64,000 nucleotides of DNA, from contig OY969695.1 in the NCBI GenBank assembly GCA_963701965.1, forward strand, positions 3,104,001 through 3,168,000, in the 5' to 3' direction. The stretch is from an uncultured Gemmatimonadales bacterium. Lineage in GTDB: Bacteria; Gemmatimonadota; Gemmatimonadetes; Gemmatimonadales; Gemmatimonadaceae. The translations under genes and the position numbers were made by a program. Positions 1 to 64,000 of this stretch are shown here, piece by piece (within the stretch, counting starts at the first letter, position 1; every line of letters starts with the position of its first letter). Below the pieces are notes generated by a model, which was given only the letters and a program-made list of their open reading frames with translations, made no database searches and had not been told where the DNA came from.

Positions 1-12
1 CTCTCGATGCCG

Positions 13-756
13 TCATGCGTCCTCCTGGCCCTGATCGGACGGTGTCGCGTGTCGCCCGAGCGCGATGAGGTCGACAGCCTCCCGACGCACCATGTCCCGC
101 AGCACCCGGACCGCGGATCCAACCATGAATCGCACGGGTGTGTGGTGTCGGGCTTTTGGTGGGAGAGCGGCACGGGTGACGGTGCAGAGCTCGTTCGCCG
201 CGTCGAGATAGGCGTTCACGGCACCGTCAGGAATGACGTGGACCAGCTGCGTCGCTTTGTCATTGGGCGCGAGCGCGCACGCCTGACTATTGGCCTGCAT
301 GCTCGTGCCCCCGAAATCCGCAGTTAGCACGACGCGGTCGATCGAGGTTGTGTCGGGCGCGACCGCCAAGACTGGACAGCGAGCCCAACGTAGGATCGTG
401 CGTACCGCGGCGTGTCGTCGGAGCGGACTGCCTGATCCGAGGCCAATGACGATGAGCGAGGCCCCCAACTGTTCCGAGGCGTGTGAGACCGCGGGGCCGA
501 GTGTCCCGCGACACACGTCGGTGGGTATCGCGTCCGGAGCGACCCCCGCTTCCGACAGGCGGCGATTCAAGCGTCGACGTGAGACTTCGAGTCTATTCGT
601 GCGTCCGACGACCGACAATGTCGCCAGCCCAGCCCCAAGATGAGTGGCAATCGCTCGAGCGACGACGATAGAGGCCGTCGAACGCATGCGCGCGTTGAGC
701 ACAAGGAGCACGCCTGTCTGCTCTTGGTTCTGTGGGGTTGCTAGATACTCGTCCAC
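13..756 (-). CDS. Universal stress protein (tandem USP domains)
   Basis: ASLIVIGLG...TILRWARCPVLAV and VDLIALGRH USP-like motifs; GGAGGAG RBS before GTG at 756. Confidence 0.75.
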   Translation of the reverse strand: MDEYLATPQNQEQTGVLLVLNARMRSTASIVVARAIATHLGAGLATLSVVGRTNRLEVSRRRLNRRLSEAGVAPDAIPTDVCRGTLGPAVSHASEQLGASLIVIGLGSGSPLRRHAAVRTILRWARCPVLAVAPDTTSIDRVVLTADFGGTSMQANSQACALAPNDKATQLVHVIPDGAVNAYLDAANELCTVTRAALPPKARHHTPVRFMVGSAVRVLRDMVRREAVDLIALGRHATPSDQGQEDA

Positions 757-775
757 GGTCAACTCCTCCGTGCGG

Positions 776-1045
776 TCACGGTGATGGCGGTGCCCAGGAC
801 GCCGGTCCAGCACTCACGTATCGGTCACTGAGTGTCAGCCCATTGGCGAGCGCTTGCACGCCGGCGACTCCGCGAACCGTTGCCGTGGCCTCGTGTCGGT
901 CCGCATTGGTGTCGACGTGGCCGGCCAACGAGGCGACTCCATTCCGGACGGTGACTTCAATGCGCAGAGCGGTGAGGCCGAGAGCGGCGCGGAGCGCTCC
1001 GCGTATGCTGGCGTGAAGCGCGAAATCGGACGGCATGGATGTCAA
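776..1045 (-). CDS. BON-domain protein
   Basis: IEVTVRNGVASLAGHVDT...A.ATVRGVAGVQALANGL is a typical BON pattern. Confidence 0.8.
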   Translation of the reverse strand: MTSMPSDFALHASIRGALRAALGLTALRIEVTVRNGVASLAGHVDTNADRHEATATVRGVAGVQALANGLTLSDRYVSAGPASWAPPSP

Positions 1046-1070
1046 TATCGGCGGGCGGGCGTGCCGAGAC

Positions 1071-1133
1071 AGTCAAGGGTCTTCCGGACCCGATGTCAGG
1101 CGATCACCGACGTATCTCAGGGATCGCCCGGAC
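1071..1133. promoter_or_regulatory. Three degenerate GTCAGG-N5-CCTGAC-like sites between divergent BON genes
   Basis: Sites begin near 1071, 1094 and 1115 (21-23 bp spacing); same motif at 1978, 2041 and 6402. Confidence 0.5.
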
Positions 1134-1189
1134 GGCGGTCCACGGCGCGATTTGTCATCGTGCATGCGTCCCTTGCGAGAGGTGAAGCA

Positions 1190-1672
1190 ATGCTCCAGGA
1201 TCGCGCGATACACGAACAGGTCTTGGTTGCCCTGTGTCGGGAGCTGGACGTCGGGATCGAGACCGTCAGCATTCGGGTCGACCGTGGTGTCGTGTTGCTG
1301 AGTGGGGTCGTGGACACTCCGGCCGAGCGCCAGGCGTGCGAGCGTGCGGCGTGGGGGGTTCCCGGTGTCCGGGCTCTGGTTCAGCGCCTTGCGGTTCGGC
1401 GCGCCCGCCCCGGCGGCCCGACGGATCGAGAGCTCGCCGTCGCCGTTCTGAGTGCGTTGGACGCGCGCGGTCGTCAGGACATCCGGGTACGTGTCCAGGA
1501 GGGATTGGTGGCCATCGGCGGCACATTCGGCTCGGAGGACGAGCGCGATAGTCTCGCGGGCCGCCTCACGGCCATCCCAGGAGTGGTCAATGTCGTCGCG
1601 ACCGACTGGGCGACGAACGCGCCGCGGGGCGTGGCGGGTCGCGCGACGCTCGGCGGCATCCCCATCGCTTAG
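1190..1672 (+). CDS. Double BON-domain protein (OsmY-like)
   Basis: Two BON repeats (VSIRVDRGVVLLSGVVDT...; IRVRVQEGLVAIGG...); GAGG RBS before ATG 1190. Confidence 0.85.
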   Translation: MLQDRAIHEQVLVALCRELDVGIETVSIRVDRGVVLLSGVVDTPAERQACERAAWGVPGVRALVQRLAVRRARPGGPTDRELAVAVLSALDARGRQDIRVRVQEGLVAIGGTFGSEDERDSLAGRLTAIPGVVNVVATDWATNAPRGVAGRATLGGIPIA

Positions 1673-1782
1673 GTACTCAGAAGTCGGTGCCTGTCGTCAG
1701 GGCATCCACGCTGCACGCGGCGATCATACACGAGGGCGACCGCTTCACGGCGTGGCGGCAGAATGCGCAGGGGCCGTGCCTG

Positions 1783-1896
1783 TCATTCGACGTGGCGGCC
1801 GCGGACCAGCATGATGACGATTGCGGCCACCGCGATAACCGCGGTGACGACGAGCTCCAGTTGGGCGGGAGTGGGGAATACTGCTGACATCGCCAT
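1783..1896 (-). CDS. Small (37 aa) single-TM membrane peptide
   Basis: AAGGAG RBS 5 nt before ATG; MAMSAVFPTPAQLELVVTAVIAVAAIVIMLVRGRHVE. Confidence 0.45.
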   Translation of the reverse strand: MAMSAVFPTPAQLELVVTAVIAVAAIVIMLVRGRHVE

Positions 1897-1977
1897 CGGT
1901 GCTCCTTGGTTAGGGATCCCTGGAGGGAAGATCGGCGTAGCGAAGTCTCTGCAATGTCAGGCCAGATGAGTAAGACG

Positions 1978-1994
1978 GTCAGGGATGACCTGAC
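1978..1994. promoter_or_regulatory. Palindromic operator GTCAGG-GATGA-CCTGAC
   Basis: Perfect 6-bp inverted repeat with 5-bp spacer upstream of the P-type ATPase. Confidence 0.55.
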
Positions 1995-2092
1995 ACGCGG
2001 TGGAGCGCTGACGAGTTGGAGCTGGTGTGGTACGGCCGAATGTCGGGGATTCGCTTACACGGCACCGACGCCCGAGTAGCGAGTTTGCAGCT

Positions 2093-3952
2093 ATGGCGTC
2101 CGATCAACCTTCCAAGCTTTGGGTCGTGCTGCGACCCGTTGGAGTCGTAGCGGCGCTCATTGGCGGCGGCGCACTCCAGCTCAGTGCCACGACACGTTCG
2201 GTCGGGCACGCGCTTTGGATGGTTGCTCTCGTAGTCGCAGGCGCGCCCACCATTTGGCAGGCCGTGCGGGCGCTAGTGTCCCGACAATTTGCGGTGGACG
2301 TGGTTGCCGCCTTGGCGATCGGCGGCGCGGTCCTGATCGACCAGCCGCTGGCCGGGCTTATCATCGTTCTCATGCAGAGCGGTGGAGTGGCGCTCGAGGC
2401 CTATGCCGCCGGCCGAGCATCCGCGGCCGTCCGCGCACTGGAGGAGTCCGCTCCACGGATCGCGCATCGGGTCGCCGATGATGGCACGGAAGACTTGCCA
2501 GCCGAGGCCGTTCTCGTTGGAGATCTACTGCTTGTTCGACCAGGAGAGTTGATTCCATGCGATGCGGTCGTCGTGAGCGGGCTTTCGACGGTCGACACAT
2601 CGCGTCTGACCGGTGAGCCATTGCCTCTCAGCGCGCGAGAAGGCACCCGATTGCTCAGCGGTAGCATCAATGGCGACCGTCCACTCGAGGTGCGCGCCAC
2701 CGCAATCGCAGGCGAGAGTCAGTATGCCCGCATCGTCGAGTTGGTCCGCTCCGCACAGGCGAGCAAAGCGCCTCTCCAGCGTGTGGCGGACCGATACGCG
2801 ATCTGGTTTACCCCTCTCACTCTTCTGGTGTGTCTCGCCGCCTATCTCCTCACCCGGGATCCGGTCCGTGTTGTGGCCGTTCTCGTGGTCGCGACCCCGT
2901 GTCCACTCATTCTCGCCGTCCCCGTCGCCATTGTGAGTGGGATCAGCAATGCGGCCCGACATCGGATCATCGTCCGTCACGGTGAGGCGCTGGAACGACT
3001 CGCTGCGGTCACCGTCGCCGTCTTCGACAAGACGGGCACGCTGACGATCGGGGCGCCGCGCGTGCGTCGACTCCTCCCAGCACCAGGCATCGACGCACCC
3101 ACGCTGCTCCAAGGGGCGGCGGCGATCGAGCACGGCTCAGGGCATCTGCTCGCGCGCACCATCGTGTCCGCCGCGGAGGAGGCCGCACTCTCATCGTCGC
3201 CGGCGTGCGATGTCGTCGAGGTGTCGGGGCGCGGTGTCACGGGTTCGGTGAACGGACGGGCGTGGATCGTCGGGTCGCGAGCGTTCGTCGAGGAGCGTCT
3301 GCCGCTCACGCGATCGGCGTTTGCGGCGCTCGATGCTGAGGACGCGGTGCTCCTGCGCGCCTACGTAGCGGTGGACGGCCGGGCGGCGGGGGTCATCGAG
3401 TTCGCGGACGCCGCACGTCCCGAGTTAGGCGGCATGCTCAGCGAACTCAAACACGCTGGCGTCACCCGCGTGCTCTTGCTCTCGGGAGACCAAGATCGCT
3501 ACACCCAGGCCATCGCGCGGGCTGTGGGCATCGACGAGGCGCACGGTGATCTGCTGCCCGGTGACAAAGTACGGATTGTGAACGAGATCCGTCGCGCCGG
3601 CAGCGCGGTCATGATGGTGGGCGATGGCACAAATGACGCGCCGGCGCTGGCCGCCGCGGACGTCGGAGTCGCGCTCGCTGGCCACGGCGGCGGCATTGCC
3701 GCGGAAACGGCGGGCGTCGTCTTGTTGACGGACGACGTTGGAGGCGTCATCGATGCCGTTGTCATCGCGCGGCGCACCCTCCGGATCGCGAGGCAAAGCA
3801 TTTGGGTCGGACTGGGGCTCAGTGGAGCCGCCATGATCGTCGCCGCCGCGGGGATGATTCCGCCCACGATCGGCGCGGTGTTACAGGAGATCATCGATGT
3901 GACGGTGATCTTCAATGCATTGCGCGCGTCGCATGACCTTACCAGAACGTGA
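2093..3952 (+). CDS. Heavy-metal P-type ATPase, P1B-5 subclass
   Basis: TGE, TPCP, DKTGT and GDGTND motifs; QxxxxGxxxSxxxM and PxxxxxxQExxDxxxxxN transmembrane signatures. Confidence 0.9.
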   Translation: MASDQPSKLWVVLRPVGVVAALIGGGALQLSATTRSVGHALWMVALVVAGAPTIWQAVRALVSRQFAVDVVAALAIGGAVLIDQPLAGLIIVLMQSGGVALEAYAAGRASAAVRALEESAPRIAHRVADDGTEDLPAEAVLVGDLLLVRPGELIPCDAVVVSGLSTVDTSRLTGEPLPLSAREGTRLLSGSINGDRPLEVRATAIAGESQYARIVELVRSAQASKAPLQRVADRYAIWFTPLTLLVCLAAYLLTRDPVRVVAVLVVATPCPLILAVPVAIVSGISNAARHRIIVRHGEALERLAAVTVAVFDKTGTLTIGAPRVRRLLPAPGIDAPTLLQGAAAIEHGSGHLLARTIVSAAEEAALSSSPACDVVEVSGRGVTGSVNGRAWIVGSRAFVEERLPLTRSAFAALDAEDAVLLRAYVAVDGRAAGVIEFADAARPELGGMLSELKHAGVTRVLLLSGDQDRYTQAIARAVGIDEAHGDLLPGDKVRIVNEIRRAGSAVMMVGDGTNDAPALAAADVGVALAGHGGGIAAETAGVVLLTDDVGGVIDAVVIARRTLRIARQSIWVGLGLSGAAMIVAAAGMIPPTIGAVLQEIIDVTVIFNALRASHDLTRT

Positions 3953-3996
3953 ACACGTGGGAACGCCACGAAAACGCGGCCCTCGCTTTTTAGGAG

Positions 3997-4515
3997 CTAC
4001 CGAGAGATCACCTTGCCCATCCAGAGCACGTCCCAGTAGCGGTCAAACTTGCGGCCGACTTCGATGAACGTGCCAATGGTCGTGAAATCGAAGCGCTCGT
4101 GCAGGGTGTTCGAGGCCGCATTGGGTTGGGCTATTCCGGCGAGGACGAGATGCACGTCCTCCGTCGCCAGTGCTGCGAATAACGCCCGATACAAGGCGGT
4201 GCCGATACCTCGCCCAGTCGCATCCGGGCGACACTGGATGGTGACTTCCACCGTCGGGTCGTAGGCTTGCTTGGCTCGAAAGCGGCCGGTGGCTGTGTAG
4301 CCGGCGATCCTGCCCGCCGGATCCTCGGCGACGAGGATCCAATGGCGGTGGCCGTCGGAGTGGTCGTGAAACCACGTTGTGCGTTGGGAAGCGGTAGCCG
4401 GACGGACATCAAAGGTGACATGAGAGTTGACAACATAGTAGTTGTGGATCTCCGTCAACTGCGGGAGGTCGTCGAGGGTCGCGGGTCGGATGATCACGTC
4501 AGTCCGTTGCTCCAT
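3997..4515 (-). CDS. GNAT N-acetyltransferase (phosphinothricin/YncA-like)
   Basis: IRPATLDDLPQLTEIHNYYV, GRGIGTALY, NAASNTLHERF, GRKFDRYWDV. Confidence 0.9.
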   Translation of the reverse strand: MEQRTDVIIRPATLDDLPQLTEIHNYYVVNSHVTFDVRPATASQRTTWFHDHSDGHRHWILVAEDPAGRIAGYTATGRFRAKQAYDPTVEVTIQCRPDATGRGIGTALYRALFAALATEDVHLVLAGIAQPNAASNTLHERFDFTTIGTFIEVGRKFDRYWDVLWMGKVISR

Positions 4516-4668
4516 AGGTGTTCTGGGGGTCGGCGCCGACATGGGCGCCAAACCAATGATCCGACTGTGAAAATGGCGGCATGCTCGCCGACTTGGGTCG
4601 CAACCAGCGTGGTTCGCGACGAGCGCTCCGACATCGTCATCGTGGCTCATGGGTTGCTAGGGCCTGAG

Positions 4669-6348
4669 TCAGATCCTAATCGCGTCGATTGAATGCACAA
4701 ACTCGCGCGCGAGCTCGACACCTGCCGCAAGTGACGGAGCGATGTTCTCTGGGCCGACATCGTCGGCAACGGGTGATCGCTCGAGCGCTTGGCGAGGTTG
4801 CGCGTGGAGTTCCGTGAGGATGACCAAGGTCCCTTCGCGACGGAACCTGTGGACGATATCGGCTAGCGTGCGGAGCCCCGTCGCATCGATCGCCGGCACG
4901 CGCCCCATGCGGAGGATGATCACCCGAGGCCGTTTGGCAATGTCACTCAGCGCTTGCTTGAAAGTGGTTGCGGCGCCAAAAAACAGTGGCCCATGGATCT
5001 CGTAGACTGCGACGCCCCGGCCGGCGGCACGTTCGGCATTGGTGATGTCTGCCACGTGAACGGCATCGTTCGTGTGTCCGACGGCGTCGTTCGGCGAGAC
5101 CGACACGCCAGCGACTTCGGCCATGCGTCGCATGAAGAGAAATGCGGCCATGACCATCCCGACCTCTATCGCGACGACGAGCGACACCACGACGGTGAGA
5201 CCGAACGTCACGAGCAACACGGCCACGTCGCTCCTCGGCGAACGAAGCTCTGCCCGAAAAGTGCGCCACTCGCTCATGTGGTAGCACACGATCGTGAGGA
5301 TCCCGGCCAGACACGCCATTGGCACGAGCGCGGCCCATCGGCCGACGAAGATCGTGATCGCGAGGAGCGTGACGGCGTGGGTCAGCCCGGCGACCGGCGT
5401 CCGGCCGCCGTTCTTTGCGTTCGTCGCCGTCCGCGCGATCGCGCCGGTGGCCGGAATGCCGCCAAAGAGAGGCGTGACCACGTTGGCGATGCCCTGCGCG
5501 ATCAGCTCTGTGTCCGGACGGTGCTCGCCACCGATCATGCCGTCAGCGACGACGGCCGAGAGGAGCGATTCAATGCCGCCTAAGAGCGCGATCGCGATCG
5601 CTGGTTGGGCAAGATCGGTGACGGTCCGGATCGTAACCGCGGGGATCCGGAATGGTGGGAACGATGCGCGAATCGCGCCGAACCGACTGCCAATCGTTTC
5701 GACCGGCAAGTGAAAGATCTGCACGATCGCGGTTGCCGCGAGCAGCGCGATGAGTGGACCGGGGATTCGGCGGCTAACGGCCGGCCAGAGGACGAGAATA
5801 ACGATCGTTCCGGCAGAGACGGCAGCCGCGGAGGGGTTGATCGAGGACAGATGCTGCCCATACGCCAGCCACTTCTCGAGGAAGTTGGCGGGAACGTCGC
5901 TCATGCGGAGGCCGAGCAGGTCCTTGATCTCTCCCGAAAAGATGATGACGGCGATCCCGCTCGTAAATCCGGTGATGATTGGGAACGGAATGAACCGTAT
6001 CGTCGAGCCGAGCTTGAGCACGCCGAGCACGATCAGGATGACGCCCGCCATAATGGTCGCAACCGTGAGCCCATCAATGCCGTAGCGTTGCACTATAGCA
6101 TACACGATGACCACGAAGGCCCCGGTCGGCCCGCCGATCTGGACGCGCGATCCGCCGAGGGCGGAGATGAGGAAGCCCGCGATAATGGCGGTGTAGAGGC
6201 CGCGATCTGGTGTGACGCCACTGGCGATGGCGAATGCGATCGCGAGCGGGAGCGCGACGATACCGACAATGACGCCCGCGCCCACATCGGCGAAAAATTG
6301 GGCGCGGGTGTAGCCGCGGAGCGTCGCGAGGAGTTTTGGGGCGTACAT
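4669..6348 (-). CDS. sulP: SulP/SLC26 anion transporter with STAS domain
   Basis: DVGAGVIVGIVALPLAIAFAIASG, GGPTGAF, ATGAIARTATN, GPLFFGAA, IDATGL. Confidence 0.93.
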   Translation of the reverse strand: MYAPKLLATLRGYTRAQFFADVGAGVIVGIVALPLAIAFAIASGVTPDRGLYTAIIAGFLISALGGSRVQIGGPTGAFVVIVYAIVQRYGIDGLTVATIMAGVILIVLGVLKLGSTIRFIPFPIITGFTSGIAVIIFSGEIKDLLGLRMSDVPANFLEKWLAYGQHLSSINPSAAAVSAGTIVILVLWPAVSRRIPGPLIALLAATAIVQIFHLPVETIGSRFGAIRASFPPFRIPAVTIRTVTDLAQPAIAIALLGGIESLLSAVVADGMIGGEHRPDTELIAQGIANVVTPLFGGIPATGAIARTATNAKNGGRTPVAGLTHAVTLLAITIFVGRWAALVPMACLAGILTIVCYHMSEWRTFRAELRSPRSDVAVLLVTFGLTVVVSLVVAIEVGMVMAAFLFMRRMAEVAGVSVSPNDAVGHTNDAVHVADITNAERAAGRGVAVYEIHGPLFFGAATTFKQALSDIAKRPRVIILRMGRVPAIDATGLRTLADIVHRFRREGTLVILTELHAQPRQALERSPVADDVGPENIAPSLAAGVELAREFVHSIDAIRI

Positions 6349-6401
6349 CTGTGAACGATGACGATCTGGTGCGGCCTGGCTGTCAGGCCGCGGCGCAGTT
6401 G

Positions 6402-6422
6402 CTGTAAGGGGTTTCCTTACAG
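6402..6422. promoter_or_regulatory. Palindromic operator CTGTAAGG-GGTTT-CCTTACAG upstream of sulP
   Basis: Perfect 8-bp inverted repeat with 5-bp spacer; half-site TGTCAGG at 6381. Confidence 0.6.
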
Positions 6423-6577
6423 GACAGGCCGGTCTCCGCGTTCCTCGGGCGATGCAAGCTAGTAGCGCTTGTGGCAAGGCTGCGAGACCGGGTAATCCCG
6501 CGCTGACCCTTTTGGTCAAACTCCACGAATCGAGGCGCGTGGTGGAGCTTTAGGCCGACCGGCCTCTGACACTCCGG

Positions 6578-6637
6578 TTCACGGCATTTTCCGTCATCTT
6601 GAGAGCGAGACTACGGCACCGACGCCCGTATTCGCCA
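6578..6637 (+). repeat. ~60-bp direct repeat, copy 1
   Basis: TTCACGGCAT.TTCCGTCATCTTGAGAGCGAG.CTACGGCACCGACGCC...ATTCGCCA recurs at 7822-7880. Confidence 0.85.
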
Positions 6638-6815
6638 CCAAGTACGGTCTTTTGCAGGTTTTCAGGTAGTACGGCAGCGCGTGTCCCTCGGAATCACCAG
6701 TCGAAGCGACTCGCCGTGCACCGCAACCTAACGGCGACCACCTGCCGCACTGCGACCTTCGGCGATTGCCGGCCAGATCACCTTCTCCGTGCGCTCAAAA
6801 GCCGCGCTGACGCGG

Positions 6816-7604
6816 CTACGCACCGGCCGTCGCAATCACGAAGATGTAGTCCCCGACATCATCATGGTCTGCCACGACGCGGTCGATGCGCCCCGACGCG
6901 AGATCCGCTTCGAGTCGAGCGAGTCCTGACACCAACTCTTCAGCGCTTGCTAACAGGCGAAATCCGGACGATCCGGCCCGCACTTCGGGCCGGAGATACT
7001 GGGCTGGGCGATGCTTGTGCGAATACAGGAAGTGATCCTGCAGATCGTCCCGGACGATGTAGGGCTCCGTCGTGACAGACGCGAATCCGGACTGCTCGAG
7101 TAGCGCGCACAGCGCCGGGACCTCGGGGACGCCGGCCGCCGCTCTGGCGAGCATGTTCGGGAAATATTCGTTGAGCCAGTAGTGCTGGAGCTGCTCGGGA
7201 GTAAACGTGAACAGTACGAGCCGGGCATCTCTTCGGAGTACGCGGGCGATCTCCGCGAGACCGGCGGCGTCGTCGGTCCAGTGATGCATGGTCAGCATCG
7301 CCAGCGCGCCGTCAGCGCACGCATCCGCGAGCGGCAATCGCTCGGCGGCGGCCTGAACGATAGCGGCGCCAGAACACTGCGCCCGCGCCGTTGCCACCAT
7401 GGTCGCCGATGGATCGACGCCTATGCAATGCAGGCCGCGACGCGTCAACGCGGCCAGGTAATTCCCCGTGCCGCACCCGATGTCGAGGTACCTACCATGC
7501 GGCGAGGGGACGAGGTGCGCCACAATGCGGTCCGTGATGTAGGGGTCGGCCGCACGGGTCGCGTTGTACCCGCTCCCAATTGTGTCGTACACGGGCACGG
7601 TCAT
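6816..7604 (-). CDS. Class I SAM-dependent methyltransferase
   Basis: YLDIGCGTG motif I, GVDPS, AAAERLPL, MHHWTD. Confidence 0.9.
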   Translation of the reverse strand: MTVPVYDTIGSGYNATRAADPYITDRIVAHLVPSPHGRYLDIGCGTGNYLAALTRRGLHCIGVDPSATMVATARAQCSGAAIVQAAAERLPLADACADGALAMLTMHHWTDDAAGLAEIARVLRRDARLVLFTFTPEQLQHYWLNEYFPNMLARAAAGVPEVPALCALLEQSGFASVTTEPYIVRDDLQDHFLYSHKHRPAQYLRPEVRAGSSGFRLLASAEELVSGLARLEADLASGRIDRVVADHDDVGDYIFVIATAGA

Positions 7605-7821
7605 GAAATCAGTATAACCGCGTCCACGCTCGTTCACCGTGATCGAGGCCTGGCGCTTCTTCGCTCGCCGCCCGATTAGCCCTGTGAAGATCGACCAATC
7701 GCGATCGAGTTGAACGATGCAAAGGGATCACGCCGGACGACTATCAGCAGTCGTGTAGCGTGGCCTTGGATCAGGAGAGTTCCGATTCAGGGGTTCGCGC
7801 GGACGTCATCCGCCACCCGGA

Positions 7822-7880
7822 TTCACGGCATCTTCCGTCATCTTGAGAGCGAGGCTACGGCACCGACGCCGCATTCGCCA
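7822..7880 (+). repeat. ~60-bp direct repeat, copy 2
   Basis: Near-identical to 6578-6637. Confidence 0.85.
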
Positions 7881-7904
7881 ACTTTTACAAGACACGTGCA
7901 GTTA

Positions 7905-7943
7905 TACAGATCTGTAAAATCGAGCTATTTGCAGATCTGTAAA
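7905..7943. promoter_or_regulatory. Two tandem palindromic operators (T(A/G)CAGATCTGTAAA) upstream of the AbiEi-like gene
   Basis: CAGATCTG cores at 7907 and 7932 (25 bp apart) in an AT-rich promoter just before ATG 7965. Confidence 0.65.
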
Positions 7944-7964
7944 AAGCGCCATATATTGTAAACA

Positions 7965-9064
7965 ATGCCCGAGCGTGCCTCGCATCATTTGTTGAATCGC
8001 GCCCTCAGATTCTTGCGAGGTGCGGCGCCTGCCGTGCGCGTGCTCCCCCTCAGCAGCAACGAGGCGACGGGCATCATCACCGTCGAGGGACCCGGCGACC
8101 AGGCGAGTCGGTTGCAGCTCGTCCGGTGGGACGCACGCGATGCAGGAGAACGGCGCGCGCCCAACGCCGATTCGCGCGCTACCCGCGTGTGGGTCGTGGC
8201 CAAAGCCTCGACTCGCCAGCGGCAGCTATGGCGCGAGCGCAACGAGAATTTCATAGATCTAAGCGGCGCCATTCGACTCATCCTGCCCACGTTCGTGGTC
8301 GACCGGACCGACTTGGCGGCAGCGACGCGGCCTGAGGCGGATACCGTGGGTCACACGCGCAATCCCTTCGCGGACCGTGCATCGCTCGTCGTTCGGACAC
8401 TACTCGAGCGCCCGGACGAGTCATGGAGTGTCACGGCGCTCGCCAAAGCGGCCGAATCGTGTCGGTCCCCACCGTCTCGCTCGTGGCCGAAGGGTTGCGA
8501 GAGATGGGCGTGCTCTCGCCGATCAGTCGGCGTGGCGTGATCATGCTCAATGATCCGGTGGCTCTCGATCACCCAATGGGCGCGCCGTTATGACTGGCGT
8601 CAAAATCGGGCGATCGAGTTTGCTGCACCGATGGGAAGTCCTGCCAGGTTCCTGAGGCGACTGCCAGAGATTCTCGGACCGTCCGCGCTGGAACGCAGCC
8701 GACCCGATCACATCCCAGCGAGCGGCGTTGGGCGCTCACACTACAGGCCGGGGCCTCGCTCGTCGACCCACATGCCGACTGGGATATCGTGCACATCTAT
8801 GTCGATGCCGAATCAGTAAACGACCTTGTCGCGATCGGAACGCACGCGGGATGGCCGACTTCCTCGGGGGGAAGAGTGGTACTGATGCTGCCCCGCTACA
8901 GGACTTCGGTTTGGTACCACGCATCGGTAGTCCGCGCTTTGCCAGTCGTGAGCCGCGTGCAACTCGTGCTCGATCTCTGGCACTATCCGGTCCGTGGACG
9001 GGAGCAAGCGGAGCATCTGATGCGCGACGTCGGCTTCGGGGGCGCGAGGGCGAGCCTCCGGTGA
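7965..9064 (+). pseudogene. Type IV TA antitoxin / AbiEi-like transcriptional regulator (at least 3 frameshifts)
   Basis: Stitched frames: NFIDLSG; HTH WSVTALAKAA-VSVPTVSLVAEGL; WARRYDW; WALTLQAGASLVDPH; LPVVSRVQLVLDLWHYPVRGREQAEHL. Confidence 0.7.
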
Positions 9065-9964
9065 GCGACGACGGGAAGAAGCCGGACCTCGAGCATGCGA
9101 TGGCGCGTCTGCTGTGGATCCTGCGCGATTACCTCTCAGACCTCGTCATCATTGGCGGTTGGGTTCCATATCTCTACAAGCATTACAGTGGCGATCCGTG
9201 GGTTGGGCGTCAGTCGCGCACCACGGAGATCGACGTCCTCGCGATACCGCCTGTCCCCATACGTGCAGGGTGCACCGCTCGATAGCATACTCACGGCAGC
9301 GGGGCTCAGACCCGCCCGCAAAGAGGGCCCGTCCGCGGTCTGGTCAGCCGCCGATCAAACCGGTGAGGAGATCGAGTTCCTTACACCGCTCTTGTCCGCA
9401 CGGCAGCATGGACAGACCGTCGCCGTGACCGGGCACGGCCAGATCGGCACAATCGGCCTGCCGCTCCTCGGCCTCCTGGGACACCATTCGACGACGCTCA
9501 CCATTCCGGTCGGGGAGTTCGACGGCCGATTGCAAGAACTCTCGGTCCGAGTGCCACGGTTGGGTGCCTACGTTTTGAACAAGGCCGCCACTGTCCAGGC
9601 GCGCACTGCACACGTGGACGGGGGCAATCCCAAGAAGGCAAAGGACCTCGTGTACCTTCACGACGTCATGGCCGCCGGGGACGTGGTTCGGCAACGGGTC
9701 GAGTCCGACATCAGGCTCATGCTACAGCGTACAAAGAAGACGAGCGTTGAACAGCATGCGATTCGAACTGCGATCAGTACACTAGTCACGCTACTCGATC
9801 AACGGCGGCGCCACGAGCTCGTCTCGTTAGCAGCCGCGGAACTGGGTACCCGCGACGGATTGGCGTTGGTCAATGCTGAGGCGCAGATCCGCGGACAGCT
9901 GACGGATCTCTTGGAAATGTTCCGCGAGATAGTGGCATCGCGTCGACGCCGCCCCACCGGTTAG
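9061..9964 (+). pseudogene. Nucleotidyltransferase-fold toxin (AbiEii/GSU2403-like), one frameshift near 9255
   Basis: LVIIGGWVPYLY...RTTEIDV NTase motif, IEFLTP, GAYVLNK, KKAKDLVY; GTG start overlaps the upstream stop (GTGA). Confidence 0.7.
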
Positions 9965-10104
9965 TTCGCCATAGCGCGACGGAAGTGCAGGGAGTGGCAA
10001 TCGAGGTAGACGCGCTTCGAGTCCCAGCGGTGCGTTGGGCCGCGCTACTTCGATCGATCTTCGCGCATCTGATCGGGATGAGAATACCTGGTGTGCTTTT
10101 CGCC

Positions 10105-10167
10105 TTTTACGGCAATCGACTCATACTTTTTACGGCAATCGACTACGACTTTCTACGGCAATCGACT
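10105..10167 (+). repeat. Three 23-bp-period direct repeats, core TACGGCAATCGACT
   Basis: Identical 14-bp cores start at 10108, 10131 and 10154. Confidence 0.9.
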
Positions 10168-10249
10168 TCGAGATGTGCCGCAAAACGTCCCCAGTAGCCT
10201 CCAAGTGTGCACGATTTGTGGCAACTCAACACCGGGCGGTGTGAGGCAG

Positions 10250-10575
10250 TCCCTTCGAGCGCGACGAGCGGCCCGCGCTCCAGCCGCTCGCGCCCCGCCC
10301 GTATCCGCGGGTCGTCCTGCCGGCCGCGCCCAGCGATCCCCCCGCGGCCCCCATCCCGACCCGCATCGTCGTCGTCGAACGGCGTCCGCTCGCCGCCTAC
10401 GCCGCGCTCGCGGAGGCTGTCTCATGACCGGGCTGACCGTCGCGAGCGCCTGCGCGCGCAACTCGCCGACCTCAGATGCTAGGGGCCTTGAAAGCGCTCG
10501 ACACCGTCCTCCAGCGCGTGGATGCGGGCAGCCTCCCCGCCGCGGCCGCACTCGAAGCCCTGCTTGGCGCCGCGT
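10250..10575 (+). mobile_element. IS21-family remnant (IstA C-terminus plus IstB N-terminus, degenerate)
   Basis: ERPALQPLAPRPY...VVERRPLAAYAALAEAVS* then MTG.DRRERLRAQLADL.MLGALKALDTVLQRVDAG..AAAALEALLGA. Confidence 0.6.
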
Positions 10576-10791
10576 TGGGCGTCGTCGGTCCGCGCTCGCC
10601 GGTGAAGATCAGATCTGAGGTGCCGCGCGGCAACTCTCTGCGCGGGACGGCGAGCCGTAGTGCGAAGATCGTGGTGCGCGTAGCGATCGCGGCCACTGTG
10701 TGCTGTGCCTGCGTGGCGCAGGTTGCCATTTAGGGGAACCAACCCAAGCCTACAGTCAGATCGCCATGAGGGCGTCGTGTAGCGGTGTATG

Positions 10792-11769
10792 TCATCTCGA
10801 CGTCAATGTTGTCCTGTTCGTGGTGCGGACGGGCGATCGTGTCGCTTGGGCGTCGCCTGTCTCGGCGTGCACTCCCTGCTCTCGGCCGATCGGAAAATGG
10901 CTCTGGATCAACGCCATCCATGCGCGCAGGGTCGGAGCGTGCGGTCCGTCGTTTCTGAGAAGAAAGCCGATCGTACGAAATCGTCGCGGCCGGAGACGGG
11001 ATGCCCGGACTCCCGGTGGGGAATTGTGAATGGACAGACGCGGCACGATGGTCACTCCCAATCCCTCTGCGACCATGGCGAGAACCGTGTTGACCTGCTT
11101 GACCTCCCGGTGGAGTGGCAGTCCGAGCCCGGCATCGCGAAACAGCTGTCGAATGTGATCTTCGCATCCGCCGCCCGACAACAGGAATGGGTGCCAATGC
11201 AACGACTCGAGCTCGACGCCGCCGACCGTGATCGGCCGTGCTGCCGCGGGAACAACGGCCATCCACTCGTCGCGCGTCATGACCTGTTGCAGGAGTCCTG
11301 GCTGCGGCAACGTGGCAAATCCGATGTCAGCCGCTCCGCTGGCGCACCACTCGCCGACCTCGCCGTCCGTGCCCTCGAACAAGGAGATCTCGATGGCGGG
11401 AAAGCGGCTGTGGAACTCGCGGATGAGCCGCGGCAGGAGTGTGCTGCCGACGCTCGGGACGGCGGCAATGCGCAGATGGCCTTCGCGCAGTTCGGTCAAC
11501 CCGGCGATCTCGTGTCGGAGCGCCTCCACAGACGCGAGTATCCGCTGGACGTGAGGCAGGATGCGCACGCCAGTCTCAGAAAGGCGTAGACCCCTCCGAG
11601 TCTCTCGCGTCGTCAGTGTCGCGCCCAACGTCTCTGCGAGGACCGCGAGCGTGTGGCTGGCGCCGGATTGGGACATTCCAAGCTGACACGCCGAGCGAAC
11701 AAGCCCGTCACCCCGTGCGACTTCCGCCAAGAGGCGCAGTCCACGAATCGACGGCTCACCAACGGCCAT
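10792..11769 (-). CDS. LysR-family transcriptional regulator
   Basis: N-terminal HTH (QLGMSQSGASHTL), GHLRIAAVPS, MVAEGLGVTIVP; divergent from the GATase gene. Confidence 0.88.
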   Translation of the reverse strand: MAVGEPSIRGLRLLAEVARGDGLVRSACQLGMSQSGASHTLAVLAETLGATLTTRETRRGLRLSETGVRILPHVQRILASVEALRHEIAGLTELREGHLRIAAVPSVGSTLLPRLIREFHSRFPAIEISLFEGTDGEVGEWCASGAADIGFATLPQPGLLQQVMTRDEWMAVVPAAARPITVGGVELESLHWHPFLLSGGGCEDHIRQLFRDAGLGLPLHREVKQVNTVLAMVAEGLGVTIVPRLSIHNSPPGVRASRLRPRRFRTIGFLLRNDGPHAPTLRAWMALIQSHFPIGREQGVHAETGDAQATRSPVRTTNRTTLTSR

Positions 11770-11807
11770 CTTCAATGTTCGATTTTCATCATGATTCATA
11801 TGCTATC

Positions 11808-11830
11808 ATTCGATTTGACTCATATCGAAT
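11808..11830. promoter_or_regulatory. Inverted repeat ATTCGAT-N9-ATCGAAT in LysR divergent promoter
   Basis: Perfect 7-bp inverted repeat in an AT-rich intergenic region. Confidence 0.45.
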
Positions 11831-11850
11831 ATACCACCATCATAACCGTC

Positions 11851-12591
11851 ATGCTCATGTCCCCACGCCACAGCGTCACGGCCGTCGCGATCATCGGCGA
11901 CTACGACCCGCACTTTCCTCCGCACCCGGCAACGACGGCCGCGGTACTGCATTCCGCCCACGCCCTTGGCATCAATGTCAGAGCCGACTGGATATCGACC
12001 GAGGTCGCTGACGTCCCGGCGCTCGCCAAGTACTCGGCACTATGGATTGCCCCCGGAAGCCCCTACAAGAACATGCGGAAGACGCTGGACGCCATTCGGT
12101 ATGCGCGGGAGAGCAATGTCCCGTGCCTTGGGACCTGCGGAGGGTTGCAGCACATCGTCATTGAGTACGCCCGCAATGTGCTGGGATACGTAGACGCCCA
12201 ACATGCGGAGTACGAACCGAGTTCATCGGCTCTCTTCATCTCTGCCCTGGCGTGCTCGCCCGCTGGCCGGGAGATGCACGTCGCCCTGGTTGCCGGCTCC
12301 AAGGTCGCGGGTTGTTACGGCTCCCTCCACGTCATGGAGCGGTATTATTGCAATTTCGGTGTGAACCCGCTGGTCGTGCCAATGTTCAGCAACGGACCAA
12401 TGCGAATCGTCGGTTCCGACGAGGATGGGGAGGTTCGAGTGCTCGAACTCGAGGATCACCCGTTCTTTGTCGCGACGCTGTTCGTGCCGCAGAATCGCTC
12501 ACGGACAGACGCGCCGCATCCGCTGGTGACGTCATTCATTAGCGCCGCGCATGGCGCTGGCATCCTGCCGTCGAGCGGTGATATTCCATGA
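11851..12591 (+). CDS. Stand-alone CTP-synthase-like class I glutamine amidotransferase domain
   Basis: IIGDY, PGSPY, AIRYARE..VPCLGTCGGLQH..IEYARNVLG, HPFFVATLFVPQ, PHPLV. Confidence 0.85.
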   Translation: MLMSPRHSVTAVAIIGDYDPHFPPHPATTAAVLHSAHALGINVRADWISTEVADVPALAKYSALWIAPGSPYKNMRKTLDAIRYARESNVPCLGTCGGLQHIVIEYARNVLGYVDAQHAEYEPSSSALFISALACSPAGREMHVALVAGSKVAGCYGSLHVMERYYCNFGVNPLVVPMFSNGPMRIVGSDEDGEVRVLELEDHPFFVATLFVPQNRSRTDAPHPLVTSFISAAHGAGILPSSGDIP

Positions 12592-12720
12592 CGCATTGGA
12601 GACCGTTGGTCGAACGCCAATGGTCGAGCTCGCGCGGTTGGCGAGGGATCGTCCGCATTGGGTCATCGCGAAGCTTGAAAGCGCAATCCCGGCGGCAGCG
12701 TCAAAGTCCGACCGGGCATT
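12578..12720 (+). pseudogene. Cysteine synthase N-terminal fragment
   Basis: VGRTPMVEL...AKLES followed by frameshifted NPGGSVK, then truncated. Confidence 0.7.
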
Positions 12721-12846
12721 GTGCTCATCGAGGATCCTGACCGAGGAAGCTGTCGTCGACCGTTGCCGTCTCAACGCTGACATCGTTGAGGTCGCCGTGA
12801 AGGAGCGCGCTCAGGCGCCCAGCCGTAGGGTGTAGCGGCTTCGATT

Positions 12847-13090
12847 GTGCGCGCGGCCGGCATTGAGGTCCACCGTTTCGGGGGCGCGACGGTCCGAATC
12901 TACAGCGCGGCTAAGACCGTCGTGGACTGTTTCAAATTCCGCCGTAGGGTCGGCCTCGACGTCGCCCTTGAGGCGCTGCACGATTATCTGAAGCGGCGTG
13001 GCTACGCGGCGAATGCGCTCTGGCGTTACGCTCAACTCGAACGTATGACCACTATCATGCAGCCGTACATCGAAGCACTGCTCTTTTCAT
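12847..13090 (+). pseudogene. AbiEi-family antitoxin C-terminal fragment
   Basis: VRIYSAAKTVVDCFKFRRRVGLDVALEAL...LWRYA...MQPYIEALL; N-terminal HTH missing. Confidence 0.7.
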
Positions 13091-13286
13091 GCAGCACCAT
13101 ACACGATCGACATATCGTCATTCTGACGCGCAATGTCAGATTTGACATTTAATCGGTTATTGTAGGGTCTCGCTACGCGACGGCGTCGTCGAGTCATTGT
13201 CGACGCGCCCGATGCGTTCGCCGGGCGCGTGCTATGGTCACAGGCTCCAAGACGATTCAATTTCCGGCCCAAGCGGCCGATAGAGG

Positions 13287-13676
13287 GTGCATCAAATGGG
13301 AGGTCTCTTTGATCATCCAGGCTATCTCGGATTGACATCGCTGGGGGTAATCGCGATTCATGCAGACTGGCCAGTGTATCCTGCCGAGCATGGAAGCGAG
13401 GTCGCCCTGCGGACGCTCGGCCAGTTTCCACGCGACAACTCGCTGTCGGTCGTGGACAGCATAGATCAGTGTTTCCTGTTGCGTCTCGATACGCCACGGG
13501 ATATGAAGGACCCCTTTTACTGCGCGATCTGGCACAAAGATGCGCTCGAGTTGTTGACGGCGGGATTCATTCGTGGTCGCTCAAACCTTATTCCTATCGA
13601 CTGGATCAATGCGCACGGAGCGCGTCCCCTGACTATCGGTCTGATCTCGGCTCGTCAACTCGTCGGCCAGCGCTAG
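13287..13676 (+). CDS. Hypothetical protein, probably truncated by the IS remnant
   Basis: 129-aa ORF with no recognised motif. Confidence 0.3.
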   Translation: MHQMGGLFDHPGYLGLTSLGVIAIHADWPVYPAEHGSEVALRTLGQFPRDNSLSVVDSIDQCFLLRLDTPRDMKDPFYCAIWHKDALELLTAGFIRGRSNLIPIDWINAHGARPLTIGLISARQLVGQR

Positions 13677-13832
13677 CATGCTGACGCGCGCTTGGATAAG
13701 CTTCTCCCTGGTGTCCATGGGCTTCACCCCCGGTAAGTGTGGTTGTCTCGACAACACCAGCTTACCACCGGGCGAGGATCATGGGCACCTCGCTTTTACG
13801 TCACACTGTCCGCCGATCTCCCGCTAAGTACA
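13655..13832 (-). mobile_element. IS481-family left-end remnant
   Basis: End TGTACTTAGCGGGAGATCGGCGGACAG and transposase start MDTREKLIQARVSMLALADEL (ATG 13718), then truncated. Confidence 0.5.
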
Positions 13833-13969
13833 CTTTTATCCGCGCGGCGCACGGTCCTGACCAACGTCACCTCCAACCACGAGCCCGAGAGTACGGAACG
13901 CTACGGGGTCCTTCCCACACTTGTCATCTATCTCCGCCCCAGTTTTGGTGGGTTGCTACTGGTAGCACT

Positions 13970-15370
13970 TCACTCAGGGGCCGCTCTTGACTTCACGTCC
14001 GCGTGCGCCTCGGCGTTCAGACTGACAGACTCCTTCGCTCGCGCCGCGAGCCGGGCACTGAAAAGGTGCTGTCGAGCGACCTCCTCGCCACGACTGGTCA
14101 GCACACTCTCTCCCGTCTTTTGATCGCGTCGGAGATGAGCGAGTCGGCGACCGTGCAAAACGCCCGAAGTGCGAGTGTCGTAGCCGTGTCGCTTGAGGAG
14201 GCGGGCGAGCTCTCGCCGACTGATGCGTCCGCCGCGCTCGTAGATCTCTGCGATGATGACGTTTGTGCCGGGAGCGGGTAGGGGCGGTGCTGAGTCAGCG
14301 GCAGCCACGGCGCGCGTATAGTATCGTCCCCTCCGCTGTCCGTGCGCGCGCAGCAGACCATGTGCAGCCAGTGCGTCGACATGGTATCGGACCGTGCGGT
14401 ACGGCATGCGCAACTGCACGCCGATCGCCGTGGTCGTCGCGCGGCCGAGCGTCGTCACGAGATCCAGCACCTGCTGTTGAATGTCGGACAGCTCGATCAG
14501 CGAATGCTCGACCCGAAGCTTCGCCTCGAGCGATCGTTGCTGTGCGCGCTGCGCCTGGAGCAGGAAGAGGAGCCAGCGACCGAATGACGCTGGGTCATCG
14601 CGCATGGCGATCTGCGATTCTCGCAGGGCGGCGTAGTACGCGGCCTTGCTTTCTTCGATGACCCGTTCATGTGACGCATAGGGCACATAGTCGTATCCCG
14701 CTCGCAGTAGCAGCAGTGTCGTCAGAGCTCGTGCGAGGCGTCCGTTGCCATCCTGGAAGGGATGGATGGCGATCAAGTCGACAATGAAGCGCGCAATGAC
14801 GACGAGCGGGTGGATGATCTGGCCCTCGAGCGCCTGGTTCGTCGCGGCCACGAGCGCAGCCATGAGACGAGGTGTATCGAATGGACTCGCGGTCTCGAAG
14901 ACCAGCTCCGTATGCCCGTCAGGGTGTCGCGCCTCGACATTGTTCGGAAATTTTTTGTACTCCCCTCGATGACGCTCATCCTTTTCCGAGTACTTCAGTA
15001 GGACGCTGTGAAGTTGCCTGATATGGTTTTCGGTTAGCGCGATCGCAGTCCAGCTATCGTAGATCAGCGTCACCAGCTCACCATATCCGCGCACCTCCGA
15101 CTCGTCGCGCGCACGGAACGAGTCGATGTGTAATCCCTCGAGTACTCGTGCTACCTCGGCGTCGCTGAGCTCGGCCCCTTCGATCCGGGTTGAGCTGGCG
15201 GTCGACTCGATCGTCGTGACTTGGCGCAACTGTGCCAGGCGCTCGGTCCGGACTTCGTTCACACGCCGCCAATGCCCTTTGAACTCATCGATCTCGCCGA
15301 TGAGCCGGAGCATTTCGGCGGTTTGAACACGACTGAGGCTAGGAAGAAAATCGTCGGGCGAGAGTGTCAT
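13970..15370 (-). CDS. Fic-domain protein with C-terminal winged-HTH domain(s)
   Basis: HPFQDGNGRLAR Fic motif, inhibitory STRIEG, wHTH (YRTVRYHVDALAAHGLLRAHGQRRGRYY). Confidence 0.9.
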   Translation of the reverse strand: MTLSPDDFLPSLSRVQTAEMLRLIGEIDEFKGHWRRVNEVRTERLAQLRQVTTIESTASSTRIEGAELSDAEVARVLEGLHIDSFRARDESEVRGYGELVTLIYDSWTAIALTENHIRQLHSVLLKYSEKDERHRGEYKKFPNNVEARHPDGHTELVFETASPFDTPRLMAALVAATNQALEGQIIHPLVVIARFIVDLIAIHPFQDGNGRLARALTTLLLLRAGYDYVPYASHERVIEESKAAYYAALRESQIAMRDDPASFGRWLLFLLQAQRAQQRSLEAKLRVEHSLIELSDIQQQVLDLVTTLGRATTTAIGVQLRMPYRTVRYHVDALAAHGLLRAHGQRRGRYYTRAVAAADSAPPLPAPGTNVIIAEIYERGGRISRRELARLLKRHGYDTRTSGVLHGRRLAHLRRDQKTGESVLTSRGEEVARQHLFSARLAARAKESVSLNAEAHADVKSRAAPE

Positions 15371-15374
15371 ATGT

Positions 15375-15440
15375 GTTGCCGACAGGTAGCCGACAAGCCA
15401 TAAGCCGGCCGTCAATAATGTTGCCGATAGATTGCCGATA
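15375..15440. promoter_or_regulatory. Paired 11-bp-period direct repeats (G/A)T(T/A)GCCGA(C/T)A upstream of Fic-wHTH
   Basis: Copies at 15375, 15386, 15420 and 15431. Confidence 0.6.
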
Positions 15441-15580
15441 ATTAACCGCATTTTCGGGTTCGCGCCAGAGGGGCGAGGTGCCCGGCTGCTTCTACTACGG
15501 ACGTTTCATGCCACCCAACGTCGACAGAGCGATCGAAGCCGAATCTGCCTGCCCACCACACCGCACAACGAGGGACATCG

Positions 15581-15720
15581 GTGGCTTACTACCTTGATCC
15601 ATACTCGCCACAAACCTACGAAGCGTTCAAAAACTCTGCACACTCCCTCTCTGGTTTTCGCCTCAGGCAGAAGAGCATTGCCGAACGAATTAGAGAACAC
15701 AGTCTTTTCTCGCGCCACAC
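15581..15720 (+). pseudogene. N-terminal fragment of an EVE-domain-like protein
   Basis: MAYYLDPYSPQTYEAFKNS..SLSGFRLRQKSIAERIR resembles EVE N-termini; GAGGG RBS; similarity lost afterwards. Confidence 0.4.
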
Positions 15721-15866
15721 CGACGCGGCTGGAGTGGACGTTCGGACGTCGTTGTGGTGCGCGATACCAATAACTCGGGGACGTCTATCGGGAAACGACG
15801 GCACCGGCGCCCAGTCTCCCTCCCGAGTACGGCAAATTGTTGGTTTATGGTGACCTACCTGGTCGA

Positions 15867-15908
15867 CTGTTAACCGGGAGACCGCTGGTTCAAATCCAGC
15901 CGCCCCAG
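15867..15908 (+). tRNA. 3' half of tRNA-Asn(GTT), an integration att site rather than a functional tRNA
   Basis: Anticodon loop CTGTTAA, CCGGG, AGACC, T-arm GCTGG-TTCAAAT-CCAGC, acceptor strand CGCCCCA and discriminator G; no complementary 5' half. Confidence 0.8.
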
Positions 15909-15966
15909 TTTTGAACTAACGCAAAATCATCGACTTGCGCCTTCGACACTCAGCCCACGAGTGCTC

Positions 15967-15987
15967 GGGGGCGCGTTGGGGGCGCGT
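15967..15987 (+). repeat. Tandem GGGGGCGCGT repeats (putative integrase arm-type sites)
   Basis: Two copies 11 bp apart, about 60 bp from the tRNA fragment. Confidence 0.5.
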
Positions 15988-16183
15988 AATATCCGTCCAC
16001 GGCCCGTAGCGATTTCCCACTGCTCACCCAACTTCGACGGCTCGTTCATCACAGCGAGTATCGTGTCAGAATCGGGCTGCTGAGAGCACTTCAATAACAT
16101 CCACGTCCCTTTCCATCCGCCTGCTGCGGCGACATCGCCGAGCTAGGCGTTGGTTGTGAGTGTAACCGCGGGTGTATCAGCGT

Positions 16184-17362
16184 TCATCGCTGCGCAGCTT
16201 TGGCTCCAGATCTCGCCTCACTGACGACATCGAGGATTTCACGGGCGAGGTACACTCTGCCTCTGGCGTTCCCAGTCACCTCTGCAAGAATTCCATTGCG
16301 TTGGAGAGTGTTGATGCAACTTTGCGCTGTGCGGAATGTGACCCCTAGGAAGCCTTTCGCCAAATTGGCCGTTGTTACTGGCACGACGAACAATTGATCA
16401 ACCAGCTTCGTGGTGAGCACTGAGGCGCGCGCGACTTGGCACCGGTTCCGAAATTCATCTCTCAGCGCAAGCAGCTTAGTCAATCGAGCAACCGCGTCCG
16501 TGGCTTGTTCGCTTACTCCCTGCAGAAAGAATGTGATCCATCCTGTCCACTCGCTGCGCTGGCTTACCGCAAGCAGGTGATCGTAGTACGCCGTGCGGTG
16601 GTTCTCGAAATAGGCGCTGAGATAGAGTAGCGGCTGGGTCAGAACTCCATCGATTGCCAGTAGCAATGCGATCAGCAGCCGGCCAATGCGTCCGTTGCCG
16701 TCAAGGAATGGATGAATCGCCTCGAACTGATAATGAATGAGCGCGAGCCGGATCAGGGGGGGGATGCTTGAATGTTGATGGAGGAAGACTTCGAGGTCAT
16801 TCAAGCATATGCGCATTTCGTCCGGCGGTGGCGGAACGTAGCGCGCGTCGCTCAACGGGCAGTTCGGGGCGCCGATCCAATTCTGCGACGTTCTGAACGC
16901 GCCGGGCGTCAGGTGGTCGCCTCTGACGCCATCGAGCAACTTCGAGTGAAGCTCACAGAACAATCGCGAGCTGACCGGAAGCGTTTGCTGACGCGTGAGC
17001 CCGTACTCGAGTGCCCTGACGTAGTTCGCGACTTCTTGTACGTCCGGTGCCTGTGGTGTGACGCTTGGAGCGGCCTCGAAGAGAAACAGATCTGACAGTG
17101 AGGCTTGGGTGCCTTCAATACGGCTGGAGAGTACAGCCTCTCGCCGCATGAACGGTGCAATGAGCAGGTGCGGATTGGCCAATGTCTGCGCGACACCGGA
17201 GAGTCGTCCTACGGCACGATCCGCTTCGGACAGTTGCCTGATGAGTTCGGTGTCCCACTCGAGTCCGCTCGGAGGCAGCGGATCTGGGATGAATGCCCAA
17301 TAACCGGCAGGCATTTTCTGAAGTCTGCCGGAAGGGTGATCGTTGAACTCATTGCGGTCCAT
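16184..17362 (-). CDS. Fic/DOC family protein (Fic_N + Fic + wHTH)
   Basis: EAVLSSRIEGT, FRTSQNWIG, YVPPPP, HYQFEAIHPFLDGNGRIGR. Confidence 0.93.
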   Translation of the reverse strand: MDRNEFNDHPSGRLQKMPAGYWAFIPDPLPPSGLEWDTELIRQLSEADRAVGRLSGVAQTLANPHLLIAPFMRREAVLSSRIEGTQASLSDLFLFEAAPSVTPQAPDVQEVANYVRALEYGLTRQQTLPVSSRLFCELHSKLLDGVRGDHLTPGAFRTSQNWIGAPNCPLSDARYVPPPPDEMRICLNDLEVFLHQHSSIPPLIRLALIHYQFEAIHPFLDGNGRIGRLLIALLLAIDGVLTQPLLYLSAYFENHRTAYYDHLLAVSQRSEWTGWITFFLQGVSEQATDAVARLTKLLALRDEFRNRCQVARASVLTTKLVDQLFVVPVTTANLAKGFLGVTFRTAQSCINTLQRNGILAEVTGNARGRVYLAREILDVVSEARSGAKAAQR

Positions 17363-17556
17363 TGGTTGGCTGTGCGTGAGTAATGGGGAAGACTGATCCG
17401 AGTCGACGAGCTGGTCGCGGGCTTCTTTGTAGTATGAAAGTACCACTAAACTGCCAGTTATTATATTATTCCACTAAAAAGTATAATAGCGGCCGGCGAG
17501 AAGTACGTGAGTACCGCTAGCCCGGCTTGGCAGTGCCACTAAAGTCGCACATATTA

Positions 17557-17574
17557 GTGTGACTATAGTAACAC
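17557..17574. promoter_or_regulatory. Palindrome GTGTGACTATAGTAACAC, likely AbrB-Doc operator
   Basis: 8 of 9 pairs complementary, immediately upstream of the antitoxin gene. Confidence 0.5.
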
Positions 17575-17601
17575 CCATCCAAACTCCTCAGAGAGGCTCG
17601 C

Positions 17602-17835
17602 ATGCCGATTCTTCTCAGCAAGACTCGCCCGCAAGGGGCCTCCGTCGTCACCACGCTGCCAGCCGAGGTCGCCCGTCGGCTCGGCATCGAGGCCGGCCAA
17701 GAGTTGGAGTGGATCGAGGATGGATTGGGCGGATTCCGCGTCATCCCGCACACACGAGAGACCGCCGAAGCACTCGAGGCACATGCCAAGGTCATGACGG
17801 AATACGTTAGCGTGTTCAGAGCCTTGGCGAAGTGA
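17602..17835 (+). CDS. AbrB/MazE-type antitoxin
   Basis: QGASVVTTLPAEVARRLGIEAGQELEW; C-terminal YVSVFRALAK; GTGA overlap with doc. Confidence 0.8.
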   Translation: MPILLSKTRPQGASVVTTLPAEVARRLGIEAGQELEWIEDGLGGFRVIPHTRETAEALEAHAKVMTEYVSVFRALAK

Positions 17836-18242
17836 GCGCGGCACGCCCATCAGATGAACCGCGCTGGCTATCGGAATCCACTCTCTTCGCGATCCACGCG
17901 CAGCAGATCGAACGGTATGGCGGAGCGCACGGCGTGCTTGATCCGAACGTCGTGCACCCCGCCCTCGCGCGCGCCATCAACCGCTGGGCCTACGACTCTG
18001 ACGCCGATCTCGCCGATCTGGCCGCCGCCTACCTCGTCGGCTTCGCCCGAAGCCAAGGCTTCAGCGGCGGCAACAAGCGCACCGGTCTCGCGTGCGCGCT
18101 CGTCTTTCTCGCGCTGAACAACGCCGCCCTGCACGTCGCTCCGGCGGAGTTGTACGCGCTCACGATGTCGGTCGCCACTGGCACCGCCGATGACAAAGTC
18201 GTTGCCACCTACCTTCGGACTCGTCTCAGTCCTCAACCGTGA
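17832..18242 (+). CDS. doc: Death-on-curing (Doc) family toxin with variant motif
   Basis: IHAQQIERYGGAHGVLD, LAAAYLVGFARSQGFSGGNKRTG. Confidence 0.8.
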   Translation: MSAARPSDEPRWLSESTLFAIHAQQIERYGGAHGVLDPNVVHPALARAINRWAYDSDADLADLAAAYLVGFARSQGFSGGNKRTGLACALVFLALNNAALHVAPAELYALTMSVATGTADDKVVATYLRTRLSPQP

Positions 18243-18460
18243 GGGACATTTGACAGACTGGGTGCGCTGGAGCGCTTGTCCGGATAGGCCGAGCCTGGCC
18301 GGTCGGGATGGGTCGTCAGACTACTCGGTGCGCGACCGGCCGATCGGTTGATCGTTGCACGGGGAAAGCTTTCCGTGCTCCGACGATGAGTCAGGATTGT
18401 AGATAAAAACGTGCGGACGTTCTATCGCTTTTTGTGCTCGCATTTTATACATTTACGGCT

Positions 18461-20047
18461 GTGACCGCGCAGCGTGGGACCCTCCGAGAGCGGGCGCTCG
18501 CTTGGTGGCGAACGCGCACCGACGCGCATCGGTATGTCGCCGGCCGACAGGACTTCCCTCCGACTGCCGAGACGCGTGCGCTCCGCTCGATGGGGCTTGT
18601 GGTCGAGGTCGCCGAAGGCGGCGTCTGGATCTTGGTTCGTCCAGACGACGCAGATCCGACTGCCCTCCTGCTCCGCAACTATTGGGCGGTGATCGCCGCA
18701 GTCGAACACGCGTACGCACCAGCTGTGGTGGAGCGGCTGTCCGCGGTGTACTTGCACACCGATAACGTGGACGCACAGCCCGAGCTCTCCATGCGGCATG
18801 GAGCCAACGCCAGTCGACGCACGCTGACATTGGTCGATGGATATACCGTGCGGCTGACACCGGGCGACGTCGGCGCAAGCAAGTCCGTAACGGTGCAGGG
18901 TGCGGTGATCACGCTCGACAGCGTGGCGCGTACGCTCGTACAGCTCAATGCCGGCAATGTTCGGCGGGACACGCCTGCCGTCGCGCTCTGGCTGCGGCAC
19001 GCTGCGGTGACGCACGCCGAACTCGCTGCGACGTATGCGGTCAACCCACGCCCGGTGCTGCTCAAGCGAATGGGCCTTCTCGCCCGCGCGAGCGGGAACC
19101 GGCGCCTGGCCGATCTCGTGGAGACCGTGCTCGCCGAACATGCCGAGCGGCCCGCATCGGCCTCGGCAACCGGCGTCGGCCGGTTGATTACGATTCCCGT
19201 CGGTCTCGAGACCATGCCACGGGGCGCGACGGCCTGGCTGGACCGCCACAGCCTCATGATGGCGGAGTTCCGGACCAAGATCGCAGGCGCGATCGGGACA
19301 AGATCCGCCGCGCTCCCTCGTGCATCGTTGGCGCGCGTACTCCGTGCGGCGAAAGCCGCCAAGGCCTATGACGCCTATCACTCAACGACTATCGAAGGGT
19401 ATCGGATCACGCGCGAGCAGGCCGACGCGATCGTTGCAGGGCGCCCGCTCGGCGACGAGAGTCTGGAGGGTCTACGCGAGAGGGCGGCACTGGTCGGCTA
19501 CTCGGCGGCATTTGACGAGGTCACGCGCGTGATGTCGGCGGCGCGCGGCCCCGTGCGCATCGACGAGGCGCTGATCTTCGATCTCTACGAGGCGCTCTTC
19601 TCCCCGTCCGTTGACGCGGGCCTGCTCGGCGCCAGCGACCTCCGCCAGTGGCGTCGGCAACCGGCATATATCCGGGGGAGTCCTCACGTACCGCCGGCCG
19701 AGGGGAAACTGCCGCAACTGATGTCGGCGTTCGTCGAGTCGATCAACCAGGACCTCGACAAAGATCGGGCGGTGGAGCGTGCGGTGTTAGCGCATCTGGA
19801 CTTCGTGACCATCCACCCCTTCGTCGACGGCAACGGTAGGATCGGACGGTTCTTAATGAACATTGCGCTCGTCGGTGCGGGCCTGCCGTGGGTGACAATT
19901 CGAGCCGACCAGCGAGATCGGTACTTCGCGGTGCTGAGGCAGGCCCAGCCGATGGACGCGGATCCGATCCCATTCGCGCGGTTCGTTTTCGATGGGGTCC
20001 GTGCGGCAACGCGTGCGATTACGGGTGAGTCGACAGGACGACAATAG
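18461..20047 (+). CDS. Large Fic-family protein with extended N-terminal region
   Basis: DAYHSTTIEGY, YIRGSPHVPP, HLDFVTIHPFVDGNGRIGRFLMN; start uncertain (18434 or 18461). Confidence 0.88.
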   Translation: MTAQRGTLRERALAWWRTRTDAHRYVAGRQDFPPTAETRALRSMGLVVEVAEGGVWILVRPDDADPTALLLRNYWAVIAAVEHAYAPAVVERLSAVYLHTDNVDAQPELSMRHGANASRRTLTLVDGYTVRLTPGDVGASKSVTVQGAVITLDSVARTLVQLNAGNVRRDTPAVALWLRHAAVTHAELAATYAVNPRPVLLKRMGLLARASGNRRLADLVETVLAEHAERPASASATGVGRLITIPVGLETMPRGATAWLDRHSLMMAEFRTKIAGAIGTRSAALPRASLARVLRAAKAAKAYDAYHSTTIEGYRITREQADAIVAGRPLGDESLEGLRERAALVGYSAAFDEVTRVMSAARGPVRIDEALIFDLYEALFSPSVDAGLLGASDLRQWRRQPAYIRGSPHVPPAEGKLPQLMSAFVESINQDLDKDRAVERAVLAHLDFVTIHPFVDGNGRIGRFLMNIALVGAGLPWVTIRADQRDRYFAVLRQAQPMDADPIPFARFVFDGVRAATRAITGESTGRQ

Positions 20048-20254
20048 ATCGGATCCGTCCCCCACCTACCGAGAACAGAGCCGTTTTCTCGGATGCCTGA
20101 TCCGCGGGCAGCATCCGTGATGCCAACCCACGCGCTCGCGCTCGAGTACTAGCGTCGGCGGACTCTCGGTGTAGCGTTCTGAGCGTCGCCCCGTCGACTG
20201 CCTGTGGCGGGCCGACTCGAGTCGCGCGCCACGCGCACACCATAGGAGACACCA

Positions 20255-21445
20255 ATGCCGCGTACTGCTGTGAATCTGGTGATGGCTCTGACTCCGGTCG
20301 CGCTCGCTTGCTCGAACGTGCCCGACCGGGTCCTCGCGCCGAGCCGCGATCTGTCAGTCGCCGCCGGCGTGATCCCGTTCGCCAGCGGCGTGCACACGGC
20401 GGCCATTCCCGCGTTGGACCAAACACAACACACGCGGTATATCCCCATGGCGCTCAATGACTGGGGCTTGATCGTCGGCCAGCGGCTTTCGTCCGATACT
20501 CTGGGTACAGCGTTCAGGTGGAGTGCGCACTTCGGTCTCCAGCTCACGCAAAGCGGCGACACGGTGTTGAGGGTCAACAACGCCGGGGATGTGGCGCTGT
20601 CGGAGCCGGGCAATCCCGGAACCGACTCGCTTTTCCCTTCCGAGAACGCAGCCATCTGGGACTGGCAGGGCAATGTACGGCGCCTGCGCTTGCTCTCGAC
20701 GTTCTTCATTCCGGTCGTCATCGGGAGTGGAGATAACTCTCCCGCGTGCGCCGGCACGGGCGGTATCACCAATGCCGGCGTAGTGGTGGGATTTTGTGTC
20801 GTCGCGGGACAAGGTAGGGTGCCAACGATCTGGACGAAGTTCGGTACGCCATGGCCGATCAGCGGGCAATTGATTAAGGGGTATATGCCGCACGGGATCT
20901 CCAGCACCGGATTTATCGCGGCCGGCCCGGAAGGTATCGACGGTCACGCGCTTGTGCTCACGATGACCGGAGCCCAGCGAATGCTGCCAGACCCGCCTAT
21001 GGGAGCCGGTCACGCCGGGACCGATCAGACGGCGGCGTTGGCGGTCAATGACAGCGGATGGGCGGCGGGCTACCGGGTGGTGGGCGACACGGCGGGCCGC
21101 TGCTCGGGTGGCCAGAGCGCCCAGGCTGTCGCATGGCTCGCGGCGGACACGGCCATCGTTATCGGCGACTGCAGCGTGAGTCTCACCTTTCCGTCGGCAG
21201 CCGCAACTGGGATCTCCGACGACGGCATCGTCGTTGGCATTACCACGGATCCCGCGTCGTTGTCGCCATTCGCGTTTGTCTGGACGGCGACCCGTGGGCT
21301 GCAGCGACTCCCCGGACTGGAGGGGGGTGGGGCGCAGACGCAAGATTGGAGCGGAGCGGTGGCGATCAATCACAAGCATCAGGTGCTCGGCTGGGTCCGT
21401 ACGTCTGTCGGTGTGTATCGCACGGTGGTGTGGACGCTGCCCTAA
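20255..21445 (+). CDS. Lipoprotein with HAF-like extracellular repeats (beta-propeller)
   Basis: Lipobox-like ALAC; repeats ALNDWGLIVG, AVNDSGWAAG, GISDDGIVVG, AINHKHQVLG, AFVWT. Confidence 0.75.
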   Translation: MPRTAVNLVMALTPVALACSNVPDRVLAPSRDLSVAAGVIPFASGVHTAAIPALDQTQHTRYIPMALNDWGLIVGQRLSSDTLGTAFRWSAHFGLQLTQSGDTVLRVNNAGDVALSEPGNPGTDSLFPSENAAIWDWQGNVRRLRLLSTFFIPVVIGSGDNSPACAGTGGITNAGVVVGFCVVAGQGRVPTIWTKFGTPWPISGQLIKGYMPHGISSTGFIAAGPEGIDGHALVLTMTGAQRMLPDPPMGAGHAGTDQTAALAVNDSGWAAGYRVVGDTAGRCSGGQSAQAVAWLAADTAIVIGDCSVSLTFPSAAATGISDDGIVVGITTDPASLSPFAFVWTATRGLQRLPGLEGGGAQTQDWSGAVAINHKHQVLGWVRTSVGVYRTVVWTLP

Positions 21446-21539
21446 GTCGGCGGAGCCGGGGGCGCGTGCCGCGTGACGCCGTTTCGTGGCAGCGACGTCG
21501 CGAATTGCAGACAGACATGTCCGTAAGCGCTTTGGCGAG

Positions 21540-21640
21540 AGGCTGTTGACCGGGAGAAAACTCGCGTATCGCGTCGAACACGGCCGCGGACTGCTGATCG
21601 TATCGAGATTCAAGGTCGTCGAGACGGCACGCATGCTCGA
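21540..21640 (-). pseudogene. ORF6N-like DNA-binding protein C-terminal fragment
   Basis: RLDDLESRYDQQSAAVFDAIREF. Confidence 0.4.
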
Positions 21641-21777
21641 CCCCATTCAGTGAACTGACGGGTCGAGGTAGCATGTCGTGTTCTCTCCATGCCCGGTCAT
21701 TTTGGGCCGCGAAAGGGCTCAATACTGTTGCTACGGAAGACGATCGCTCGTGCGCGCGCTCGACGAGTCGTGCCTGC

Positions 21778-24168
21778 TCACACATCGCGCAGCACATTTG
21801 CCGGGCTGAGTGTTACGGCTCTGCGGGTCGGTATGAAAGACGCGAGCATAGCGATGGCCGGCATGAGTGCACCGACGGCGACGTAGAGCGTCCAGTTGGT
21901 CGACCCGTCGACGTAGAATGCGTTCGCCAGCAATCGCGCAAAGACCTGCGCCAGGGCAACGCCACCTGCCAGACCAAGGCTAGTCCACATCGCAATGCGG
22001 CCAAGGACGAATCCTATCACTTGCGGTGCGCGTGCGCCCAGTGCGATGCGCAGTGCGATCTCACGGGATCGTTGCGAGACGATGTAGTGCACCACGCCGA
22101 ATAGGCCAGCCGAGGCGAGAACGAGCGCGACGCTGGCGAAGCTGCCGAGGACCACGAGAAGAAAATGGCGATCAACTAGCGACGTGCTCAGCACGTCCTC
22201 CATCGTCTCGATGTCGGACACTGGCTGAGTCGGATCAATGCTTCGCACCGCGAGACGAATATCTGGCAGGATCTGCGCGATCGGGACCGTGCTCCTGACG
22301 ACCAGCGACATGCTCGTCACGTAGTCCGGCAGAGCGATCTGCGACAGAGGAATGTCGATTTCAGGAAACGGATCGGAGTCCAATGAAATTTGGTGCACGT
22401 CGCTCACGACACCGGCCACCGAGCCTGTGTACATGGCAGGAATCGCGATCCGTCGGCCGGTCGGATTCTCATTCCCCATGATCTGGCGAACGAGCGCCTG
22501 ATTGACCTCCAACACCGGCGGCGCTCCGTTCACGTCGCCGCTGGCAGACAGTGATCGACCGTCGACTTGGTGAATGCCCAAGGCCGCGTAGTAGTCCGGC
22601 GTGACGAGACGCAACTCGGCTAGCGGCGAGGACTGATGCGCCGCACGCGGTGCTGGTTCGATGGTGAAATCGCTGTTGTTGCCGGAGGACTGCAATGGAA
22701 GCATTGAGATGAGTCCCGCGTGCGCGACGCCAGGTATCGCCTGAACCCGAGCGAGCATCGGGAGATAGAACCGTTGCACGGCGTCGCCGCCAGATCGCTG
22801 GGGTGAGGCGCCGACGTGCATGGTCAGCACATTATTCGTGGCCATCCCGGACGGTACGGCCAACAATTGCCGCACAGTATTGAGCAGGAGCCCCGCGCTT
22901 GCCAGCAGGGCGAATGCAAGGCCGGTCTCCACGGTGAGCAAGGTGCCGCGCAGCCACTCGTTCGGTGTTGTAGCGCCGGCAAGACGGTTGCCTTCCGCTC
23001 CGAACGCGACACGCAAATTCGCGCGCCACGCGCGCCATGCTGGCAGAACCCCAAGCCCAAGGCCAATCGCCGCTGAGACCGCGAGAAGGAACGCGATCAC
23101 AGCTGGATGGACGGCATCGATACGCAACCCCGTCACATGCTCACTCAGTGGTCGCAGCGCTCGCAGGCTGACGCCAGCCATCAGTAACCCGGAGAGGCCT
23201 CCCGAGAGTCCCAGGGCGAGACCTCGCGTGATCAATCCGCGTGTTAGGCGTGCCGGTGATGCGCCGAGCGCCGCACGAACGGCCGTCTCACGCTCGCGCT
23301 CGCGTGCCTGGGCCAGGAAAATGATCGCCACGTTCGCGCACGCGATCACGAGTACCAGCCACGCCGCGGCCAGCATAAGCAGGACGGCCGGTCGCAACGA
23401 TCGCGTGAGATCGTCCGTGAGCGTAAACATGATCGCGCCCCTCGACTGGTCAGCGCCCGGCAACTGCGCGTTGAGTCGTCGAGCCGTTTGGTCGAGAGCC
23501 GCCTGGGCGCTGGCGATGGTGATACTCGGATTCAAACGGCCGAGGACAAATAGGTCGTGTTTGTCGCGATCGGCCCATTGCGTAGGGGATAGCGTCAGCG
23601 GAATCCAGACGTCCGTCGGTTGACGAGCCGGTAGGGCGAATGTGCTTGGCATGACGCCGACCACAGTATACGTCCGCCCGCTGAGGCGAATAACTTGACC
23701 TACCGCGCTCGCGTTGCCATCGAGGGACGAGCGCCAGAACGATTCGCTCACAACGGCGACCGGCACACTCACTTCGGTGTCACGTGGCGCGAGATATCGT
23801 CCGAGCAATGGAGTCACTCGGACCATACCAAAGACGCTGGGAGTGAGGAGTGTCACGGCGATCGAGCGCGCAGATGCTCCTTCGAATGCTTCTTGGTCGA
23901 CGGTGTACGCACCAAGGTCGAGTGTGCCGCGCATCGCCAATTCCCAGTCGCGGAAGGTCGCAGGCGCTACGGTGCCCACGCCTCCTTGGCCGAATCGTTC
24001 ATAGACCTGGACGAGGTGCGCGGGGTCCTGATAGGACGTGGGGCGCACGAGCGTGCGATCTACCACCGCGAACACTGCGGTCACACTGCCCGTTCCGAGT
24101 GCGAGACAGAGGATGGCTGCGCCGGTTGAGATGCTCCGGCGTCTCAGCGATGGCAACGCGACCGTCAT
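21778..24168 (-). CDS. Duplicated MacB/FtsX ABC permease (ADOP-type)
   Basis: LALGTG..TAVFAVVD, LVLVIACANVA, RE.AVRAALGA, REIALRIALGA. Confidence 0.9.
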   Translation of the reverse strand: MTVALPSLRRRSISTGAAILCLALGTGSVTAVFAVVDRTLVRPTSYQDPAHLVQVYERFGQGGVGTVAPATFRDWELAMRGTLDLGAYTVDQEAFEGASARSIAVTLLTPSVFGMVRVTPLLGRYLAPRDTEVSVPVAVVSESFWRSSLDGNASAVGQVIRLSGRTYTVVGVMPSTFALPARQPTDVWIPLTLSPTQWADRDKHDLFVLGRLNPSITIASAQAALDQTARRLNAQLPGADQSRGAIMFTLTDDLTRSLRPAVLLMLAAAWLVLVIACANVAIIFLAQARERERETAVRAALGASPARLTRGLITRGLALGLSGGLSGLLMAGVSLRALRPLSEHVTGLRIDAVHPAVIAFLLAVSAAIGLGLGVLPAWRAWRANLRVAFGAEGNRLAGATTPNEWLRGTLLTVETGLAFALLASAGLLLNTVRQLLAVPSGMATNNVLTMHVGASPQRSGGDAVQRFYLPMLARVQAIPGVAHAGLISMLPLQSSGNNSDFTIEPAPRAAHQSSPLAELRLVTPDYYAALGIHQVDGRSLSASGDVNGAPPVLEVNQALVRQIMGNENPTGRRIAIPAMYTGSVAGVVSDVHQISLDSDPFPEIDIPLSQIALPDYVTSMSLVVRSTVPIAQILPDIRLAVRSIDPTQPVSDIETMEDVLSTSLVDRHFLLVVLGSFASVALVLASAGLFGVVHYIVSQRSREIALRIALGARAPQVIGFVLGRIAMWTSLGLAGGVALAQVFARLLANAFYVDGSTNWTLYVAVGALMPAIAMLASFIPTRRAVTLSPANVLRDV

Positions 24169-24460
24169 ATCAGTGACCCTCTAGTCAAAAGGCCCGGCTA
24201 GGTCCGAAGTCGTGAACGCCGATTTTAGCACCCAGACTGAGTACATGGCAAGTCAATCCGGCGTTGATGGGTACTGCGCTCTAGTCGACGCCGTGTGCGA
24301 CAGCTCGGTCGCTCGCTCCGGCATGTGTTGGCGGAGGATTCCTCGTAGCATGTCGATTTCTGGTGCCGGCACTGCCGATTTCGGTAGGTAGACGGCCTGG
24401 ATTCCGTCGCTGGGTGAAAAGAGCGCGTTCAGTTGGAGACGAGGGGTCGAACTCCCCGGT

Positions 24461-24795
24461 GTGATCGCGGCGTGGCTCTGGTTCATCCTTGCTGGATGTG
24501 GCGGCTTGTGGCTCATGATCACGACAGGGCCATGGCCACCGACTCACGGCTGGTTCGTGCTCTGCTCTGGCCTCTCCGTCTGGCCGGTGACCGCGTGGGT
24601 GCAGCAAGTACCTGAGCGTAACGCTGTCAGGCCGCGCACGCTTAGGTGCCGCCGTCTTGTTCGTTCTCGCCGGGCGTCTCACCGTCACGTTCCTCTGGCC
24701 CCGACCGGGACAACCGGTGAACCAACCAGATTGGGTCGCAATCCTCAGCGGCATTATCCTGCTCACGGCCGTTCTGAACGGTGTGCTGGCTCATA
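24461..24795 (+). CDS. Small membrane protein, frameshifted
   Basis: Hydrophobic segments continue across a frame change near 24610-24650. Confidence 0.35.
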
Positions 24796-24900
24796 GCAGC
24801 AAACCGCCGTCTTCGCCAGATCTGGATCGGAACTTGAAGTGGGCGGCTGAGGGCTTTCGCTGAACCCTCAACGCCGGCGGCCAGATCCCGGGAGTGAGAG

Positions 24901-25353
24901 ATGCGTCCGGACCGATATCGCAACGCCGTTGTCGCCCACATTTACGTCGAGGGCGCCGCCGACGCGATCGCCTTCTACGAGAAAGCGTTCGGCGCTCAGG
25001 AGCTGTTCCGTGTCACCGGCAAGGACGGGGAAATGGTACACGGTGAAATCGCGATTTGCGGCTCCGTAGTCATGATCGGCGATCCTGGCGGCAGCGGTCT
25101 CTACGGTGAACCGCGCACCCTGGGCGGCTGCACCGCCTCACTCCATATCATGGTCGATGACAACGAAGCGCTGCTGCGCCGCGCGACCGACGCCGGTGCG
25201 GAGAAAATCCAGCCGGTGACGGACTTGTTCTACGGCGCCAGTTCGGGTTCGGTGCGCGATCCGTTTGGACATGTCTGGGTGCTTTTGTCGTGGAAAGAAG
25301 ATCCCGGCGTGGAGGAGATCGAGCGGCGCGGCGACGCGCTCCGAACTCAGTGA
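24901..25353 (+). CDS. VOC/PhnB-like glyoxalase-family protein
   Basis: AADAIAFYEKAFGA, HGEIAI, DLFYG...GSVRDPFGHVW. Confidence 0.9.
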   Translation: MRPDRYRNAVVAHIYVEGAADAIAFYEKAFGAQELFRVTGKDGEMVHGEIAICGSVVMIGDPGGSGLYGEPRTLGGCTASLHIMVDDNEALLRRATDAGAEKIQPVTDLFYGASSGSVRDPFGHVWVLLSWKEDPGVEEIERRGDALRTQ

Positions 25354-25558
25354 CCATGCAGCCGGCGCCTTATACGTCGCGTGAGCGCGTTCGGCCGCTG
25401 ATTGTCGAGTAAGGTCCAACGGTCTGACGATCGATCGAAGTAGCGCTGGACGCGGTGCCGTCCCTCACTGTTCCGCCTATGTGGAACAGTCGGATGCCGA
25501 AGGTCGCGCCGTGCGAGGAGCATAAGCGCCGCTCACTTCACAGATAAGCATTCCAAAA

Positions 25559-26035
25559 TTGTGCCGGGTCGTCGGGATTGATATAGTGCGCCCGGGCCTT
25601 TCCCTTGTGGCCGTCGCGCTGATCGGGCCGCTGACCGCGTCAGCGCAGACACGAAAGCAAGTCCCGCTCCCGGCGGCGCAGGGGACCTTCCCAAACATTT
25701 CGGGAGCTGTATGGGCCGGAAACCTGCTCTTTGTGAGTGGGTGGCTCGACCCGGATCTGGAGACACATCCCGACGTCAAGTCACAAACCTTGGGTGCGTA
25801 CAAGGATCTTCAACAATTCCTCGAGTCGCAGAAACTGACGCTGGGCAATGTGGTGATGATTCATGCCTACATCGGGACCGAAGCCGATCACGCCGGATAT
25901 TCAGCCGGATACAACGAGATCTTCGGCGCGGACCAACCGAACAAGCCCGCACACACCTTGTTGCAGGTGGTTCTGCCCGCTGCGAAGCGTGGCGCCCGGG
26001 TCGAGATCGACATCGTCGCAGTGCGTCGAACGTAG
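25559..26035 (+). CDS. RidA/YjgF-family protein with signal peptide
   Basis: GNLLFVSG, NKPAHTLLQV, GARVEIDIVA; N-terminal hydrophobic signal ending ASA. Confidence 0.8.
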   Translation: MCRVVGIDIVRPGLSLVAVALIGPLTASAQTRKQVPLPAAQGTFPNISGAVWAGNLLFVSGWLDPDLETHPDVKSQTLGAYKDLQQFLESQKLTLGNVVMIHAYIGTEADHAGYSAGYNEIFGADQPNKPAHTLLQVVLPAAKRGARVEIDIVAVRRT

Positions 26036-26306
26036 CGGCCATTCGCCACGTTTCCGGTGCCGGAGAGTTTCAACCCAGTGCGTTCTACCGGGTAAGCCCC
26101 TAGCGTAGCACGCCGGATTTCGTGAGCATCGCCGATTGGTCGCCGTCGTGACTTACGACCATCGTCACGCCTGCCTTCCCGGCGGCGTGCAGCCACTTGA
26201 GCTCCCCGGCGATTGCGCCGCGATCCTCGCGAATGGAATCGGGCTTCTGGGTTTCCGTCTCGATGCCCAAGTGATGCCAGGCCACATCGCCCGCACCAGG
26301 ATGACC

Positions 26307-26840
26307 TCACGCAGGAACGTACGTCAACCGCACCGCGTTCTCGCCGATTAATTCGTGGGCCACAAGCCGGAGCGGCGGCCGAGGGCCAGCGAAGAATGGC
26401 GTGCCCCGACCCATCACGCAGGGCAGGAAGTAGAGTCGATACTCATCGATGAGCCCCCAGTCGGTCAGGCTTCGCGCCAGGTGTGGCCCGGCAATGTGAA
26501 TCTCCCCATCGAGCCGGGATTTCAGCCCGCGTACCGCCGCCTCGACGTCATCCGCGATAAGCGTGGCATTGGGGCCGACGGACTTGAGCGAGCGCGACAC
26601 GACCCATTTCGGCGTGCGCCGCCACTCAATTGCGAAGTCGCGATCGCCCGCGTCCCAATCAGGCTGGTCATCATCCCAATACCGCATGATCTCGTACACG
26701 CGGCGACCGTACACCAGGCCCGTCCCGTCGCGCACCAGCCCGACGAAATGACGAGAGACCAAGGGAAGAGGTGCGCCCAATGCCGTGTGGTCGACATAGC
26801 CGTCCAACGACTGCATCAATCCGAATACAAGCTTCGCCAT
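26307..26840 (-). CDS. Dihydrofolate reductase/RibD C-terminal family protein
   Basis: QSLDGYVD, YGRRVYE, PKWVVSRSL, GLIDEYRLY..P..MGRGTPFF. Confidence 0.9.
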   Translation of the reverse strand: MAKLVFGLMQSLDGYVDHTALGAPLPLVSRHFVGLVRDGTGLVYGRRVYEIMRYWDDDQPDWDAGDRDFAIEWRRTPKWVVSRSLKSVGPNATLIADDVEAAVRGLKSRLDGEIHIAGPHLARSLTDWGLIDEYRLYFLPCVMGRGTPFFAGPRPPLRLVAHELIGENAVRLTYVPA

Positions 26841-27079
26841 GCGACAAGACCTCCATTCCGGGTTCTGAGTGTGACCGGCCGAAACCAGGCGCCAAACGAA
26901 TTACCGGCAACCGCGCGCGTTACAATGTACAATGCTGGCGGGTTAGTGGCCTCGCTGATACATCGCCCTTAGTCCCTGCTGCATTAGGCTCTCAGACACA
27001 CCTACTCACGGCCGGTCGCCCAGTCATGGCGCTCGCCATCGTGTGTATAATTGGTTGACCAGACAAAGGAGCCGCGGCG

Positions 27080-27643
27080 ATGAGAACAAAGGGCATACGG
27101 TGCAGCGTCAGCACTACTGTAGCGCTCGCCGTCTTAGCTTGCCAGCCGGCGAATTCCCCACAAGACCGCAAGTACACCCTCAAAGTTCCGAATGGACTCG
27201 CGTTCTCCGAGTTCGAGGGCTACGAAGGATGGCAGACTATTGCTGTCAGTCATAACGGAGACAAGCTGGCTGTGATCCTCGGCAACCCGGCGATGATCGC
27301 CGCGTACAAGGCCGGGTTTCCTGGTAACGGCAAGCCATTCCCCGATGGCGCCAGAATGGCGAAGGTCCATTGGAACATAGTAAAGGCCGACTCGGAGCCC
27401 GGGCAGCCGCTCGTGCCCGGTACCCAACATGACGTGGATTTCATGGTGAAGGATAGCAAGAGGTTCTCGGACGGCGGCGGATGGGGATACGCCGAGTTTG
27501 AGTATGACGCCGCGTCCAAGACGTTCAGGCCCGGCACTTTGGCGGATAGCCCGCCGCAAGCGAACGACGCCAAGTGCGGGCTCTCGTGCCACACGCTCGT
27601 AAAGGCGAAGGACTACGTTTTCACGAAGTACCCGACGCGGTGA
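27080..27643 (+). CDS. Cytochrome P460 / c'-beta family protein
   Basis: PFPDGARMAK, FMVKDSKRF..GGWGYAEF, C-terminal CGLSCH, DYVFT; lipobox-like VLAC. Confidence 0.85.
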   Translation: MRTKGIRCSVSTTVALAVLACQPANSPQDRKYTLKVPNGLAFSEFEGYEGWQTIAVSHNGDKLAVILGNPAMIAAYKAGFPGNGKPFPDGARMAKVHWNIVKADSEPGQPLVPGTQHDVDFMVKDSKRFSDGGGWGYAEFEYDAASKTFRPGTLADSPPQANDAKCGLSCHTLVKAKDYVFTKYPTR

Positions 27644-27742
27644 CGTAGCCGGTCGGCAACGGCTGCTTGCCGTCGCGCCGCGGCAGCGGACGGGGTCACG
27701 TTTCCCTCGACGCCCGATGCCGCAGGACCGCTGCCGTTGCTG

Positions 27743-28135
27743 CTAACGTGCCCGTGACGGGAGTGTTGTTCCGCAGCCGACCACGATATTGAGCACCCTG
27801 TGACCGCCGTTCTTGAGTCCGGTGTACGAGATCGCCGCCGGCGCCTGACAGTTTGTGGGGACGTTGGACACCGCGATGCTGCCGTCTCCGGCTGGCACGT
27901 TATCCAAAGTGAACGCGCCGCTCGTCGTCGTCTGAACGGCTGGTAGCGCGCTTGCCACCGCCGGTGTCACGGTCACCGTCGCGTTCGCGACATCGCCGCC
28001 TTCTGAGCCCGTTATCGTGCCGGAAACGGTCGCGCCGCTGTTTGGTCCTGAAGGTGATCCGACACAGGCACCGAGCCACAACACAAGTCCCACCGCAGCC
28101 GCGCGCAGGCTGCGCGCATCCCGAAGCGTCTTCAC
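27743..28135 (-). CDS. Lipoprotein with carboxypeptidase-regulatory-like domain
   Basis: LGAC lipobox; TVSGTITG...VANATVTV...TTTSGAFTLDNVPAG; GAGG RBS. Confidence 0.7.
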   Translation of the reverse strand: MKTLRDARSLRAAAVGLVLWLGACVGSPSGPNSGATVSGTITGSEGGDVANATVTVTPAVASALPAVQTTTSGAFTLDNVPAGDGSIAVSNVPTNCQAPAAISYTGLKNGGHRVLNIVVGCGTTLPSRAR

Positions 28136-28289
28136 GTTTGCCTCTTCGTTGTTTGGTCGTTGTCTTTCGATCGTGCTTAGGTAGCGGCAAAACGCGGCCT
28201 TCCGGCTCATCGGCGGCCGCGCGGCTGGCCCGTAACGTCGCCTCCCGCCTCGGTTCATATTCTTCCGATCTTCGTCGCCGGCGGTTTCG

Positions 28290-29427
28290 CAGGTCGCACT
28301 CCGCGCTCATCCTGCTATCGCCGGGGCAGGGCTGCTTGCGCGCAGCGTACAGCGCCTGCAATCGATCGATCTCGGCTTTCGGCCCGATCATCTGTCGCTG
28401 ATCAGCGTCGTATCTCAGTTCAGCAAATACGCGGATGAGCATCGGTACCACGCACTCGGCGATGCGCTCATGGCACGCTTTCGCTCCCTCCCCGGCGTGA
28501 CCGCGGTGACTCCGAGCATCATCGGCCCGTTCATCGGGCGAAATTCTGGGCCGGAGGTTGGCAGGCGGAGGGACAGTCAGTCGAGGAGGTGACGTCGAAT
28601 CCCAGGACGCCGTTTCCCGCGGGAGGACAGGACTACTTTCGCACGCTCGGTATCCCGATTGTCCGCGGCCGGCCGTTTCGACGAGCGTGAGAGGCGCGAG
28701 CCAGTCGCTGTCGTGAGCCAGAGCTTTGCTCGGCTCTATTGGCCCTCTCGGGATCCAATCGGCAAGCGAATCCGGCTTGACGGGAGTCCAGACCACTCCT
28801 GGCGCACGGTAGTCGGTGTCGCGGGAGAAAGCCGGTTTCGTTCGCTGCGCGAGCCCACCCCCATGGTGTACGTTCCCTACGCGCAGTCCGTGTGGCAAGG
28901 AATGATCGTGCTCCGGACGACGACCGAGCTCCACGCGTTGGTGCCCGCCATCCGGCACGACATCGCCCACGTCGATTCGACAGCGACGTGGTGGACAGCA
29001 CGCACTATGGACGACATCTCGCCGGGCCGCTCGCACAGCCGCGCTTTAGTGCATTCCTCCTCTCGGCGTTCGGCCTTGTCGCTCTAGCGCTGGCGGCGAT
29101 CGGTCTCTACCGCATCATGGCGTTGCCGTGCGCGAGCAGACGCGCGAGATTGGCGTGCGGATGGCGCTCGGTGCTACGCCGGCGCGTGTGCGCGGCGAAA
29201 TACTAAGGCGAGCCCTCGCAGTGTCAGTGCTCGGCGCGGCGACGGGATCGCGGGAGCGCTTGCGGCGTCGAGGTTGTTGTCATCATTGCTCTTTCAGGTG
29301 AGCCCGAAGGACTCCCTCGCGCTCTGACGCGTGCGGCATCCTGCTCGTTGTAGCGGTGATTGCGGCCTACCTGCCGGCGCGCCACGCGAGCCGGGTCGAT
29401 CCTGCGAACGCTCTCAAAGTCGACTAG
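28290..29427 (+). pseudogene. ADOP-type ABC permease, C-terminal half with multiple frameshifts
   Basis: GAGLLARSVQRLQSIDLGF, DPIGKRIRL, LAQPRFS, REIGVRMALGA, VDPANALKVD*. Confidence 0.8.
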
Positions 29428-29676
29428 GGATAGGGTGCAACCCTGGTAGTGAGGCGACACGATGAGGTCGTGAGTGTCCATTCCGCCCAGGCCGAACGCT
29501 TGGCCGATATCGGGTGCTATCGCCAGGTGTCCTTGCGGCCCTCGCATGTGACTGAGTGGGCTTGTCACGCGGTAACACGGAGGCGCGGGCCGGCCTGGCG
29601 GTCGACCGCTCCGCCGCGCATGACAGGCATGCCTATTCGCCGGCGCGCTCGGTGCGGCTCGCGTACCCTCCGGAAA

Positions 29677-29944
29677 CTACGCCACGTCGCGACGGACGAC
29701 GTCCCAGCATCCGAGGATCGCGACGATTATGCCTCCGACAATGCCGACCAGCAACGCGGTCCCGCGAAGCGTTGAGGTTGCCTGACGGGCTAGCACCACA
29801 TACGGAAGCGACCACGGAAAGACGCTCGCGAAGAGCGGTCCGTGCGGCGTACTCGCGATATTCTTCAATGTGCGCAGTAACATGATGGCGACTACCGTAC
29901 CGCCAATCCCCAACGTCATGGGGACGGTGAAGCTGCGCCAGCGG
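29677..29944 (-). pseudogene. ABC-2 permease, 3' part (interrupted by IS21)
   Basis: Removing the IS and one target duplication restores in-frame ...VAIRW-RSFTVPMTLGIGG... Confidence 0.85.
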
Positions 29945-30028
29945 CCTCGGTGGACACTTCATAACCGGCCACTGATGGACAGCTGATAACCGGCCACCAC
30001 GGTGGGGCGTCCGAGACTGGTGAGTGGG

Positions 30029-30796
30029 TTAGCGCGGCCCGATCGAGTCTGTGGACAAGCTGTCACCCTGGACCTTGGTGCGCCAGCTGCGGGGCCCGCA
30101 CTTGAGGATGTGGGCGTGGTGGAGGAGCCGATCGAGGAGCGCGGTGACCGCCGCGGTGTCGCCGAGCAGCTTGCCCCAGTCCTCGACCGGGCGATTGGAG
30201 GTGAGCAGTGTGGACGCCCGTTCGTAGCGGCGCATGATGAGTTCCAGGAGATCTTCAGCCGCCGTGTGGGGGAGCTTGCGCATGCCGAGATCGTCGATGA
30301 TGAGGAGCGGCACGGCGGCGAGTTCGGCGAGGTACGCTTTGCGCGTGCCGTCGAGCGTGGCGTCCGCCAGTTCTTCGAGCAGCGTGTGGGCCTCGCGATA
30401 GAGCACGCGGTAGCCTTGATGGATGACGGCGCGGCCGATCGCTTGCGCGAGATGGCTTTTCCCGCTGCCGGGTGGCCCGACGAACAGGGCGTCCTCCCGC
30501 TGGGCGACGAAGCGGGCGGTGGCGAGGTCGTAGACGAGGGCGCGGTTCATCTTCTTGTTGAAGTCGAAGTCGAAGGTGTCGAGCGTGCGATCCGGATCGC
30601 GGAAGCGGGCGTGTTTCTGCCGGCGCTCGAGGAGGCGATCCTGGCGGCGGAGGAGTTCATCGCTGACGAGGGCGGAGAGGAGATCGATGGGCGCGAGACG
30701 TTCGGTCTGGGCTTGGTGCAGCCGGGTCTCGAGAACCGCAGCCATGCCAGAGAGGCGGAGCTGGCGAAGGGCGTGATCGAGTTCAACGAGGTTCAT
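30029..30796 (-). CDS. istB: IS21 helper ATPase IstB
   Basis: GPPGSGKSHL Walker A, LLIIDDLG, TSNRP, ALLDRLLHH, GPRSWR. Confidence 0.95.
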   Translation of the reverse strand: MNLVELDHALRQLRLSGMAAVLETRLHQAQTERLAPIDLLSALVSDELLRRQDRLLERRQKHARFRDPDRTLDTFDFDFNKKMNRALVYDLATARFVAQREDALFVGPPGSGKSHLAQAIGRAVIHQGYRVLYREAHTLLEELADATLDGTRKAYLAELAAVPLLIIDDLGMRKLPHTAAEDLLELIMRRYERASTLLTSNRPVEDWGKLLGDTAAVTALLDRLLHHAHILKCGPRSWRTKVQGDSLSTDSIGPR

Positions 30797-32334
30797 GGGG
30801 GATCTCCGAGGTGGCGATCGATGAGGTCGCGGTAGAGGGTGAGTTGCCGGATGAGGGGATCGACTTGGCGGAGCGTGAGGGGGACGGGGACGCGGTGCTC
30901 GAGGTAGCGGCGGAGGAAGCGATAGGTGGGCACGCCCAGCTCGAGGGCGGCGTGCGCGGCCGCGTCAACGACGGCCGGGCCGTAGCGCTTGGCGAGGGCG
31001 AGGACGCCGAGGATGCGGCGGACGGCGAGCACGCCGTCCTGGCGGTGGATCGTGTCGCAGAGCGTGCCAATGTGCGGGCCGGCGCGCTGGGTCCGCGCGA
31101 GCAGGGCGACGGTCGTCAGCGGCGTCCGGGCGGGCCGATCGGTGTCGTGCACCCGATGCCGGCCGCGGGCCGTCCGCCGATGCTCCCGGAGGAGTTGCCC
31201 CGTGTCGGGGGCGAGGAGGCGCACCCAGAGATCGTTCCACTGGACCTGCACGCGCTGGCCGATCCAGCCGGGTGGAGCACTGTAGTACGCCGCCTCGACT
31301 TCGACGCACCCATCGAGATGCACGGTACGGGTGCCGTAGCGGTAGTAGCGGAAGGGTTCGAGCGGGAGCGGCCCGAGCGTGGGCTGTTCCTCGGCGAACA
31401 TCGCGGCGACCTGGCGCTTGGTCGTGCCGTGGATGCGCGTATCGGCCCAGCGCGTCTCCCACTGATCGAGATACGCCTGCGCCGCCTCCAGCGACTCGAA
31501 GCGGAGCCCCTTGAGCGGGGTCCGCTGCGTGTGGCCGATGCCCGATTCCACTTTGCCTTTGCGATCCGGATCCCGCACGCGACACGGCAAGGCCACGACG
31601 TGGTAGTGGGCCAAGACGTCGCGATAGAGTGGATTGAGCGTCGGGTCGTAGACGTCGGGCGTGAGGACGCCTTCGCGCAGGTTGTCGAGCACGATGACGC
31701 GCACCGTGCCGCCCAGCCGGCGGAAGGCGCGCTCATGCAGCTCGGCCCAGATCTGGGTGCTCGATCGCCAGACGAGGAGCCGGACCGACTTCCGCGAGTA
31801 GCCGAGCGTCAGGACGAAGAGCCGGACGCGCCGGTACTTCCCCGTGGCGGGGTCGCGCACCATCGGCCCCTCGCCGTAATCGACCTGCGCCTCGTCGCCC
31901 GGGGCGGTCGTGATCACCACGCGCGCCTCGACGGCCGCCGGATCGTGGAGCGTCCGGATGAACCGGCGGACACTCGCGTAGCGGGCCGCGAAGCCGTGCG
32001 TGTCGACCAGGTCTTGCCAGATCGCCATGGCGTTGCGGCCCTGCGCCACCCCGGCCACGATCTGCTCGCGGTACGGCTCGCACGCACTCGCCCGCCGCGA
32101 CGCGGTCGGCGCCGTCGAGTCGGTGGACACCACCGGTGTGGTGGCCGGATTTGCCGGCGGCCACGCGCGCGGCCGGCCGCCGCGCCCCCGCACCGGAATG
32201 CCCGCCGCCTTGAGATACGCGCTCGCCGTCTCCCGGCGCACGCCGGTCGCCTATTCGATCCGCCGGAGCGACCACCCCAGTCGCCCCAACGCCACGATCT
32301 GCTGTTGGATGTCGGCCTTCAAGACGTTGCTCAT
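30793..32334 (-). pseudogene. istA: IS21 transposase IstA with premature TAG at codon 28
   Basis: MSNVLKADIQQQIVALGRLGWSLRRIE*ATGVRRET (TAG at 32251-32253); EAQVDYG, LDNLREGV, RKGKVESGI DDE motifs. Confidence 0.9.
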
Positions 32335-32446
32335 GCCGGCGGAGGGACAATGCCCGCCGCCTCGGCGTCAACGCCTCGGACGTCCCCCCGGCTGGTGGCC
32401 GGTTTTCAGCCGTCGATCAGTGGCCGGTTTTGACTGTCCACCGAGG

Positions 32447-32986
32447 CCAGCGGATCGCCACCCACGTTTCCACCGCAAGCATCAGCGACACCGCCGGAAC
32501 GAATGAGAAGCTTCGCACGAGAATCGGCGCCCACGGGATCACGGGGTTGAGCCCGAAATCTGGCCTGAACACCAGAATGATTGCGCCTTCGAGGCCCGTG
32601 CCGATTGCGAGCACGAGCGAGCTAACGCCGAGCAGTCCCGCACCAACCAGCAGCTTGGCGACATAGATCGTCCAGCGAGGAGCGGGAAGTGCGAACAGGT
32701 GCTTCCAGGTGTTCTCGCGATGCTCCAGCCCAGCGAGGAGCGCCGCTTCCAGCGACACGAAGAGCGGGAGTCCGACGAGGCACCAGAGAAACAGCACGAG
32801 ATCGAGCATCAAACTATCCCAGCCATTGGGCTGATCCGGATCAAACCGGCTTCCGCGGGCACGGGACATGTTCATGGCGGTCGTCATCGCGATTACCGCG
32901 ACGGGGACAAGCGTTGACGCCCAGAGAGCGAGCGTTCTTCGGAGCTTGAGCACCTCCATTGCGGTGGCACGCACGAGATTCCTCAT
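32447..32986 (-). pseudogene. ABC-2 permease (LanE/G-like), 5' part
   Basis: EVLKLRRT, LEHRENTWKHLFALP.PRWTIYVAKL. Confidence 0.85.
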
Positions 32987-33930
32987 ACCGTCGGTCCGGG
33001 TGAACGAGGGGAACCGAGATGAGTCCCACTCGTCAGATCGAGGAAGAGTTCCTCCAATGATGGCCGCACCGTTCGGAGCTGATACAAGCTTAGTCCCGCA
33101 TTGATGAGTGCCGCGGCCACCCGGGCGACATCGGGTCGAAGCGCAAGATCGAGACTCAAGCCTGTTGACTCTTCGCGTGCGACCGTGCAACCGATTTTGC
33201 GGAGGACGGCGGCAGCGACCAGCGGGCGATCCACTTCAATCACCAGACGCTCCGGCCAGCGTCTGCGGAGAGCGTCCAGGGTCCCTTCGAACAACAGGCT
33301 TCCGCGTCCGATGATTCCAACATCAGACGCCAGCTGCTCGACCTCGGCGAGCAGATGACTCGACAAAAAGACGGTGATGCCGTGCTCGATCGCGAATCCG
33401 CGGATCAAGTCTCGGAACTCGTGAATGCCCGCCGGGTCGAGCCCGTTCGTTGGCTCGTCGAGAATCAACAACTCAGGTTGACCAAGCAGCGCAAGGGCGA
33501 TCCCAAGCCGTTGGCGCATGCCCTGCGAGAAGGTCTTGACGAGGCGGTGCGCGTCGCGCTCCAAGTGGACGATGCGCAACGCGCGCCCGATACTGGATCG
33601 ATCCAGCGCGAGCAGCCCCTGCGCCACCCGCAGGTTTTCGTAGCCCGTCAGGTGCGGATAGAGCGACGGTGCCTCGACCATCGCGCCGGTTCGACGAAGA
33701 AATGCCCGACGACTAGTTCGATCGAGGGGCCGGCCGAACGCGCGGATCTCACCGCGGTCTGGATGGGCAAGCCCGAGGAGCAAGCGGATGGTTGTGGTCT
33801 TTCCAGCGGCGTTTGGTCCGAGAAACGCGTACACGCTGCCGCGCGGCACGCGCAGGCTGAGGTCCTCGACGGCGCGCACGTCTCCGAAATATCGCGTCAA
33901 GGCGTGCGTTTCAATCGCGGTATCGGACAT
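32983..33930 (-). CDS. ABC transporter ATP-binding protein (BcrA/LanF-like)
   Basis: GPNAAGKTT, VEAPSLYPHLT, FSQGMRQRLG, LILDEPTNGLD, SSHLL. Confidence 0.92.
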   Translation of the reverse strand: MSDTAIETHALTRYFGDVRAVEDLSLRVPRGSVYAFLGPNAAGKTTTIRLLLGLAHPDRGEIRAFGRPLDRTSRRAFLRRTGAMVEAPSLYPHLTGYENLRVAQGLLALDRSSIGRALRIVHLERDAHRLVKTFSQGMRQRLGIALALLGQPELLILDEPTNGLDPAGIHEFRDLIRGFAIEHGITVFLSSHLLAEVEQLASDVGIIGRGSLLFEGTLDALRRRWPERLVIEVDRPLVAAAVLRKIGCTVAREESTGLSLDLALRPDVARVAAALINAGLSLYQLRTVRPSLEELFLDLTSGTHLGSPRSPGPTV

Positions 33931-33932
33931 GA

Positions 33933-33949
33933 ACTTTACAACATAAAGT
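33933..33949. promoter_or_regulatory. Palindrome ACTTTA-CAACA-TAAAGT next to the ABC ATPase start
   Basis: Perfect 6-bp inverted repeat 2 nt upstream of the ATG. Confidence 0.5.
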
Positions 33950-34053
33950 CGAATGCCGCTTGCGGCTAGAGGCTAGATCGCCACTGGGTCATGCGTCGGG
34001 AGCATTCGTCCTTGGAGGAGACTGGCGGTTCTCGCTCTCCTCCGAGGTGACGC

Positions 34054-34222
34054 ATGGATCTGACCGATGCGCAGTGGAGACGTTTGGAGCCCTTGTTGCC
34101 CAAACCCCGGGTGCGGAAGGATGGCCGCGGGCGGCCGTGGCGCGATCCGCGCGACGTCCTCACCGGGATTCTGTGGATCATGCGCACGGGGGCGCCGTGG
34201 CACGACCTGCCGCCCCGGCACC
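34054..34222 (+). mobile_element. IS5-family transposase N-terminal fragment
   Basis: [16 protein letters not shown]...[32 protein letters not shown], then truncated. Confidence 0.85.
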
Positions 34223-34332
34223 CGCTGGCACGCCGGCCGCAGCGAGCGCAGCGAGACCGAATAGACCCGAACGTGGCACTCCTCAACGGAGACAGAACCC
34301 ACTGTAAAGTGCTCTCTCTGGTGGCGCCCGCC

Positions 34333-36832
34333 CTAGTCGACTCGTAACGCCTCGGCAGGCGCGACGCGCGATGCCTGGCGCGCCGGCATCCAACTCGCCG
34401 CGATCACCGCCGCGACCAGCAAGACGGTGATCCCGATGTAGGTGGCCGGGTCAGACGGTGCAACGTCGTAGAGCAGCGAGCGCAGGACACGCGTCGCCGC
34501 GAGTGCCCCCACGATGCCCACGATGCCGCCGGCGGCCGCGATGACGACGCCCCGGCCGACCACGAGTTGCACGACCGAGGCGGGGGTCGCGCCCAACGCG
34601 ACGCGCACGCCAATCTCGCGCGTGCGCTGGACGACGGTGAACGCGAGTACACCGTACACGCCGAGCATCGCGAGCACGAGCGCAACGGTGGCGAACGAGG
34701 TGAGCAGCGAGGTTCCGAACCGGGCGAGGGCCATCGAGTCGCCGACGCGTCGAGCGAGTGGACGGACATCGTAGACCGGTGCGTTCGGTGCGACGCCATG
34801 GACCGCCCGCCGCAGGGACGCGACCAGCGCGAGTGGGTCGCCAGCCGTGCGAACCAGCATCGTCACCCGCACGTCCGGCATCTGCAGGTATGAGACGTAG
34901 ATGTCGATGCCGGGCACCGAGTCGGGCGAAGTGTATCGGACGTCCCCGACGACACCAACGACGCGCGCGGTATCGTCGGCAAAGCCGGCGATGCCAAGGC
35001 TCAAGGGCTTCCCGATCGGGTCTTCGCCTGGCCACAGGCGTCTCGCTGCAGTCTCACCCACGAGCACGACTCTCGGCGCGTTGGCGCGGTCCGCATCGGT
35101 GAACGCGCGGCCGCGGACGACCGGTACGCGCATCACCGAGGGCCAATGCGCGCTGATCACATGATCGCTCAGGGTCCGAAACTCGTTATCAGAGAGCGGC
35201 GGCCGATCCAGCAGGTAGATGGGCGTCCTGCCACAACCGCCACTCAGCGGCAGGCAGTCCTGCAGCGTAACGCCCGTGACTCCGGGAAGGCTCGCGACGG
35301 CCGCGAGCACCCGGTCGTAGTAGCCGGGGAGCAGATTCTCGTTCTTGCCGTCATGTGCGCCCGGGAACACGGCGTCATCGAGCGCATCCGGCCGGCCTAA
35401 TCCCACGGTCAGCACGTTGTTGGCGTCGAAGCCAAGCGGCACGGCGAGGAGGGTACTCAGACTCCGGACGAGGAGCCCCGCGCCAACGAGCAGCACGACG
35501 GCGAGCGCCACCTGCGCCGACGCAAGCAGCGCCCGTCCGCGTGCATCGCGTCGCTCCCGAACCCCTGTGCGCGGCGTCGCGCGCGTGGCATGGAGCGCGG
35601 GGAGCAGGCCAAAGAGAAGACACGTGCCCAAGGTGACCGCGGCGGCGAACGTCAGCGCCACTCCGTCGAGCTGAATTTGATCGAAGGATACGAGCCCGAG
35701 CGCGCCAAGCGTCCGCGGTCTTGCGGTGCGTGTTGGGTCGAGTGCAACGAGGAGCCGTTCGCCCCACCAGGCAAGCGCCGCTCCGGCCGTACCACCGATC
35801 GCGGCGAGGAGCGCACTCTCGGCGAACAGCTGACCGACGAGGCGCCGGCGCGGCGCGCCCAGCGCGACACGGATCGCAATCTCTCGTTGGCGCTCGGCGG
35901 CACGCACGAGCAATAGGTTCGCGACGTTGGCACAGGCGATGAGCAGCACGATGCCCACCGCGCCGAAGAGGGCGAGCAACGCGCGCCGCACCACCGGGTC
36001 CACGCGTCTCGTGTCCAACGCGCGCGCGACCGCGCCCCCGTGAGCACCCTTCGGCCCCTCCATCGGGAAGGATTCGTCGACGCGCTGGCCCAGTTGCCGC
36101 ACCTGCTCTTTGGCGAGCTCGGGCGACACACCGGGCTTGAGTCGTGCGACGAGCGTGTACAGGTTCGCCCAGGCTTCGCTTGCCGTCTCGGGCCTCGCCC
36201 CCATGATCGTCGCCCAGAGTTGGGCGTGTCCGGTCAGTCCGTGAAAGCTCGCCGGCATGACGCCGACGATCGTGTACGGGTCTCCACCGAGGTTGATCGT
36301 GTGGCCGAGGACACCGGAATCCGCATCGAAGCGCTGGCGCCAGAGCGCGTCACCGAGCAGCACGACCTTCGGTCCGTTCGGGACGCGCGTCTCATCCGCC
36401 GTGAAGTTGCGACCGAGCGCCGGACGGATCCCCAGCGTCGGCAGATAGCGGTCGTCCGTCACCTCGACCTTGATCCGTTGGGCGGCGTCGCCGCCCAGTA
36501 TCGTCGCCTGCCAGTCTGCATAGAGCGTGATGTCCGAGAAGACGCTCTGCGCATCGCGTAACAGGGCGAACTTCGGCGGCGACCAGACCATGTTATCCAT
36601 CGCCGGCATCTCGATGCATCGGCGGTCTGGTCATGCTCACGACCATGAGCCGGTCGGGATCGCGGAACGGGAGTCGGCGAAGCAACATCGTGTTGACGGC
36701 GCCGAAGATGGCGACGTTCGCGCCAATGCCAATGGCGAGGGTCAACACGGCAACGGCGGTGAACCCCAGGCGCTTCCGAAGGGCTCGTGCAGCGATGCGG
36801 ATGTCCTGCACGACGGCGTCGACGGTCGACAT
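34333..36832 (-). CDS. ADOP-type ABC permease (frameshift near 36605)
   Basis: [29 protein letters not shown] in 36593-36832 continues in 34333-36609 ([24 protein letters not shown]). Confidence 0.88.
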
Positions 36833-37093
36833 CGAAGCTCCTAACTGGCGCAGCTACGTTGGGCGAACAAGATGTGAGACTCGGGTGCGATCCCGATTGC
36901 TCACGATAGTGGTATCGCCCCTCGAAATCCAGCAATCCATGATCGCGAAACCCCGGTGGCTCGGGGAGTCTCGTCCGGCGGAATAGCAACAGAGTCGGCT
37001 CGATCTGTCACGGCACTTGATTCTGCGACGCCTTCGGTCAGTTGAAAATGCGACAGGTCATGAGGGTCGAGCCCGCTAGGTCGGTGGAATAAG

Positions 37094-37126
37094 GTAATCA
37101 TGATTACGGTATTGACAATTACCGTA
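37094..37126 (+). promoter_or_regulatory. Sigma70 promoter with overlapping palindromes
   Basis: GTAATCATGATTAC perfect palindrome (37094-37107); TACGGTA/TACCGTA inverted repeat bracketing TTGACA (37112-37117). Confidence 0.6.
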
Positions 37127-37167
37127 TTCTTTACACAATTTAGGGGGCTCCTAGATCAGGAATCGCC

Positions 37168-38595
37168 ATGCTTTTCGTTGGTCGCTCTCGTGAAATTCGT
37201 GTCCTCCGGGCCGAGGTCTCTGCCGACCGGCCATCGCTCGTGATCGTCTACGGGCGCCGCCGCGTCGGCAAGTCGGCGCTGTTGCGGCACGCGGTCCGCG
37301 GTCGGTCCGTGGTCTACTACCAGGCGACGAAAGTCGCCGATGCGGATGGCCAGGCGCTGTTCCGGGCCGAATTGGAGCGGACGCTCGGCGTTGACCCGAT
37401 CCTGACCGGACTCACCGGATGGGAAGCGCTTATCGGCTACGTCCAGCGACTTGCGGCCTCAACCCATCCTGGCCTCACGGTGGTGTTGGACGAGTTCCCA
37501 TACCTGTGCGAAGCGAACAAGGCGTTGCCGTCGATCGTGCAAAAAGTGTGGGATAGCGTCCGGTCGGCCGGTACTCCGCTCGCGCTCATCCTCTGTGGAT
37601 CGCAGGTCGCGTTCATGGAGGACCTGCTCGCGGAGCGCAACCCGCTCCATGGTCGGCATTCGGCGAAGCTGGATGTTGGGCCGCTGTCCTTTCGGGACAT
37701 CGCCGCATTCGCGCCGGACTGGCGCGCGGACGATGTGCTCCGTGGGTACGGCGTGTTCGGCGGCCTTCCGTATTACTGGTCGCTCGTGGACGGGAATGCT
37801 GACCTCGAGACCAACATCAAGCGCCTTGTGCTGGCCGACGGCGCGCCATTGCGTGACGAGCCCGTTCACTTGCTGCAAGCGGAATTCTCCAGCGTCGCCC
37901 GCTACGCCAGCGTCCTGTTCGCGGTCGCCGACGGATGCACGACGCGCAGCGAGATCGCCGGTCGCGTGCTGGCCCGAGGCGAGGAGGGGGCGATCCTAAC
38001 CCCATACATCGACAAGCTCGAGGCGCTGCGCCTCCTCAGGCGCGTGCATTCGTTGGACGTCCCCGACCCCGGTCGGAGTCGGCATACTCGCTTCTACATC
38101 GGCGATTCATTCCTCGCGTTCTACTATCAGTTCGTCCTGCCGAACTTGTCCGCGCTCGACGCCGGCCACGGGGCGGCCGTGTATCGGACGCACGTCGGCC
38201 CCAAGCTCGACGAATACATGGGTGGACGATTCGAAGAGATCTGTCGTCAGTACGTTTCCCTGTACGGCCAGGAGCGGTTGCCTGACGTGGCTGGCAAAGT
38301 CGGCAAGATCTGGGGCGCGGATTTCGACATCAATGTGGCCGGCGAGTTCCTCTCCGACGGTGGCTTCGCAGGCGAGTGCAAGTGGTCGAAGCACGCGACC
38401 GGCATCGGGGTCTATCAGACTCTCAGTGCCGCGGTTAAGCAAACGCGATACTACGACGGCGCCGATCCTCACCTTGTATTCTTTAGCCGTTCGGGATTTG
38501 CGCAGGATCTCGTTCGCGCCAAGTCGAACATGATGACACTCCTAACGCCGTCCGATCTCCTCTCCCGCTCACCAAAAGCCGCGAGCGGCCGATAA
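37168..38595 (+). CDS. AAA ATPase + wHTH + DUF234/PD-(D/E)xK nuclease-like domain
   Basis: FVGRSRE, YGRRRVGKS, VVLDEFPYL, LILCGS, FGGLPYY, MGGRFEEICRQ, GECKW, FFSRSGF. Confidence 0.88.
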   Translation: MLFVGRSREIRVLRAEVSADRPSLVIVYGRRRVGKSALLRHAVRGRSVVYYQATKVADADGQALFRAELERTLGVDPILTGLTGWEALIGYVQRLAASTHPGLTVVLDEFPYLCEANKALPSIVQKVWDSVRSAGTPLALILCGSQVAFMEDLLAERNPLHGRHSAKLDVGPLSFRDIAAFAPDWRADDVLRGYGVFGGLPYYWSLVDGNADLETNIKRLVLADGAPLRDEPVHLLQAEFSSVARYASVLFAVADGCTTRSEIAGRVLARGEEGAILTPYIDKLEALRLLRRVHSLDVPDPGRSRHTRFYIGDSFLAFYYQFVLPNLSALDAGHGAAVYRTHVGPKLDEYMGGRFEEICRQYVSLYGQERLPDVAGKVGKIWGADFDINVAGEFLSDGGFAGECKWSKHATGIGVYQTLSAAVKQTRYYDGADPHLVFFSRSGFAQDLVRAKSNMMTLLTPSDLLSRSPKAASGR

Positions 38596-38834
38596 CGGGA
38601 CATCTCCGCGTGCTCCCTCTGGAAGCGCGTCCGCCAGCGCGTCCGAGCCGCTCGGATCCAGCACTCGGGCGCTAACCCCGAACAGTCGCAATGCCAAAGC
38701 CATGCTCGAAACACTGCGCGCATTGGGAAAACATTGAGGCGGCAGTCGCTTCGGGATGAAGGGAGAGCCGTTGGCTGCGTCAAACGTGCCGTTCACTGCG
38801 TGCGATCGACTGTTGCCACCGTTGGACTCTAACG

Positions 38835-39608
38835 GTGACTACCGTTGGGCGCATGGCACACTCCTTCATTCTCAGGCCGTGTCAGCTGAGACGACTATCG
38901 CTACTCTCTATCCTGTTTTCATTCACTCCGTCGACGGTCAGCGCGCAAACCGTTCTTCAACCCGGGGATAAACGGATCCATCCCGAATGGCTGAAGCCCA
39001 CGCATGATTTTTACCGAACGGTCGTATCGGATTCCACTGGTCATGTCCGGTACGATTTCATGATGGATGATTTTACGATAATCGACTCAGCGGCTGGGAA
39101 GATCATTTTTGCCCGGTCACGTCAGGTCCCCCCCGGAAGATTCTCTACTGACACTTCAGTCACCGACCTGGCCCTGCGACCGCTGCGAATGCATGAAATT
39201 CATTACACGGAGAACGTCGATTTCGAGATGCTGTTTGGCGATACACTGGCCACTGTCCGGACTACCCGTAAAGGCGTGCCTTCCAGTAAGACCTACGCAA
39301 TGAAAAAGGGTTACTTCGAAGACAACATGATCGAAAACATTTTCGGGTACCTGGAGTTGCAAAAAGGCGTGGTCTACACACTCGATAATTTCAACAAGGA
39401 TACGCCCACGCCCTCGGACCCCTATACGCTCGAATATGTCTTTGATGACACCTGGTTCGTGGCCGCCGATCAGCAGATACCCTGTATGATGATCCGATTC
39501 ACACATGGTGCGACGACTGGCTATGTGTGGGTTGACAAGCGTACGCGGCAGGTGCTCAAGGAAGCAGGCCAGTCCAAAGGGGCCTCCTATGTTTTTAGAA
39601 AACTTTGA
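38835..39608 (+). CDS. Hypothetical secreted protein (lower GC)
   Basis: Signal-like LSLLSILFSFTPSTVSA; visibly AT-richer codon usage; start uncertain. Confidence 0.6.
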   Translation: MTTVGRMAHSFILRPCQLRRLSLLSILFSFTPSTVSAQTVLQPGDKRIHPEWLKPTHDFYRTVVSDSTGHVRYDFMMDDFTIIDSAAGKIIFARSRQVPPGRFSTDTSVTDLALRPLRMHEIHYTENVDFEMLFGDTLATVRTTRKGVPSSKTYAMKKGYFEDNMIENIFGYLELQKGVVYTLDNFNKDTPTPSDPYTLEYVFDDTWFVAADQQIPCMMIRFTHGATTGYVWVDKRTRQVLKEAGQSKGASYVFRKL

Positions 39609-39746
39609 AATACCTCACCAACACGACGTTCCCTGCAACTGTCGCTATCTGGCCCCATCGCCGGAGCCCATTGCGACTGCGGTCGACGGTCTCAGCGAGC
39701 CTCAGACCGACCTTGACATCAACGTGACGTGGCGTAGCGTTTCTGT

Positions 39747-40256
39747 ATGGTTGACCTGCTCGTGGTACGTACGCTCGCGGACTATCCGCCGGGTTTGATC
39801 GGTACGATCGCCGCGCTCTTTGGCCGCACAATCGCGGCGAGCCATGGCGTCGACTGGACGCTCGACGCCATGATTGCCGAGGAGCAAATCGAATTCTTTC
39901 GGCGGTTCGACCCGGCGCGCGACCGGGTGTGGGTCGCGATGGACGGTGGTGCGCCGAAAGGCGGGCTGACGATCGAGGGGCCCCGGTCTGATTCCGACCA
40001 GGGCGCGGCGCGGCTCCGGTTCTTCATCCTCGATCAGTCAGTGCGCGGGCGCGGGCTGGGTCGGCGCATGGTTGCCGAAGCCATGCGCTTCTGTCGCGAC
40101 CAGCGGTGCAAGAAAGTCTATCTCACGACGTTGCCGGGTCTGGACGCGGCCTTTCGCCTGTATGCCGAGCACGGGTTCGTGCTCGCTGCCCAACGCGACC
40201 AGGCATTTCACGGAAGCCGATCTATGGAGCAAGTCCTCGAATGTAGCTTGCCATAG
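39747..40256 (+). CDS. GNAT N-acetyltransferase
   Basis: ARLRFFILD.SVRGRGLGRRM, VYLTTLPGLDAAFRLY..HGF. Confidence 0.88.
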   Translation: MVDLLVVRTLADYPPGLIGTIAALFGRTIAASHGVDWTLDAMIAEEQIEFFRRFDPARDRVWVAMDGGAPKGGLTIEGPRSDSDQGAARLRFFILDQSVRGRGLGRRMVAEAMRFCRDQRCKKVYLTTLPGLDAAFRLYAEHGFVLAAQRDQAFHGSRSMEQVLECSLP

Positions 40257-40282
40257 CGCGTCGAGACGGCGCGCCGGTTCGG

Positions 40283-40819
40283 TTAGCGCGCCGGCTGGCT
40301 CGACGGGGGTACCATGCCGAGCATACGCATGTAGGTGACGATGTTCCCGTAATGCTCGTTGTCATGCGCCGTACTGTAGAGCAGCGCCCAGAGCGCGGAC
40401 CGCTCGCCAGCGAACGTCTTGACTGTCCTTTTCATCGCGTCGGCGTCGGTCATCGCGTACGCCTTCTGGCAGTGCGCGGTGGAGGCCTTGAGCGCCGCCA
40501 CCAATGCGGCCTTCCCGGTCGTGGTGTTCTCGATGAGGCCCGAGGCGTTCGCCTTCTCGCCGAGCGCCTGGGCGCAGAACATATCCTGGGAGCCGGCGAT
40601 GTGCGCGATGAGCTGGCCGAAGGTGCGCACCGTCGGCGCAGGGCGGTACGAGTAGCTCGAGTCTGGCACCTGCTCGGCGGCCGCGGTCACGTAGCCGATG
40701 ACGATCGTCCAGATCTCGCGATCCGCCGCGAGTGCCGACGGCGCGGTGGGGGCAACGGGATGCGAAGGCGCGGCGCCCAGGGTGGCGGCAAGGAATAGCA
40801 GGGGAATCGAACGCATCAT
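40283..40819 (-). CDS. DinB-family protein with signal peptide
   Basis: YSYRP.PTVRTFGQLIAHIA, HDNEHYGNIVTYMRM.G.VPPSS. Confidence 0.88.
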   Translation of the reverse strand: MMRSIPLLFLAATLGAAPSHPVAPTAPSALAADREIWTIVIGYVTAAAEQVPDSSYSYRPAPTVRTFGQLIAHIAGSQDMFCAQALGEKANASGLIENTTTGKAALVAALKASTAHCQKAYAMTDADAMKRTVKTFAGERSALWALLYSTAHDNEHYGNIVTYMRMLGMVPPSSQPAR

Positions 40820-41209
40820 GACGAAACGCCTCCGAACGGTGGGTCCCAGCGGCAGTGGCTGGACAACCGGGTTGTGACGACGAAGATCGAAAAAGTATGT
40901 AGCAAGACGGGAGGCGACGCCACGAGCTGGCCACGCACGCTCCCCTTCGCACCGCTGCCGGCGGCTCAGCGCACCAACCGCCGTCGCGCCGTTTCGGGTC
41001 TGGCACCTCGGGCATTGACGCCTCGTTCGCGTCTCACCGGCGGATAGGCTGAATGACCTATACCCGACAGTAGGGACTTGTTGGCGCGGCCAGGCGCACC
41101 ACGTATGGTAGGTATCCACACCGGGCATCGACGTCACCGCGACACCATTGGGCTTATTCTGACCGGAGTGCTGCAGCCGATATCCCGATCCGGATCCAAT
41201 GACTCGCCC

Positions 41210-41690
41210 ATGAAACACCTCGCGACGGGTCTCATGCTCATCGTCGGCTCGGCTACCCCCGCCTTCGGCCAGTGGACTATCGACGCCGCCGTCGGCGTCG
41301 TCGCACCGACGTCCGGCAGTGGCTTCAGGTCAGGCCTCGATCTCATGGGCGCGGTCGAACAGCGCCTGGACCCCGGGCTTCCGCTCGCGCTGCGCCTCGA
41401 AGTCGGCTGGAATCGCACCATCACGCGCACCGATCTCGACGGAATTGTCGACCCGCCGTTGGCGGGCACTCGACTCCGTCCGGACGTACTCGCCGGCTTC
41501 GGCCTGTATCAAGTTAGGGAACTCCGCTCTAACCATACCAATTTTGGCCTCAATTTTGGTGGCGGACTCCGATACCCCATCGGCCCCGTCCAACCGTTCT
41601 TCGAGGTCCGCTATCACAGGCGACTACGCGCCCGTGGCGGCTATCAGGTTCATTCCGTTCCAGTTCGGCGCGCGCCTTCCATTTCTGTGA
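41210..41690 (+). pseudogene. Outer-membrane beta-barrel protein (frameshift near 41620-41640)
   Basis: Signal peptide; NFGLNFGGGLRYP..PFFEVRYH; C-terminal RFIPFQFGARLPFL in another frame. Confidence 0.6.
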
Positions 41691-41713
41691 TCCGGCCGGG
41701 AGGCGGGGAGTGC

Positions 41714-41760
41714 TTGACGGCGCGTGCGCCGTTCTGTAGCCTAATGCCCATGGGCATTAG
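41714..41760 (+). promoter_or_regulatory. Promoter TTGACG-N17-TAGCCT with perfect 20-bp palindrome CTAATGCCCATGGGCATTAG
   Basis: -35 at 41714-41719, -10 at 41737-41742, palindrome 41741-41760 covering the start codon. Confidence 0.7.
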
Positions 41761-43156
41761 AGCAGAGACCATCCGCGCGCGCGTACCCGCCGCGGAGAAT
41801 CCGTACCACGCGCTGCTCGAGGCGGCGGCGGCCAGGGCGCAACGGTACCTGGCGGACATCGGTGAGCGTTTCGTGGGCGTCGAAGCGCCGGCCCTGCAGC
41901 AGATGCGGATCCTTGGTGGTCCGCTGCCCGGCCACGGCGAAGATCCGCATGCGGTCCTTCAGTTGCTGGACGAATCGGGCTCGCCGGCGACCGTGGCGGT
42001 CATGGGCGGCCGGTTCTTCGGCGGCGTCATTGGCGGATCTCTCCCGGTGACCGTGGCCGCGCACTGGCTGGCCGACGCCTGGGACCAGAACGCGTGCCTG
42101 TTCGAGATGTCGCCCGTGTCGGCCTATCTCGAGGAGGTCGTGCTTGCTTGGATGCTGGAGCTCTTCGGTCTCCCGGCAGACTGCGGCGGGGCGTTGGTGA
42201 CGGGAACGCAGATGGCGGACGTCACCGCGCTGGCCGCGGCCCGGCATCGGGTCTTGCGCCGGCACGGGTGGGACGTGGAGCGCGATGGCTTGTTCGGGGC
42301 ACCGGGCGTCACCGTGATCGTCGGGGAAGAAGTGCATGCCACGATGCTCAAGGCGCTGTCGCTGCTGGGATTTGGGAAAGGTCGGGTGCTGACCGTGCCG
42401 GCTGATGCGCAGGGCCGCATGGACCCGACGGCTATTCCTCGTGTGTCAGGCCCGGTCATTCTCTGCGCTCAGCTGGGTAACGTGAACTCGGGCGGGTGTG
42501 ATCCGTTGGTGGAGATCTGTCGGGTGGCCCGAACCATGGACGCGTGGGTTCATGTGGACGGAGCCTTTGGGATGTGGGCCGCCGTCGCGCCCCAGCGGAA
42601 GCAACTGGTCGCGGGCTTGGAGTTGGCGGACTCGTGGGCAACGGATGGGCACAAGTGGGTGAACACGCCGCAGGATTGCGGGATGGTGTTCGTTCGCGAT
42701 CGGGAGGCGCTCCGGGAGGCGATGGCGATCTCCGGCGCGTACTACGGGACGACCGCGCGCCGTGACCCGATGCGCTGGTGCCCCGACTCATCGCGCCGCG
42801 CGCGGGCCGTCGAAGTGTGGGCGGCGCTTCGCACCCTCGGTCGCGATGGGCTCGCGGCCCAGATCGAGCGTACGTGTCAGCATGCCGAGCGATTTGCCAC
42901 CGGCTTGCGGGAGGCAGGGTACGAGATCTTGAATGATGTCGTCCTCAATCAAGTATTGGTGGCGTTCGCCTCGGATGCCGCCACCGAACGGGTCATTGAG
43001 GGCGTGCAAGCGGATGGGACCTGTTGGTGCGGTGGCACGGTGTGGAAGGGACGGAAGGCGATGCGGATCAGCGTCTCCTCGTGGGCGACGACGGACGATG
43101 ACGTGAGGCGCAGTCTGGACGCCATGTGCCGCATCGCGGCCCGCGTCGGGAGGTAG
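41750..43156 (+). CDS. PLP-dependent group II (aromatic amino acid-type) decarboxylase
   Basis: WVHVDGAFG, ADSWATDGHKWVN (PLP Lys), SRRARAVEVWAAL, MRISVSSW. Confidence 0.9.
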   Translation: MGIRAETIRARVPAAENPYHALLEAAAARAQRYLADIGERFVGVEAPALQQMRILGGPLPGHGEDPHAVLQLLDESGSPATVAVMGGRFFGGVIGGSLPVTVAAHWLADAWDQNACLFEMSPVSAYLEEVVLAWMLELFGLPADCGGALVTGTQMADVTALAAARHRVLRRHGWDVERDGLFGAPGVTVIVGEEVHATMLKALSLLGFGKGRVLTVPADAQGRMDPTAIPRVSGPVILCAQLGNVNSGGCDPLVEICRVARTMDAWVHVDGAFGMWAAVAPQRKQLVAGLELADSWATDGHKWVNTPQDCGMVFVRDREALREAMAISGAYYGTTARRDPMRWCPDSSRRARAVEVWAALRTLGRDGLAAQIERTCQHAERFATGLREAGYEILNDVVLNQVLVAFASDAATERVIEGVQADGTCWCGGTVWKGRKAMRISVSSWATTDDDVRRSLDAMCRIAARVGR

Positions 43157-43767
43157 CCGCGACGCGAGCCGCACTCTCCAGGGATGTCGAGCGCGCCGGC
43201 TCGCAGTTTTTCGGCGGCCGGGTGTGCCTCGATTTTGCCAACACGGTCGATTGGCGCACCTCTCTCGAGCCGGTGGAGTTGATTCCGGATTATCCCTCCT
43301 TCGTCGCCTGGTCGGTCCGCAGGCACATTCTCTCGGCGCGGGCTGCTGGCCGACTGCTGGTGCGGTCGAGTAGGGGCGCCGAGGCGGCCGCGGCAATGGA
43401 TGACGCGCGGGCGCTGCGCGAGCAGATCTGGCGGATCGCGGAACGGCTGCTCGATGGCCGCGCGTTCAGTGTGACAGGGCTCAACCGCATGCTCAAAGAC
43501 CTGCCTCCGCAGCCACAGCTCGTCCTGGGTCGCGGCACCGTACGGTACGAGTTGCCTGGGGAAGAGCTGCGAGAGCCGCTCAGGCCGGTGCTGTGGTCGT
43601 TGACCAGTGTATTGACATCGGTGGATGCCAAGCGGCTCGGGCTCTGTGGGGCCAATGGGTGCGGGTGGTTTTTCGTGGACGAGAGCCCGAACCAGTCGAG
43701 GCGGTGGTGCTCGAGCGAGACTTGCGGCAATCGGGAGCGGGTACGACGCGCGTATGCCAGGAAATGA
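43126..43767 (+). CDS. ABATE/CGNR zinc-finger regulator
   Basis: GGRVCLDFANT; C....CGWFFVDESPNQSRRWCSSETCGNRERVRR. Confidence 0.92.
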   Translation: MPHRGPRREVAATRAALSRDVERAGSQFFGGRVCLDFANTVDWRTSLEPVELIPDYPSFVAWSVRRHILSARAAGRLLVRSSRGAEAAAAMDDARALREQIWRIAERLLDGRAFSVTGLNRMLKDLPPQPQLVLGRGTVRYELPGEELREPLRPVLWSLTSVLTSVDAKRLGLCGANGCGWFFVDESPNQSRRWCSSETCGNRERVRRAYARK

Positions 43768-43791
43768 AGACCGCGCGCTGTCCCTCTGTTC

Positions 43792-44412
43792 TCAGCGAAA
43801 CGGTTGCCCCCCGTGTCGATCGTCGAGCACGAAATGACTCCGCGCGGGCATTTCGACCTTGGGCAGCGTCGTTGCGTCCATGACCGCCGTCCGCGGGATG
43901 ATCTGACTCTCGGCCAGGATGTAAGCGACGAGCGCGTACGTCTCGTTGGGCGTCAGCGATCCTGGCGCGGAAAGCGGCATGCTGCGGTGCACGTAATCGT
44001 ACAGCGTCGTCGCGTACGGCCAATAGTTGCCGACGGTCTTCGGAATCCTGACATCGAGACCGAATCGGAAGTCGGCTTCCGCCGGCGCGCCTAGGAGCCG
44101 CGGATACGTGCCAACTCCCTCCCCATTCCTGCCATGGCAGACCGCGCACTTGGCCGCATACACCGTCGCACCCTCGGTGTACGTGCCCTGACCGGCCGGC
44201 AATCCGGCGCCGGCGGGATTCGCGTCGATATCGATGGGTGTGATGTCGGCCGCCGTCGCCGCGCGTCCGAGCGCGAAGCGTGAGGGCAAGCCTGGCGCTC
44301 GCGCCGCCGGTGGCAACCCCGCCGACCGATCGGTCGGCTCGGCACCGCGGCAGCCCATCAGCACGAGCAGCGCGAGCGTGATACGCACGGTGTCAATTCT
44401 CGAAGAAGACAT
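43792..44412 (-). CDS. soxD: Monoheme cytochrome c (SoxD/SorB-like), lipoprotein
   Basis: GLPAGQGT..EG..VYAAKCAVCHG, KTVGNYWPYATTLYDYVHRSMP. Confidence 0.8.
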   Translation of the reverse strand: MSSSRIDTVRITLALLVLMGCRGAEPTDRSAGLPPAARAPGLPSRFALGRAATAADITPIDIDANPAGAGLPAGQGTYTEGATVYAAKCAVCHGRNGEGVGTYPRLLGAPAEADFRFGLDVRIPKTVGNYWPYATTLYDYVHRSMPLSAPGSLTPNETYALVAYILAESQIIPRTAVMDATTLPKVEMPARSHFVLDDRHGGQPFR

Positions 44413-45661
44413 GTCCGTCCGCCTCGACCCGCCACGTGTGAATCGCGTTGAAGTGATAGTCTGTGCCAGCGCCTCGCACGCGGCGGAACGTCGACAACGT
44501 GGGCTGCACGTACCCCGTCTCATCGATCGCGCGACTCATGAGTCGTGCGGGGCGGCCATCCCACTCCCACATGTGACGAAAGCGTGTGTGCGCCATTGGC
44601 AGGACGGCCCCGACGAGCTCCGCTTCCGTCCAGGTACGAGCGCCGTCCGTGCTCACGTCGACGCGCGTGATTTTCCCGCGCCCGGACCAGGCGATTCCGC
44701 TGACGGGCCACCATCGACGACTGCCGAGCTGCATGGGGTAGGTGGGTGACGTGATGATCGACTTCGCATCCATCACGAAGCTGAACTGGCGCGCGGTGCC
44801 ATCCGGGAGCGGGTCCGTGTACTTCGACGTCTCATCGCGCGACATGTTCGGCTGATCGATCGCCTTCAGGCGCCGAATCCACTTGATATTCATGTTTCCC
44901 TCGTAGCCGGGCAACAGGAGGCGTGCCGGGTATCCGTTCGCGATGCGCACGGGCTCGCCGTTCTGCGCGTAGGCGATCATGGCGTCGTCCAGCATCTTCG
45001 CCATGGGGATGCTGCGCGAGAGGCGCGAGGCATCACCCCCTTCGGCCAGCATCCAGGGCGCGCCCCTGACGCCGACCTCTTGTAGCAGCATCGCGACGGG
45101 AACGCCGGTCCACTCCGAGTTACTCGTGAGTCCGTCCACGTCCTGCGGCGTCATCGTGGGTTTGGGCGTGCGGTACGCCGAGCGTCCGTTCCCCGAGCAT
45201 TCGACGAAACACGTGCGGGTCACGGACGGGAACCGCTTCAAGTCGTCGAGTGAGAGCACGAGCGGCCGCTCGACCATGCCATGAATGGTCAGGGTGTAGC
45301 GGCGCGGGTCGATGACCGCGATGCCATTATGGTGGCGCTGAAAATGGAGATCGGATGGGGTGATCGTGCCCATCAGATCCTGGAGCGGCGCGTTCGACGA
45401 GCCGGTCGTCACGCCAACCGGTGCGAGAGTGGGGTTTTCGAACGGCGATCGGAGACCTTGCGGACTGGAAGGGAGTCCGGGGATCGTCGACGCGTCCGCC
45501 GGTGCCGTCGGAGCGGGAGGTGACGCGACAGTGGAACTCGAGACCTGTTGCGCCAGCGTCTCTGCCGTGTCGCCGAGCAGAGCTCCTCCCATCAAGCCAG
45601 CAGCAACGCCTAGTGCCCGCCGGCGATCTATTGGGCCGCCGCCATTGCCGAACGCTGTCAT
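44393..45661 (-). CDS. soxC: Molybdopterin sulfite/sulfane dehydrogenase SoxC (Tat-exported)
   Basis: DRRRAL Tat signal, GTITPSDLHFQRHH, ECSGN, QNGEPVR..NGYPARL, ETSKYTD, SGIAWSG. Confidence 0.9.
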   Translation of the reverse strand: MTAFGNGGGPIDRRRALGVAAGLMGGALLGDTAETLAQQVSSSTVASPPAPTAPADASTIPGLPSSPQGLRSPFENPTLAPVGVTTGSSNAPLQDLMGTITPSDLHFQRHHNGIAVIDPRRYTLTIHGMVERPLVLSLDDLKRFPSVTRTCFVECSGNGRSAYRTPKPTMTPQDVDGLTSNSEWTGVPVAMLLQEVGVRGAPWMLAEGGDASRLSRSIPMAKMLDDAMIAYAQNGEPVRIANGYPARLLLPGYEGNMNIKWIRRLKAIDQPNMSRDETSKYTDPLPDGTARQFSFVMDAKSIITSPTYPMQLGSRRWWPVSGIAWSGRGKITRVDVSTDGARTWTEAELVGAVLPMAHTRFRHMWEWDGRPARLMSRAIDETGYVQPTLSTFRRVRGAGTDYHFNAIHTWRVEADGHVFFEN

Positions 45662-45812
45662 ATCGTCCTCCGTTCGCACTGAGCTCCCTCGAGTGACTCG
45701 CCCATCGAGCCGCCTGTGCATTATGGTGCACAAATAGGACAATATGGGAGACCTCGTGCTTCGGCTATCCTCTGCCTTCAAACCCTGCGGCCCCCCGCAC
45801 GGTCCAAAGGAT

Positions 45813-48264
45813 ATGGAAGCCGCCATCCAGGAACTCCGATACGCCGCGCGCCGACTGGTGCGCACCCCCGCGTTCACACTGATCGCGCTCGCCACCGTGT
45901 CGCTCGCGATCGGCGCCAGCACCGCGGCGTTCAGCCTTGTGAACGGCGTGCTCCTCGAGCCCCTTGGCTTCGAGCGACCGAACCGACTCTTGTACCTGCA
46001 TGGGACGGATTCCCGCCAAGCGGCGCAGATGCTCTCGCCGCAGGATCTGATGGACTTCCGGAACCAAACGCACAGCTTCACAGCGGTCGTCGCGATCCAA
46101 AGTCCGCTGAGTCTCAACCTGCTTCGCACCCAAGGTCCCGCGCTCCGCGTCAACGCGGCTCGGGTGGGCGCCGACTTTTTTTCTACGCTGGGTACCCGCG
46201 CACAGGTCGGGCGAACGTTTGCGCCGGGCGAAGACGCGAGAACGGCGCCCAAGGTCGTCGTTCTGTCCGACGGCGCATGGAAACGCTATTTCTCGGCGAA
46301 TCCCAACATCGCGGGGACGCAGATTACGCTCGACGGCGACCCCTACGTCGTGGTTGGCGTGGCGCCTCCCCGGTTCACCTTCCCCGACAACGTCGAGCTC
46401 TGGTACCCCGCGGTCTGGGAACCCTGGGAGATCGGCGATATCGGCCGCGGCAATCATTCCGAAGCGGCGATCGCGCGGTTACGCAATGGCGTCACGCTCG
46501 CTAGCGCCCAGCGCGATCTGAGCACGGTCGCGAGTCGCATCGCCCAGGCGTTTCCGAAGGACGACGCGGGGATCGGCGTGGCGGCGGTTCCGCTGCGGCA
46601 ACAGATCGTGGGTGAGGTCGAGGCGCCGCTCTGGGCGATGCTGGGCGCAGTCATGTTCGTGCTCTTGATCGCCTGCGCCAACGTCGCGAACCTGTTGCTC
46701 GTTCGGGCGGCGTCACGGGTGTCCGAAGTGGCGGTGCGAACCGCCCTCGGCGCGGGGCGCCGGCAGATCGTCGCGCCATCACTGGCCGAGAGCGCGCTCA
46801 TCGTCTTGGGAGGAGCGGTGATCGGTACAGTGATCGCCGTGCTCGTGGTGCATGTGCTGGCGGGAGGCGGGATGGTTTCCCTGCCGCGCATGCAGGATGT
46901 CAGCGTCGATGGGCGCGTGCTCGCATTCTCGGCGGCGCTTGCCGTCGCCACCGCTCTTGCCGTCGGCCTCGTGCCGGCGCTCCAAGTTTCCCGCTGGGAC
47001 CTGTCGCCCTTGCTCCGCTCGGGGAGATTCGGAGGGGCCTCGGGAAGCACCCGCACTCGATCCGTTCTCGTCATGACGGAGCTCGCGCTGGGCACGGTGT
47101 TGCTCGTGGGAGCCGGCCTCCTGATCCGCAGCTTCCAGCGGCTTACTCACGTCGATCCGGGCTTCAGGGCAGATCATTCTCGTGGTGTTCGACGTCGCAC
47201 TGGCGACAAAAAAATACACATCCGACGCGCCGAAGATCGACTTCGCCGATCGTGTGCAAGCAGGGCTCGCGGCGTTGCCAGGTGTGCAGAGCGTGGCTGT
47301 GGCGGCCAACCGCCCGTTCGACCAGGAACAGTTTGGCCCTTCCACGTTGTTCATGGTCGATGGCGCACCGCCACCCATGCCGGGCGCGGAGCCAAAGTCC
47401 CGCCTCCATCCCGTCTCCCCCGCGTTCTTTCGCACCATAGGGATGACGCTGCTGCGCGGGCGCAGCTTTACGGAGGACGAGAACCGGTGGGACGCGGCCC
47501 CGGTGATCGTCATCAACCAAGCCCTGGCCGACCGATACTTCCCGGGGGAGGACCCGATCGGGAAGCACCTGACGTTCGCCTTTTGGCACGGTGGCTCCAC
47601 CGTGCCAGGAGACAGTGCGGTGCATCCGTACGGTGAGATCGTCGGTATCGTGCGCAATGCCTCTTACGGCTCGCTCAAGAGCAAACCCGAGCCCGCGACA
47701 TTCCTGCCGTACCGCCGGTTCCCGCTGGAAGCGACCTTTCTCCTTCGCACGGCGCTCCGACCCGCGGCACTGGAGCCAGAGATCCGGCGCGTCGTCGCAT
47801 TGGTCGATCCGTACGTGCCGACGTATGAACTGGGGAGCATGAACGCGGCGGTGGCCGAATCGGTGTCGCAGTCACGCTTCTACACGCTCTTGCTGACCGC
47901 GTTTGCCGCTATCGCGCTGCTGCTGGCCACGCTGGGCGTGTACGGGGTGGTGTCGTATGCGGTGAGTCAGCAGATGCGGGACTTCGGGATTCGCATCGCG
48001 CTCGGCGCGGCCTCGCGTGATGTCGTGAACCTCGTGCTCGGACGTGGGGCCTTGCTGATCCTGCCCGGCATCGCCTCGGGCCTTGTGGGCGCCCTGTTCC
48101 TCACGCGCGCGATCCACGGTCTGTTGTTCGGCATCGAGCCACTGGATCCGCCAACTCTCGTGCTGGTGTGCCTCGTGTTCGCCACCGTCGGGGCGATCGC
48201 GTGTTGGCTCCCCGCCCGTCGAGCGGCGCGGGTGGACCCGATTATCGCGATGCGCTCGGAGTGA
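45813..48264 (+). CDS. ADOP-type ABC permease (frameshift near 47180)
   Basis: [55 protein letters not shown]. Confidence 0.88.
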
Positions 48265-49366
48265 GCGGTCGCGCGAGCGTTTCGATGATCGCGATCGATG
48301 CCGGCGCCAGTGGCGTGATCTCCGGGTCGTTCGGGTGCGCTCGCGCGATGCGAATGTACTCCATCACGAAATCCGCCGGCGGTGCGCCCACGAGCGCCCG
48401 CAGCCGGTCTCGCCCGGCGTATCGATCGATGACTTTCGACATCCGGTACCCCACATAGTACCCCGTCTGGTCCCACGACCCCGCGAATCCCAGCTTGAGC
48501 AGTGTGCCAAGCGGCGCATCAGGGTCGTGTGCCGAACGAAACAGGATCGTGTCGAAGAGCGCGAAGATGTCACCCGCGCGACCCAGCTCGCGTTGAAGCT
48601 CCGCCTGATCTCGCGCCATGCGCGGTCCGGTCGATTGATACATCGATGGGTCGCCGACATAGCTCGCCATCCCTTCGATGACCAGGTTGAGCAGAATCGC
48701 ACGCGCGCGATGCCGTTCACGCGCATCGACGGCAAGCGTCGGCTGGTCGGTCATTTGGGCGCCGATGTCGGGCTGCGCCAGCTCCTGCACGACGTGAAAG
48801 AGCTCATGGCTGGCGCTGTTGGTCATGCTCTCGACCTCTTCCCGATGGAAACCCAGGTCCAGGTAGAAGTCGGCGTGATTGCCCTCGGGAACCCAGCCAT
48901 TCTGGTGCGTCGCGCCAACCAGAACGTGGAGCGTCGTCTGCACGTTCATGCCGTCCGGAGTAAAGGACCGCAGCCGATCGCCTAGACGCTGGGCGATGAC
49001 CGCACTGTCGGTCGTCAAGCGCGCCAGCATGCGCCGTGTCGATGACGGATCGGCGCGCAATCGCGCCAGATCGAAGGGAGCGCCATCCCCGCCACGGGAC
49101 AAGCGCAACACGGCCGTCTTGAACGCCGCCGGCGTGACCGTCGAGTCGTACTTGGCCATCTTGGCGATCATCGCGCGCACCGCGTCGTTCCGGAGCGCCG
49201 CATCGGCGGCGGCGGCGGCTTGGACCGTGTCGGCCAGAGCGGCGGCCAGCACGGCGTTCGCGCCACTCACGTCGAGGATCACGCTGAAGGTGGCGGGCCG
49301 AGGCGCCGACGGCGCCTGGCTACACACGAGAGTGGCGCCCAGCACCAGCAGGGATGTCAGGCTCAT
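48242..49366 (-). CDS. Secreted Zn-dependent protease-like protein
   Basis: SHELFH (HExxH), EGMASY, GYYVGY; signal peptide. Confidence 0.75.
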   Translation of the reverse strand: MSLTSLLVLGATLVCSQAPSAPRPATFSVILDVSGANAVLAAALADTVQAAAAADAALRNDAVRAMIAKMAKYDSTVTPAAFKTAVLRLSRGGDGAPFDLARLRADPSSTRRMLARLTTDSAVIAQRLGDRLRSFTPDGMNVQTTLHVLVGATHQNGWVPEGNHADFYLDLGFHREEVESMTNSASHELFHVVQELAQPDIGAQMTDQPTLAVDARERHRARAILLNLVIEGMASYVGDPSMYQSTGPRMARDQAELQRELGRAGDIFALFDTILFRSAHDPDAPLGTLLKLGFAGSWDQTGYYVGYRMSKVIDRYAGRDRLRALVGAPPADFVMEYIRIARAHPNDPEITPLAPASIAIIETLARPLTPSASR

Positions 49367-49377
49367 GAAAACGCAGG

Positions 49378-49800
49378 CTAATGTGGCATAGACCGTCGCG
49401 TCAGTACCCGGCCAAAATGCCCGCTCGTGTTCTCGTGTCGCGCGGACTGCCGGAACTGGCCGGGACTGGTGCCCACCTGACGTCCGAACACGCGGCAAAA
49501 GTGACTTTGGTCGAAAAAGCCGGCTTCCTGGGCGATCGCATCGAGCGATGACGTCGATTGCTGGAGCTGGACCATCGCCCATTCCACGCGCAGGCGTCGC
49601 TGGAACTCGCCGACGCTGCACGCCATCCTGGCGCGGAACACCCGCCACGTGCGCCGGGTGGACGCCCGCACTCGCGGCGAGATCGGACACGGTGAGTGGC
49701 TGGCGACACTCGTCGCGCAGACGGGTTACGATGGCGAAGCTCAGAGCCCAGGCTCCGTAATCCCTCGAACGCGGCACCGCCTCAGGTGCTCCCCGGCCCG
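49378..49800 (-). pseudogene. AraC-family regulator, truncated/frameshifted
   Basis: LTVSDLAASAGVHPAH then RVFRARM.CSVGEF...IAQEAGFFDQSHFCRVF in another frame. Confidence 0.7.
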
Positions 49801-49932
49801 TGGTGAAATCCATCAAGAAGCCGGACGGGCCCGCTGGCGGACGGTCTGAACGCCGCAACGCAGTACGTCGCGGTCCAATCTGTGCGCGTCCCCACATACA
49901 CGTGCGCGACGCATGCCTCAACAGAGGAGCAG

Positions 49933-50439
49933 ATGATGATCACCGTGAAATCGCTCGGCCTCACCGACGCGAACCTCGTGATTCAGGCGGGGATCGCCCG
50001 TGCCAACAAGATCGGCTCGCCGAGCACGATCGCCGTGGTCGATGTTGGGGGCACCGTCGTGGCGCAGGCCCGGATGGACGGCGCGTCGCTCTCGAGCGTC
50101 GCGCTGGCGTACGACAAAGCGTATACCAGCCTCTCGTGTCGGCTGCCGACGAGCACGATTACCAAGATCGCCCGGATCGACGCGGTCTCTCCCAAGTTTT
50201 ACTCAATGTGCTCGGGTGGTTCGGGCTTCAAGCGGGTGGGGTTGGGGATGAGAAAAAGCGCTGGTGGTGCTACTACTGGCGTGAGCTACCTCGTGACGTT
50301 GACCGACGTCACGGTAACCAGCATCACGCACAACTCGAACGGGACGGACGTGATTGTATTGAGCTTTGGCGAAATGACATCCAACGTGCCGGCCTCGGTT
50401 GCACTCTCAATGGCTAGCGCGACCGCTATGATCCGATGA
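49933..50439 (+). CDS. Chimeric protein: GlcG/HbpS N-terminal half fused to an Hcp-like core
   Basis: IAVVDVGG.VVAQARMDGA...AYDKAYTS (GlcG) then RIDAVSPKFYSMCSGG..FKRV.L.MRKS...YLVTLTDVTVTSI...IVLSF (Hcp); GAGGAG RBS. Confidence 0.65.
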   Translation: MMITVKSLGLTDANLVIQAGIARANKIGSPSTIAVVDVGGTVVAQARMDGASLSSVALAYDKAYTSLSCRLPTSTITKIARIDAVSPKFYSMCSGGSGFKRVGLGMRKSAGGATTGVSYLVTLTDVTVTSITHNSNGTDVIVLSFGEMTSNVPASVALSMASATAMIR

Positions 50440-51337
50440 ACGGTCGTACGGCGGCTATCAAAGCCGCCGGTTGCTCCTCGATGATCCAGTGTCCAGCATC
50501 GGGAATGACGGCGCTCTGGACACTCGTGAACGCTTCGCTCGCCACCACCGGCATCACCGTGCCATAGGAATGGTCGCCGCCGATCGCCAACACCGGCATC
50601 GGGAGCTTCCCCTTGGCGGCCAGCGCAGCCCGGTTGTCCTCCGCATCGTGCGGGAACGCCTTGAAGTTCTCGAAAGCATCATGCATGGCATTCGGCCGCG
50701 CGTAGATCGCCGCATAGTGCTGGCGGATGCCCTCGTTGATGCCGGAAGGGTTCGCCGACAGCTCGTTATAGAACCGATCGAGATAGATGCGCTCCCGGCC
50801 GGCGACCAGGCGCTCCTCGTCCTTTCCATAGAAGTAGAAGTGCCACGCCTTGACCGCGTGCGCGTACTCGTCCCACTTCCCGACGCCGGGAAGCGGCGCG
50901 TCGATGAGCACGAGTCGTGACATGCGCGGCGTGTGCCAGAGCGCGAACGCAAACGCGACCATGTTGCCAATATCATGCGCCACGAATTCGGCGCGATCGA
51001 CCTTGAGGGAGTCGAGCACACCGGCGATGTCCTGCGCCTGGTTCTTCTTGTCATACCCGCTCGCCGGATGGGACGAGAGGCCGAACCCGCGGAGATCGGG
51101 GACGATCACCATATGATCGCGCGCCAGATCGACGGCGAGGGGCTCCCACATGTCCCCGGTGTCACCAAACCCGTGCAACAGCACGACGGCCGGACCTTTC
51201 CCGCCATACCGGACATGAAGGACGGCGCCATTCGTGGCGATATCGCGAACACGAAACGACGTCGGAAACGGCGTGACTTGCGCGCGCGCCGCCGAGGCGG
51301 CGATCGCGACGACCGGGAGCCAACGGAGAAGAGACAT
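50426..51337 (-). CDS. Alpha/beta hydrolase (epoxide hydrolase/dehalogenase-like), secreted
   Basis: LLHGFG, PDLRGFG.S, AHDIG (Asp nucleophile), AGHWIIEEQP. Confidence 0.9.
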   Translation of the reverse strand: MSLLRWLPVVAIAASAARAQVTPFPTSFRVRDIATNGAVLHVRYGGKGPAVVLLHGFGDTGDMWEPLAVDLARDHMVIVPDLRGFGLSSHPASGYDKKNQAQDIAGVLDSLKVDRAEFVAHDIGNMVAFAFALWHTPRMSRLVLIDAPLPGVGKWDEYAHAVKAWHFYFYGKDEERLVAGRERIYLDRFYNELSANPSGINEGIRQHYAAIYARPNAMHDAFENFKAFPHDAEDNRAALAAKGKLPMPVLAIGGDHSYGTVMPVVASEAFTSVQSAVIPDAGHWIIEEQPAALIAAVRPFIGS

Positions 51338-51354
51338 GCCGGTAACATAGCGAA

Positions 51355-51729
51355 CTATCGGCTCAGAGAATCAAGCACGGCCAGGAGACGTTTCCACGGC
51401 GTGGCGGCGACGTGCATGCCCATGAACGTCTCGGGTTCGATCTGTTCGCGCTGGACGGCGGCCACGGCTTCCATCGCGGTCGCGGGGAATGAGAGGCCGG
51501 TGGGATAGAGCTGGATGGCCTCGGCGGTGTAGACGAGGCGCCGGCCGGGGAGGTAGACCATGAGCATCCGATCCAGCTGATCGGTGTGCAGGGGCATGAG
51601 GTCAATGCGGTTGTCGCCCGTGCCGATCGACACGTGAGCCTTCACGGAATGGATGATCGGCGCGCGCGGTGCGCGAGCCAGGCTATCGCGCACCATTGTG
51701 TGCGGTGCGCGCAGGCGGTCTTGCAACAC
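51355..51729 (-). pseudogene. MBL-fold hydrolase C-terminal fragment
   Basis: RMLMVYLPGRRLVYTAE...FMGMH; no N-terminus. Confidence 0.45.
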
Positions 51730-51749
51730 GCGGACGTTGCGATCTAGGA

Positions 51750-52214
51750 TATGATGCGCGGTTCGCCGAGTCGTTGGCGAAGGCCAAGGCCGCCGTGCGC
51801 GGTCGAGCGAGTGGCGCGGGTACCGACTGGCCGACCCGATTGCTGGCCAATGCGGAGCACCGCCCGCCTGCCACGCCCAAGGTGGCCCGACTTCTGGTCA
51901 AGAGTGGCGGCCGTGTGCTCTTTGTCCGGGTCGACGACATCGATTGGATCGAGGCGGCCGACTATTACGTCAAGCTTCACGTGGGCAGCACGACCCACAT
52001 GTTGCGCGAATCCATGTCCGCGCTCGAATCCACCCTCGACCCGGCCATCTTCTTCCGCATCCATCGCTCGGCGATCGTCAACCTCGATCGGATCCAGGAG
52101 TTGCGGGACTACTCGCGGCGCGAGGATATCCTCGTGCTCCGCGATGGGACCCGATTGCGCCTGACCCGCGGCCGGCGTGCCAAGCTGACCGAACGCTTGG
52201 GGTACAGGCGGTAG
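51750..52214 (+). pseudogene. LytTR response regulator C-terminal fragment
   Basis: IDWIEAADYYVKLH...FFRIHRSAIVNL; receiver domain missing. Confidence 0.8.
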
Positions 52215-52272
52215 ACCAGCGCAGTTGAGGGTTGATTCGTATACTTTGGCCCTACCCTAGCGGAGGCCTCTC

Positions 52273-52632
52273 GTGGCGACAGCCGGATCCGAGTATACCG
52301 TCGATTTCCTCCCGTCCGTTGGCCCCAGCCTCACGGGCGTGTCGTTGGTGAGCGTCGCGATGCCTCCGTCGCCGTCGATACGATCCATGTCCATTACGAG
52401 GAAGGTCGACGCTGCCTCTCCAAAACTTTTCCAAATGTGCGTGGCCGGTGTGCACATCAAGCAGGCCACCATTACTTGCCGGAAGGCCGGCAAAGGGCAG
52501 CAAGAGTACATGATCGTGAAGCTGAACGACGTCGTGGTGACCAACGTTTCGCACAGCTCGACCGGAACGGATACGATCACGTTGAGCTTTTCCCAGATGA
52601 CGTCGAACGCCCCGCTGTCCGCGGCACTCTAG
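52273..52632 (+). CDS. hcp: Orphan short Hcp (T6SS tube)-like protein
   Basis: SITRKVDAASPKLFQMCVAGVHIKQATITCRKAGKGQQEYMIVKLNDVVVTNVS...ITLSF matches the Hcp core; GGAGG RBS before GTG. Confidence 0.75.
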   Translation: MATAGSEYTVDFLPSVGPSLTGVSLVSVAMPPSPSIRSMSITRKVDAASPKLFQMCVAGVHIKQATITCRKAGKGQQEYMIVKLNDVVVTNVSHSSTGTDTITLSFSQMTSNAPLSAAL

Positions 52633-52663
52633 ACGGCCAGCGCGAGCATCGCGGTCCTTGTCA

Positions 52664-53056
52664 ATGACGCTCGAGTGCATCAATTCCGCCGATCTGCCGA
52701 CCCCCACCACGTATACGCAGGTCGTCGTCGCGACGGGAAGCAAACTGGTATTCGTATCGGGTCAGGAGCCCGAAGACATACACGGCAAGCTCGTTGGCCC
52801 CGGAGATCTCGCGGCTCAGGCTCGCCAGGTATTTGGCAACCTCGGCCGTGCACTGGCTGCTGCCGGTGCCCGGCCTGATCAGGTCTGCACGATCACCATC
52901 TATGTCGTCAACTACGACCCTAGACCGATGCTTGGCGATTATCGAAGCAGCCCGGGTCGCGCTGTTCGGAGATCACAAGGCTGCCGACGTGGTGGTCGGC
53001 GTCGCAACGCTGTCCTCGGCTACCTGATCGAGGTCGACGCGATCGCCGTTGTTTGA
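52664..53056 (+). CDS. RidA-family protein (two compensating frameshifts near 52918 and 53010)
   Basis: YTQVVV..GSKLVFVSGQ, GDLAAQARQVFGNL, LIEVDAIAV. Confidence 0.8.
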   Translation: MTLECINSADLPTPTTYTQVVVATGSKLVFVSGQEPEDIHGKLVGPGDLAAQARQVFGNLGRALAAAGARPDQVCTITIYVVNYDPRPMLGDYRSSPGRAVRRSQGCRRGGRRRNAVLGYLIEVDAIAVV

Positions 53057-53060
53057 CCGT

Positions 53061-53363
53061 CTACTTCGGTAGCTTGGCGCCGACGATGTCCAGCCGCTCG
53101 ATCACCGGTGGTGTGGCAAGGAGATTGGGCGCTTGCGCCATCAGTGCTTTGGCGATCGGCCCGGTGAGGTGCTTGTCCCGGCCGCTCTCGTTCTCGAACG
53201 CGTCGAAGATCGCGAACGTGCTGGGCGAGAACTTGAGCGCGAACCACAGCGGGGTGGTGGTCTCCTGATTCGCGAGTTGCAGCCCTTGCTGCAGGAACGC
53301 GGCGAGTTCTGCTTCCTTTCCGGGTTTCGCCTCGAGGCGGACAAAGAGGCCGAGCGTGAGCAT
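53061..53363 (-). CDS. Antibiotic biosynthesis monooxygenase (ABM) family protein
   Basis: LFVRLEAKPGKE, WFAL...STFAIFDAF..ESGRDKHL.G.IAKAL. Confidence 0.85.
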   Translation of the reverse strand: MLTLGLFVRLEAKPGKEAELAAFLQQGLQLANQETTTPLWFALKFSPSTFAIFDAFENESGRDKHLTGPIAKALMAQAPNLLATPPVIERLDIVGAKLPK

Positions 53364-53456
53364 AGCGAGTCTCCAGCATCGTGAGGGTATATGGAGCTTA
53401 GCGCTGGCACCGCCGTCCGCCCAGAGGCAAGAACGTCACGTTGCGCATCGATCTTG

Positions 53457-54417
53457 TCAAACCGTCCGGCGAATCTCTCTGATGCCAGCGTTGAGCTGGC
53501 GGCGCAAAAGGGCGCGCAGCGTGGCGCCATCGGCGTACCCGACGCGCGTGGCGATCTGATCCACGCTCAGCGGCGTCGTCTTGAGCAGGTGGACCGCGCG
53601 CTCGACGCGCAGACTTTGGAAGTATGAGAGCGGCGTCTTGCCGAGCACGCGCTCGAGTCGCCGGGCGAGCGTCCGCTTGCTGGCGCCCACGGCCTGCGCG
53701 GCATCGCTCAGCGAGAAGCCGCGAGTGAGCCGGCCCCGCGCCCAGTCCTCGAAGCGCTGCACGACGGGGTCCTCGTGGACGAGGTGATCCGCCAGCGCGT
53801 ACGCCGACTGCGATGCCCGGGGGTCGACGATCAGGTACCGGGCGGTGAGCGCCGCCAACTGCGGGCTCACGCGCCGGACGAGCCACAGCGCCAGATCCAT
53901 GTGGCTCAACGCCGCCCCGGCCGTGACGCAGCGGCCCGATCGCACGATCATCTGCGATTCGTCGAGGATCACGTGTGGATACCGCTGGCGGAAGAGCGGC
54001 GACAACCACCACGTCGTGGTCGCGCGTTGATGGTCGAGCACCCCTGACTCCGCCATCACGAACGTGCCGATGCACGCCGCCGCGAGCGTCGGTCCGCTCT
54101 TCGCCCACTGCTTGAGCGCCGCCGCGGCGTCCTGCGTGTCCGGCCGCGCCAGCGCGCGCTCCAGCGGGCCGGGCATTCTTGAAGCCAATCGCGGGGACGA
54201 CCACACAGTCCGGTGCTCTCGCCGCGATCGGGTGTACGGGCACACGCCAGCCCTGCGCGGTGCGCACGGCCCGCCGCACGCCCACGACGCGCACCGCGAA
54301 TCGCGGCACCGACATTTCCGTCATCTCGATCAACTCATTGGCCGTCTGCAGTGCATCGAGCACCGCCGACAGTCCCAGGTCAAACACTCCGTCCAGAGCG
54401 AGCACGTCGACGCGCAT
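53457..54417 (-). CDS. GlxA-family regulator (DJ-1/PfpI + AraC), frameshift near 54177
   Basis: AAACIGTFVMAESGVLD..RATTTWW, TAGAA, AraC HTH SVDQIATRVGYAD. Confidence 0.85.
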
Positions 54418-54512
54418 GGCAAATCTCGACTCAAGATTGACGTTCTTGCCACTGGGGATACCCACCACCGCCGCCCAAGTTGCCTGAATCACCCGAAACG
54501 GTCAAGGAACCG

Positions 54513-55463
54513 ATGACAACCAACGACATCCAACCGGACATCCTGCAGTGCATCGGCAACACCAGCCTGGTGCCGCTGCGGCACATTCGCCCTGCGAACG
54601 GCGCGCGCGTGCTGCTCAAGCTGGAGTCGGAGAACCCGACCGGGAGCATGAAGGATCGCGTGGCGGTCGCCATGATCCAGGCCGCTGAGCGCGATGGCCG
54701 CCTCCCGCCGGGCGGCGCCGTCGTCGAATACACCGGTGGCACGACGGGGGTGTCGCTCTCGCTCGTCTGCGCGGTCAAGCGGTATCCACTCTTCATCGTG
54801 AGCTCCGATGCCTTCGCCCGCGAGAAGCTCGATCAGATGGCGTTGATGGGCGCGTCGGTCGACGTCATTCCCAGCGACCGCGGGCTCATCACGGAGCAGC
54901 TCATCAAAGCCATGATCGAGGGCGCGCGCGCGATCGTGGAGCGCACGGGTGGCTTCTGGACCGATCAACTGAATAACACGGACGGGATCTCGGGGTACCA
55001 CACCCTGGCGGACGAGATCTGGACGCAGACCAAAGGACGAGTCGACGCCTTTGTCCAGAGTGTCGGCACCGCCGCCTCGATCCGAGGCGTGGCCGAAGGC
55101 TTACGCCGGCATCGTGCCGACGTGCAGATTGTCGCCGTCGAGCCTGCGGAATCCCCGGTGCTCGCGGGCGGCAAGACCGGCGCGCACCGTATCGAGGGTA
55201 TCGGCGCCGGCTTCGTCGTGCCTCTGTGGCGCCCTGACATCGCCAACACGATGGATCGCGTGCCGACCGAAGACGCCAATGCGATGGCGTTTCGACTGGC
55301 GCGCGAGGAGGGTATTTTCGCCGGCACGTCCACCGGCGCCAACGTCGTCGCCGCGCTCCGCGCCGCGGAGCGACTCGGATCTGGTTCCACGGTCGTCACG
55401 CTCATGGTCGACACCGGCATGAAGTATCTCGAGACCTACGGAGGTCTCTTGCGATCAGCGTGA
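54513..55463 (+). CDS. cysK: PLP-dependent cysteine synthase family protein
   Basis: IGNTSLV, KLESENPTGSMKDR, HRIEGIG, LAREEGIFAGTSTGAN, DTGMKYL. Confidence 0.85.
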   Translation: MTTNDIQPDILQCIGNTSLVPLRHIRPANGARVLLKLESENPTGSMKDRVAVAMIQAAERDGRLPPGGAVVEYTGGTTGVSLSLVCAVKRYPLFIVSSDAFAREKLDQMALMGASVDVIPSDRGLITEQLIKAMIEGARAIVERTGGFWTDQLNNTDGISGYHTLADEIWTQTKGRVDAFVQSVGTAASIRGVAEGLRRHRADVQIVAVEPAESPVLAGGKTGAHRIEGIGAGFVVPLWRPDIANTMDRVPTEDANAMAFRLAREEGIFAGTSTGANVVAALRAAERLGSGSTVVTLMVDTGMKYLETYGGLLRSA

Positions 55464-55620
55464 CCGGTACGCGTGTCACAAGGGCTATGTCCACTCGACC
55501 GATCGCTTGATCTGGTGGTATCCTGCAGATCCGGATGATGGTCCAGAAGAACACGCCCTAAAGATTAGCTAACATGTTGTTACGGCTCGGCTTACGAATC
55601 ATAATAGCGGGCGAACATGC

Positions 55621-55666
55621 TTGACTCCCGTCGTGCATGATGGTATATACCATTTGGTATCTATCA
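55621..55666 (+). promoter_or_regulatory. vapBC promoter/operator
   Basis: TTGACT-N17-TATATA with perfect palindrome ATGGTATATACCAT (55640-55653) and an imperfect second copy. Confidence 0.65.
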
Positions 55667-55688
55667 GTACAACTGACATCGAGTCGAC

Positions 55689-56006
55689 ATGCCACGGTCA
55701 TCCCGAAAGGCACCACCCGCGCGCCGCCGCCGGCCGCCAACAACGGCCGACGCCGCGTCGGTCGTCGCTGAGGCCAGGCTCTTCATGAATGGCCGCAGCC
55801 AGGCGGTCCGGCTGCCGGCGGCATACCGGTTCACCGGGACGTCCGTGTACGTGAAGCGGTGGCGTGGGGCCGTGATTCTGCTGCCCAAGCGGAACCCGTG
55901 GGCAGCGCTGATCGACAGCCTTGGGGGATTTTCCGAGGACTTCTTGGCGGACCGCGCACAGCCGGCACCGCAAGAGCGGCCGGAGCTGGACGCGCTGTTC
56001 GACTAA
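55689..56006 (+). CDS. vapB: VapB/VagC antitoxin (AbrB fold)
   Basis: ARLFMNGRSQAVRLP..YRF...VILLPK..W...FSEDFLADR.QP..QER. Confidence 0.9.
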   Translation: MPRSSRKAPPARRRRPPTTADAASVVAEARLFMNGRSQAVRLPAAYRFTGTSVYVKRWRGAVILLPKRNPWAALIDSLGGFSEDFLADRAQPAPQERPELDALFD

Positions 56007-56018
56007 GGGCGCGCGGTC

Positions 56019-56432
56019 ATGCATATCCTCGACACAAGCACCTGCATCATGCTCATTCGCCGGCGAACCGAGGCGGCGGAGCGCGTGCTGCGACGGCTCA
56101 CGCGGCACGCGGTCACGGACGTTGCTGTCTCGGCACTCACCGTCGCGGAGTTGGAGCACGGGGTGGCGAAGAGCGCAGCGCCGGCGCAGAATCGGGCTCG
56201 ACTCGACCAGTTCCTTCTCCCGATCCAGATTCTACCGTTCGACAATGCGGCGGCCCTTGAGTATGGGGCCATCCGAGCCGATCTCGAACGGTGCGGGGTG
56301 GGGATCGGGCCGATCGACACGCTGTTGGCGGCGCAGGCCCGAAGCCTCGAGGCGGTGATGGTGACGGAGAACGCGGCCGAGTTTGAGCGGGTGCCGCGAC
56401 TCGTGGTCGAGGACTGGACGCGGATCCCCTAG
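56019..56432 (+). CDS. vapC: VapC PIN-domain toxin
   Basis: ILDTSTCI, SALTVAELEHG, IGPIDTLLAAQA, VTENAAEFERVP. Confidence 0.92.
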   Translation: MHILDTSTCIMLIRRRTEAAERVLRRLTRHAVTDVAVSALTVAELEHGVAKSAAPAQNRARLDQFLLPIQILPFDNAAALEYGAIRADLERCGVGIGPIDTLLAAQARSLEAVMVTENAAEFERVPRLVVEDWTRIP

Positions 56433-56452
56433 CGAGGCCTTCCAGGAGTGGG

Positions 56453-57031
56453 TCACCACGAACGCGGCGGAGTTTCGGTCGTAGCGGCGGTTCGGCGTGC
56501 CCGCCACTCTTCGGCGGTGATCTCCCAAATCTCGGCCGGCAGCCGACCGGACACGTAGTCGCGCTCCCCGGTGCCGACGAGCCGCATCCCCTGCTTTTCC
56601 GAAATGCGGCGCGACGCGACGTTCGCCACGGCCTTGGGCACACGAAGGACCGGAAACCCGAGGACGTCGAACCAGTAGTCGGTCGCGACCTCGCACGCCT
56701 CGGTCATGAGGCCCTGCCGCTGCCAGGGGAGCCCAAGCCAAAAACTGCGATTGTCATTGGTGCCGCGCATCAGCGCAATGCTACCAATGAGGGCCTCCGG
56801 CCGCTCCTTGAGCCGCAACGTCCAATGCCATTTTTCGCCGCGCTCCATCGCCGGCAACACCGTGTCCCGATAGAACTGGACCGCGCCGTCGCTCGGATAG
56901 GGCCACGGGACCACCCTGGTGAGATAGCGGACGATCTCCCACTGCGGAAAAAGCACCTGCGTCTGCTCGGCGTCCGCGAGTTGCAGCGGGCGAAGAATCA
57001 GCCGGGCCGTCTCCAGGGTGGGCAGGGTCAC
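56453..57031 (-). CDS. GNAT acetyltransferase (RimJ/RimL-like)
   Basis: LETARLILRPL, WQRQGLMTEA, NVASRRISEKQGM. Confidence 0.9.
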   Translation of the reverse strand: MTLPTLETARLILRPLQLADAEQTQVLFPQWEIVRYLTRVVPWPYPSDGAVQFYRDTVLPAMERGEKWHWTLRLKERPEALIGSIALMRGTNDNRSFWLGLPWQRQGLMTEACEVATDYWFDVLGFPVLRVPKAVANVASRRISEKQGMRLVGTGERDYVSGRLPAEIWEITAEEWRARRTAATTETPPRSW

Positions 57032-57332
57032 GGGTGGCTGAGATCATGACGCGTCGCGCCGCCGACCGGCGCGTGGCGCCCGGCCGTCGCCAGCGATACC
57101 ATCAGCTGAATACTCGGGGTCACGCGCGCGGCTCGCAGATTCGTCAAAATATACCACGCGCTCGGCGCGTAGCCGATCTGGCAGTACAACGTGCACCAGC
57201 GATCCATCACGGCCACGATCGCGTTGCTCGCCGGCGTCCACGGCGTACGACACACGTGATACGGGGTGGTGCCGGGAAACGGCGCCGCCCCCGCACTGGC
57301 ATCGCCCGACTAAACCGGAGTGCGGCTGGACG

Positions 57333-57695
57333 TCACCCGCCAATCGTTTCCTGGCTGGCCACCACCCGGCTGCCCGCTTCCGGCTGGTCGTAGAACTCCC
57401 AGCGCAGCATGTATGGCGGCCGATCGATCAACCATAGTCGGCTCGCCAGCCTGCGCGTCGTCGCGTCCCGATCGTCCACAACCCACACGTCGCGGTACTG
57501 CTTGCCGAACACCTCGATGTCCTCGCGGCGCTTCGTCTCATACAGATGCGTTTCCCCGGAGCCTTGTCCATCGGACCACAAGCGCGCGCGATAGACCACT
57601 CCCAGCCGTCGCGGCAGGAATTCCACCATGATGTCGGCGGTCGGCCTATGGAACGCCTGCGGGTCGTGCGGCGTGTCGGGTGACGATGTTTCCAC
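57333..57695 (-). CDS. Hypothetical protein fragment
   Basis: 120-aa ORF with plausible composition, starting at the repeat boundary (likely 5'-truncated). Confidence 0.4.
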   Translation of the reverse strand: METSSPDTPHDPQAFHRPTADIMVEFLPRRLGVVYRARLWSDGQGSGETHLYETKRREDIEVFGKQYRDVWVVDDRDATTRRLASRLWLIDRPPYMLRWEFYDQPEAGSRVVASQETIGG

Positions 57696-57832
57696 ACCAC
57701 CAAAATAAGGGCTCGCACTATTGCTCCACGCTCACGGGGACGATCATGTGGTACACCACGTACTGACGTTCCGTGGCCCGAATAGGAGCGTGCCCGGGCG
57801 CCGTCAGCATCAGCGAGCGTACGACGATCAAC
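57694..57832 (+). repeat. 139-bp direct repeat, copy 1 (duplicate of the 3' end of gene 60556-61308)
   Basis: 8 mismatches counted versus 60532-60670. Confidence 0.92.
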
Positions 57833-57860
57833 CCTCAAGGGGGCTTCAGTTTCCCGCCGC

Positions 57861-59345
57861 TCAAGCCAACCGTCGGCGGGTCGAGAGCACCGCCGCGAGC
57901 TGTCTCACCGCCAAGCGAATACGACTGACTTCGTATGAGCTGTATCCCAGTACAAGCCCGCCGCGTCGCAAGGGTCTGGTGCAGAACGTGGACAGCGGGA
58001 TCGCATCCATGCCGCGAAGCGCCGCCGCTCTCGCAACGCTTTGGTCGCTGACGCCAGGATTGAGCCAAGCGACCAGATACAAACCTGTCCCGCCCGGTGA
58101 CGTTTCCAGCATCCCTTCGGCTTGCGCGTCAATCGCGTCTACGAGTGCTTCTTGGCGCTCGTGATACGTGCGCTGTGTCGCTCTGACGAATCGCTCCAGG
58201 TGGCCCTCACGAATGAACTCGGCCAGGATGGCCTGCTCCACACCGGGCGGCTGTCGGCTCATCGCAAACCGGGCCCGTTGGAAGTTCTCGACGAGTGCCG
58301 GCGGAAGAATGAGGTATCCGATGCGCAATGAGGGAACGACACTCTTACTGAAGTTTCCGACGTATATCACTCGGTCGTCCTGATCGATGCTCCGCAGGCT
58401 TGCGACCGGGTTCCCTCCGTACCGATACTCGCACAAGTAGTCATCCTCGAGAATCCACGCATTCTTTGTCCTGGCCAGCTCCAACAGCTGGAAGCGGCGC
58501 GCCAGACTCATCATGGACCCGAGAGGACACTGAAATGATGGCGTGACAAAGACGAGCTTCGGTGAAGGTTCCAGGTTCCTTCCGGCGGAGACGACCAGCC
58601 CCTCGGCGTCGACCGGGACGGGGATCACGGTGAGTCGCGCACTGAGGAACGCCGCTCGCGCGCGAGGATATCCCGGTTCTTCCATCCACACCGACTCACC
58701 AGGATCGAGCAGCGTGTGAGCGCACAGATACAACGCTTGCTGGGCGCCGCAGACGACCAGCACCTGGTCGGGGTCGCAACGGATCGACCGGAGTCTGAGC
58801 ACGTAATCGCAAATGGCCTGTCGGAGCGGGCGATACCCCAGCGAGTCGCTGTGTTCAGGATCTCGGTTCGCCCGGCGCCAATGCTTGGCCGCGAGCCGGG
58901 ACCAGAGGTCGAGAGGAAACAGGCTCACGTCGGGCTGTCCCGGCCGAAGCGGCCGGGCAGCCGTTCGGAGGAAAGACAGGTCGGCAGCTGGAGGAAGACG
59001 CGACCGCTGTGAGACGATGGCCTTGGCGTGCGACGAACGGACGCGGGTTCCCTGGGCCTGCATTGCCAAATCACCGGGCACGTAGGCGGACACGCGGGTG
59101 CCTGAGCCCATCTTGCCTTCCAGATACCCTTCCGCGGTCAGCTGATCAAAAGCACTCAACACGGTCGTGCGAGAAACGCGAAGATCCCTGGCCAGGAGGC
59201 GAGTCGACGGCAGGCGAGCTCCGGGTCGCAGACGCCCCCCCAAAATGGCCTGCTTCACGACGACATAGAGCTGCCGGTGGAGCGACTCGTGACCAGAGAA
59301 GTTGATGTCGAGTTCGAGCATTGTCGCGCCGGGTTTCTTTGCCAT
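57861..59345 (-). CDS. MocR/GabR (GntR + PLP aminotransferase-like) regulator
   Basis: GARLPSTR.LA..L.VSRTTV..AFDQL.AEGYL, EEPGY, ILEDDY, GNFSK...SLRIGY. Confidence 0.93.
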   Translation of the reverse strand: MAKKPGATMLELDINFSGHESLHRQLYVVVKQAILGGRLRPGARLPSTRLLARDLRVSRTTVLSAFDQLTAEGYLEGKMGSGTRVSAYVPGDLAMQAQGTRVRSSHAKAIVSQRSRLPPAADLSFLRTAARPLRPGQPDVSLFPLDLWSRLAAKHWRRANRDPEHSDSLGYRPLRQAICDYVLRLRSIRCDPDQVLVVCGAQQALYLCAHTLLDPGESVWMEEPGYPRARAAFLSARLTVIPVPVDAEGLVVSAGRNLEPSPKLVFVTPSFQCPLGSMMSLARRFQLLELARTKNAWILEDDYLCEYRYGGNPVASLRSIDQDDRVIYVGNFSKSVVPSLRIGYLILPPALVENFQRARFAMSRQPPGVEQAILAEFIREGHLERFVRATQRTYHERQEALVDAIDAQAEGMLETSPGGTGLYLVAWLNPGVSDQSVARAAALRGMDAIPLSTFCTRPLRRGGLVLGYSSYEVSRIRLAVRQLAAVLSTRRRLA

Positions 59346-59358
59346 GGCTCATCTCCAA

Positions 59359-59404
59359 GTGGTATCTATGATGACCAAAATAATGGCTCTGGTGATGATA
59401 CCAC
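59359..59404. promoter_or_regulatory. MocR-type operator GTGGTATC...GATACCAC
   Basis: 8-bp inverted repeat in the divergent promoter. Confidence 0.55.
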
Positions 59405-59422
59405 CCTGGTTTATCATAGTGG

Positions 59423-59860
59423 ATGAGTATTCTCGATGCACGCATGCCCGGGGCGATGCGAACCAACACGGCGATCTTGTTGCTGAGGATCGCGTCGGGT
59501 TGGGCGTTCTTGTATCACGGTAGTGCCATTCTTCTCGGCGCATTCTCAGGACCGGGGCCGAAGGGCTTTGCGGCCTCCCACCACTGGCCGGTGGCTGTCG
59601 CCTACCTCGTTGGGTTGGCGCAAGTCACAGGGGCCGTAGCGATCCTGACCGGATTGCTGTTTCGGCTGGGCGCAGCATTCGTTTTCATTGTCATGGTTGG
59701 AGCGATTGTGCTCGTCCATCTCCCGCACGGTTTTGACGTCTCCAACAACGGCATTGAATACCCTCTCACGCAGTTGATGGTCGCGACCGCGTTCGTGCTG
59801 GCCGGGCCGGGCGCGTATTCGCTCGCGGGTTGGCTTCCGCCCTGGCTACAGAAATGCTGA
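59423..59860 (+). CDS. DoxX-family membrane protein
   Basis: LLLRIASG..FLYHG, VHLPHGF..SNNGIEYPL, GPGAYSL. Confidence 0.88.
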   Translation: MSILDARMPGAMRTNTAILLLRIASGWAFLYHGSAILLGAFSGPGPKGFAASHHWPVAVAYLVGLAQVTGAVAILTGLLFRLGAAFVFIVMVGAIVLVHLPHGFDVSNNGIEYPLTQLMVATAFVLAGPGAYSLAGWLPPWLQKC

Positions 59861-59876
59861 AACGCAAGGCGAGGGT

Positions 59877-60500
59877 GTGACGATTCACTGGGGCACGTTC
59901 TTCGCCGCGACCATGACCCTACTGCTCATACCAGGTCCATCCGTGATGTATGTCGTTACACGAGGTATCGAGCATGGATATCGGGGAGTACTCCTCTCGT
60001 CGCTGGGTCTCGCTTTCGGCGATCTGCTGCAGGTGCTGTGTACGGTCGCGGGACTGGCCGCGCTGCTCGCCTCTTCCGTCTGGCTCCTTGGCATTGTCAA
60101 GTACGCGGGAGCTGCCTATCTGTTTCTACTTGGCATACATCGATTCCGTGTGACGCACGGGGCTCTGGTGACACACGGCGTGATGACGACCGATCCAGTT
60201 CGGCAGACCAGCCGCTCGTTGCTCCTGCAGGGTTTCTTCGCATTGAATCCGAAGACCGCACTATTCTTCCTGGCGCTCTTCCCTCAATTTGTCGTCAGGA
60301 ACGCAGGACCGGTGTGGCTCCAGATTCTGGTCCTGGGTTGCGTGTTCATTGCTCTTGGATTCGTCACGAATTCCATGTACGGGTGCGTGGGTGGAAAGCT
60401 CAGATTCTTCGCCGAACACAGTCCGAGGTTCCCGGTGGCGACTCGCTACGTCAGTAGTGGGGTGTTGGTTTGCATGGGCATAGCCGCCGCCTTGGCTTAA
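59877..60500 (+). CDS. LysE/RhtB-family exporter
   Basis: LIPGPSVMYVV.RG, VKYAGAAYL..LG, LNPKTALFFLALFPQFV. Confidence 0.9.
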   Translation: MTIHWGTFFAATMTLLLIPGPSVMYVVTRGIEHGYRGVLLSSLGLAFGDLLQVLCTVAGLAALLASSVWLLGIVKYAGAAYLFLLGIHRFRVTHGALVTHGVMTTDPVRQTSRSLLLQGFFALNPKTALFFLALFPQFVVRNAGPVWLQILVLGCVFIALGFVTNSMYGCVGGKLRFFAEHSPRFPVATRYVSSGVLVCMGIAAALA

Positions 60501-60531
60501 CTCGGCTCTTCGCGCCTTCAGCTCGCTGGCG

Positions 60532-60670
60532 ACACCACCCAACTAAGGGCTCGCACTATTGCTCCGCGCTTACGGGGACGATCATGTTGTACACCACGTA
60601 CTGACGTTCCGTGGCCCGAATAGGAGCGTGCCCGGGCGCCGTGAGCATCAGCGAGCGTTCGACGGTCAAC
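60532..60670 (+). repeat. 139-bp direct repeat, copy 2
   Basis: Matches 57694-57832. Confidence 0.92.
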
Positions 60671-61308
60671 TCGTCGGCGATCACCGCGCCGTCGCGAATA
60701 ATCGTGTAGCCGGTCCACCGGGCCGCGCCCGGCGCGGCATCGAATGTCGTAGACACGCTGTCCTTGGTCAGCGTGACATGGCCGTTGTCATGTGCGAACG
60801 GCCCCTGACCCGTCCCGTCGCGCCGGAGCATCACCATCCCCGCGGCGGTGTCGACATGAATGACGTGCACCGTCTGCGATCCCGGCGGGCCCATCCCCCA
60901 GGGCTTCGGCAGCGCGACCGTCCACGTCGTGCCGTCGCACACGTCGTGAGGCGCGTCGCCCCACACGTAGGGGTTGTAGAGCACGCCGCTGGCGTCCGTG
61001 TACAACGCGCACTGTCCGTCCACGCACCGCGTGCGGCGGCCATCGCGCATGACAACCGAGGCGTGCAGGTCGCCTTGGCCATAGGAGTGGATTCGGGCAT
61101 TGAACGCGAGGCTGTCGGGTCTCGCGCTCGTCACGACGAACGACAACGTCCCCGCATCATGCGTCGCGATTTCGGCATATCCATCGGCTTTCACCGCGGT
61201 CGTGAACACCAGACCATTGGAGAGCGTATCGCCGACATGGAGACGGGGAACCAGGGCCGCATTGCCGGAGTGACACATCACCGCGACCAGCATCGTCATC
61301 AGGTTCAT
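60556..61308 (-). CDS. Hypothetical secreted beta-rich protein
   Basis: Long ORF with a hydrophobic N-terminus. Confidence 0.65.
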   Translation of the reverse strand: MNLMTMLVAVMCHSGNAALVPRLHVGDTLSNGLVFTTAVKADGYAEIATHDAGTLSFVVTSARPDSLAFNARIHSYGQGDLHASVVMRDGRRTRCVDGQCALYTDASGVLYNPYVWGDAPHDVCDGTTWTVALPKPWGMGPPGSQTVHVIHVDTAAGMVMLRRDGTGQGPFAHDNGHVTLTKDSVSTTFDAAPGAARWTGYTIIRDGAVIADELTVERSLMLTAPGHAPIRATERQYVVYNMIVPVSAEQ

Positions 61309-61401
61309 GTCACCCAAGGTACCGCGTCCTTCGTGAGGCATGCGAGCATCATGCGGCAGGACGTGCGTGCGGTGCGACGGACCGTGGTGGGCGCCCGTGC
61401 G

Positions 61402-62685
61402 CTACGGCGCCTTACTCGCATGCGATGCCACGATTTCCCATCGCCCATCCCGGCGCACGTAGACGCGAGTGAACCGGTACGTGCCACTCAGGCTCGTGCC
61501 CCGAAAGCTCGCGTCGCTCCACACGTCGATGCCACTGGCCACGGCGACGTCGCCGTAGAGGTGGGAGCGACAGCTCGGAATCCTCGCGCTGCCAAGCGTC
61601 AGACCACCATTGGCATAGAATGCCAACTCCTTGGCCCGGTAGCCGATGCCGCCGACGTAGTTCGTGTGCTGATACTCGTCGGCGTAGAGCGCGTCCAACC
61701 GTTGCCGGTCGTGCGCGACCTCGGCCCGCGCGAGATCCCCTTCCAGCTCACATACATCGACCAGCAGCGACTGGTGCTCGGCGCCCGCCGGCCACTGCCC
61801 CGACAGGAACGTATCGACAGCCGCGAAGACGGTCTGCGGTGCGTCGAGCCACGCCATATGGGCGGCGCCGCGCACCGTGAGCAGGCGGCCGTTCGGCAGA
61901 TGCGAGGCCCAGCCGACTCCCCCCCCGTACGGCGCGTTGCGATCCTGCGTGCCGTGGATCGTGAGCACCGGCACCGTCAACGTCGCGACCTGCTCCCAGG
62001 TCGGTGGCTGGCTCCCGAACAACGATGTGAAAAGCCATCGCTGGTGCGCATCGAGATGCACCGGCCATTCGTTCGGCATGTCGCAGAGATCCGGCACCTG
62101 GTCGGCCAGCCGCGGATCGCCGACCAGGCGGCCCCGCAGCACGCGATAGTCTTGCTCGCAAAACCCCCGTGCGTCGCGCTCGCGCGTGCCATCGGCGCGT
62201 CCTTGCTGCAGCGTGGCGTAGGCCGCCGAGTCCGTGACCGGCATCGAGTCGTGCGCCACGAGCGAGTCCGTGTACACGGTGCCGACATCTCGGCCGACGG
62301 GACCGACCAGCACGACGCGGTCGACGTGCTCGGGATGGGCGACGGCGTACCGCATGACCATGTTCCCGAGGTATGACCAGCCGAGGGGGATGAATCGATC
62401 GACCTTGAAATGCGCCCGGACGGTCTCGAGATCGGCGACGTCCCGGTCGATCGACACCCGTGTCGAGTCGTCGATCGGCGACGATCGGCCCCGGCCGCGC
62501 ATATCGTAAAACACGATCGTCCTGCCGTGCGCGAGCCGCGCGAAGTCCCGCTCCAGGAACAATCCCGCGGGCACGATGACGACCGGGCTTCCCGAGCCCT
62601 CGGTGTGATAATAGAGTCGCGCGCCGTCCGGCGTCGATATGTACCCGGTGCTCGCCAAGAGGGCGAGGAGTAGTGTGTTCACCAT
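61402..62685 (-). CDS. Alpha/beta hydrolase fused to a C-terminal SnoaL/DUF4440 (NTF2-like) domain
   Basis: YDMRGRGRS, GWSYLG, IHGTQD, AAHM; then LDALYADEY...YRFTRVYVRRDGRWEIVASHAS. Confidence 0.85.
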   Translation of the reverse strand: MVNTLLLALLASTGYISTPDGARLYYHTEGSGSPVVIVPAGLFLERDFARLAHGRTIVFYDMRGRGRSSPIDDSTRVSIDRDVADLETVRAHFKVDRFIPLGWSYLGNMVMRYAVAHPEHVDRVVLVGPVGRDVGTVYTDSLVAHDSMPVTDSAAYATLQQGRADGTRERDARGFCEQDYRVLRGRLVGDPRLADQVPDLCDMPNEWPVHLDAHQRWLFTSLFGSQPPTWEQVATLTVPVLTIHGTQDRNAPYGGGVGWASHLPNGRLLTVRGAAHMAWLDAPQTVFAAVDTFLSGQWPAGAEHQSLLVDVCELEGDLARAEVAHDRQRLDALYADEYQHTNYVGGIGYRAKELAFYANGGLTLGSARIPSCRSHLYGDVAVASGIDVWSDASFRGTSLSGTYRFTRVYVRRDGRWEIVASHASKAP

Positions 62686-62708
62686 ACCGACGATACATAT
62701 TGGAGGAC

Positions 62709-63785
62709 ATGGAGTACATCCAGGGTACGAGCGGCGAGCGGTCGATCCGCGCGGCGAGCGGTGTGTTGGCGCTGACCGCGCTCTGGTGCATTCCCGCGCT
62801 GGCCGGCACGATCAACAACGTGCTGTTCATGCGCGCCACCGGGATCCGGGGCACCGTGTGGGATGCGGCATCGGTCGAATTCCCCGGTTGGCTCATCTGG
62901 GTGCCCGCCACGCTGCTCATCCTGTGGCTTGGCGCGCGCTTTCCCATCGTGCCGGTGCGCCTCGCGAACGTCACTGTGCATCTCGGCACGGTGGCGGCGC
63001 TCTCGGTGCTGCGCGCGGTCGTCGTCGCGATCTCGTACCGTCTGGACACGGCACAGGTGCCCTTCCTAGCGACCGACCGCGATGTGGGGTTCGAGCTCAT
63101 CAAGTTTCTGCCGCTCACGCTCTTGATCTATGCCGCCGTGCTCGGCGTCAGCTACGCGCGGCAGTACCGGCAGCGGGCGGCCGCGCTCACGGAGCAGTTG
63201 AGCGCCGCACAGCTCACCGTGCTGCGCGCGCAGTTCCAGCCGCACGTCATGTTCAACAGCCTCAATGCCGCGGTCGCGCTCGTGCGCTCGCGCGATTGTG
63301 AGGCCGCCGAGCGCGTGTTGCTGCTCCTGAGCGATGTCTTACGGACGGTGGTGCGCGCCGATCCAGTCCAGGAGGTCACGCTCGCGCAGGAGCTGGCGTT
63401 CGTCGAGCAATGTCTGGAGATCGAGCGCATCCGATTCGGTCCCCGGCTCCGCGTGTCCGTCTCGGCCCCCGCGGATGTCCGCGACGCGCTCGTGCCGAAT
63501 TTGATTCTGCAGCCACTGGTGGAGAACGCGATTCAACACGGCGTCGCGGCGGCCGACCATCGATCACATGTGGAGATCGCCGCGCACGGCGAGGACAGCC
63601 GCCTCGTGATCGTGGTGCGGAACGATGGCTCGCTACTCGAATTGGGGCGGGAAGGCGTGGGGTTCCGCAGTACGCGGGCGCGTTTGGCGCAGCTCTACGG
63701 CGACCGGGCGTCGTTCGCGATGTCAACCGGCCGGGCCGGCGTCGAGGCCCGGCTCGATCTGCCGCTGCGGCTCAAGACGGTCTGA
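62709..63785 (+). CDS. LytS/YehU-type sensor histidine kinase
   Basis: LRAQFQPHVMFNSLN, VTLAQEL, LEIERIRFG.RL, LQPLVENAIQHG. Confidence 0.9.
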   Translation: MEYIQGTSGERSIRAASGVLALTALWCIPALAGTINNVLFMRATGIRGTVWDAASVEFPGWLIWVPATLLILWLGARFPIVPVRLANVTVHLGTVAALSVLRAVVVAISYRLDTAQVPFLATDRDVGFELIKFLPLTLLIYAAVLGVSYARQYRQRAAALTEQLSAAQLTVLRAQFQPHVMFNSLNAAVALVRSRDCEAAERVLLLLSDVLRTVVRADPVQEVTLAQELAFVEQCLEIERIRFGPRLRVSVSAPADVRDALVPNLILQPLVENAIQHGVAAADHRSHVEIAAHGEDSRLVIVVRNDGSLLELGREGVGFRSTRARLAQLYGDRASFAMSTGRAGVEARLDLPLRLKTV

Positions 63786-64000
63786 AGAGCCGCTCGAGCG
63801 CGGCCCACCGCCGGCGGCTGACCATGAGCCGCGTCCCGTCGGCCAGCAGCACCGCGAGGCGCCCCGTCGCACCGCGACGCAGCTCGGCGATCCGCTGCAC
63901 GTTCACGATCGCCGCCCGATGCACCCGCACGAACCGCGACGGATCGAGTCGCCGTGCGAGCGACGCCAGCGCTTCGCGCACGACGTATTCTTCGCCGCGC
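63772..64000 (-). CDS. LytTR response regulator, C-terminal part (runs off the window)
   Basis: LDPSRFVRVHRAAIVN...LADGTRLMVSRRR. Confidence 0.85.
   Translation of the reverse strand, partial: RGEEYVVREALASLARRLDPSRFVRVHRAAIVNVQRIAELRRGATGRLAVLLADGTRLMVSRRRWAALERLFRPS

Follow-up and report, generated by a model that had tools for sequence, protein, structure and literature searches.

The stretch analysed here, which we call the window, comprises 64,000 nucleotides of an uncultured Gemmatimonadales bacterium (assembly GCA_963701965.1, contig OY969695.1, positions 3,104,001 to 3,168,000). At 49933..50439 of the window there is a reading frame of 168 aa, stop-free throughout and with an AGGAG just 5' of it, that contains parts of two protein families. 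Residues 9-81 match the HbpS-like family PF03928 at 62.4 bits (cut-off 25; profile positions 2-74 of 128), and residues 74-149 match T6SS_HCP, PF05638, at 35.9 bits (cut-off 23.5; profile positions 51-126 of 129). A first-pass annotation of this DNA had proposed a split-domain profile search as a check, and the GlcG half and the Hcp half do each exceed the Pfam cut-off when scored separately. The two-domain frame is present in the assembly. The protein version from the second ATG, P0001, is the sole member of its cluster and comes from one contig, and no toxin family was matched in the chimera in Pfam. The features discussed below are as follows.

49378..49760 (upstream end approximate), reverse strand: remnant of an AraC helix-turn-helix, frameshifted near 49645
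49828..49877, forward strand: shard of a RibD_C/DHFR-like gene, 50 bp from the gene's middle, just upstream of the chimera
49925..50173, forward strand: GlcG/DUF336-derived piece, comprising the ribosome-binding site and codons 1-80, recognized by DNA and protein identity to intact genes
49933..50439, forward strand: chimeric reading frame, 168 aa
50173..50174, forward strand: junction, in codon 81
50174..50406, forward strand: drifting final two-thirds of a short gene of the Hcp family
50407..50439, forward strand: tail past the stop position of the paralogue, likely read-through, overlapping the end of a convergent hydrolase gene
51355..52214, both strands: second deletion junction, near 51750, where what is left of a gene of ~470-510 aa (its 3' end, reverse) and of a LytTR regulator gene (its 3' part, forward) stand back to back
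52273..52632, forward strand: intact short Hcp paralogue (P0133), 119 aa

No sigma-70-like promoter was found on the forward strand within 49600-50600 and one was found on the reverse strand, a result that carries little weight either way. Structure prediction of the chimera with AlphaFold from the single sequence, without an alignment, gave a pLDDT of 31 and was uninformative about the fold, and the ESM Atlas, with no usable match, was equally so.

Several neighbours of the chimera are broken. The RibD_C/DHFR-like shard matches an intact PF01872 gene elsewhere in this genome (G000:C1:4259282-4260118) as well as G002:C26. The frameshifted AraC remnant is covered by an X1 sequence record (49544-49715) with 0 differences. 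At 51750 the histidine kinase and receiver domain are missing and each flanking gene has lost its 5' part, a deletion of about 2.6 kb by comparison with G002, G003 and G005. In those three genomes a gene of 472-508 aa is whole and is followed by the kinase and then by the full regulator, G003 having the same three-gene order; the gap between the two flanking matches is 147 bp in the window, versus 2655 in G005 and ~2840 in G002. The gap is also shorter in G001, where the deletion may be a different one. Further frameshifts are found near 47180 (in a gene that we take to be ABC-permease-like), near 52925 (a RidA-family gene) and near 54245 (a DJ-1/AraC regulator), the AraC remnant being the only one of these frameshifts covered by X1. 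When 178 reading frames of G003 were tried against this genome, 12 of the 117 orthologue-like genes proved to be broken, by 8 frameshifts and 4 in-frame stops, so that some of the frameshifts near the chimera may be consensus errors. Whether they reflect residual consensus errors or wide decay, these broken genes call for caution with other findings in this genome.

The GlcG front half and its ligand sites

The front of the chimera is closely related to intact glcG genes. The piece shares 90.8% DNA identity with locus L042 over 249 bp, from 49925 to 50173, after which identity falls to background level, and 91.2% with locus L043 over 238 bp, again ending at 50173; most blastn alignments with GlcG loci (35 of 43) stop at 50171-50173. 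The break in the DNA thus falls at 50173/50174, inside the 50150-50180 interval suggested on first inspection. The first ~75 aa had been described as GlcG/HbpS-like, and the family was named correctly, but the GlcG part extends to residue 80. No convincing repeat is found at the join. Residues 2-80 are identical to both P0002 and P0003 at 77 of 79 positions, and this half has no private residue when compared with 113 homologue rows (the gap-free placements among 119 listed homologues). Its codon adaptation is 0.76. Where intact proteins continue from ITKIA into QPGG, the chimera continues into RIDAV. The nearest relatives of the front half, among the best 120 of 184 matches, are intact GlcG proteins, 138-151 aa long, whose match extends as far as residue 80 and which then run on through QPGG...GG.P...GAVGASG.

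The chimera does not contain a whole GlcG domain, with its four strands and both terminal helices, as the GG.P and GAVGxSG segments are absent. In the fold as described in PMC4923194, four antiparallel strands lie between a terminal helix pair and three further helices. Mapped onto this description, the GlcG half would retain two of the four strands and would be without the C-terminal helix of the pair.

Consideration of characterized relatives lends no support to the heme-binding function suggested by the family name. The best PDB match is EfgA (6bws) both for the front half (E 8.6e-7) and for the intact parent P0002 (E 1.6e-22). EfgA, a formaldehyde sensor, belongs to the same DUF336/GlcG family and has, according to its description (PMC8153426), a formaldehyde pocket of K57, S114 and D121 in a tetramer of whole domains. 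In a mapping by alignment, with a 20-residue tag offset taken from the chain length, K62 of the chimera corresponds to EfgA K57, and the equivalent of R42 is kept too. Unlike EfgA, the chimera has lost the entire back half of the domain, and with it the equivalents of S114 and D121, so that the lysine alone is retained from a pocket of which the intact parent has all three residues. The heme-binding PduO C-terminal domain and HbpS (PDB 5cx7 and 3fpv) are of the same family and give weaker matches over residues 7-82. His18 of PduO is essential for heme, as stated in PMC4923194. That column is occupied by Asn14 in the chimera, whose only histidine, residue 133, is outside the front half; a PduOC-type iron ligand is thus absent and the heme label is unsupported.

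In both L042 and L043 the gene order is AraC, glcG, short-chain dehydrogenase (SDR). The glcG back half, that AraC and that SDR have no orthologue-level match in the chimera's own genome, which is a single contig. One member of the parent GlcG cluster carries the name of a Gemmatimonadaceae bacterium, and identities of up to 86-88% link further blocks of L042 to other places in this genome; on these sequence comparisons the GlcG piece is likely native to the lineage. As a separate observation, the LysR-like gene and its neighbour that precede the glcG operon in L042 (L042:3292-5102) are present in this genome at G000:C1:1778901-1780720 with 86% identity. A distance of 1.37 Mb separates them from the glcG piece, which is a sign that genes have been shuffled.

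The Hcp back half and a family of short Hcp proteins

The intact paralogue at 52273, 1.8 kb from the chimera, is helpful in interpreting the back half. It scores 74.3 bits with PF05638, and its predicted model (pLDDT 63) matches solved Hcp structures in Foldseek. Together with P0125, P0235 and P0270-P0275 it forms a family of nine short Hcp proteins of 119-125 aa, which lack ~20 internal and ~15 C-terminal residues relative to ordinary Hcp and have an N-terminal motif of their own. With a profile built from three of the nine members, all nine score 141-219 bits, versus at most 79 for ordinary Hcp (46 matches among 450 candidates). The paralogue is a singleton cluster, and at E 1e-18 no short Hcp was found in 400 genomes of the family, while 49 of 401 genomes of the order gave only partial, lower matches. 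None of five stretches of viral contigs with P0125 was confirmed, and conservation in the nine-member alignment is nowhere sufficient for a locus scan. Full-length Hcp genes are also present in this genome, one adjoining VipB at G000:C1:4419253-4421005 and a second at 4757368-4757766 (near 4.42 and 4.76 Mb), both far from the chimera, and four of five same-genus genomes give 3-6 Hcp-family matches each (the tallies for same-genus genomes, for the 400 family genomes and for the 41 genomes mentioned below include G012 or G419, marked as unpublished, whose sequences underlie no claim made here).

The back half of the chimera, at 50174..50406, matches P0125 at 52% and the 52273 paralogue at 47%. 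Taken over 111 columns, its identity to ORF 52273-52632 is 41%, and the DNA is 71% identical over 132 nt. The Hcp part begins at residue 43-44 of the short family, the first 42-43 residues being missing, and so starts after predicted strands 7-13 and 23-26 (the latter of low confidence) and most of 38-44. The whole Hcp fold, front strands included, is not present. Thus the switch without a stop noted in the first-pass annotation is real, but instead of a whole Hcp core it leads into the final two-thirds of a protein of the short Hcp subfamily. In common with the Hcp/TssD tube proteins, the back half exceeds the PF05638 cut-off and keeps the motif D-x-x-S-P...C...G...RK; it differs from them in being truncated at the front and in lying ~1.27 Mb from the genome's VipB-Hcp locus. 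There was no match to TIGR03344 at E 0.01.

This half is drifting. Four of 15 invariant positions are altered in the chimera, versus 0-1 in each of nine intact members left out in turn, in a test set of nine sequences of which several are closely alike. The Hcp part has a codon adaptation of 0.44, which places it between the 1st and 5th percentile among 600 segments of the genome, and the value for the paralogue is 0.57. The frame nevertheless stays open for 88 codons beyond the junction. The TAG of the paralogue aligns with TCA in the chimera, which continues ten residues further, while members of the short family end 0-2 residues after the paralogue's stop position.

Searches for a second fusion, and the origin of this one

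No independent occurrence of the same junction turned up in any search run. In a search of 5.8 billion proteins that left out the "longer" length class (184 matches from 361 candidates), PF05638 was found among the best 120 only in the chimera itself, and a search with region 81-168 matched one of 12 candidates, again the chimera. HMMER, with no length limit, gave 1053 matches among 1.84 billion representatives; the best 150 include three that match the Hcp part but no protein that matches both parts. Among 327 fetched proteins, 280 match the GlcG profile and 47 the Hcp profile, both being matched only in the chimera. In addition, 49 GlcG loci (310,738 bases) contain no Hcp match, and 8 of 41 genomes match, with both halves covered only in the chimera's own genome. 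A set of 185,579 species genomes, which may not include the chimera's own, has no match to the junction pattern and, in a protein scan, a single locus that matches GlcG in part. The first-pass annotation had named the lack of the fusion in any other genome as a ground for refuting its proposal, and every search run had this outcome, although the absence of a second copy is itself weak evidence, as the lineage is thinly sampled and the intact paralogue, too, is a singleton absent from the 400 family genomes.

A literature search judged by titles and the beginnings of abstracts found nothing relevant on an Hcp-HbpS fusion. The known Hcp-ET proteins likewise join an Hcp sequence to another domain in one chain; as set out in PMC6730261, they carry a toxin domain C-terminal to a whole Hcp, with adjacent immunity genes. 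The chimera differs from this description in having a non-toxin half-domain ahead of a truncated Hcp. A further parallel is the metagenomic one-off P0225, a single-member cluster in which GlcG breaks off before its end and a portion of an unrelated gene follows, with another partner (ADH_N) and another cut point. The searches also returned P0218, a protein of 1238 aa with eight HbpS-like repeats.

We consider it quite probable that the chimera is a recent in-frame deletion, or illegitimate-recombination accident, with a product that is likely functionless. Both halves are missing essential parts, no second copy was found and neighbouring genes are broken; together these point to a recent accident and not to a new protein. 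The 77 of 79 identities and the lack of private residues in the GlcG half suggest that little time has passed since the join. The existence of one-off half-GlcG chimeras with other partners, such as P0225, is also in favour of this reading. In the order of events that we suppose, a second copy of the short Hcp gene would already have been drifting before the join; a deletion would then have taken the rest of a glcG operon, organized as AraC-glcG-SDR in the relatives, together with the front of the drifting Hcp copy, and the frames would have matched by chance, at about one in three. If it is translated from the inherited ribosome site, the product would consist of two half-folds without either ligand site, and it would likely be misfolded and degraded. 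Some observations count against an accident: drift has not closed the frame, the ribosome site and the start are undamaged, codon adaptation is low in the paralogue as well, and continued selection would explain the unchanged sequence of the GlcG half no less well than recency.

An assembler might instead have misjoined halves from different molecules or strains, which we judge unlikely. X1, which may be the source sample, covers the area near the junction sparsely, at 49916-50066 only, and among the records listed none bridges 50173; the 4.2% contamination of the assembly and the 8 frameshifts and 4 in-frame stops among 117 genes would also be in keeping with such an error. On the other hand, the X1 records listed (8 of 16, of low depth) agree with the assembly with 0 differences, the AraC frameshift included, there is no repeat at the junction, and the single contig does not carry the other halves of the two genes at another place. 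Logan lists the exact 167-aa sequence in addition to NCBI and ENA, suggesting that a separate read assembly contains it, probably from the same sample; three sequencing runs, all of one study, are listed, with no RNA run among them. Less credible is that this is an ordinary GlcG gene with a chance resemblance to Hcp, or that a glcG piece was inserted into a complete short Hcp gene, a pair of explanations that we regard as extremely unlikely. The Hcp match exceeds the Pfam cut-off on its own and the DNA is 71% identical to the paralogue. Insertion was suggested by an in-frame "AATQY" stretch upstream of the chimera, which in an anchored profile test, designed after the stretch had been seen, was equalled by 9-28 of 1200 random segments. 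That stretch proved to be the RibD shard, its DNA match to the paralogue's front is not above chance (1021 of 3000), and we have withdrawn this candidate.

The first-pass annotation had left a choice between a recombination accident, now supported, and a selected fusion coupling a heme/redox half-domain to an Hcp scaffold. The latter fares poorly in its heme/redox form, given the Asn14, the histidine-free front half, a parent nearest to EfgA and the loss of two of three pocket residues. In a broader form, the GlcG hairpin and helices would stand in for the missing front strands of Hcp, and the resulting folded protein would link an Hcp scaffold with a small-molecule or oligomer surface. The open frame, intact ribosome site and unchanged GlcG half are compatible with this, strands are predicted both in the lost Hcp part and in the kept GlcG part, and poor sampling could hide other copies. 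Even so, we think it very unlikely: no search run found a second copy, the equivalents of S114 and D121 and the heme histidine are absent, the Hcp part has lost invariant residues, deletions abound in the region, and the Hcp fusions described in PMC6730261 carry their extra domain after a whole Hcp. Highly improbable, in our view, is that we are seeing a new gene at birth, in which the GlcG hairpin and helices would complete the truncated Hcp barrel and the expressed hybrid would join or cap assemblies that the intact short Hcp would form, and link these with a DUF336 oligomer surface.

If the chimera is an accident, it has little weight of its own, beyond illustrating that two above-cut-off Pfam matches in one frame can be the debris of a deletion-prone region. 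As a fusion that had been kept, it would offer a rare natural example of two half-folds that complete one another, and a first link between DUF336 sensors and Hcp. More promise lies in a by-product, the family of nine short Hcp proteins, of which the member in this organism is encoded far from a secretion-system locus.
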